Positions 1 to 64,000 of a stretch of DNA of 64,000 nt are shown here, piece after piece. Positions within the stretch are counted from its first letter, which is position 1. Each line of letters starts with the position of its first letter. The translations under genes were made by a program, and so were the position numbers. The stretch covers positions 248,001 to 312,000 of the forward strand of contig NIVC01001827.1 in NCBI GenBank assembly GCA_002269645.1. The letters are read 5' to 3'. The notes beneath the pieces were generated by a model, which was not told the DNA's origin, searched no databases, and worked only from the letters and a program-made list of their open reading frames with translations. This DNA is from Macrostomum lignano. Taxonomy: Eukaryota.

Positions 1-329
1 TCTTTCCTCACCTTTGCCTCGTTGTTGACGCCTCTCGCAGCGCCAGCTGACTCGCCGCCTTGACTGACAGCTTCTGAACAGGCATCCCTCAAAAATCTTT
101 ACCTGGAAGCAGAAACTCTCGGCTCCTCCCGGGGTTCTGTTTGTGCCAATTTTTTCCCACTTTCTTTTCTTTTCATTCCTTCGTTTCGTTGCGTTTGCGG
201 CGTAGTGCGCGTCCAAAAAATCTCCGGTGTTGCTTTTGTTTATCTCTCGGTTCGCTCCGGCTTTAGAATTCTTTTATTACGGATGGACTTTCAGGACATG
301 TAGCCATGCTAATAAATTTTGAAGAGAAC

Positions 330-880
330 AATAGCAATCCGGCCCTCGGGTCCTTTGAAACTTCACAGTGGCAATCCGGCCCGCTCAAGGTTTGTCTCTG
401 CTCAGCTGTTTTCTCTCCCTATTTTCTTCTTTCTTTTCTCTCTCTCCTCTCTCCTCCCATCTCCTCTTCTCTCTCCTCTCATCTCATCTCCTCTCTCCTC
501 TCCTCTCCTCCCCTTCTCTCATCTCCTTTTTTCTCTCCCTCTCGTCTCTCCTCTCTTTTCTCTCTCTTCTCTCACATCGCATCTTTCATCTCGCCTCTCT
601 CTCTTCTCTCCTCTCTCTTCTCTCTCTCCTCTCTACTCTCTCTTCTCCTCTCTCCTCCCATCTTCTCTTCTCTCTCCTCTCCTCTCATCTCCTCTCTCCT
701 CTCCTCTCCTCCCCTTCTCTCATCTCCTTTTTTCTCTCCCTCTCGTCTCTCCTCTCTTATCTCTCTCTTCTCTCACATCGCATCTTTCATCTCGCCTCTC
801 TCTCTTCTCTCCTCTCTTCTGTTATCTCTTATCTCCTCTTCTTTCACACTCTCTCTCCTTTCCACTCCCATCTGGCCAGG
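330..880. mobile_element. hAT-like non-autonomous element fragment with internal CT-rich expansion, copy 1
   Basis: ATCCGGCCCTCGGGTCCTTTGAAACTTCAC...GGTTTGTCTCTGCTCAGCT before the CT tract and CTCCTTTCCACTC.CATCTGG after it, both shared with the 16.1-17.5 kb copy. Confidence 0.65.
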
Positions 881-1270
881 ATGCTTTATCTGGCTACAAC
901 CTCCTAGGCTCTGGGAAAAGCTTCCTTTTTATTTTTTCCGTCAACACTCACTGTCATCTGCTATAATAAGTAGTATAGTAAGCACTTTGCCTTCAATAGT
1001 TAGTCTACATTTTACTTTCTTAGCTATTATTATCGATATTATAGCAATCACTGGCGCCTGTCCCAGACTGTCCAAAACAAAAAACAAAACTTTCGTAGAG
1101 GCAGGAGCAGAAATTTCCATTTCCTAATTACATCCGGTTTATAATGAAGAGCCCATTACAGTCACACTAATTATATTAAGTATGGGGTGGCTTCAGCTAT
1201 CTCCAGGACACGGCATTGTGGAAATGATTCAACGACCGCCAAACGTTAAGGAACTCTGTTTTCAACCGGA

Positions 1271-1830
1271 ACCCCTGGCACCCAATACCCCTGAACTGGC
1301 ACCCAATACCCCTGAACTGGCACCCAATACCCCTGAACTGGCACCCAATACCCCTGAACTGGCACCCACTACCCCTGAACTGGCACCCAATACCCCTGAA
1401 CTGGCACCCAATACCCCTGAACTGGAACCCAATACCCCTGAACTGGCACCCAATACCCCTGAACTGGCACCCAATACCCCTGAACTGGCACCCAATACCC
1501 CTGAACTGGCACCCATGATCCCTGAACTGGCACCCATGATCCCTGAACTGGCACCCATGATCCCTGAACTGGAGCCCATGATCCCTGAACTGGCACCCAA
1601 TACCCCAGAACTGGCACCCATGATCCCTGAACTGGCACCCAATACCCCAGAACTGGCACCCATGATCCCTGAACTGGCACCCATGATCCCTGAACTGGCA
1701 CCCATGATCCCTGAACTGGAGCCCATGATCCCTGAACTGGCACCCATGATCCCTGAACTGGCACCCATGATCCCTGAACTGGAGCCCATGATCCCTGAAC
1801 TGGAGCCCATGATAACTGAACTGGCGCCAA
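1271..1830. repeat. 21-bp minisatellite (CTGGCACCCAATACCCCTGAA, with variant CTGGCACCCATGATCCCTGAA spreading at the 3' side)
   Basis: Direct inspection; about 26 units. Confidence 0.95.
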
Positions 1831-2019
1831 AGTTACATCAAAACCAGCACCAGTACCCCTAAACTGGTACCAAAAAAACTGACCCCAATGACCTCAGTAT
1901 GGGTACGTACATGTAATCACGGCTGTGGTATCCGTGACCAGCCACAGTATTATACCTATAAGCTGCTGTGTTGCTGTGTGATCCTAGTAATAAAAAAATT
2001 GATGACACCTGCCCTAATG

Positions 2020-2288
2020 GGCAGATGTGCAACCGACAGCTCAGCCGCAGCTATTGCGCGGCGCATCTGAAGGCTGCGTACGGCTGTTCAGTCCAAGCAC
2101 TGGGGGGGTCGTCACACACCCTCGATAACCCCAGCTAATGCTGGCACCCATTTTACAGCTGAGTGAACTGAAGCAATGCAGAGTTAAGTGTCTTGCTCAA
2201 GGACACAAATTGTTCGAGTACGTGGATCGAGAATCGAACCCCCGACCTTTCAGTCGGTTAGTCCGACGCTCTAACCACTAGGCTACAA
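2020..2288 (-). mobile_element. tRNA-derived CORE-like SINE family 1, copy 1
   Basis: A-box/B-box head (TAGCCTAGTGGTTAGA...GGTTCGATTC) followed by GTGTCCTTGAGCAAGACACTTAA...CAGCTGTAAAATGGG, resembling the MIR/CORE domain. Shared with the copies at 8578 and 60795. Confidence 0.85.
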
Positions 2289-2861
2289 CCCCCCCCCCCT
2301 AGACTAAGGGTGTAAAGTATAGCTTGGGACTTAGCGAAATCGAAGTTTTTCGAAAGTAACCTACGCTCGAAGTTACCATTTAGCTCAGCGCGACAGACAC
2401 ATTGTTGGTAGCTAGCAGGTGATTTAGGCTGCATAAGTTGATAAGTGGATTTTTATTACTAATCATAGCTGACTGGCAACTGGCTGACTAGCGACTGGCT
2501 TCTCAACCGCCGATAAACAAAAAGGAAGGAAGCGATAAAAGTACATTTGACTGAGTACCCAATGCTAACTGTGCCGGTAAGAGAAAATTTGCTCAACTAT
2601 CGATTCGGGTTCGAGTTGGCGGGCTCGTTTCGTGGGATTCTTTCGGCAGGTCGCGCCGCACTTGTTGAGCACACTTGAGCACTAGACTGCTGCTGTAGAG
2701 TGGGATGGGGGGCAATTGGTACCGACTCTTAGCAACTCCTTCATCGGCTGAAATCTCTGCAGAATTGGGACTGGGCGAGTGAAACTGCGAATGAAGCTGA
2801 AAATTTTGACTGGCAGGGCGCCGGTGATGGCTCCTCTTATCTGCTGATTTGTATAAATTGA

Positions 2862-3167
2862 GTGAGACAGGCAGGGTGAGACAGGCAGGGTGAGACAGGC
2901 GGGGTGAGACAGGCGGGGTGAGACAGGCAGGGTGAGACAGGCAGGGTGAGACAGGCAGGGTGAGACAGGCAGGGTGAGACAGGCAGGGTGAGACAGGCAG
3001 GGTGAGACAGGCAGGGTGAGACAGGCAGGGTGAGACAGGCAGGGTGAGACAGGCAGGGTGAGACAGGCAGGGTGAGACAGGCAGGGTGAGACAGGCAGGG
3101 TGAGACAGGCAGGGTGAGACAGGCAGGGTGAGACAGGCAGGGTGAGACAGGCAGGGTGAGACAGGCA
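2862..3167. repeat. 15-bp minisatellite GTGAGACAGGCAGGG
   Basis: About 20 near-perfect units. Confidence 0.95.
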
Positions 3168-3915
3168 AGGGGGAGGCGGCCTAAGACAGCTTTTAGCATT
3201 TCCCCCGCAATGGGCGCAGAGCTGCGAGAGTCTTCCGTGCAATTTCTGCTTGGCGAAGCTCCATCATTTCTCTTTGCGAGGCAATTTCCAGCCAAGCAAA
3301 ACTTTACAAAGCCAGCGTCTGTCAAAGCAGAATTTTTATAGGTAAAATTTTAAAAGCCCACGTAGAAGCGCTGGAAGGGAGACTGGCCTCGAGAAATTGA
3401 TGGAGAGCTGAGCAGAATGCAGAAAAACTGACAGGCCAGAGACGAGCAGCCGGATCAGCGCAAATAGGGAAGCCAATTAAAAGTGAGAACTGAAGCAATT
3501 GATTGGCATTTGCGCACAGCTAGGGAGCCTCAGAACCCGGCCGGATTTCAGCGGGCAGAGATGAGGTGCCAAAATTCGTCAACTTCTGTCACCCACCCTG
3601 CTCAGTGCGGGCCTCGCTCAAGGCTTGCGGTGGAAAGTTGCATGCATTTTTTGCCTCGATATTTTGTCCTGAGAAGGCCACCGAGAATGAAGAGGGGATT
3701 TTGGCCGGGCAGCAGCGGGGCTGCTGTGTCGAAAATTGCACTCTGGGGCCGACTAGCTGCGGCGACTAAAAGTGCACGGAGGGGACGGCAGCGGCAATGG
3801 TAGCGGGGGAGACAGATGAAGGGTGGGCCCGGGAGGGGTGTACAAACAATGGGGAGGTGAGGCGATCCGCGAGGTGAGTTAGAAAAATGCAGGCAGCTCC
3901 ACCCACCATCTCTTC

Positions 3916-3947
<32 letters not shown>

Positions 3948-3986
3948 TGTGCCAGCGAGCTCAGTTGGTAATCGATCGATTGCCTA

Positions 3987-4870
<884 letters not shown>

Positions 4871-5207
4871 AGCCTGTTCTATTCAGTCACTTCCCGCAGA
4901 GAAACTTCCTCAGTCCCCGCGCGGCCCAATGAGACAGGCAGGGCCTCATTGGTAACTGGCCCTAGCAACCAATGTCAGCCTTGGCCGTACTGGGCTGGGC
5001 AGCGGCGGCAGTCGCAGGGCTGAGGAATGAACTAATACGGAGTGAAAAGCGCGCAGTCCCGTTGCATTCGGAACAGAGGCCTGCAAAGTAGGAGCGCTCA
5101 AAGCAGGAGCAGGCAAACTTTGCAAACCAGCCGGCAAAACAAGGTTGAACGGCCCGCGCGGGTAATGCGGCAGGTAGCGGCGAGCTCTGGCTGCCAGCAG
5201 AACGATC

Positions 5208-29439
<24,232 letters not shown>

Positions 29440-30739
29440 TTTCACAACTGTTGAATCTCCACGTTGCGTGAAGCCCCACCCCGCCCCACCGATTTTGTGA
29501 GCACGTGACTGTCGGGCCTCAGGATTAAGCAAAGAATCCATTAGCGAACTTCCTGGTTGCTATACAGGTCGAATAGCTGAAACGCGTACACTACTCACGG
29601 CGCGCACTTCTGCACGCTAACGCCTGTCTGTCAGCTCTCTCGGGTTAGTATGTTTGAAATAAATAAAAATTCATAATTCAATGCTCTACTTTTCTCCCCT
29701 TCTACACTGCATGTAAATGTTGGCCTGTTGTTGTGTGATTCTTGCTGTTCAAACTTCCTCAGCCCAACAGCCAGCCTGCGGCATTAAGATTATATTCTCC
29801 TCATCAATAATCCACATGCAGATCTTCTTAAAGCGCCTGTCCCTCTCGGATTATATTTGCCGAGCTGCTCTTGCAACTTTGATTCTGGGTGCACCCATTT
29901 GTGCTGCATTGAGAATTTCGATTTCTTCAGCACAGTGCAGCACTGTAGGAGCACCATCACTTGCTATTTTTGAAGGCCTTCGTTTCATTGAGCTTAATGA
30001 GCTAGGAAATCCAGTTTATTAAATTATTGTTGTTAAACATTTATTTCATTCAAAATGTGACATTTTAAAAGAAGCAAGTCTCTTCTAGCTTGGGGCAATC
30101 TTTGTTGCAGTTCTCGTAATCACATTATTGAACAGGTCGGCTCTGCGTTCTTAAATCAATATTTTATCGTTTATTTCCATATATATTACTCTAATCAGTG
30201 TGTAGCAATTGTACGCAGTATTTTTGGCACAGGAGGCGCACTTCAAATACTCCAAGTGTGTGTTACTGTGTGTACAATGTTTTGATGGACATAAATAAGC
30301 TTCTTGCGTATTTTTTGGTCCGAACTGCGGTATTGCAGATCCTGATACACTATTATATACACACGACTCCACATATTTTAGATACAATTGTACACTGTTA
30401 TATTGTATGAAATTTCTCTTAACTCAAGCGCAGTCGCTACAGTACTATAGTTCACAGCTGTTAATAATTGTGAAAATCATTGATCTAAAGAATATTTAAT
30501 AGACTCAATTCTATGTTCTCCCCCCATCTTCTAAAAAATCTGTCATCTTTTTCTGTTTAAAACTGATGGAGCGTAAAGGCAGAGAAGGATAAAAAACAAT
30601 GTATCCGATATATGCGACGTACTAAATATATGAGCATGACTATAAGAAGATTGACCTTAAAAATACCATAATGACCCTCTCGTATGGTGACCTTTATATT
30701 CATATGCGAAGCAGATGAACAGTATGCCACTGATGACGC

Positions 30740-31550
30740 TGTATCCAGGATTCGGGTTTGAGGGTAACTAACACTGCATCTACGATTCGGGTCTAAGGGT
30801 AGCTGACACTGCATCCAGGATTCGGGTTTGAGGGTAACTAACACTGCATCTACGATTCGGGGCTGAGGGTAGCTGACACTGCATCCAGGATTCGGGTTTG
30901 AGGGTAACTGACACTGCATCCAGGATTCGGGTTTGAGGGTAACTGACACTGCATCCAGGATTCGGGTTTGAGGGTAACTGACACTGCATCCAGGATTCGG
31001 GTTTGAGGGTAACTGACACTGCATCTACGATTCGGGTCTAAGGGTAGCTGACACTGCATCCAGGATTCGGGTTTGAGGGTAACTAACACTGCATCTACGA
31101 TTCGGGGCTGAGGGTAGCTGACACTGCATCCAGGATTCGGGTTTGAGGGTAACTGACACTGCATCCAGGATTCGGGTTTGAGGGTAACTGACACTGCATC
31201 CAGGATTCAGGTTTGAGGGTAACTGACACTGCATCTACGATTCGGGTCTAAGGGTAGCTGACACTGCATCCAGGATTCGGGTTTGAGGGTAACTGACACT
31301 GCATCTACGATTCGGGGCTGAGGGTAGCTGATACTGCATCCAGGATTCGGGTTTGAGGGTAACTGACACTGCATCAGGTAGACGTATTCAGGTGCGAGGG
31401 TAACTGACACTGCATCAGGTAGACATATTCAGGTGCGAGGGTAACTGACACTGCATCAGGTAGACGTATTCAGGTGCGAGGGTAACTGACACTGCATCAG
31501 GTAGACGTATTCAGGTGCGAGGGTAACTGACACTGCATCAGGTAGACGTA
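30740..31550. repeat. 35-bp minisatellite (TCCAGGATTCGGGTTTGAGGGTAACTGACACTGCA) with a distinct variant block at the right end
   Basis: Direct inspection. Confidence 0.96.
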
Positions 31551-32605
31551 TTCAGATGCAGATGTAAGAGTACAGACGAGGTGCCGCAGACACAGACAGA
31601 CACTGAGGCGCAGCAAGAGACGAAATAAACAAGTGTTTAAGTCACAACTGCAAAAGAATTATCCATATTTGTATGACGAAGCTTATGACGCAAAAACCGC
31701 AAAATAGAATATTTTTGCCGCAATTAATGCGATTTTCTTTAGACGCAGAACATTTTTGTATTTTTTATATCCTTTTCAGTTGCAAATATAGAACAGTAAA
31801 TAAAGTATATTGATTAATTTGATTAATGGAGCGCGTTGTTATTATAAAATAGATTGGAAATATTTCAGATGGGTACGGGTCAGGCAGTGCTACACTATTA
31901 GCAGTCTAGAAACGCTGGCTATTTGATACGAGTATAACTATTATTTTTACAAAAAATTGGAGCGCTAACTACTTGAAGTAGAGTCCGAGAATGATGGGAA
32001 ATACTGGTATTATGAACCCGAATATGCAAAAAGTTCGACTTGAGGTGCCTATTGATGAATTGAATTATTTATGAACAAAGAACACTGCTAAACAATAGTT
32101 TATTAATCAAAATTAATAAAAGGATGAACAAATCGATACAAAAATGCGATTAAGCAGTAATTTTAAATGTTAATTAGGCGTTTGTCAACGTTAAAAAGCA
32201 TCATTAACTATGCTGCTTTACATATTTCTCATTAGCAATGATAATATTAAGTAGTTGTTTACTTTACTCTAAACAGTTTAAATTCGTGCCAATACCCGGA
32301 ATTTCGCCAATAATAAACGACTTACTAAATATGGATTCTCCTGGATTCTGTTAATTCCTACGTCGGATCTATTTTTAGCCACTATTTAGATCAGATTTAC
32401 AAAACTAAAACATAACAATTGCCATCAGGACTAAAGTACGTTAAAACTTAAGGAGCAAAGCGATAAAATGAGCTGCGAAGTTAAACAAAATAACAAGGAA
32501 AACAAACAAATGTTGAATGAAAAGCTCTTACGCACTCATCAGATACGGTCCATAAACACGCAGTTCATTGTCAATTGGATACCGGATTGTAAACTAAAAC
32601 TTTTT

Positions 32606-35600
32606 TTAGTCATTCTTAGGCTCGTTCTGCTGGTTCGGCGACGAAGGGCTGTATGTGGGCGAAGACGGACTGTAAGTCGGCGAACTCGGACTGTAAGTTG
32701 GTGATGTCGGACTGTAGGTCGGCGAAGTCGGGCTGTATGTTGGTGACGTCGGACTGTAGGTCGGCGAAGTCGGACTGTACGTCGGGGATGTCGGACTGTA
32801 CGTAGGCGACGTCGGGCTGTAAGTCGGAGAAGTCGGACTGTATGTCGGTGATGTCGGACTGTAGGTCGGTGACGTCGGGCTGTAGGTCGGCGAAGTCGGA
32901 CTGTAGGTCGGCGACGTTGGGCTGTAGGTTGGTGACGTCGGACTATAAGTCGGTGACGTCGGGCTGTAGGTCGGCGAAGTCGGACTGTAAGTAGGCGATG
33001 TTGGGCTGTATGTTGGCGAGGTCGGGCTGTAAGTTGGTGACGTCGGACTGTAAGTTGGCGATGTCGGGCTGTAGGTCGGAGAAGTCGGACTGTAGGTTGG
33101 CGATGTCGGACTGTATGTTGGCGACGTCGGGCTGTAAGTCGGAGAAGTCGGACTGTATGATGGCGAAGTCGGACTGTAAGCAGGTGAAGTCGGACTGTAT
33201 GATGGCGACGTCGGACTGTAAGACGGCGATGTAGGGCTGTAGGAAGGCGACGTCGGACTGTAAGATGGTGAAGTCGGACTGTAAGACGGCGATGTCGGGC
33301 TGTAAGAAGGCGACGTCGGACTGTAAGACGGCGACGTTGGGCTGTAAGACGGCGACGTCGGACTGTAAGAAGGCGACGTCGGACTGTACGAAGGAGATGT
33401 CGGACTGTACGAAGGCGAGCTGGGAGAGCCAGTACTCGGACTGTAGCGCGGCGATGTCGGACTGTACACTGGAGAGGTGGGCGCGTAGCCAGGCGAGGTG
33501 GGGCTGTAGCCGGGACTCGAGCCGTCCGGACTGTAGCCGGGACTCTGCGGCGTGGCCGGGCTGGGCGGCATGAAGCCGGGCGAAGCCGGACTGTAGGGCG
33601 GGCTGAATTCGCCGACGCCCATATAGGCTCCGTCGGGCGTCTTGGGACTGAACGCGGCGCCAGGTGAGAACGGTGACATCCCGCCGCCGGCGACATGCCG
33701 GCTTCGGAGGCTCCGGCCGGTGAGAAGCCGCCAGCTGGCGTCATGCCAGGCGTGATGGCCGGAGACCAGGCGCCGGCGTATGGCGTTGCCCCGCTGTTCC
33801 ACGGCGTGGCATGCGGGGTGAATCCGCCGCCTGTTGGCGAAGCTGCGCCGCCGAAGATGATGCCGGTGGTGCCGAGCCCCGTGCCCATGGGGATCTCCAT
33901 GGCGAATCGACACTGCTCGTGATCCAACAGCAGGTCGAAGCAGCCGGTGCCGATGCGGGCTAGCTGGCCAAGCATAATATTCTCGCTGACGCCCTTCACC
34001 GGGTCAACCTCGGCAGAGCTGGCCGCCTCCATCAGGATGTCGACAGTCTCTTCAAAGGAGCAGCGGGCCAGAGCGCCGGTGTCCTGCCTGTTGATGCCGT
34101 GCCGGGTGATGGCCATCAGATGGCCCTTGACAGTCATGATGTCGCATAGCAAGGCCAGATGGCGATAATTAACGTAGCTGCCGTCAAAGCTGATCACGTG
34201 ATTCATCTCGCGCTCGATGGCCTTGCGAACGGCTTCGATGCCAAGAACTTCGAATATTTCCACGATGTCGTTGCTAACAGTGCGAACAGGGTCGACGTTG
34301 CGTTCGGCAAGCACCTGGAACAAAAGTTTATACACGGTGGATTTGATTGCGTGACAAGTAGCGTTTTCATCTATCCCTATTGTGAGCTTCCATATGCGGG
34401 TCAAAAATCGAGATTTTACTACTATTGAGTAGTAACGCTTGTATTATGAATAAATTAAGACGAACCTTCATCAGACAGGTGCCGTCAGTCTCCAGTATCC
34501 AGTCGGCAACATAATGATAGCTTCCGTCCTCATTGAACATAACCCGCTTCTTGCTGTCCTCCTTCGGCAGGTGCATGTACACCTTGGCGATTGACTCGAT
34601 GCCCTGCAGGGTCATATCGCTAAGCAGATTCTGCTCGATCAGCCGCAGGAAGGTCTGATCCTCCAGCTTGTCAACGCCTGTGGCGGCGGCCTCCTCTTCG
34701 TCGTCCTTCTCGCCATCCTGGCCCATGATTCGAATGCGCAGCACCAGCTTCTCCGAATTGTCGTCATTGAAGATGCAGCTGAGATCGTTGCCGAAGCTGG
34801 CCGACACTTTCTCAGCGATGCTCTCCATAGTGAGCTTCTTGTCCACCATCCGCTTCCTATCTAGCTCGATCCGCAGCATCCACGGGCTGGCCCGGGCAAC
34901 ATCAAAGTCGCCCAAATCGTAGTAGAGGCTGACCCAGTCGCGGTCCTCTTTGATGACGGTGTTCCGCGGATCCGGATCGTAGTAGATAGCCGTGTTGGCG
35001 ACAACCTTACGCAGAGTGGTGTGCTCCAGCCGGCACAGGACATCCTTAGCCTTCTCGGCATCGATAGCAGCTTGGCCAGTAAGAAACACCGTTAGGCTGG
35101 GCGTCTTCGGTCGCTTAGACACGTTGATAATCTCTTTAAGCCGGGGCACGCCCAGCGTGACGTTCTTGGCCGACACGCCGGCATAGTGGAAAGTGTTGAG
35201 CGTCATCTGCGTGGCCGGCTCGCCGAGAGACTGCGCAGCGAGGGCGCCGACCATCTCGCCAGGGTGCACGTGGGCGAGCTGGAATCGGGACTCGATCTCG
35301 CCTAGCAGCCATTCGAATGCTTCGGCACTGAGCCTGTGCTCCTCAATCACCTTCTTGCAGCACAGGGACGAGCGGATCAGGCAGGCCATCAGCAGCGTGG
35401 CGTTATTGTTAGCCTCCCGGCTAAGCTTGTCGTCGCCTTTCACAATGCACAACTGTTCGCAGAGGCCGCGGACGCCTTGGACAACCCGGGTTGGATGCAG
35501 ATCGGTAGGCCGGCGCACGTTTAGCTTGAATATCTTGGTGGCATTCCATATCAGGCGCTGTATGTTGCAGGGCAGCACTGTGCGCGCGTCGCCTCGAGGA

Positions 35601-38600
35601 AAAATTGCTCTCAGCTCTTTGCGATCTGCCTGCAGCTGATTCCACTCCGCTCAAGCTCCTGTTGGCAGTTGTTATCGTGTAATACTCGCCTCATCTGCTC
35701 CTCGGTCATGCAGCGGCGGAGCATTCGCTCGTTGCTCAAATCGAAACGGAAATTCCGTTCGAATGCCGGATTAGACGGCTTGATGATTGGCACGGCTTGG
35801 AACTCGACGTGACAGGCGTCCAGGCCGTCTTCGCCGTACCTCAGCTGGATGACCTGTTCGATCTGGTTGCGCACAGTATTGTCGTACTTGACCATCACAG
35901 ATTCCATGGCTTTGATCAAGCGACGCTGAATATAGCCAGTCTCGGCGGTTTTCACGGCCGTGTCAATCAAACCTTCGCGACCGCCCATGGCGTGAAAGTA
36001 GAATTCGGTGGGCGTCAAGCCTGCGGGGCGAGTGAATGCGTAAGATTATAACTTCAAGACTTTTAGAATTTCTATAGTTAATTAAGTTCCTATTAAACAC
36101 TTTATATTTGCCCCAAAGTGGTACGGGGGCCGTAGCCCAGAGGTCTAGCGCGGCGCTCTGGTGTGCCAGCGGGCCAGGCTCGATTCCAAGGGCAGTCACA
36201 TTAATTTGGGGCCAAATTGAACTCTTGGCTTAGCTTTGCTCGTGCAATTAACTCTTAAAGTGTACATGTCTAACGATAAATAAAGTTAGGGCTGTTGTAC
36301 ACTCCTGTGTGAGTCTGCGCTTGTGTAATGGTAAGGACCAGGTAATGAGGACTCATGGTTCGATTCCCCGTGCGACGACGGCAAAGACAAAGAGTTGTGT
36401 ACTGATTAGAAAGTCAGGGTAACTGTGCGAGTGCGTGCCGGCCTACACATTACACACAACTAAAACCACTCAGAACGGTGGCTCACCTGCCAGGTAGGAG
36501 TTCTCAACGAAGCCGCGAGACTCTGGCCCGTAGTCGTCTTTGATGAAGTGCGGCAGAGTCCGATGGCAGAAGCCGAACGGAATCCGTTTACCTTCGACGT
36601 TCTGCTGGCCTACGCAGGCGATAACCTGGGAGATGTTGATCTTGGAGCCTTTGGCGCCGGACACCACCATAGCGTTGAAGTTGTTGAACTCAGACAGAGA
36701 CTTCTGAGCGCAGCTGCCAGTCTTCTCTCGGGCATCGTTGAGTATCTTATTAACCATGTTCTCAAACGTCTGTCGAAGAGTATTGCCGGGCGTAGGCGTC
36801 AGCTCGTCGTGATGCGCCTGATTGATGACATCTTCCACATTCTCCTTCGCCTTCTTGATAGTCTCGCGAATGTCGCTGTAGGTCTTATTGTCCGCAATGG
36901 TGTCGCCTATGCCAATAGTGTGGCCCTCGATCAGCAGCCAGTTGTTTACTACAGTCTGGATTTCGCCATAGAACCGACCGGCGTCCATGTGGCTGCACTC
37001 CAGGGCGACAATGTGCACCAGAGAGCCAGCGGACGCGCCCAGCGACTTCTTGCACAGGATGCCGCTAAGCAGCTGGCCGTCCTCCACCAGAACCTTGGTG
37101 TCGCCCGGGCTGATCCATTTATAGGGCCCGTTGTCCTCCTCGTCCGGATGAGTGAAGTGCGTTCGTACGCAGTTAATCCTTGGCGGAATGATAAGGCTAA
37201 ACAGCTGCTTGCCAGTCCACAGTGGTTGAGGCTTCAGTATAGCAGGATTTGGCATCCGACCGTCCCAGCTGGGCAGGTACATTAGCAAGTTCATCATCTC
37301 GGCCCGAGTTATAAACACGTCGCGCTTAGTCATCTTCCTGACAGCGGTCAGGGTGTCCTGCACAATGCCCATTACCGGCCGGTTGCTCTGCGGCGTGATG
37401 ATCATGCGGGGCACAGTGGCAAGCTGGGCGATCTCGGCTTTGGTCTCCAGCGACTGCGGCATGTGCAAATTCATCTCGTCTCCATCGAAGTCGGCATTGT
37501 ACGGAGTGGTGACCGACAGGTTTAGGCGAAAGGTGGACCAGGGTAGCACCTGGGAAAATTAAGAAAGATTAGAGCTAACTTTAAAATTGTAAGAGCCAAG
37601 TTCATCAAGTGATACATGGACTTCACATATGTTGTATCAACAGTAGCATACATCGCATTTAATGCGCTTATTTGCATTTTGACGCAACGCATTCGGCCAC
37701 ATCTTCCCACAGCCAACTGTGAGGCACTTACTGTAAGTGCAAGCAGCGCTCCAATACTACGCTTACACAGGGTGTACACGGCGGCCCTGACTTTCAAATT
37801 GTCAGGCAATGCACCTTTGTCATATGAAATCTAATAACACTCCTAAATGAGGCGCAACTATCTACTTTCAACCGCCTACGAGTAGTATCAAGCAAATTCG
37901 TACAAACCTTGACCCGATGGCACATCATAGACATTTTGTGCAGAGTTGGCTGCCGATTAAACACAACATAATCATCGTCCATCATGTGACGCTCAACAAT
38001 GTAGCCAATTTGCAGAGTGAGATCGGCGGCCTTCGGATGGTAGCGCAGATCGATGCGATCGCCGTTGTCGCGAATGATGTACTTGGCGCCTGGATAGTGA
38101 TTGGCACCGTTGCGGACCAGCTCCTGAAGCCATTCAATGTTGAACGGGGTCACCACCTCCGGGAAGGTGAGGTTCAAAGCGATGGTTCGGGGCACGCCGA
38201 CCTGGTGAATGCCGATGTTCGGATCGGCAGTGATGACGGTACGACCGCTGAAGTCGACGCGTTTGCCCATCAGGTTGCCTCGGATCCGGCCCTCCTTGCC
38301 TTTCAGACGCTGTTTGACCGACTTGAGCGGTCGGCCAGACTTTTGAGTAGCCTTGGGCAGGCCAGGTATCTCATTGTCAATGAGGGTGGTGCAGTGATAC
38401 TGCAGCATCTTAGTGTCCTCCTGGATAATGTGAGCAGCCGCACCGCTCTGCTCATTCCGTCTCAACTGATTATTAGCTTTGATAATATCTGACAACTTGT
38501 GCGTCAGATCGTCCTGATTTTTGGCGGCTCCGTGCATCACTACGGCCGGCCGAACCGGAAGCGGCGGCACGGGCAGCACGGTGGTGATCATCCAGTCGGG

Positions 38601-41600
38601 CCTGGCGAAGCGAACATTCATGCCGAGGACATGGCAATCGTCGTCAGAGATGCGCTTGAAGATTTCTAATACGCGCTCGGCCGACAGGGCGATCTTGCGC
38701 TCCTGGCTTTCATCGTTTACCTGTCAGTTTGGTATGGGTTATATTAAGGGGTTATATAGAAATGACAAAGGTTAGAATAGAAGGGATGCGTAAAGCTGAG
38801 ATTGTAGGAGGGGGGTTGCTTTTTCAATCGCAACTCGTTTACGAGACTATGGGGTAGAGCAAGTATAGCTTATTAATTTGTGTACTCTGTCGGCAAATGT
38901 ACTTTACGAATTTTCATTGGGTGGCCCGTAACACAATGTCAGACCTTGTTCCACTCGGCCGACAAGTCCAATCCGGTTTTGCGAATCTTCGGCTGATAAC
39001 GGGAGCAACCAGACCGGACGGTGACTTCGCCGCCGATGCCTTCGCTGAACGCCGCCCCGCCAGCCTCGGCGTCCGGCTGGTCCTGCTGGCCGCCGGTGGA
39101 CGGAGCCTCGCAGATGCTTTTACCTTTGCACTCGTCGTAGATGTAGTTTAAACGCCGCTGCGGATGATTGGCCGTTTTAATAAGAATTTCCTTCACCTTC
39201 TCCGACTGCGGATCGATTAGCAGCTTGGAGCAGAAGAAGCAAACGCAGCGAAGTATCTTGACTATCTTAGTCATCATTGGCACGTGGAACACCGGCTTGG
39301 CCAGCTCAATGTGTCCGAAATGGCCCGGACATTGCGACATGTTGCCGGCGCAGGTCTGGCAGCGGGACATTCGGTCGATGACGCCCTGCCTCGGGTCCAT
39401 AAGGCCGCCCAGCTTCGGCTTGCCCGCCTCCATGGTCTCTGGATAGAGTATGCCGCCCTCGGTCACAGACATGCGCTTCTACAATGGGCAGGTGGGCAAA
39501 ATCAAATAGCAATGGTTTGGACATCAGAACATTTTTTGCTACCTATCCTTTCCAAGTAGGCCTTGTTTTCCATAGCTATTGTTTAAAGCCCTACAAGTAA
39601 TTGTAATTGCAATTACTGCAAATTAGGGGCTATCAAGGGGTTGGGACTAGTTTAGGCCCATTGATTAGGATAAAGCTTTGAGCTTATTTGTTTTCCTCTT
39701 GCATGCTATGGCACAATGTTGCTTATCTACATGTATTTTGTTACTCTTATGCAAACTCGAAATAGCAAACTATTACAATTATCTTTGGCAATTCCTTAAT
39801 ATATATCCATAAGTAGAAATGTCTAGCTAGGTTCAAGGAGTAGTACTAATTAGTGATGGACCAAATGTGGATTTTTGCAAGTTGACAAAACCGAATCCAA
39901 ATGTACAAAAAAATTCTGAATCCGAATCCGAATATCCAAATGTGTTTCCGAATGTAAACAAGAAGTAAAAGGTAAACAGCGGGAGTAACTATGATACTTT
40001 TAAGTAAAAAAGCCTCGGAATCTATTAATGATCTAAATAAGCAACTAGTTTACTCTTTAAGCAAAATTCAAGTGAAATTGCAAGAATTAAAACTTAGTAG
40101 AGAGTAAGTTTGAATTCAACATAATTCATATATAACCACAGATACTAGAATATTTGGATCTATTATAAGTACTAATTAGTGTTCTGCCATGTGCAATAGC
40201 CATAGTGTAAGCAAAACTTTGGCTTATTCCAATTCTCCATATTCCATAGCATAGGGACCCCAATATTACCATATTCCTATAGTTCCTGCAGCCATAGTCA
40301 TAGTTTTAACAAAAAGTCTAAGAAACAAAATATTTTGAATCAAGATAATCATGCTTAAACAATTACACAATAAGGTAGAAAATAAAACAAACACTCAATT
40401 GCCTTTGTAGGATTATATTTCATCCTTCTTACAAAGAGTAATAATACTTAATCACTACTAAAAGTACTAATGCTGAACTTTTTTATATTGATAAAAGTTA
40501 GTTTGCTAGTATTTTATTGTACTTTAAGTAGGTATAATCTATCCAAATATACTAAATCTCTAAGGTTTGTATATTTGAATGCTTGTCCATAATGCTCTAG
40601 AGATTGCGATTCTTGACCATAAGTTTTTAAGTCTATAATAAAGTTTACCAAAGTATCTGTTTTACTCTACCTATTTCTAATATTTTCTATTTTTTTAATT
40701 AATAACTATGGCTATGGGTCCTAGGAATTTATAGAATATAATAACAACTACCATAGATTTTTCCAGTCATAGCCATAAGAGCAGCTATCTACTATAGGCT
40801 TATCTATAGTTGCCATAAGTACCTATTTTACCATATTTGCTATAATATCCCATAGCCATAGCCATAGCAATAGTAGAACACTAGTATTAATACAATGGAT
40901 ACAGGCTCATGGATACAGGTCGTAACATGACAGACTATTTTTACTTATAAAATGAAATATAATAATAGAATATACTAAACCAATATTTAAATGAAAGATA
41001 ATTTTGTCAAGAATATTTTTATAGAGTTTCATGTAGATATCATCATTAGTATAGATGCTATTAAACCTTGAATGGCACTTATGGTCGTAACAACAGGATT
41101 TTTGACATATAGAAACTAAAAGGTAAAAGTCTTATAACATTTTTTATTTTTGATATTTTGCAATACATTTTTTAAAATTTGACTAACAACATCTTCAGTA
41201 ATCATACTCTTTTTGTAGAATATATAAACTCAAAAGGCAACAAAGATACAAAAGAAAAGGCAGCCTTATGGTCGTAACATTATGGTCGTAACATATTTTT
41301 TTCTGTCAATTCAGTAACTTTGAGGTACCAATATATTAAAAATATAATAGATTATTTGGTCACCAATACTTTTATCTGATGATGCAAGTACTATACTTTT
41401 ATCTATAGTTTGTTTCAACCTTCCAAAGCTTTCTATTTGTTTTTAAAAGGTACACAATTTTAATGATGTCTTTTGCTTAGAAAAATGTCCAAATTTTTAC
41501 AAAAATGACTTTTTGCCACTTGATAACATACTAATCCAACATTTTATCATTTATTTATTCTTAGATTGTAGATATTACACATTTGGTAAGAAAAACATTT

Positions 41601-44600
41601 GGTAAAAAAATTGGCTGATAAGGCAATGGCAAGCAAAAATATTGACTTTTTTCTATTTTCCAAAAATGTTCATCTTATATGGAATGAGCCTACACACAAA
41701 TTTGGCAACAAACAAATTTGGCAATAGAAATTTAACACATATAAATTTGGCAAAAGCAAATTTGGCTACAATTTAGGCAAATTTGGCAACAAGTCTTTTT
41801 TAAGAGGTGCCTTAAGACTCTAGCCTAAAATTGTATTCAAGGCATTATTTATCTTTGAGAATGAACAAACATTTGGTCTAAGAAGCATAATAAATTGAAT
41901 GAACATTTCTTAAAAAGCATATTTGAATTAAATTTTGAGATAAATAATAGATAAAACAAACTCAATTAAGAAGAAAGCCAATATGCATTATCTAATACCA
42001 TTGTAATGAAAGAATAATTAAGATTATTATACAGATTATTCTGTCGCCAAATTTGTCTATGGTGAATTTTCTGTTACTAAATTGGTCAGTACCTAATATA
42101 CTATTATCTATAAAGTAAATGCTTTGTCTTACTTTTTTAGTATATAACTAGCAATCTACGCCCCCCGTTGGGGAGCCAAAGAAATGCAATACACGTTTTT
42201 TTAATAAGCTACATGTATCCTTGAAATCTTAAAAAATCTCCTGTCAAACCTTGTAAGCCTTGACATGTCAGTTATCCCCCCCACAAGCTTTAACATATCA
42301 ACTTCCCCCCTTGACATCTCAGCAATGCCCCCAATAAGCCTTGGAAATCTAAAAATATCTGTCAACCTTCTAACCCTAACCCTAAAGCATTGAAATTTCA
42401 GTAATTCTCTCTAAGAGTCATTATAGCACTACTACAGCATTATAGCGATTCCTTGCAAGCCTCAACATCGTAGGGATTCCCAAATGAATCTCTTAACTTC
42501 GACATGAAGCTTCTTTTATTTTTTACATTACGCTTTTTTTATCAGCAATCCCTCCCCTGAGGAGGCATCAAATAATGTAATAAAAAGTTTTCAATAAACT
42601 TCATGTAGCTTCTGACTTTAGCCTTGAAATCTCATTTATACCCCCGTGAGCCTTGACATCTCAGCCATTCCCCCCGTAAGCCTTGACATGTCAGCGATGG
42701 CCCCCATAAACCTTGAAATCTAAAAAATCCCCTGTTATTCTGTTAACCTTGAAACCCGATAAAAATATAACCCTCAACCCACACCTGACCTAAACCTAAC
42801 TTTAACCCAACCTAAAGCCTTGAAATCTCAGCAATTCTTCTCCCCTAAGCCTTGACATTTTAGTGATTTTTTCTTTAAGAATCACAGCACTATAACGATT
42901 TCCACCAAGCTTTGACATCGTAGCAATTCCCAAATGAATCTTTTAACTTCGACATGACTTTTCTTTTATGTATACATAGTGCTACTTTTATTTTTTACAT
43001 GACTTTTCTTCTATCAGCGCCCCCCCGTGACGAGCCAACAAAGAATGCAATAAAAAAATTGAGTAAAGTACATGAACTTTGAAGTAGCTTCTGACTTTTG
43101 CTTTGACATCACAGAAAACCCCCCCCCCATAATCTCAGTTATTCTCTGAGAGCCTTGGCGTCTCAGTTTTTCTCCCCAGCACAGTATTATAGCTGCATTT
43201 AATTTTTACATGACACCCTTCATGTCTGACATGATGCTTCTTTTATTCTACCATGATGCTTCTTAATTTTTTAAATGACACTTTCATTAGTTTTTAAATA
43301 AGGCTTCTATGATTTTTATATGACGCTTCTATGATTTTTTACATGACGCTTCTATGATTTTTATATGACGCTTCTATGATTGTTTACATGACGCTTCTAT
43401 GATTGTTTACATGACGCTTATCTGATTTTTTACATGACGCTTATCTGATTTTTTACATGACACTTATCTGATTTTTACATGACGCTTCTATGATTTTTAC
43501 ATGGCGCTTCTTTGATTTTTACATGGCGCTTCTATGATTGTTTACATGACGCTTCTATGATCTTTACATGACGCTTCTATGATTTTTACATGACGCTTCT
43601 TTTTAAAAAGTCTTTTAGTTTTCCTGACGTTGAAAAGCTTTAATTAAAAAAATTATACTCTATGAAAATTCGAACCATCGTTGCTGCATTTAGCAGTTCA
43701 GTTTGTTCACCTCTAGGCTAGCTCTCATCGTTTTGATGACATCAAATTTTGCACTTATATAATTCAACACTTGAAAATCCAAGCATAGAGTAAATCACAC
43801 GAGCAGCCAAAGAAATGCAATACACGTTTTTTTAATAAGCTACATGTATCCTTGAAATCTTAAAAAATCTCCTGTCAAACCTTGTAAGCCTGGACATGTC
43901 AGTAATTCCCCCCCCCACAAGCTTTAACATATCAACTTCCCCCCTTGACATCTCAGCAATGCCCCCAATAAGCCTTGGAAATCTAAAAATATCTGTCAAC
44001 CTTCTAACCCTAACCCTAGCCTAACCCTAACCCTAACCCTAACCTAACCCTAAAACATTGAAATTTCAGTAATTCTGAGTCATTATAGCACTACTACAGC
44101 ATTATAGCGATTCCCTGCAAGCCTCGACATCGTAGGGATTCCCAAATGAATCTCTTAACTTCGACATGAAGCTTCTTTTATTTTTTACATTACGCTTTTT
44201 CTATCAGCGATCCCTCCCCTGAGGAGGCATCAAATAATGTAATAAAAAGTTTTCAATAAACTACATGTAGCTTCTGACTTTAGCCTTGAAATCTCATTTA
44301 TACCCCGTGAGCCTTGACATCTCAGCTATTCCCCCCGTAAGCCTTAACATGTCAGCGATGGCCCCCATAAACCTTGAAATCTAAAAAATCCCCTGTTATT
44401 CTGTTAACCTTGAAACCCGATAAAATATAACCCTCAACCCACACCTGACCTAAACCTAACTTTAACCCAACCTAAAGCCTTGAAATCTCAGCAATTCTTC
44501 TCCCCTAAGCCTTGACATTTTAGTGATTCCTTCTTTAAGAATCAAGCACTATAACGATTTCCACCAAGCTTTGACATTGTAGCAATTCCCAAATGAATAT

Positions 44601-47144
44601 TTCAACTTTGACATGACTTTTCTTTTATGTATACGTAGTGCTACTTTTATTTTTTACATGACTCTTCTTCTATCAGCACCCCCCGTGGCGAGCCAACAAA
44701 GAATGCAATAAAAAAATTGAGTAAAGTACATGAACTTTGAAGTAGCTTCTGACTTTTGCTTTGACATCTCAGAAACCCCCCCCTGTAATCTCAGTTATTC
44801 TCTGTGAGCCTTGACGTCTCAGTAATTCTCCCCAGCACAGCACTGTACTATAGCTTCATTCAATTTTTATATGACACCTTTAATGTCTGACATGACGCTT
44901 CTTTGGATTTTTACATGACGCTTCTATGATTTTTTACATGACGCTTCTATGATTGTTTACATGACGCTTCTATGGTTTTTTAAATGACGCTTCTATGATT
45001 TTTATATGACGTTTCTATGATTTTTATATGACGCTTCTACGATTTTTTACATGACGCTTCTATGATTTTTTACATGACGCTTCTATGATTTTTTACATGA
45101 CGCTTCTACGATTCTTTACATGACGCTTCTACGATTCTTTACATGACGCTTCTATGATTGTTTACATGACGCTTCTATGATTGTTTACATGACGCTTCTA
45201 TGATTGTTTACATGACGCTTCTACGATTTTTTACATGACGCTTCTATGATTGTTTACATGACGCTTCTATGACTTTTTATATGACGCTTCTATGATTTTT
45301 TATATGACGCTTCTATGATTGTTTACATGACGCTTCTATGATTTTTATATGACGCTTCTACGATTTTTTACATGACGCTTCTATGATTTTTTACATGACG
45401 CTTCTATGAATTTTTAAATGACGCTTCTATGATTTTTACATGACGCTTCTACGATTTTTTACATGACGCTTCTATGATTTTTTACATGACGCTTCTATGA
45501 TTTTTTATATGACGCTTCTATGATTTTTTTACATGACGCTTCTTTTTAAAAAGTCTTTTAGTTTTCCTGACGTTGAAAAGCTTTAATAAAAAAAATTATA
45601 CTCTATGAAAATTCGAACCATCGTCGCTGCATTTAGCAGTTCAGTTTGTTTACCTCTAGGCTAGCTCTCATCAAATTTTGCACTTATATAATTCAACAGT
45701 TTAAAATCCAAGCATAGAGTAAATCACACGAAGCAGTTATGACATAATCAGTTTCTCAGTCAGTCAGTATCAGTTAACAATATGGTTACGCAATTTAAAT
45801 CAAGTCTGGTGCTACGCTTCCACACTGCATTTTCAATTCAAGTCGGAGTTACAATTCAGTTATGATGCAATCTATTTCAGAATCAGAATTCAACCAGTCA
45901 GTTTTTTCTCTAGCATTCTTACAATGCATTTCAAGTCGAAAAGTTTGCTTGACCTTTGCAAAAAAGCATGTTTTTCAAATATTTAATGCCTTTAGCATCA
46001 AGCAATTTCTTAGCCACGATGCATGTACCGTCACGGGAAAATTTCTAATCGAACAGTGCAAGTTCTAACAAAATCGGTCCAGCCATTTTTTCTCTAATCG
46101 ATCACATAGATAGATAGATAGACACAGACAGACCATTTTTAGTATATAAGATTACAAAATTTTATCAAGTGTATAATAAAATCTTTTTTATTATACACAT
46201 TATTTATTTTTTTTTAAATATGTTTTGCGCTTTTTTTGTCATTTGCAATAGTTTACCTTTAATCTATTAGTTGTTTCATTGATAATTGAAACCCTATGGT
46301 CTATTGGCTGCTTTTCCCCTTCTTTTTAGCCTTTTAGCAGCAATTTATTAATTGCTGCTATTCCTTATACAGTCTAGATAGAGAATCCATTAGTGTTCCA
46401 CTATAAGCAAAGTCCATATGAAATAGCTATAGCCATAAGTAAAATTATGGCCTATTCTAATTCTTTATATGAATTTGCTAATGTTTTATTATACTTTTTT
46501 AGGTATAATCTATAAGCTTCTAATCTAAGTCTATAATACAGTTTATAAAAATATCTTTGTTTTATTCTATCTGTTTCTAATATTTTAATTGTAACTATGG
46601 CTATGGGAATCTATGGAATATGATAGCAACTACTATATTTCTGTAGTTGTAGCTGTAAGAGCAGTTATCTACCATAGGCATATCTATTGTTGTCATAGGC
46701 ACCTACTTTACTATATTTGCTGTAGGATCCCGTAGTCATAGCCATAGCTATGGTGGAATACTAGAATTTATTGAACATTATAATATAGCATATCAGGCAA
46801 GCCAAAAAATCATATTCATAATGCATATTTAAGACTATAGGCTAAAGATAGCCTTTAGTACCATGTCTAAATGTATAAGAAGACTGCTTAGATGTACTTT
46901 AATACTTCAGACTCAAAAGGATTATTAACACTAGTGCTTGTAATATTGTATGCAAGCTAATAAGAACCTGTATATTTTAAAAATCTAATTATTTATTACA
47001 TACCCATCATTTTCATATCATAGCCATAATAATTAAAATTAGAGTATAACTACTACGACTTACAATTTCATCAGGGCTGAGAATACCAAATTGAACTCTT
47101 TTAACTGTCCTCAATGGTGCAGTGGAATCTGCGACCTCGTACAT
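32606..47144 (-). CDS. POLR2A: DNA-directed RNA polymerase II largest subunit RPB1
   Basis: Coding exons 47144-47064 ([27 protein letters not shown]), 39478-38945, 38720-37908, 37549-36487, 36020-34466 and 34314-32606, all GT-AG and phase-compatible. Contains [10 protein letters not shown], the CQTC/HFGH zinc-site region, [13 protein letters not shown] and a YSPTSP(S/T) CTD. Single-nt deletions near 35648 and 33688 break the frame. Confidence 0.98.
36124..36320 (+). mobile_element. tRNA-derived SINE family 2, copy 2 (RPB1 intron 4)
   Basis: Homologous to 10608-10830, with A-box and B-box-like head. Confidence 0.75.
39971..40031 (+). other. Degenerate 28S rDNA-derived fragment of about 60 bp (not a functional rRNA gene)
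   Basis: GGTAAACAGCGGGAGTAACTATGA...TTAAG...GCCTCG..ATCTATTAATGA versus the conserved LSU sequence GGTAAACGGCGGGAGTAACTATGACTCTCTTAAGGTAGCCAAATGCCTCGTCATCTAATTAGTGA. Confidence 0.7.
40177..40883. mobile_element. MITE (TAGTGTTC...GAACACTA TIR), copy 1
   Basis: Inverted termini; both arms are homologous to 46391-46763. Confidence 0.6.
42147..46152 (+). mobile_element. Non-autonomous Helitron-like element with internal tandem duplication, in RPB1 intron 1
   Basis: 5' ACTAGC and 3' AAATCGGTCCAGCC...(GATA)n/(GACA)n...TTTTAGTATATAAGAT, resembling Lep1/DINE-1-type elements. Units 42175-43801 and 43805-45730 are a tandem duplicate containing 20-21-bp minisatellites and (CCCTAA)n. Confidence 0.65.
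46391..46763. mobile_element. MITE (TAGTGTTC TIR), copy 2, internally shorter
   Basis: Homologous to 40177-40883 and differs mainly by transitions. Confidence 0.6.
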
Positions 47145-47868
47145 AAGCATTCTGACAAGCTTCTAATGATGTCAGCGAATGCAAAATAAAAGTAAGGACA
47201 ATATCAACTATCTTAATCCCAACCTGTATAAAGGTTGGGTAGGTCCCAAATTGTTTTTAGCAGGCCTTCTTAGTATACTATAGAAAATTTCCAAACTAAA
47301 CGCTACTGTGCAAACGAATTCGTTAGTCACACTTAGTGAGTGAGAGCTTGAGTGAAAGAGGATCGATAGGTTGCACAATTAAGAAATATGTAGTAATTTG
47401 AAAGTAAAAGTCTACTAAATTAATGTTTTTATTTAATAAATAAACAACACATTTCTTGTGCTTTTTGGCGATGCTTAAACATAGTTATTGATAGCACATC
47501 AAATAATTTAATAACCTTGTTGTAATCGTTGTGACAGATATATATTTAGCCTAAAGTTTTAACAAAATCGTTGACTGTATACAGTAAAAAGGACATTACT
47601 GTATTTATTGCTGTATGCTAAAATTCTGTATTTAGACATACGCAGAGAAAATATAAATTTTATAAAATAATTATACTTACATACTGTGCATAGTTTAATG
47701 TGTTTTTTAAAGAAACCTGCTGACGAATAAAATTAGTGAGCTAAGAGAAGGCTTGGCCTGTTTATTGATTAATAAATTTAATCCTGCGTTAGAATAGTTG
47801 TGCGTGTTCGATTTTCTTCTGTAGAATTTTACAGTCTATAAAGCATTCGTTTTGCAACAGAAGACGAA
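47145..47868. promoter_or_regulatory. Head-to-head (probably bidirectional) promoter region of RPB1 and NDUFS8
   Basis: Divergent start codons lie about 725 bp apart. Each ATG has a pyrimidine tract and AG a few nt upstream. Confidence 0.65.
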
Positions 47869-50800
47869 ATGTCATCTTTGTTCCTGCGCAAAATTTTCAG
47901 CATTAATCCTGCATGTAAGTAGGAATGGCCTACTAGACTAGGCTAAGTTTATTAGTCTATATGGCTTTTAACCTAGGTTGGGTTCTGCGTTTATATCAGG
48001 TCGCATGCGTGGCCCTTTTATGTATTACTTACTGCTACTTTTAACTTTACATAAGCCTGAAAGGCTATTGCTAGCTGGGTTGTTTGTGTATAGAATGTGC
48101 AAATGCACCTTAAAATTGAAAAGTGGGTGCAGTTTAGGTGTGGTCTCATAACCTTTTTTCTTTTTAAGGTTCAAGCCTCATTTAATACAATAAATTACAC
48201 TTTGGGCTTTTAAATTGCATTTTGAAATTGAGGTATAAGGTGCAATTTTGCACCTAATCTCAGGCAAAAAACACAAATTTTCTAGGTTTAAAAAATTGTA
48301 TTAGGTCTAATATCCAGTTGCATAGATAGGGCAAAGGTGTTTTTTAGGGTGGAACCAGCTTGAAATTATAATAAAATAAAGCAAGGGCAAGGTATTCTAA
48401 CTGCCCTGTGGTGTCACTGGCTGACAAAGAAGTGCAAGTCTATAGACTGATAGATTTATAGCACACTTGGCACTCTTAACGCTTAGCCCCTCATCTGAGC
48501 GGGCCTGTGTATTTAACCAAACAGTTTCTCATACCACCTCAACACGGGGCCTTAGATTGGCTCACCGGAGAGACCGGGTAAGACACCGGCACATAGACAT
48601 TACTCACACACAAACTGTGGGGTGGGGAGGCCGGGGATGAGACAGCTTAGTCATGCTGTCTGTGCTTGGGAAAGGGGGCATGGGTGCACTGGGTACGCAG
48701 CAGACAGGGGTATCAAGCCTAGACAGGCTCTAACGTGTCACTCCTCGCTCACAGTCACAACACAAGGCCAATGCAATAGTATATTAAATAGTTTCTTGAA
48801 ATATATAAAACAAGGCAATCTTTTGAAAGACAATAATTTCTTTATATGCACATAAATTTGTGCCACAAAACACTACTTTTAATAAATTCATTCTTCACAT
48901 TAAAAAGACCATTTAAACAAAGTTTAATGATAGAAATGCAAAGTTAGATAGTTAAAGGTCTAAAGAAAGTGCTTTTGCAGAAAAAAATTGTTGTTCCCAT
49001 TTTGCCCATGTAAAATTTTAAAAGTCAAATAACTTTTTTTATCCCATTTCACACAATTTTAAATGCTGTTTTTTGCGCCTTAATGAAATGAACACATAGA
49101 AAAAACAATTTGCTTGTATCTCTTCTCACTTAAAAGTTATCAGGCTTTTTTAGACTCATTTTTTGCCTATCTCCGCAATGTATTTTTTACCCAAGAACTG
49201 AAAATTGGGTTTTTTATAGATGACCCAAATAAAAGTATTTTGCAGACTTTTTGTGTTTTGTTTTTTAGAAAGTGGTATAAATGCAATTTTTAGCAATCCA
49301 CTTTTATTTTACATGTCTTACTTTGTAATACCATTTTTTATTTTTGGTGAACATGAGCATTTGCACTACTTGCAAACTACTTATGCAGAAAAAAATAAAG
49401 CTTTGTGCTACATGCCATTTTTTACTGCATTCAATTCACTGATTTTGGAGGGTCTTTACCCTCTAAAATTTGCTCCTCTCAACAAATTTCTGGTATGCTA
49501 CTATAAACAAGCAATATATTTTCTTTGTTTCTTTCTTTGTATTGCTAAAAGGTTCCAAGAACTTTTGTCAGAAACAATGAAAAAAAATTTTTGCTACTTA
49601 TCAAAAAGTTTATATTAGAATGATTATTATCAAATGAATTATGGGTGTAGTTAGTGACTTAGTGAATTAATAATTAATTATGCTTCTCTATAATTCTACT
49701 TTGCTATTACTGACATGAGCACAAAGGCTAAACTTGTAGGCATAAAGTTAAATTATAATGGCCAGCTATATATATTATTAGAAATATATAGAGTTTAAAA
49801 ATGATGCCTTTATTTCTTACCTTTTTAGTGAACTGTGTTACAAGGAGATGCTTTCAAACATCACATCCAGTTGCCACATACAGTGAGTTCTTGATTTGAT
49901 GTTTTGTCTTTCTTTATATTTAGCATGGTAATTGAGTTTATTTATATTCTTAATTCAAAGCCTCTTATAGCTACCTAAACCTACCTAACAAAAACTTTCT
50001 AAACCTAAGCCTGACTCAAAAGTAATACCTTAATGATTCTCATTTATTTCTTAGAATGTTGAACACAATTCCTTGAATTTTTAATAAATGAAGAGTTCAG
50101 AACTGTCTTCATTAAATTGTATTCAATTATTTTCCATTTGCCTGTCTAAAATCTTTTTCTTGCATAACTTCAACCAACCAATTGCATTTAACAAAATTAT
50201 CATAATTGCTAGCTTTTTGCAGGCCTCCCACAACTGACTAACAACCTGAGCCCCAATCAGTACCTGATGCCTAATGAATTAAGCCCTATTCTTATATCTC
50301 CTTATCCCATCAAACCAGCCCAGCAGCCCAATCCCAGCCCAGCCCAACAGTCACAACTGTCCAATCCCAATACAAAGCTTGTCACACATGTTCAATCCCA
50401 ATCCTTATCCAATGCCTGTCACACCTCAATTTCAATAAAAAGCCTGTCACATCTGCCCAATTCCAATCCAAAGCCTGTCACACCTGTCCAATTCCAATCC
50501 AATGCCCGTCACACCTGCCCGATACCAATCCTGTCTGCCTGTCTGCCTAATTTCAATCCAAAGCCTGTCACACCTGCCCAATTCCAATCCAAAGCCTGTC
50601 ACATCTGCCCAATTCCAATCCAAAGCCTGTTACACCTGCCCAATTCCAATCCAAAGCCTGTCACACCAATTCCAATCCAAAGCCTGTCACGCCTGTCAAC
50701 TCCAAATCCCAAGCTTGTCACACCTGCCTAATTCCAATCCAATGCCTGTCACACCAGGTCATATCAACCCAGAGCCTGTCACACCAGGTCATATCAACCC

Positions 50801-52055
50801 AGAGCCTGTCACACCTGTCTATACAGACACGCCTTATCATAAGGCACTATTCCACAATCCTGAGCAGTTCTGTCTAACCCATTACCCATTCTCAGAGCTG
50901 GTCAGCCGGCCCGATCCATCTGATGACTGGCGCACCATTGGTGACGAGAGCGCTCGCCACCTATTTCTAATCGAACTGCTGAAAGGTATGGGCATCACAA
51001 TGGCTAAAGTGTTCCAGGAGCCGGCTACTATCAATTACCCATTTGAAAAGGGTCCACTGAGTCCGCGCTTCCGCGGCGAGCACGCCCTGCGCCGTTATCC
51101 CAGCGGCGAGGAGCGCTGCATCGCTTGCAAACTGTGCGAAGCCATCTGCCCTGCCCAGGCCATCACCATTGAGGCTGAGGAGCGCGAGGACGGCTCCAGG
51201 CGGACCACTCGCTACGATATTGACATGACCAAGTGCATCTATTGCGGCTTCTGTCAGGAGGCCTGTCCAGTTGATGCCATCGTTGAAGTGAGTGTCCTTT
51301 CACTCCTAGCTGCTAAGTTAGGTCTAAATAGAAATAAGATCTCTTATGTAACATTTCTCTATTCGTCCAACCTTTAAGATATACACTTTAAAATGCTTAT
51401 AAGCTTCTCTGTTACAATATTTAGGCTCGGTCAACCCGTTCTATGCTTGGGGTGTGTAGTATTGCTTTTATCAGCTGAGTTGATTGTTACGCCAACCAAG
51501 TTGAGAATTCCAATTTAGCAGCAGTAGATTTGGTCTTGCCCATAGGCATATATAGAAAAAAGACAAGCAAGTTGATAATTCTCATCTTTACTGCGTGGAA
51601 GTCGATGTTTAAGCATGGTTTCAGTGCTGGAATCCTTTTCATTGCTGATGTCTATGGCCTAGCGGAATGGGCGACGCTCGCCTCCCCGCTGCGTCTTCGG
51701 ACCGCCCTGCAGCTAAAGATGTCTATGGCCGAAATATCAACTTGGTTTGCCTTTTTCCGTCTATGTCTATGGGCAAGATCAACTCTACCGCTGCGTAATG
51801 GGAATTCTCTGTTCGATTTTGGCCATAGACAACTGAATAGTCCTATGAATGCTTGTTGGTTTTAAATCCAGCATCGATCTGTCTGTAGTTCTGTGCTCTA
51901 TCGATGTTAATAAATTTTTTCAGGGCCCGAACTTTGAGTACTCCACAGAGACGCACGAGGAGCTGCTCTACAACAAGGAGAAATTATTGGCTAATGGCGA
52001 CCGCTGGGAGGCTGAAATAGCTGCTAATCTCAAAGCTGAGCACTATTACCGCTGA
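47869..52055 (+). CDS. NDUFS8: NADH:ubiquinone oxidoreductase iron-sulfur subunit 8 (TYKY), mitochondrial
   Basis: Exons 47869-47914, 49829-49882, 50896-51287 and 51924-52055 (GT-AG, phases 1/1/0). Two 4Fe-4S motifs, [12 protein letters not shown] and [12 protein letters not shown], and C-terminus [22 protein letters not shown]. The two small 5' exons give a presequence-like N-terminus ending ATYK. Confidence 0.97.
50400..50820. repeat. Degenerate minisatellite of about 28 bp (AATTCCAATCCAAAGCCTGTCACACCTGCCC) in NDUFS8 intron 2
   Basis: Direct inspection; explains the spurious N-terminus of ORF 50502. Confidence 0.9.
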
Positions 52056-53268
52056 CAGAGCTGTCTCCGCAATCATTTAAGGCTATTAACTGTGTTCTGT
52101 CGCCATCAATTCTCCCTAGAAATCCCTCCCAGATCCCACCACAGACCGACCAGCATGGCTAGAATAGTTTCAAAATGTTTTCCATCGCCCCAAGATACCT
52201 GTCATGAATGTCTGTCTACATGCGTGTAAACTAATGCCCAGATTATATATGATATACTACTTACTGTACTACTGGTGTTACTCGTGCACTCGTCTATCTG
52301 ATTGCCCTGAACCATTTATAGTGTGGATAGTAGACTATCAGTGTAGAAATTATATCGAACTAAGAGAGTGAAATAGATGGGGTCGTTTTGCACACCTCTT
52401 CTCAGTTTCTGTCTCGCATTGTTTAAAGCTTAAATTATTTCAAGTGTTAAAATGTCTAATTATTTTCGGCTGCTAAATACTTTTAATGAGAATTGTCTGC
52501 CTTCTTAATTCTTGGAGGTGCAACCGAGTGAAATTTGATGTTCGAGTGTGAAATTACTTTTTAAATGTTGCCATAAATCAGGGCATTTCTTGGCCTCGGC
52601 CAAGAAATGAATAAATGACCTAGAGTCGAATTCGGTAGTCTATAGTAGAGAACAGAGAATAAAGAAGAGAAGAGAGTAAGGCGAGGATTAGATCGAAGAA
52701 AGAAAGAATTCGGAGAGACGACAAATTTCATATACGATATACCAGTGCTTGCAAAAGACGTGCGCGACCCGTCTGCATGAGGCGGAGGTGCAGAGAGCGC
52801 TGATATTTGTCGAGTTACTGGCCACAGCAGCTCAGCCGTTGAGCGTTACATCGGAGTTTCTGTGGAACAAGGTTTACTACAGACTTCATCAGTTCGGCCA
52901 GACCAGCTGTGCCCGCCAAGTCTCTCCCCATGCACACAGCTGACACTCCGTGTGTTGAGCAGCCATCTGGCCAAAATTGCGCATCGAAATTTGCGGTGAG
53001 ATACACAAACAAGATTTGACTGACATTTTTCGATTACACTAAACTAACTAATCGATGCTGACGGACGTGCATCCTGCTATTGGTTGGACTTTTACCGTAC
53101 ACAGTACAGTACGTGGGCAAGATAAACTCTGCAACGTTTTTAATTGGTCGAGCCATTTATTTGGCAGGCACGGCCAGATAAATTAACCATAGACTGCAAA
53201 TTGCCTGGTTATTTCATTTCCTCGTCTATGGTGAATAAGAATTTTGCTGGACTCTTTGCAACGAATCA

Positions 53269-54191
53269 ACTATACCTTTTCAACTTCGGATTCGTCAAAA
53301 GTGAGTTCAAATTCGTCAGCGTATGCAAAACTATCTAGCGCTCCAGGGGAAGAGAGTGAGTGTCTATGGTAAATTTTTAGAGAAAGTGACTTCGAATTCG
53401 TCTGAGTAAGTGAAATTCGCCAGTGCAAATACAGCCTGACCATAAAAAGTGTCTGCTTTGTCCATGGTAAGAAAAGAAGTTGTCTATGGTAAATTTAGGT
53501 AAGAAAGTGAGTGCAAAGTTCGTCTGTGGATCGCTCTAGACTCGTGCGATGTTTTCAACAAGGACGAGACTGGAGACAACTCGCAATTGAACTGGATATC
53601 AAGAGGACAACTGCCAGTGACATCATCAGGAGATATGTTGATGAGGGTAGGATTGATCTTAACGTGCGTGGAGGTGCAGTGAGACCAAAGTTTTCTGAGG
53701 AGATGCTCGGGGCGTTGACGAGGTATGTGGAAGAGAAGCCGACTGTGACCCTCAAAGAAATGCAGCAAAAGCTTGTTGCAGATTTTCCTGCTGCTCCTGC
53801 TGTGACAACGCAGGCAATCAGTCGTCGGCTTGACGGGACTTTGTGTGTTACATTGGCTGTTTGTTGCCATGTAGGGCATCTCTGACAAATCAAAGCATGA
53901 AATGAAGATTTCAGGAAATTGGGCTACTTTTCCACAGACGAAATTCACTCACTTTCTTACTTAAATTTACCATAGACAACTTCTTTTCTTACCATGGACA
54001 AAGCAGACACTTTTTATGGTCAGGCTGTATTTGCACTGACGAATTTCACTTACTTGGACGAATTCGAAGTCAATTTCTCTAAAAATTTACCATTAGACAC
54101 TCATTCTCTTCCCTTTGAGCGCTATATAGTTTTGCATACGCTGACGAATTTGAACTCACTTTTGACGAATCCGAAGTTGAAAAGGTATAGT
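53269..54191 (+). mobile_element. Tc1/mariner-IS630-like DNA transposon deletion derivative with about 260-bp TIRs, retaining only the HTH DNA-binding region
   Basis: Near-perfect IR arms 53269-53530 / 53931-54191 with TA at the ends. The central ORF 53511-53885 encodes a tandem HTH (RDWRQLAIELDIKRTTASDIIRRY...RGG...PTVTLKEMQQKL...TTQAISRRL). No DDE/D domain. Confidence 0.85.
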
Positions 54192-54440
54192 AGGAAGCAA
54201 AAGGATATACCAGGTATTAAAAAACAAAGCCAACCTACTATAAGGTTCGAGAAGTTCCATCAGATTCTTCGGGTTCCCCAAATTACTGCTTAAATTGTCT
54301 ATGGTACTCGGGCACTTGATATAAAATACCCAATTCTTGAGCGACAAAAATCCCTCCTTACATTCGGGCTCTGTTGATCCGAAGTTGAATTTAGAACAAG
54401 TTAAATTAGCATCAGGTCTACTAAAAGCAGAACCGAGCAC

Positions 54441-56432
54441 ATGGCCTGGATATCTTACGGTGGCCGCAGTGGCGCGACCATTCTCGATAAACGTCGCAGC
54501 CGCTACGCCGACAACGCTTCCAACAGCGACGACGGAGGTGCCGTTGGATCTGACGATCCGCCGCGTTACAAAGGCGTCCCATTGTGCGGCGCCGGCCTCT
54601 GCTCGGGCCCCGGCCTGCCGCCGAAGCGGCTGCCCCGGCCGGGCATCGACTGCGTCAACGGTGACCGGCCCTGTCTGCCCTGCGACATCGTCAACGTGCG
54701 CCTACGTGTGGCCGTCGCCGGCTCCAAGGTGAAGCGGGCGGTGGCCGAGTGTCAAAGGCGCTACTTCTGCCGAGTGTGGAACCTGCTGTTCGCCTACCTG
54801 TTCCCTGGCGAGCACCGCGATGGCCCGTGCAATCCTCGAGTCGTGAGGCCCAACGATCCCATGCCCGTTTGCCGTGGCCAGCCGCAAAATAGTCAATGGC
54901 GGCAGAGACAAAAGTGAGCGTTTCTTACATTTCTGGGGCCGAAAAATCGCTGTTGGAAAGTTGATTTCCCGCCTTTCTACTGTCAAAGTTTCAATCTCGT
55001 TCGCTTCGACATCAAAACTTGGCAGTTCAGTTGCGAATGTTGATTATACTTGCTCGTCTAATACTCGTCAAAACTCGATTACAAACGAGCAACGAGCACT
55101 TGCTCAGCCCTGGTGCCCACTAGTAGTAGCTCGGCTCTGCTTTGAATTTTCCCGTATTGCACTAGGGAAATTCCTTAAACTTCTGGTTAGTAACAAAGTG
55201 GCAGTTTTCCCAGTTTCCAGGAATTAATAAATAGGGTGAGAGGGAAACTTGCATTCATAATTGTCAGACAGGACGAGTTAAATGCTATTGAATAGCTTTG
55301 AATACCTGCCGGTGTTGTGAGAGGCTTCGCATGGCTTTTGTAGAAATATTTGCTAAATTGGACTTACCTAATCTTGAATAAGTCTTAATGTCTCTATCGG
55401 AGATGAGATTAGTAAATTTATTTAAACCTTAAGGCACGGGTCGGAAAACTCAGCTCTCTTCTCTATTTTCTCTCCCCTCCCCTCTCATCTCATCTATCAT
55501 CTCCTTGTTCCTCTTCTCTTTCCTCCTTAATCTATCAAAAACAATTTGCAGACTTCTGGCTCGGGTTCTGTTCCCGAGGTTGCTTTAATGCGGCATGCAC
55601 AAGCGGAATTCGATCGGGTTTCGGCTAAATTTAAAGGGTCGCCATCATAAACCCGAAAAATCACAACTCCGAAAGCACTTCCAATCATAAACCCGAAATA
55701 TCATAACTCCGAAAACCTAAATAGTGTTGGACATTGCTAGAACTTTCGGAGTTATGATATTTCAGGTTTGTGATATTTCGGGTTTGTGATATTTTGGGTT
55801 TGTGATATTTCGGGTTTATGATATTTCGGGTTTAAGATGGAAAGCGCTTTTCGGAGTTGTAATTTTTTGGGTTTGTGATGCCCCCATTGTTGGCCTAGCT
55901 GAAACTACAGCTGATTATCATTATCATCGGTCATCATATAAAAGTGTTTTACCTTTGGTCGATCGAAACTTCCGAAAGATACTAAATTAGGTCCATAGGC
56001 CCCCCAACAGTCTCAACACTGTGCAAGTGTATTCTAATCATTTCTCAGTGTCAAATTGAATCCCGCCTTGCTATGTTTATTTGCAGGCAGAGCCAGCCCA
56101 GGCCTGTCTGGGAGCGAGCGCTCAGCCCAGTTGAGGACATGAAGATGACGGACCATCGGGTGCGCAGACGCCTGCCAGACGAGCAGAAGCAACCGCCTGC
56201 CAGCACGCCGCCGCCACCGCCGCCGCCGCCGCCGCCGACAGCTAAGAAGCGACCAGCAGTTCAGACGCGCCGACAGGCCGGCAACCTGCGGTATAACCTG
56301 GTTGACAGGCCCTACCTGACTGGTGACAGCCTCAAGAGTCACCAGATTCGCGGCGCCACGCCAGCGCGGAATGGACAGTTGCGAGGCAATTTCTACGACC
56401 TGCCGGCAATGGATTCTGAGAAGAGAGCCTGA
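54441..56432 (+). CDS. Uncharacterised protein, two coding exons, containing a PCLPCDIV...AECxxRYFxRVWxLLFAxLFP domain (paralogue A)
   Basis: ORF 54441-54913 ends in a phase-2 donor (aa|gtgagc) that joins in frame to the acceptor ttgcag|g at 56087 (poly-Pro exon to the stop at 56432). The domain is conserved at amino-acid level with the ORF at 60.1 kb. The true start may lie further upstream. Confidence 0.65.
55636..55885. mobile_element. Foldback-type MITE with subterminal tandem repeats, in the intron of paralogue A
   Basis: Left arm with CATAAACCCGAAA/CAACTCCGAAA units, inverted against right-arm TTTCGGGTTTGTG/TTTCGGAGTTG units. Confidence 0.7.
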
Positions 56433-57139
56433 TTTCTTGAGGAAACAGCGGCTCAACTGCAATTTTAAAATACGTGCAGGTTTAGACTGACTGCATATGC
56501 GCTCATCTGTATCATAATGTAATTTCTCTAAAGCTTTATAACGCATATGATTTGTTTAGTACACAAGTGTTCATTTTAGTGCTAACGCTTCTATATTTTG
56601 TTCCTATGTTAAAAAAGATGACTAGCTCTGTACTACTGCAGCTCATTAAGTAGTTGATACAACTTGCTTTTTATTTTATTGGGCAAATTTAATACACCTT
56701 TGTCACTTGTACATCACTTTTTGTATTGTTTTAGTTGTGTCGGCAACTTCAAATTTCAAATTATACATAAACTGAGCTCTTAAAAATAGTTGCTATGCCC
56801 TCTCTGCATACTGCATGTAAGAATCTTTGTGTTTAGCGCCTCGTTTTGTCCACACTTTAGTCTGTGGCTAATTGTAATTATACTTTTACCCAGACGCAAT
56901 GAAAAAATATTTTGGCCATTATTCCACAGTTTTGATGTGTACCATAGACATTTGGATTGAAAAAATCCATTGCTCAGTATTTTTGTTAATAAATACAGAA
57001 CAACAAGAAGTAAATGAACAAAAAGGAAAACTCATTAAAACTAAAGTACCAGCTACACGAAAAGAGTTATTAATAAATGTTACAGCTAGTGCAGTTTATC
57101 AGTTTGTAGTCGAAATTTGACAATGTGAAAATCAATTTG

Positions 57140-57662
57140 TCACCCAAAGTGAAACATGCAGTTCTCAAAGCCGCAGTTTCTAAAGATGCTCGACACTTTA
57201 GCCTGATGATTTGGCACTGCAAAAGGAGTTGGTCTATGTTGAATGTTTTCTATGAAAGAGAAATACAGGTGCTCAAGTATAGTTGCCGAACTTACCATTT
57301 GAAAGATGCACGTCTTGGTTAAGTTGGCATGCGACTGATGAGCTTCGTCTGATGAGCTTCTTTGGTACCGCAGTATCCAAACTGGGATTCTTTGGGACTG
57401 TCGGCTGCTCGACTGAATCGATTGGCCACTTTCAGGCATCGTTTATAGCCGTCGAGGCGTTGAAGACTGCATGGTCGCGTTTTCTTCCTAGGTAGCGCCG
57501 CACGGTTCGTTCAGTCGTCGACAGGAAGATTTTTTCAATTAATAAGCGCGGCTGTTTGACGAGATGCACTATAGCCATAGTAGTTTGACAAGACAAATAG
57601 CTTTTTCTCCCACTACTCGCTTTCCTGATTTCTTGCAAGACGCAAGCAAAATCAGCACTCAT
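57140..57662 (-). pseudogene. C-terminal-only paralogue of the tyrosine recombinase (degenerate, one frameshift near 57435)
   Basis: Reads ...KSYLSCQTTMAIVHL...TERTVRRYLGRKRD...STAIND, then in the next frame ...SSIFRNCGFENCMFHFG*. This is collinear with KQYTNHCIRVTRIADL...SESTVRRYLARKRD...TAVSD...MFANCLFDGCTFKF* of the 58201 ORF. Confidence 0.75.
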
Positions 57663-58200
57663 CACAGTGTTGTCTATGGTCAAACTAAGCCACACAACTC
57701 AGTTGTCTATGGGTAAAACAACTCTTAAAACAGCCAATTGAAGCATGATAAAAAGTGTGGAATAATGACAGCGACAAAAGTGTGGAATAATGGCCGCAAA
57801 AGTGTGGAATAATGGTAGATTAAGTCTATGGTTTCAGACTTGGATAATGATCACAGTCACGAGTGGCGAAGCCACGAGTGACTGCTGATCATTATTTAAT
57901 TCTGAAACCATAGACATAATCGCATTATCATATAGACTAGCGTTTTCGGTTGATCATTATGTAACGCCATTAAGCCACGCCATTAAGTAACGCTGCAGTG
58001 TCTTCGTGCCATAGATATTGGCTCGGCAGTGAGCAGGGACAAGGGAGCGCAGCTCCCTTGCGGGGGTGTGGGGGCAGAGCCCCACTAATTGGACCATAGA
58101 CAATTTTTTAGAATACAGTTCTCTAAAAGAAAAGCTCGACCATGAAGTCTGTTAGGAAGTTAAGAACTAGAAGCAAGAAGCGAGAGAAATCGAATTAAAA

Positions 58201-59550
58201 ATGCCTCTTATCAACTGGAAAAACCTACCGGTCGACAGTTTAGATGGCGTCTCGTCTACTGAACTAGATTTTCTGAGTGAACTGAGCGCCGTGAACCACA
58301 GTTCCGATGAAATTCTTGGAGATTTTATCGACTACCTGACTAAAATCGAGACGGCTGATGAGGCCGCTGCGGTTTCTAGTGTCGAGCTTCCAGAACTATC
58401 TGATTTACCCAGTGCGATGGATGTTGCCGAACTGGAATCACTGCCGAGCACTACACGAGAACACATGTTTCTGTATGGCAAAATGTTCGTGGAGTTTTTG
58501 AAGAAACATGGTGCTGTGGATGTAAGCGTGATCAGTGACAGTCGCTTGGCCGAATTTTTAAGGTTCTTTTACTTCTGTCTAAAAAAATCTGACGGCAGTT
58601 GCTATTCGCCAGCTACGTTGGTCTGCATTCGTGCTGGAGTGCAGAGGTACTTGACTCTCGTGCTGAAGCGTCGAACAAATATTATTTCCAGTGACGAGTT
58701 CGCCACTGCCAACCGGATGCTGCGAGTAAAGGTGCGGCATTTTCATGCTGATGGAGGCACTGTCAATCAGCACGAGCCAATAGAAGAAGGTGATTTACAG
58801 AAAATGCGTGCTTATTTTGACCGTTCTACAGCAGAACGGTTGCAAGATGAAGTACTATTTACGCTGCTGTATGTCCTGGGCGAGAGAGGTCAAGAACACC
58901 TGTCAAGTCTAAAGCAAGTTGGCACGCTCCAAGAAGAAGTCGACGCTGATGGGAATCCATATCTTGCGTTGCCGCCGTTAAAGACAAAAAACCAGACTAG
59001 CGATCCAACAAAATGCAAGGGAAATCAGCGCAAACAGAGTCGGATCTACGGCGCTCAGCGGGAGTTGATCCTGCATCATCAGAGTTTGTTACCGCAGAAT
59101 TCGTCCTCGTTCTTTCCGCGCCCTCTGACTAACAATTCGGGAGGACAAATTCGATTCTCTGCTACGCAAGTGCGCGGTGTCAATTGGTTGGCTGCATTCA
59201 TGAAGCACGTTAGTAGTGTGTGCAACCTCTCCAAGCAGTACACGAATCACTGCATACGCGTCACGCGTATTGCGGATCTTTTCGACAAAGGAATGCCTAT
59301 GGGGGAGATAATGGCGGTAACGGGACAACGATCGGAGTCCACTGTTCGACGTTATCTCGCACGCAAGCGTGACAGAACCCTCAGGAAGGTTGCTACCGCT
59401 GTTAGTGACAATTTGGCCGCACCAACCGATGCGACTACGAGTGCAACCACTAGTGCAACAGTCATGCAGCAAGCTCAAGTTGACCTGCGAGGTGTGCAAC
59501 AGCCGATGTTTGCCAACTGCCTCTTCGATGGGTGCACGTTCAAATTCTAA
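58201..59550 (+). CDS. Tyrosine recombinase, Crypton/DUF3504 (KCTD1/ZMYM/QRICH1-related) type, 449 aa, intronless
   Basis: Motifs YSPATLVCIRAGVQRYL, GERGQE (catalytic R), KTKN (K), YTNHCIR (HxxR), TGQRS (H/W position is Q), VRRY (Y), and C-terminal MFANCLFDGCTFKF. Confidence 0.88.
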   Translation: MPLINWKNLPVDSLDGVSSTELDFLSELSAVNHSSDEILGDFIDYLTKIETADEAAAVSSVELPELSDLPSAMDVAELESLPSTTREHMFLYGKMFVEFLKKHGAVDVSVISDSRLAEFLRFFYFCLKKSDGSCYSPATLVCIRAGVQRYLTLVLKRRTNIISSDEFATANRMLRVKVRHFHADGGTVNQHEPIEEGDLQKMRAYFDRSTAERLQDEVLFTLLYVLGERGQEHLSSLKQVGTLQEEVDADGNPYLALPPLKTKNQTSDPTKCKGNQRKQSRIYGAQRELILHHQSLLPQNSSSFFPRPLTNNSGGQIRFSATQVRGVNWLAAFMKHVSSVCNLSKQYTNHCIRVTRIADLFDKGMPMGEIMAVTGQRSESTVRRYLARKRDRTLRKVATAVSDNLAAPTDATTSATTSATVMQQAQVDLRGVQQPMFANCLFDGCTFKF

Positions 59551-59923
59551 CAAAGAATATATAGCTCGTACTTATAAGTCTTAACTGTCGAAAATCAAAT
59601 ACTTTGGTATTCGTTTGCTTTGCTATATCCTCGGTCTGTTTCCTGTTAAAGTTCTTGTTGCTTAAATTAATAAAAACAGTGAATTTCTCGCTCATAATCT
59701 ATGGCAATTTATCGTGACTTAACATCTTCATTAAAAAATGCATTAAAAAACGATAGTCTATATGATAATGACTGAGCGCTGAGTGAAAGTATAAATACAA
59801 TGCACTTTTATAGTATGCAACTGAGTTGAATAATGGCCAAAACTCGAGTGCGCTACGCCTACCGCCTACCGGCGCTCGCCAGACAATCGTTGTCACGCAC
59901 TGGGACCGCTGATTATTTATCCA

Positions 59924-60513
59924 TTGTGTGCAGCAAACAATAACGAGTGCCCGCATGTTCCGCTCGCGCTATCTATCACACCAGACGCAGTGATTGACAT
60001 TGACAGAGTTGACAATATGATGTCAAGGATTGATAGCAGAGGAATTTCAGTTGCGGGCGACCGTGTCTTCGAGCCAGTGGTTGCTGCCTGGCGGCGCCAG
60101 CGGGTGGTTGCTTGGACGTTCAATGGGTCTCCCTGTGGGATATCCCACTCTTCAAGATCTGCAGAGACTCAGTTAATCCTTGCCTACCGTGCGACATCGT
60201 CAAACTGCAGACATGCGCCTCTGAAACTCAGTTAGAGCAAAAAATAGCTGAGTGCGAGAAGCGCTATTTCTACCGAGTCTGGGACCTGCTATTTGCCCAC
60301 CTGTTCCCAGTTCAGCCTACAAGTCCAGCCGAGTCCCAGTCAGCCAAGCGCCAGAGAAAATCTCACTGCGAAGCAAACAGCCAGCAGCAGAAACTGGAGC
60401 AACAACCGCAACCGGTTGAGTCGACTGACACCCAGGAAAAAAGTGACAGTTTTCCCAGTTTAAATAGACGAGGCACGGGGGGAGCGAAGAGCAACAGACA
60501 AAAAGACTCATGA
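59924..60513 (+). CDS. Uncharacterised protein with the same PCLPCDIV domain (paralogue B), with a probable 1-nt frameshift near 60127
   Basis: ORF 60112-60513 contains NPCLPCDIVKLQTCASETQLEQKIAECEKRYFYRVWDLLFAHLFP. Adding one G to the GGG near 60126 fuses it to ORF 59924 and gives FNGVSLW, which aligns with YKGVPLC of paralogue A. Confidence 0.6.
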
Positions 60514-60794
60514 AAGAACGCCGGCGTGTGTACTTGTACTACGACTATCTACGAGTACATGTATGTGTGCCGTATTTTTCGGTATTCAGTCGACCATATC
60601 TGAAACCATATCTCGACCATATTTTGAGCAATCAACATGCACAAATGCAAGCGCAATTACACTATATATTAAAGTAGAATATTTTGATACGCCAGTATTT
60701 GTACACTCATAATTTTTGTGTTAACTGTTGTTCCAATCTTTTTTAAAACGCCCAAATAATAATAATAATAATTGGTTACCTGCCTGATTGGCCA

Positions 60795-61029
60795 GGTGTG
60801 GAACCGACAGCTCAGCCGCAGCTATTGCGCGGCGCATCTGAAGGTTGCCTACGGCTGTTCAGTCCAAGGACTGGGGGGTCGCCACACAGCCTCAATTACC
60901 CCAGCTAATGCTGGCACCCATTACACAGCTGGGTGAACTGAAGCAAAGACACAAATTGTTACGATGGGATCGAGAGTCGAACCTCCGACCGTCAAGTCGT
61001 GAGTCGGATGCTCTAACCGCTAGGCTATA
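60795..61029 (-). mobile_element. tRNA-derived CORE-like SINE family 1, copy 3 (short internal deletion)
   Basis: High identity to 2020-2288 but lacks part of the GTGTCTTGCTCAAG segment. Confidence 0.85.
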
Positions 61030-61515
61030 CCAACCCCCAACGCCTAAAAAAGAGTCCACCATGAATGGCTGCTGACTTGTATGAAGGCTTGAGTCCAATG
61101 CTTAGTGTCTTGTCCTGGAATACTTTTTGGTCTACAAAACTTTTAATCTCATATTTCATTGCAAAAGATTTGGTTTTTCTTTTTGATACATGTATACTCG
61201 TAATACGAAATCAGGACCCCACCGTTGATACCATTAGCATTCAACTCAAATGAGCTTCTGGTGGTCAAAAAACGGGGTCATTAATTTTTCCGTTCTGTGA
61301 GATGTTCAGTGAAACATTGATGGAGTCATTTGGACTGTCGCTAGTTCAAGATCGTTAGGTATGTTTTTTCTGCTAGGCAGTTACTGCCGATGTATTCGTA
61401 ATTAAAAACGATGCCGGAAAAAATCTCTTTGGTAGCAAAAAATGCTTGAAAAGCAAAGTCAATCCAGCTGATGAAATGACCATGGTAAACATCCGTTGGC
61501 AGTTTCCGCCAACCA

Positions 61516-61863
61516 TCAGCAGTGCATGTACCTGCCGACAATCTGACCACATCCGGGACAGGTGTGCACCGCGTCTTTGGCTCGGTCGCAGCAGAATGGA
61601 AAGCAGCAGAAAAGAGGACACAGAAGCCACGGCATGAGACCGTTGTACTTCTTCACTAAGGTAACGATATCCTTGTAGCAGTAAGGACAGGTCATAGGCA
61701 GCGGGTCAGGCCCGATCTGGGTGATCACAATGTCCGGCTGGTGCTGGCTCTGATGCCGGTGCTGCCGGCCCTCGTGTCCGGGCGGCCAGTCGTCCACTCC
61801 GCCGCGGTCGCAAATTCGGCCGCTGGAAATCGGCGGCGATCGAAGCCGCTCCGACCTGAGCAT
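61516..61863 (-). CDS. LITAF-like zinc-ribbon domain protein
   Basis: PLPMTCPYCYKDIVTLVKKYNGLMPWLLCPLFCCFPFCCDRAKDAVHTCPGCGQIVGRY shows CxxC, a hydrophobic Cys-rich stretch and HxCxxC. The start codon is uncertain. Confidence 0.85.
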   Translation of the reverse strand: MLRSERLRSPPISSGRICDRGGVDDWPPGHEGRQHRHQSQHQPDIVITQIGPDPLPMTCPYCYKDIVTLVKKYNGLMPWLLCPLFCCFPFCCDRAKDAVHTCPGCGQIVGRYMHC

Positions 61864-62097
61864 GCCGAGTTGTGTGCGCGTAATTTTGGCTGGCGTTGAC
61901 TGCCGTTGGCGGACCGTTCAATGCGGAGCTTCCAGGCCGGGCGCATCAAAGATTAACAATACGCGACTAGCGTCGATTCTGTGGCTGATGCTACAGCATT
62001 GCTCAGCTAGTTTCTGCTGCATCTGTTGTCAATTATTTTTTAAATAGGTCTTTCCACCATAGAACCCTTATTTACGAGTAAATAACCCTTATGTATC

Positions 62098-62302
62098 AGA
62101 TTAAACATGCCTTTTGAGGGAGTTATTTGTATAAATCACGAGGGCCTGAGGCCCGAGGGATTTATGAAAATAACTCCCGAAAAAGGCATGTGTAATCTCG
62201 TATAAACCATAGACATAAAGACTTTACGGGATATTTTTGAATATTACCAAATAAAATCCCGGAGAACGCAAATATTGTCACGGAAAGTCTTTATTTCTAT
62301 GG
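62098..62302. mobile_element. Non-coding hairpin element with CGAG-stem-loop-CGAG core followed by a short IR-bounded cassette
   Basis: Arms about 62098-62138 / 62158-62198 surround CGAGGGCCTGAGGCCCGAG. Then CCATAGACATAAAGACTTT (62207) / AAAGTCTTTATTTCTATGG (to 62302), 18/19 IR. Confidence 0.6.
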
Positions 62303-62366
62303 ATTATTGCTGCTATTCCCACCCGATTTACGGGGCTCAAATGTCACGGAAATCTTCAATCCTCAT

Positions 62367-62816
62367 CACAGATACTAAAATAACCAAATGGGCCACTCAG
62401 GCATATATACTCGTACTTAGCAAAACAGCTTTCTACTTTCAGTTCAGTAGCAAAGAAGAATACATAAGCTATTTTTTAAAAAATAAAGGCTGCTGAAATG
62501 ACTCTGACTCTGACTCTGAGTTTAGAAGCCCAAACTTGCAGGCGTGAACAACTTGCTAATTGGTTCAGCAATACTGTAGTGTACATTAGCCAGTCCCCTG
62601 AAATGTACATGGCAGCTTTAGGCTGGAATAAAATTGGGGCGGGACGGTGGTAAAGTGGTAAGGCGCGGCTGGAGGGTTAAGCTGGGGGTAAGAGCCATTA
62701 AATAAGCCTTGGATTTAAAAATACATTAAAATGCTTCAGTTTAACTTACTACTGAACTGAAAGTAGCTTACACGCAAATGTGCTGAGTGGCCCATCTAGT
62801 TATTCTAGTATCTGTG
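62367..62816. mobile_element. MITE with about 35-bp imperfect TIRs (CACAGATACT...) and an 8-bp TSD (hAT or P superfamily)
   Basis: TSD ATCCTCAT at 62359-62366 and 62817-62824. TIRs CACAGATACTAAAATAACCAAATGGGCCACTCAG / CTGAGTGGCCCATCTAGTTATTCTAGTATCTGTG. Confidence 0.88.
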
Positions 62817-63537
62817 ATCCTCATGATAGATTTGGGCTGGGTAAGGAGGGATTTGGAAGAGCGGAGGGCGAATACTGGACGGATTGAAGCTACCACCTGA
62901 TTTTCGTTGTTTTTTCCAGCATTTTAAAATATCAAAATGGTTGACCAGGTGATAGACGCTGGTCGAAAGACACTGATCTTTCAGTGTCTTTCCTAATTCC
63001 TAATTCTATCTCCAATTGTGAAGTAATTATGTACCTTTATGAAGCATTGAATGCTAAATGATCCTCACCGAGTCATACTGCTCACAGCTGGTGCAACAGG
63101 TGCAGCTGCTGACGCTATCGGCGCCCTACTGGTGAGAGGACAGGCGCGCACTCGGCAATTCGTCGGATACCTGCTGACTGATGTCGGCGCCCTGGATTTG
63201 GTCGGCAGTGCAGCCTGCACTGCGACGCTGTTCTCATCTCGATATTAAGACTTACTGACAGGGAATTCTTTGCTGCTCCCAGGCTTAAAAGATACGAGTA
63301 CACATGTTGCGATACAATGTCCCAGGGCGAATGATGTCTTTAAAATCCAGTAAGCCGCCACTAACTGCCCTACAAAGAACGGAACAGTGATGAGCTGATT
63401 AAAATCGGGTATACGAGGGCCCAAAGTCTTTTTTGCTGATTCTTTCAAAAAAGTTTCGTAAAAAGATCCGAGCATATGAGTCCGGTAACAAGGAAACAGC
63501 ACATCAGGAGTTTAGTAGCGAAAAAGCGAAAAGCACT

Positions 63538-63602
63538 GGGAATCGAGCCTGGGCTGCTGGCACATCAGAGCACCGCGCTAGACCTCTGGGCTACGGCACC
63601 CC
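63538..63602 (-). mobile_element. tRNA-like head of SINE family 2 (body differs)
   Basis: Reverse complement GGGGTGCCGTAGCCCAGAGGTCTAGCGCGGTGCTCTGATGTGCCAGCAGCCCAGGCTCGATTCCC matches the head at 36124. Confidence 0.65.
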
Positions 63603-63663
63603 GAAGACAAAGCTTTATTGAGAATAAAAGCTTTCCTTCGACAAAAATTTTCTGATTAAAAGT

Positions 63664-63945
63664 TGGCTTTGTGGATCCGATTAAGAGAAAGAAACTCCGA
63701 TTTTTCCGTTATGTTGTGAGAAGTGATGGAGTGCTGAAGGCTGTGGTAGAAGGTGGTGTTGAGGGACACAGGGGCAGAGGCAGGCCACAAGATGACTGGG
63801 CAGGCAATCTGAAGCTGCAGAGTGGCGAGAGTATGATGCAGCTGAGCAGGATGGCCTTGAATCGTAGGAGGTGGAGAGTCGCTGTCGAGAATCGGGTGCA
63901 CCAACGGCCATACTGGCTACGGACCTGATGATGATGGCAATGATG
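63664..63945 (+). mobile_element. 5'-truncated RTE-clade non-LTR retrotransposon 3' end
   Basis: RKKLRFFRYVVRSDGVLKAVVEGGVEGHRGRGRPQDDWAGNL...ALNRRRWR matches the RTE/BovB-type C-terminal motif and is followed by a (TGA)n-like tail. Confidence 0.85.
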
Positions 63946-64000
63946 AAAAGTAGAAATAAAGTACATTTAGATAGTTTCTGTTCTATGATTTTTTAGAATG

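What the first reader, a model, noticed from the sequence alone, without database searches (positions are those of the whole stretch)
56910..59842. Quasi-palindromic two-armed tyrosine-recombinase element: candidate undescribed Crypton-related system
Layout: IR-a' (56910-56933), short YR-C gene (-), three AAAAGTGTGGAATAATG repeats (IR-a, 19/20 match to IR-a'), central hairpin of about 90 bp (57824-57915), IR-b (57923-57946), full YR gene (+), IR-b' (59747-59770, 23/24), and an outer 14-bp IR closing the whole unit. Described Cryptons, as I recall them, are a YR ORF with short terminal direct repeats. Two divergent IR-bounded cassettes around a hairpin suggests multiple recombination sites able to invert or excise either arm, or a foldback ssDNA intermediate (inference).
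Basis: partly seen in the sequence, partly recalled or inferred. Interest (0 to 1): 0.85.

Follow-up and report, generated by a model that had tools for sequence, protein, structure and literature searches.

The report
Nested Crypton transposons with terminal hairpins
This is not one two-armed element but a young, intact tyrosine-recombinase (Crypton) transposon of the flatworm Macrostomum lignano inserted into the end of an old, broken relative, and the young copy shows that this branch of animal Cryptons, thought to have featureless ends, carries a conserved strand-specific DNA hairpin at one end that is probably its recombination site.

Summary
The "two-armed unit" is two nested transposons, not one element. 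A second genomic copy (99.4% identical) shares only window 57810-59769: hairpin, IR-b, YR gene and IR-b'. Both copies are flanked by TAAT. The left arm, the IR-a repeats and the "outer IR" belong to an older, internally deleted, stop-ridden relative with imperfect terminal inverted repeats of about 100 bp. The young element inserted into a TAAT in that relative's terminal repeat.

The protein is a CryptonA-type tyrosine recombinase with an intact R-K-H-R-Y set and a Cre-like predicted fold.

The unexpected part: when the young element is circularised, IR-b', the hairpin and IR-b form one palindrome of about 170 bp, with the crossover at its base. The same geometry recurs in four multi-copy metagenomic families that are only 25-32% identical in protein.

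These hairpins share strand-specific features although their stem sequences are unrelated. They carry tandem G·A mismatches in a 5'-YGAR-3' context ("CGAG blocks") and C-G(N)NA-G apexes, including the ultra-stable DNA mini-hairpin GCGAAGC.

This points to a folded-DNA recombination site, comparable to integron attC. That step is inferred, not shown. I found no description of it in the searchable literature.

The parts
57810..59769 (+). Young autonomous Crypton: 1,956 bp (57814-59769) plus the shared TAAT crossover core at 57810-57813. A second TAAT lies at 59766-59769.
   Evidence: This is the only stretch shared with the second genomic copy, L003 (NIVC01002014.1): 1,961 bp at 99.4% with unrelated flanks. 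There are 12 nucleotide differences and both ORFs are intact.
57818..57921 (+). Terminal 104-nt hairpin on the coding ('GA') strand. It has outer arms carrying GTCTATGG/CCATAGAC, one CGAG block (57860-57863 / 57875-57878) and the apex GCGAAGC (57866-57872).
   Evidence: (z = -10.8). The same architecture occurs in relatives.
57923..57946 (+). IR-b. It pairs with IR-b' and extends the hairpin stem when the element is circular.
   Evidence: 24 nt, 96%; fold of the circular junction, -59 kcal/mol.
58201..59550 (+). Tyrosine recombinase ORF, 449 aa. Catalytic residues are R229, K263, H350, R353, Q376 (H in most relatives) and Y385.
   Evidence: AlphaFold2 pLDDT is 81.7. The best Foldseek hit is Cre, E = 3.5e-9.
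58090..58104 (-). Copy of the ATTGTCTATGGTCCA motif about 100 bp upstream of the ATG. The old element has the same motif at the equivalent place.
   Evidence: (I9).
59747..59770 (+). IR-b', the 3' terminus of the young element. It ends in the TAAT crossover core.
56837..56934 (.). Left terminal inverted repeat of the old, non-autonomous Crypton relative. It contains IR-a' (56910-56934) and the 23-nt IR (56871-56893).
   Evidence: Alignment with the re-joined right end scores 52, against 21.4 +/- 3.7 for shuffles; (I3, I4, I8, I13).
57146..57546 (-). Remnants of the old element's YR ORF: residues 3-12 (LIN*KNLPVD), 378-416 and 436-449 in three different frames. Residues 13-377 are deleted.
   Evidence: tblastn; translations.
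57750..57813 (+). Three tandem AAAAGTGTGGAATAATG repeats, the inner part of the old element's right terminal repeat. The TAAT of the third copy is the young element's insertion site.
   Evidence: (D1, D2). The re-joined empty site ...GTGTGGAATAATGACTGAGCG resembles repeat copy 1 ...GTGTGGAATAATGACAGCGAC.
59770..59854 (.). Outer part of the old element's right terminal repeat, displaced by the insertion. It contains the 23-nt IR partner (59779-59801) and the 'outer IR' (59818-59842).

Best explanation
The locus holds two nested Crypton DNA transposons (YR-only, CryptonA type) of Macrostomum lignano.

SHOWN
- A 1,956-bp autonomous element (57814-59769) is recent and mobile.
- It sits in a TAAT inside the terminal repeat array of an older, oppositely oriented relative of about 1.06 kb (56837-57813 plus 59770-59854). 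That relative is internally deleted and has its own imperfect inverted termini of about 100 bp.
- On the strand carrying the G·A mismatches, the young element reads 5'-TAAT / short spacer / 104-nt hairpin / IR-b ... YR gene ... IR-b'-TAAT-3'.
- When its ends are joined, IR-b', the hairpin and IR-b make one continuous palindrome of about 170 bp. The crossover lies where the outer stem meets the hairpin.
- This geometry, tandem G·A mismatches in a 5'-YGAR-3' context, and C-G(N)NA-G apex loops recur on one defined strand in many distantly related elements. Their stem sequences are unrelated.

INFERRED
- The recombinase excises the element as a circle and integrates it by strand exchange across a 4-6 bp AT-rich microhomology (TAAT). 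It prefers the equivalent sites of resident relatives, which explains the nesting and the tandem arrays.
- The hairpin is the cis-acting recombination site. It is recognised in a folded form (an extruded cruciform or a single strand), much as integron attC is. I put this last step at about 0.5.
For: Organism and copy number
- P0001 of M. lignano is 99% identical.
- L003 shares only 57810-59769 at 99.4%.
- Both junctions carry TAAT. In the window the repeat is the 6-bp ATAATG.

Protein
- 5,086 relatives were found. Relatives pass the Pfam cut-offs for DUF3504, QRICH1 and Phage_integrase.
- R229, K263 and H350 are invariant across the 23 aligned sequences. R353 is kept in 22 (one gap) and Y385 in 20.
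- The fold matches Cre, IntI and XerH.

Old element
- tblastn detects the ORF remnants. They carry in-frame stops.
- The terminal repeat becomes mirrored once the insertion is removed.

Family-wide architecture
- 34 of 84 related loci have a palindrome of 60 bp or more within 700 bp of the YR. Density there is 0.3-0.5 per kb, against 0.02 per kb inside ORFs and 0.03 per kb in the window.
- In four families with several copies in different flanks, one terminus coincides with the outer edge of the palindrome. For three of them I folded the circularised junction. It adds a 12-20 nt outer stem, with the AT-rich crossover at an asymmetric internal loop.
- L006 shows the same split palindrome and ends in ...CATAATA.

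Strand-specific signature
- 30 of 40 2x2 internal loops are GA/GA or the complement TC/TC.
- 60 of 62 GA dinucleotides lie in a 5'-YGAR-3' context. 17 of 20 apexes are C-G(N)NA-G.
- Orientation correlates with position relative to the ORF: upstream 7 GA and 0 TC, downstream 1 GA and 15 TC, Fisher p = 3e-5.
- Published chemistry: GCGNAGC and GCGNNAGC are ultra-stable DNA mini-hairpins, much less stable as RNA, and occur at ssDNA replication initiation sites (PMC13037366). CGAG blocks are tandem sheared G:A pairs that stabilise DNA hairpins (PMC10085684).

Arrays
- L016 and L080 are head-to-tail arrays joined at the hairpin end.
Against: - Only two copies of the young element could be examined.
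- No empty site, circle junction or single-stranded form was observed.
- The window's own hairpin has only one CGAG block. Seven of 14 upstream palindromes in relatives have no GA/GA 2x2 loop, although most keep the G(N)NA apex.
- I found no classical pair of inverted recombinase-binding elements around TAAT. The flanking AGTCTAT(AT)G motifs are direct repeats.
- The hosts of the metagenomic relatives are unknown.
- The old element has no recognisable hairpin and its exact termini are uncertain.
- The strand-specific mismatches could also act as asymmetry marks in ordinary duplex DNA.
- Repbase and Dfam could not be consulted.
Confidence: 0.8

Rival explanations
1. One reading: one composite, quasi-palindromic two-armed element. 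Its IR-bounded arms invert or excise individually and it moves as a unit closed by the outer IR.
For: All IRs exist and the layout looks symmetrical. Both arms carry YR-related sequence in divergent orientation.
Against: - The second genomic copy contains the right arm only, with sharp TAAT junctions.
- The left-arm ORF is destroyed.
- The arms share no nucleotide similarity beyond short motifs.
- The outer IRs are out of mirror order until the insertion is removed.
Confidence: 0.04
2. The palindrome is an ordinary duplex-DNA site: a large lox-like array of symmetric recombinase or host-factor binding sites. The GA/GA positions merely break the symmetry to give the site a direction. No folding is involved.
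For: - Most tyrosine recombinases act on duplex sites with an asymmetric core.
- The fold is closest to Cre.
- The crossover is a short microhomology, as in classical Crypton models (PMC3212892).
Against: - An asymmetry mark need not always be GA in a 5'-YGAR-3' context, yet 60 of 62 are. Nor need it be paired with G(N)NA apex loops that match the consensus for exceptionally stable DNA mini-hairpins.
- Stem sequences are free to vary while pairing is kept.
Confidence: 0.22
3. The hairpin acts as RNA: a 5'-UTR structure that regulates the recombinase, or a small-RNA precursor.
For: - In the window and its closest group, the hairpin lies upstream of the ORF on the sense strand.
- There are weak miRNA-precursor matches, RF04089 at 29.5 bits and RF04174 at 39.6 bits.
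Against: - Both Rfam matches are far below their gathering scores of 62 and 140.
- In 15 of 16 downstream cases with tandem mismatches, the stabilised strand is antisense to the ORF.
- GCGNAGC-type loops are much more stable as DNA than as RNA.
- The hairpin coincides with element termini.
- The 1.8-kb contigs of the closest relatives, L001 and L002, which reach only about 70-80 nt upstream of the called ORF, carry no hairpin.
Confidence: 0.08
4. The hairpin is mainly a single-strand initiation signal: a priming site that converts a single-stranded circular intermediate into duplex DNA, as in ssDNA phages and rolling-circle plasmids. It would not be the recombination site itself.
For: - Mini-hairpin motifs are typical of ssDNA replication initiation sites (PMC13037366).
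- The features are strand-specific.
Against: - The element terminus and the crossover map to the base of the hairpin in five families, which ties it to recombination.
- No replication protein is encoded.
- The two roles are not mutually exclusive.
Confidence: 0.15
5. The young element is mobilised in trans by a DDE transposase, as MarCry is. One candidate is the Tc1-like family, whose terminal repeats share the GTTGTCTATGGTMAA motif.
For: The 15-mer motif occurs in a Tc1-like remnant at 53.2-54.3 kb and in both Crypton arms. A MarCry precedent exists (PMC3212892).
Against: - The two ends of the young element are not inverted repeats of each other.
- There is no TA duplication. The junctions show TAAT microhomology.
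- The YR ORF is intact and conserved.
Confidence: 0.03

Closest known systems
Crypton DNA transposons, CryptonA group (Goodwin 2003; Kojima & Jurka 2011, PMC3212892)
   Same: - A single ORF encoding a tyrosine recombinase with the R-H-R-Y set, related to DUF3504 and QRICH1.
- No reverse transcriptase and an animal host.
- Short (4-6 bp) direct repeats at the junctions that reflect microhomology with the target rather than a duplication.
- Internally deleted non-autonomous derivatives exist.
   Different: - Animal Cryptons were reported to have no terminal repeats of any kind, and Cryptons in general to lack conserved structural features.
- This element has a terminal hairpin of about 100 nt, with a 24-nt inverted repeat linking its base to the other terminus.
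- Platyhelminthes is not among the phyla listed in 2011.
Integron attC sites recombined by IntI (folded bottom strand; PMC2727003, PMC3458562; titles and abstracts seen)
   Same: - An imperfect palindrome whose structure, not sequence, is conserved.
- Strand-specific non-Watson-Crick features.
- Two stacked duplex boxes separated by an asymmetric unpaired spacer.
- A crossover at the base of the hairpin, so the integrated unit carries the hairpin at one end and a short complementary piece at the other.
- Arrays build up by insertion at resident sites.
- IntI is among the structural matches.
   Different: - Eukaryotic host, and the recombinase is carried by the mobile unit itself.
- The asymmetric features are tandem sheared G·A pairs and mini-hairpin apexes rather than extrahelical bases.
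- The hairpin is longer (90-215 nt).
- Single-stranded recombination is not demonstrated here.
CTXphi-type integration (XerCD acting on a folded ssDNA attP) and strand-biased circularising integrative elements of Vibrio (PMC9345347; abstract seen)
   Same: A tyrosine recombinase works with a folded or single-stranded form of the element. Tandem arrays form at the attachment site.
   Different: Those are bacterial. They use host Xer recombinases or several element-encoded recombinases. There is no sequence or architectural homology. This comparison rests on my own knowledge and on one abstract.
DIRS1-like retrotransposons
   Same: A YR-encoding eukaryotic element with inverted terminal repeats and an internal region complementary to the termini, which makes sense only in a circular form.
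   Different: DIRS elements encode reverse transcriptase, RNase H and often a methyltransferase, and are several kb long. The 1,956-bp unit here holds only the YR ORF.
DNA mini-hairpins GCGNAGC/GCGNNAGC and CGAG blocks (PMC13037366; PMC10085684)
   Same: The window's apex is exactly GCGAAGC. 9 of 20 family apexes fit the full consensus and 17 of 20 fit C-G(N)NA-G. The 2x2 loops are the published CGAG block.
   Different: These are known as physico-chemical motifs, at phage and plasmid ssDNA origins and in one human promoter. They are not known as parts of a eukaryotic transposon terminus.

Membership tests
Crypton (YR-only DNA transposon) | Encodes a tyrosine recombinase with the catalytic R...H-x-x-R...Y set | tested here: met
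   R229, K263, H350, R353 and Y385 are present. R229, K263 and H350 are kept in all 23 aligned sequences, R353 in 22 and Y385 in 20. The AlphaFold2 model matches Cre, IntI and XerH. The window protein's own Pfam hit to Phage_integrase is below the cut-off (E = 0.0065).
Crypton (YR-only DNA transposon) | No reverse transcriptase, RNase H or other transposase in the mobile unit | tested here: met
   The unit defined by two copies is 1,956 bp with one long ORF. Pfam shows no other domain.
Crypton (YR-only DNA transposon) | Short (4-6 bp) direct repeats at the termini that reflect microhomology with the target, not a target-site duplication | tested here: met
   TAAT lies at both junctions in both copies, and ATAATG in the window. 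ATTA/TAAT-type cores occur in metagenomic family A. No empty site was available to prove the absence of a duplication.
Crypton (YR-only DNA transposon) | No terminal inverted or long direct repeats (as described for animal Cryptons) | tested here: not met
   There is a 104-nt terminal hairpin plus the 24-nt IR-b/IR-b'. This is the respect in which it is a variant.
CryptonA subgroup | YR related to DUF3504 and QRICH1, no C-terminal GCR1_C domain, animal host | tested here: met
   Relatives at E = 1e-85 to 1e-50 pass the DUF3504, QRICH1 and Phage_integrase cut-offs. The host is M. lignano. No phylogeny with reference CryptonA or CryptonI sequences was made.
DIRS/Ngaro/PAT YR retrotransposons | Reverse transcriptase and RNase H alongside the YR | tested here: not met
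   Neither is present in the unit.
Folded-DNA YR sites (integron attC type): works-like comparison only | Structure conserved without sequence conservation, strand-specific non-canonical features, and a crossover at the hairpin base | tested here: met
Folded-DNA YR sites (integron attC type): works-like comparison only | Recombination uses one folded single strand, with replicative resolution | not testable with these tools
   This needs biochemistry or strand-specific detection of intermediates.
TIR/DDE transposons and MITEs (Tc1/mariner) | Matching terminal inverted repeats at both ends, plus a TA duplication | tested here: not met
   The young element's ends are not inverted copies of each other. 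The junctions show TAAT microhomology.
Protelomerase / hairpin-telomere systems | Cleavage and rejoining at the centre of the palindrome | tested here: not met
   Termini map to the base of the palindrome, not its centre, in five families.
miRNA precursor families (Rfam) | Score at or above the family gathering threshold | tested here: not met
   RF04089 scores 29.5 against a threshold of 62. RF04174 scores 39.6 against 140.

The most novel reading that the evidence does not exclude
A large clade of animal Cryptons transposes through a strand-specific folded-DNA attachment site. This is a hairpin stabilised by CGAG blocks and a mini-hairpin apex, with the crossover at an asymmetric loop at its base. 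Integration would then proceed as at integron attC or CTXphi attP, by single-strand exchange followed by replication. It would be the first structure-specific tyrosine-recombinase system in eukaryotes. Recombination between the inverted IR-b and IR-b' cores could also flip the gene body relative to the hairpin, which would explain the two orientations seen among families.
Probability: 0.3. Interest if true: 0.9.

Novelty: new variant of a known kind. Interest (0 to 1): 0.68.

Why it matters
Cryptons are the least understood class of eukaryotic DNA transposons. Since 2003 their mechanism has rested on analogy, and they are hard to annotate because their ends are said to be featureless.

A conserved terminal hairpin with defined polarity, a defined crossover position and a recognisable signature would help in three ways:
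- It gives a structural hallmark for finding autonomous and miniature Cryptons in genomes.
- It turns the mechanism into a set of simple experiments: hairpin mutants, top against bottom strand, circle detection.
- If the folded-DNA reading holds, it extends structure-specific YR recombination, so far known only from bacteria, to animals. It would also offer a compact recombinase and site pair as a possible tool.

The domesticated Crypton recombinases (ZMYM2-4, QRICH1, KCTD1) descend from this group. Their ancestral DNA-structure preference may therefore be informative.

Tried and rejected
- Word-indexed protein searches returned only 6 and 11 relatives because of the candidate cap. The exhaustive profile search was needed.
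- The viral contig scan found nothing.
- The window's own protein is not in the contig index. The M. lignano paralogues P0004-P0006 have no contigs. No further M. lignano copies, empty sites or circle junctions could therefore be retrieved.
- L001 and L002, the closest relatives at 50-51% identity, are 1.8-kb contigs with only 70-80 nt upstream of the called ORF. They show no hairpin, so they are uninformative about architecture. L001 does carry GTCTATGG on both sides of the ORF.
- I looked for a classical core site (inverted 11-13 bp arms around TAAT) at the circular junction and did not find one. The flanking AGTCTAT(AT)G motifs are direct repeats.
- I looked for a hairpin in the old element after removing the insertion and found none.
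- Rfam gave only sub-threshold miRNA matches.
- I considered a protelomerase-like reading and rejected it, because the termini are at the base of the palindrome and not at its centre.
- I considered mobilisation by the neighbouring Tc1-like family and rejected it: there is no TA duplication and the ends do not match.
- Literature searches for Crypton with palindrome, hairpin, or subterminal inverted repeats found no description of this architecture. Repbase and Dfam could not be searched.
Full report
**1. Observation**

The region was read directly and scanned for repeats. All the features in the finding exist.
- IR-b/IR-b' is 57923-57946 and 59747-59770 (24 nt, 96%).
- IR-a' (56914-56934) pairs with three tandem AAAAGTGTGGAATAATG copies at 57751-57819 (90-95%).
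- The central hairpin is 57818-57921, with 36-nt arms at 89% and an inner palindromic apex.
- The outer IR is 56910-56927 / 59825-59842 (18 nt, 94%).

Folded as DNA, the hairpin gives -39.8 kcal/mol, z = -10.8. Only two palindromes of 60 bp or more exist in the 64-kb window. The long ORF is 58201-59550, 449 aa.

**2. Organism and protein**

The ORF is 99% identical to a hypothetical protein of Macrostomum lignano, and 48-52% identical to four paralogues or relatives. Its own Pfam matches are sub-threshold: Phage_integrase E = 0.0065 and QRICH1 E = 0.014.

An exhaustive profile search finds 5,086 relatives. Relatives at E = 1e-85 to 1e-50 pass the Pfam cut-offs for DUF3504, QRICH1 and Phage_integrase. 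DUF3504 is the domain that Kojima & Jurka traced to animal Crypton recombinases (PMC3212892).

Among 23 aligned sequences, R229, K263 and H350 are kept in all, R353 in 22 and Y385 in 20. Position 376 is Q here and H in most relatives. The AlphaFold2 model has a mean pLDDT of 81.7. Its best PDB matches are Cre (E = 3.5e-9), the integron integrase, XerH, XerA and the Tn1549 integrase. This is a catalytically plausible CryptonA-type tyrosine recombinase.

**3. The two arms are two elements**

The contig that encodes the 99%-identical protein (L003, NIVC01002014.1) matches the window only over 57810-59769: 1,961 bp at 99.4%. The flanks are unrelated on both sides.

| Copy | Left junction | Right junction |
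|---|---|---|
| Window | ...GGAA-TAAT-GGTAGATT... | ...TATGA-TAAT-GACTG... |
| L003 | ...AAGT-TAAT-GGTAGATT... | ...TATGA-TAAT-TTAGT... |

The mobile unit is therefore 1,956 bp plus a TAAT shared with the target. This is the short direct repeat or microhomology expected of Cryptons. The two copies differ at 12 positions, three of them amino-acid changes, and both ORFs are open. The family has been active recently.

The left arm is different DNA. tblastn finds only residues 3-12, 378-416 and 436-449 of a related recombinase, on the minus strand, in three frames and with in-frame stops. It is an internally deleted, dead relative.

Removing the 1,956-bp insertion rejoins ...GTGTGGAATAAT|GACTGAGCG.... 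This resembles the first tandem repeat copy (...GTGTGGAATAATGACAGCGAC). It also brings the 23-nt IR and the 'outer IR' into mirror order with IR-a'. The result is an imperfect terminal inverted repeat of about 100 bp, 56837-56934 against 57797-57813+59770-59854 (score 52 against 21.4 +/- 3.7 for shuffles).

The 'outer closure' and IR-a thus belong to the old element. The hairpin and IR-b/b' belong to the young one. The insertion site (GGAATAATG) resembles the young element's own terminus (TGATAATG). The simplest reading is recombination between the incoming element's site and the equivalent site of a resident relative (inference).

**4. Architecture of the young element, and its conservation**

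When the ends are joined, IR-b' (24 nt), a 3-nt bulge, the 104-nt hairpin and IR-b (24 nt) fold into one structure of -59 kcal/mol. TAAT lies at the inner end of the outer stem.

I fetched contigs for distant relatives and 80 metagenomic loci at 25-32% protein identity.
- Long palindromes (60-234 nt) lie within 700 bp of the recombinase gene in 34 of 84 loci. Density there is 0.3-0.5 per kb, against 0.02 per kb inside ORFs.
- L006 reproduces the window's layout: hairpin at positions 1-95, inverted repeat 100-123 / 1774-1797, and a contig ending in ...CATAATA.
- Four families are present as several near-identical copies in different flanks. They are A: L040/42/44/45/47; B: L048/53/60; C: L078-82; E: L033/34/61. 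In each, the shared segment ends at the outer edge of the palindrome.
- For A, B and C, circularising the unit defined by the copies extends the palindrome by a 12-20 nt outer stem formed with the opposite terminus. The AT-rich junction sits in an asymmetric internal loop. In family A the core is ATTA, which is TAAT on the other strand.
- L016 and L080 are head-to-tail arrays joined at the hairpin end. These parallel the nesting seen in the window.

**5. Strand-specific signature**

Stem sequences differ completely between families, but the imperfections do not.
- Of 40 symmetric 2x2 internal loops in 33 non-redundant palindromes, 13 are GA/GA and 17 are TC/TC, the same loop read on the other strand. 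Palindromes in these loci that do not lie next to a recombinase gene lack them, apart from L081 2410-2588.
- After orienting to the GA strand, 60 of 62 GA dinucleotides sit in a 5'-YGAR-3' context, and 38 of them are CGAG.
- The innermost loop lies 4-9 nt from the apex-closing pair. The next loop lies mostly 19-26 nt further out.
- 17 of 20 family apexes are C-G(N)NA-G, and 9 fit GCGN(N)AGC. The window's apex is GCGAAGC itself (57866-57872), flanked by one CGAG block (57860-57863 / 57875-57878).

Published chemistry matches these motifs. GCGNAGC and GCGNNAGC are extraordinarily stable DNA mini-hairpins closed by a sheared G·A pair. They are much less stable as RNA and recur at ssDNA replication initiation sites (PMC13037366). 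CGAG/CGAG is the 'CGAG block' of tandem sheared G:A pairs that stabilises DNA hairpins (PMC10085684).

On the complementary strand the same positions would be pyrimidine-pyrimidine mismatches. The signature is therefore meaningful only for one strand in a folded state.

Orientation is also systematic. Palindromes upstream of the ORF carry GA/GA on the coding strand (7 against 0). Those about 260-550 bp downstream carry TC/TC (15 against 1; Fisher p = 3e-5, with some redundancy among copies). Read on the GA strand, every family has the same cis layout, 5'-core-hairpin-b...body...b'-core-3'. Only the gene's orientation within the body differs.

**6. Mechanism**

Shown:
- The mobile unit and its termini.
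- The microhomology.
- The nesting.
- The conserved split palindrome.
- The strand-specific stabilising motifs.

Inferred:
- Excision to a circle and integration by the encoded recombinase across TAAT. This is the standard Crypton model (Goodwin's, as summarised in PMC3212892).
- The hairpin with its outer stem is the attachment site and is recognised in folded form. The outer stem and the hairpin base would then act as two stacked binding duplexes around an asymmetric spacer. This resembles the R and L boxes and unpaired central spacer of integron attC (my own knowledge, plus the abstracts seen).

I put the folded-site step at about 0.5. A single-stranded intermediate specifically I put at about 0.3.

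The rivals are:
- A purely duplex site with GA as an asymmetry mark.
- An ssDNA priming signal.
- An RNA-level role. This is disfavoured by the antisense configuration and the DNA-type loops; the Rfam matches are sub-threshold.
- Mobilisation in trans by a DDE transposase. This is disfavoured by the junctions.

**7. Comparison and novelty**

By protein, gene content and junctions this is a Crypton of the CryptonA type.

It departs from the published description. Animal Cryptons were reported to have no terminal repeats, direct or inverted. [quoted passage not shown]

My searches found no description of a Crypton hairpin. Repbase and Dfam entries and subscription-only papers could not be checked, so prior cataloguing cannot be excluded.

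I therefore classify it as a new variant of a known kind. The two-armed reading is wrong, but the locus leads to a family-wide feature that looks new and can be tested.

**8. Limits**

- Only two copies of the young element were available.
- There is no empty site, and no evidence for circles or single-stranded DNA.
- The hosts of the metagenomic relatives are unknown.
- The ends of the old element are approximate.
- The window's hairpin has a single CGAG block.
- Half of the upstream palindromes keep only the apex motif.

Noticed in passing
window 62098-62307: This is the only other long palindrome in the window. It is a 101-nt hairpin with two CGAG blocks (62098-62198), followed at once by a 37-nt inverted repeat (62202-62238 / 62271-62307). 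It shares AGATTAA at the hairpin start and AACCATAGACATAA just after the hairpin (within the hairpin's 3' arm in the young Crypton). No recombinase gene is nearby. It looks like a miniature non-autonomous Crypton derivative of about 210 bp that keeps only the cis module.
   Followed up: partly
window 21426-22141: A 39-bp tandem satellite of about 19 units. Its unit contains GTTGTCTATGGTCAAAC, identical over 17 nt to 57669-57685 in the old Crypton arm. The 8-mer CCATAGAC occurs 32 times in the window against 1.5 expected. The satellite may derive from Crypton subterminal repeats, or the motif may bind a common factor.
   Followed up: partly
window 53187-54304: An internally deleted element with long inverted termini. 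Each terminus carries several GTTGTCTATGGTAAA-type repeats. It encloses an ORF (53511-53885) with a paired-like HTH domain typical of Tc1/mariner transposases: HTH_23 E = 6e-7 and PAX E = 9e-5. Why it shares the 15-mer motif with the Cryptons is unexplained.
   Followed up: partly
window 51503-51834: A cluster of four CCATAGAC/GTCTATGG motifs inside a 79-nt inverted repeat (51503-51581 / 51731-51809, 81%), plus shorter IRs. It is possibly another small non-autonomous element of the same motif family.
   Followed up: no
L016 43-2264; L080 1-70 and 2104-2308: In metagenomic relatives, two related Cryptons lie head to tail and are joined at the hairpin end. In L016 the hairpin modules are 90.8% identical while the ORFs are only 64% identical. 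This suggests that integration into resident attachment sites is common in the family.
   Followed up: partly
L038 versus L039 and L041: Copies of one metagenomic family differ in whether they have the palindrome. Homology with L038 stops at the start of its palindrome in L039 (L038 position 2072) and inside it in L041 (position 2135). This may reflect hairpin loss, an assembly break at the palindrome, or an alternative recombination product.
   Followed up: no
window 56160-56235: A GC-rich (CCG/CGC)n low-complexity tract lies just upstream of the old element. It reads as poly-Pro or poly-Arg in overlapping ORFs on both strands. It is probably part of a neighbouring gene or a simple repeat.
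   Followed up: no

Follow-up and report, generated by a model that had tools for sequence, protein, structure and literature searches.

How does a DNA element that carries a tyrosine recombinase as its sole mobility gene move, and does a hairpin next to that gene have a part in it? The question is raised by a 1,961-bp element, here referred to as family F1, at positions 57810–59770 (plus strand) of a 64,000-nucleotide stretch of Macrostomum lignano DNA, which we call the window. F1 has one ORF, encoding a tyrosine recombinase, with neither a reverse transcriptase nor a DDE transposase. In the genome from which the window itself comes (G000), the same boundaries were found across copies with unrelated flanks: F1 was identified at at least 13 other places, some of which are duplicates of a single insertion, at 96–100% identity over nearly its full length (40 of 938 candidates scored), and the flanks change abruptly at either boundary. 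The left and right termini are not inverted repeats of each other. F1 is a young Crypton-type DNA transposon, and most likely it belongs to the animal DUF3504 group of Cryptons.

The recombinase ORF (58201–59550, plus strand, 449 aa) carries the catalytic residues R229, K263, H350, R353 and Y385, which are kept in 39–40 of the 40 aligned rows, and has Q at the second His/Trp position; the second His is replaced by Q in 5 of the 6 alignment rows listed. In Pfam, the F1 recombinase matched Phage_integrase (E 0.0065) and QRICH1 (E 0.014), both below the curated cut-offs, and did not itself match DUF3504. This domain was matched by 24 of the 29 scanned homologues, with E up to 0.01, and homologues at 30–38% identity have both DUF3504 and QRICH1 domains. 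A sequence search of solved structures with the recombinase gave no useful match, while its predicted structure (pLDDT 84.6) matched Cre at E 6.6e-10, making Cre the closest fold to the model. Searching G000 at the protein level, with 128 of 1,428 candidates scored, revealed sister families at 43–69% identity, and this set was enlarged by 40 further loci taken by place. The recombinase frame ends directly after the H-x-x-R motif in families F6–F9 (L068–L085), which would be consistent with an intron at that point; the frame of F1 is uninterrupted.

F1 was itself inserted into a remnant of a sister-family element on the minus strand (59771–59920, resuming left of 57810), the extent of which is approximate, as it was matched by eye to L054, L088 and L061. 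The insertion point is a TAATG within this remnant, and contigs linking 57808 to 59765, from flank to flank, were present in 3 of 4 runs. The host repeat (57750–57817 and 59771–59920; also L101–L103 and L177) has several YAATG sites, and the matching site in other copies of it is occupied by a 198-bp family, so that the elements nest in each other. At two other loci, L107 and L108 (G000:C3526 and C794), the left end of F1 is joined, inverted, to a near-target that lies some 180 bases into the element, an arrangement that is a local rearrangement at a recombination boundary.

All four strings that had been named in the preliminary description, namely the core of the hairpin, a second hairpin at 58040–58060, a G-rich block at 58062–58083 and a minus-strand heptamer at 59852–59858, were found in their places. 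The core (57854–57884, plus strand) contains a tandem GA/GA mismatch (57861–57862 and 57876–57877) and a GAA loop (57868–57870) closed by a C-G pair. It forms the tip of a larger hairpin at the left end of the element (57818–57921, plus strand), whose 36-nt arms (57818–57853 and 57886–57921) are 89% complementary; folding of this hairpin gave z scores of about −12.6 and −13.3, and none of 200 shuffles was as good. The top strand had been described as the more stable of the two. Computation does not bear this out, as the ViennaRNA energies of the two strands are equal (−38.6 vs −38.7 kcal/mol), and the asymmetry rests instead on published DNA chemistry: both GCGNAGC/GCGNNAGC mini-hairpins (PMC13037366) and CGAG blocks (PMC10085684) are reported to be stable in DNA, their stability in RNA being much lower. 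An RNA structure was set aside, since GNA loops are far less stable in RNA (PMC13037366) and F1 encodes no reverse transcriptase.

Conservation and compensatory change in the hairpin had been proposed beforehand as a test whose failure would refute recombination of a folded single strand, and the hairpin withstood it. We found the GA/GA mismatch and the G(N)1-2A loop kept on one strand while stem pairs change on both sides. Both features recur across sister families of 30–62% protein identity, in which intact cores read CAC-GA-stem-loop-stem-GA-GTG, with GAA, GTA, GCTA or GGTA as the loop and stems of 5–6 bp. The stem is changed on both sides in F7 and F9, and in a four-family alignment the change was two-sided in 18 of the 29 predicted pairs. 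Two more distant lineages also have GA/GA with a GNA loop, and in one of them the recombinase was matched at E 1e-42. A genome-wide search for the core, with a pattern that left both mismatch and loop free, detected 90 sites in G000 versus 8 in the control, these sites being copies of few families and not independent events. Of the 90 sites, 50 were listed; 47 of these had GA/GA, 3 had GA/AA and none was perfectly paired, and the loop was of the G..A type on the GA strand in all 50. Covariation should be read with caution here, because template switching can make the arms of a palindrome co-vary without selection. We also considered GA/GA as a mere by-product of two direct repeats, a reading weakened by their spacing, which varies from 15 to 17 nt, and weakened further by F7 and F9, which alter both repeats while keeping the pairing. 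Elsewhere in the window, a second, non-coding element belonging to a distant sister family was identified at 62089–62308; it is laid out like F1, with TTAT-type ends, a 117-nt hairpin and a GA/GA core; its loop is TGA, and that of its coding relative (L350) is GAA.

As predicted from the sequence, the hairpin closes on an internal inverted site, site B (57917–57946, minus strand), which would pair with both ends of the element and which is new here. The left end, site A (57810–57822, plus strand), starts with TAATG (57810–57814) and is composed of a 4-mer, a 5-nt spacer (57814–57818) and the inverted 4-mer (57819–57822); the right end, site C (59747–59770, plus strand), finishes with TAATG (59766–59770). 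Site B nearly copies the joined ends in inverted form and has a 3-nt spacer (57921–57923): positions 57923–57946, 113 nt inside the left end, are 96% complementary to the last 24 bases of F1, and the bases preceding 57923 pair with its left end. About ten sister families have this layout in common, running from the left end through the hairpin and site B to the right end, and the 198-bp non-coding family retains these parts alone.

We scanned the spacer of site B, taking the stem register solely from the arm and the pairing of the terminal 4-mer as the score. The best B spacer was 3 nt in 11 of 12 rows from G000 and in 10 of 11 families, compared with 5 nt on the left side; the latter was fixed by reading, and the scan covered the B side. 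F3 is the exception, as a 0-nt spacer scored 4 and a 3-nt spacer 3.5; the left ends of F3 and F13 were placed without confirmation by independent flanks. The span from A to B is 117–127 nt in 11 of the 12 rows despite differing arm sequences. Pairing of B with the right end of its own family was judged from local alignment together with reading by eye: in 6 of 9 families the alignment between the downstream arm of B and the reverse-complemented right end began at the first base, and in the remaining 3 the best local alignment lay elsewhere, with a shorter imperfect match at B visible by eye. In one F7 copy (L146/L184, G000:C251), a 69-bp stretch that spans site B is present as six tandem repeats.

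This layout bears on two alternative explanations. It is hardly credible that the palindrome arose passively and contributes nothing to movement; the hairpin is deleted or scrambled in many copies, as might be expected of a by-product, but families of 30–62% protein identity, and the minimal non-coding family too, have retained its mismatches, its type of loop and its length. Site B could also work as a splint or template on which both ends of a linear single strand are held ready to be joined; integration of a double-stranded circle would then proceed in the normal way. Being complementary to both termini, it is similar in this respect to a DIRS-1 region reported as essential (PMC7192593). 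However, copying from B would erase the 2-nt offset, which persists in 10 of 11 families, and F1 encodes no reverse transcriptase, so we regard such a splint as distinctly unlikely.

Upstream of the ORF, the 9-bp hairpin at 58040–58060 and the G-rich block at 58062–58083 make up a G-rich double-hairpin module (58040–58083, plus strand) with 35 exact occurrences in G000. Twenty of its loci comprise 4 from F1, 8 others with a same-strand recombinase downstream and 8 without one within 1.5 kb; the first loop varies, mostly having G at its start and A at its end. Perhaps the module serves as a promoter or as a second-strand signal. The likeness of the G-rich block to rolling-circle origins, which had been suggested, was not recovered when 58030–58095 was compared with 72,556 plasmids (best E 0.1, with no record covering 80%), and a need for the module in movement finds no support, the 198-bp family lacking it. 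The heptamer at 59852 had likewise been counted with the element; it lies 82 bases beyond the right end at 59770, inside the sister-element remnant, and alone it is not beyond chance, given 36 occurrences of GCGNAGC in the window and the weak folding of 59830–59900 (z −0.7 and −2.2). The window contains 32 occurrences of the octamer GTCTATGG, counting its complement, and most families have it again upstream of the ORF. Other features of the window are an array of 16-bp repeats arranged as inverted blocks (55643–55880) and one or more host exons (50439–51377) coding for a protein with two 4Fe-4S-type cysteine motifs, which presumably resembles an iron-sulfur subunit of complex I.

As to orientation, counted with an orientation-blind pattern, GA lies on the top strand of the element in all 19 loci of the 198-bp family. 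In F7, where 27 loci were reduced by eye to 21 insertions, one of them unscorable, it lies on the top strand in 16 of 20 and the core is inverted in the other 4, two of these being clean and two having deletions. Single inverted cores, mostly damaged, are also present in F1, F2, F3, F4, F5 and F9. The existence of inverted cores argues against the strict top-strand polarity proposed earlier, unless they arose after insertion, and the bias in orientation argues against an obligatory flip-flop replication. An amplification of the latter kind, based on rolling-hairpin replication or, on a circle, on 2-micron-style inversion between two inverted sites, would account for the clean inverted cores at two separate F7 insertions with different SNP backgrounds. 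It is nonetheless very improbable: the orientations, at 16 to 4 and 19 to 0, are not even; the inverted F1 copy keeps its outer asymmetric bases, which locates the switch within the arms rather than at sites A and B; and no Rep or polymerase gene is present. SNPs in F7 describe a star-like family and have almost no power on whether the inverted copies form a single lineage.

We also looked for the layout in other hosts. Protein-guided locus searches found no relatives among 84 candidates in metagenome contigs or 18 candidates in viral contigs. The core pattern had at least 120 matches in metagenome contigs and none in viral contigs, and most of the metagenome matches are AT-rich repeats with a longer hairpin. 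Eighty metagenome loci were examined, and a second GA/GA pair, absent from the search pattern, was detected in 31 of the 44 that could be scored on both sides. When reverse-complemented, the sequence that follows the hairpin is similar to the right ends of these repeats, and a B spacer of 3 nt was the best in none of 4. What ties the repeats to Cryptons is their layout alone, since no recombinase gene was found beside them in the loci examined and the offset of 5 versus 3 nt is not clean. A GA/GA and GAA core was further observed in intergenic repeats that are GC-rich and bacterial-looking, as well as in an unrelated repeat that has terminal inverted repeats (L256, L282, L245, L259 and L270).

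The ends themselves indicate where strands are exchanged. Direct terminal 5-mers were tallied over 8 families at 89 left and 91 right ends. On the left, departures from the family's own 5-mer at positions 1–5 numbered 28, 2, 5, 1 and 3 of 89, and on the right 0, 0, 1, 0 and 5 of 91. In the right flanks listed, the left-end spacer does not follow; target homology amounts to 5 bp and stops at the spacer. Such variation puts the crossover within the 5-mer, probably somewhere from position 3 to position 5, and past it homology is absent. The asymmetry of the ends at position 1, as read from these tallies, would fit a one-exchange reaction, and would also fit a duplex crossover with a short overlap.

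A rival reading is movement as an ordinary double-stranded circle, on which B and the other YAATG repeats would be accessory binding sites and the hairpin a cruciform or a replication signal for the second strand or the circle. Several YAATG/CATTR repeats do lie close to both ends in many families, the predicted recombinase fold is closest to Cre, inverted cores exist, and GNA mini-hairpins are reported at phage priming sites and promoters (PMC13037366). Yet mere binding sites would need neither 35–45 paired bases nor a fixed span of about 117 nt nor the offset of 5 versus 3 nt, and the target homology is only 5 bp and ends at the spacer. We consider the duplex circle unlikely, if still deserving of some weight. 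There were no head-to-tail junctions in the G000 assembly and none among the joints listed from contigs of 8 runs, a result that is weak either way because contigs drop rare forms.

The explanation we favour, at about an even level of belief, is that the left-end hairpin and the mirrored site B fold one strand into the site of the recombinase, on which a single strand exchange takes place. The coding strand would be set free, probably in the form of a circle that replication copies or peels out. Its GA/GA and GNA tip would nucleate folding, upon which the joined ends would pair with site B. The 5-nt spacer of the junction strand, lying opposite 3 nt on B, would permit one exchange with a genomic YAATG and hinder a second one, and the junction would then be resolved by host replication. 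With a spacer that falls short by 2 bp, site B would be inactive as a duplex. This folded-strand reading is supported by the 3-nt B spacer, the fixed span, the match of B to the right end in 6 of 9 families, the two-sided pair changes, the uniform core sites listed, the minimal 198-bp family, the tallies of terminal 5-mers, the second GA/GA pair of the metagenome repeats and the precedents of attP and attC. It is opposed by the lack of head-to-tail junctions in the assembly and listed contigs, the inverted cores, the equal energies of the two strands, the spacer exceptions in F3 and in the metagenome repeats, and the 3 families in which the right end aligned best elsewhere. The analogy to integron attC and CTXphi attP, drawn in the preliminary description, gains support from the internal site B, and action of the recombinase on folded single strands is still something we infer. 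It is also conceivable, in our judgement falling slightly short of even, that animal Cryptons are the eukaryotic counterpart of the integron and CTXphi systems, with a folded-strand site, one exchange and replication to finish the reaction.

The layout supplies precise ends, a motif for the target, a minimal substrate of 198 bp and the intact recombinase of a young family, which makes the mechanism directly testable. To our knowledge, single-strand site-specific recombination is known only from bacteria; if the fold model is true, it also runs in animal nuclei. If Cryptons fold one strand and use one exchange, this would explain how copies are gained with a recombinase alone. More speculatively, the layout may hint at the former targets of domesticated DUF3504 proteins, e.g. 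ZMYM and KCTD1.

Some Crypton-derived repeats in Repbase or Dfam are reportedly listed as palindromic. No such hairpin or layout was found for a Crypton in the accessible text of the literature, including the 2026 Glomhopper paper and the 2018 Repbase review, and Repbase or Dfam entries may note a palindrome. As far as the available portions of the published descriptions go, F1 is similar to Cryptons (CryptonA/DUF3504; PMC3212892, PMC13465315) in having one tyrosine-recombinase ORF, a length of about 2 kb, short direct end repeats and non-coding derivatives. On the other hand, it differs from the animal Cryptons in its 5-bp repeats, its terminal hairpin of about 117 nt and its internal inverted copy of the joined ends; in the accessible part of their paper, Kojima and Jurka (2011) found no terminal repeats in animal Cryptons (PMC3212892). 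The Crypton literature, in its available text, offers a tentative circle model for movement and gives the ends of animal Cryptons as undetermined.

Among eukaryotic elements the closest layout is that of DIRS, in which, according to the available description, a tyrosine-recombinase element also has an internal segment complementary to both termini; in DIRS-1 this region is essential and an exact complement (PMC7192593). F1, however, lacks the reverse transcriptase, RNase H and long terminal repeats of DIRS, and its complementary segment, some 110 nt away from the left end, has a 2-nt offset. Integrative elements of the strand-biased circularizing type likewise use a tyrosine recombinase and have one strand circularized, but they are bacterial, have four core genes and, in the text available, pass through nicked double-stranded circles (PMC10214605).

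With integron attC, as it is partly described, F1 shares an imperfect palindrome of similar length and an unpaired spacer beside a short conserved box, the unpaired central spacer of attC being used in recombination (PMC2727003). It differs in that there is no cassette array or attI, the box has a different sequence and the fold needs both ends of the element. In CTXphi, the accessible account gives attP as two inverted sites 90 bp apart with central regions of 12 and 5–7 bp, which are unusable as duplex and become active once the strand folds, whereupon one exchange takes place and replication finishes the reaction (PMC4246890). F1 similarly has two inverted sites, with unequal centres about 90–100 nt apart, that would pair within one strand, as in attP(+). 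CTXphi relies on XerC/D of its host, on dif as a fixed target and on the single-stranded genome of a phage, whereas F1 has its own recombinase and scattered 5-bp YAATG targets. By analogy, CTXphi attP is the closest working model for the putative fold of F1.
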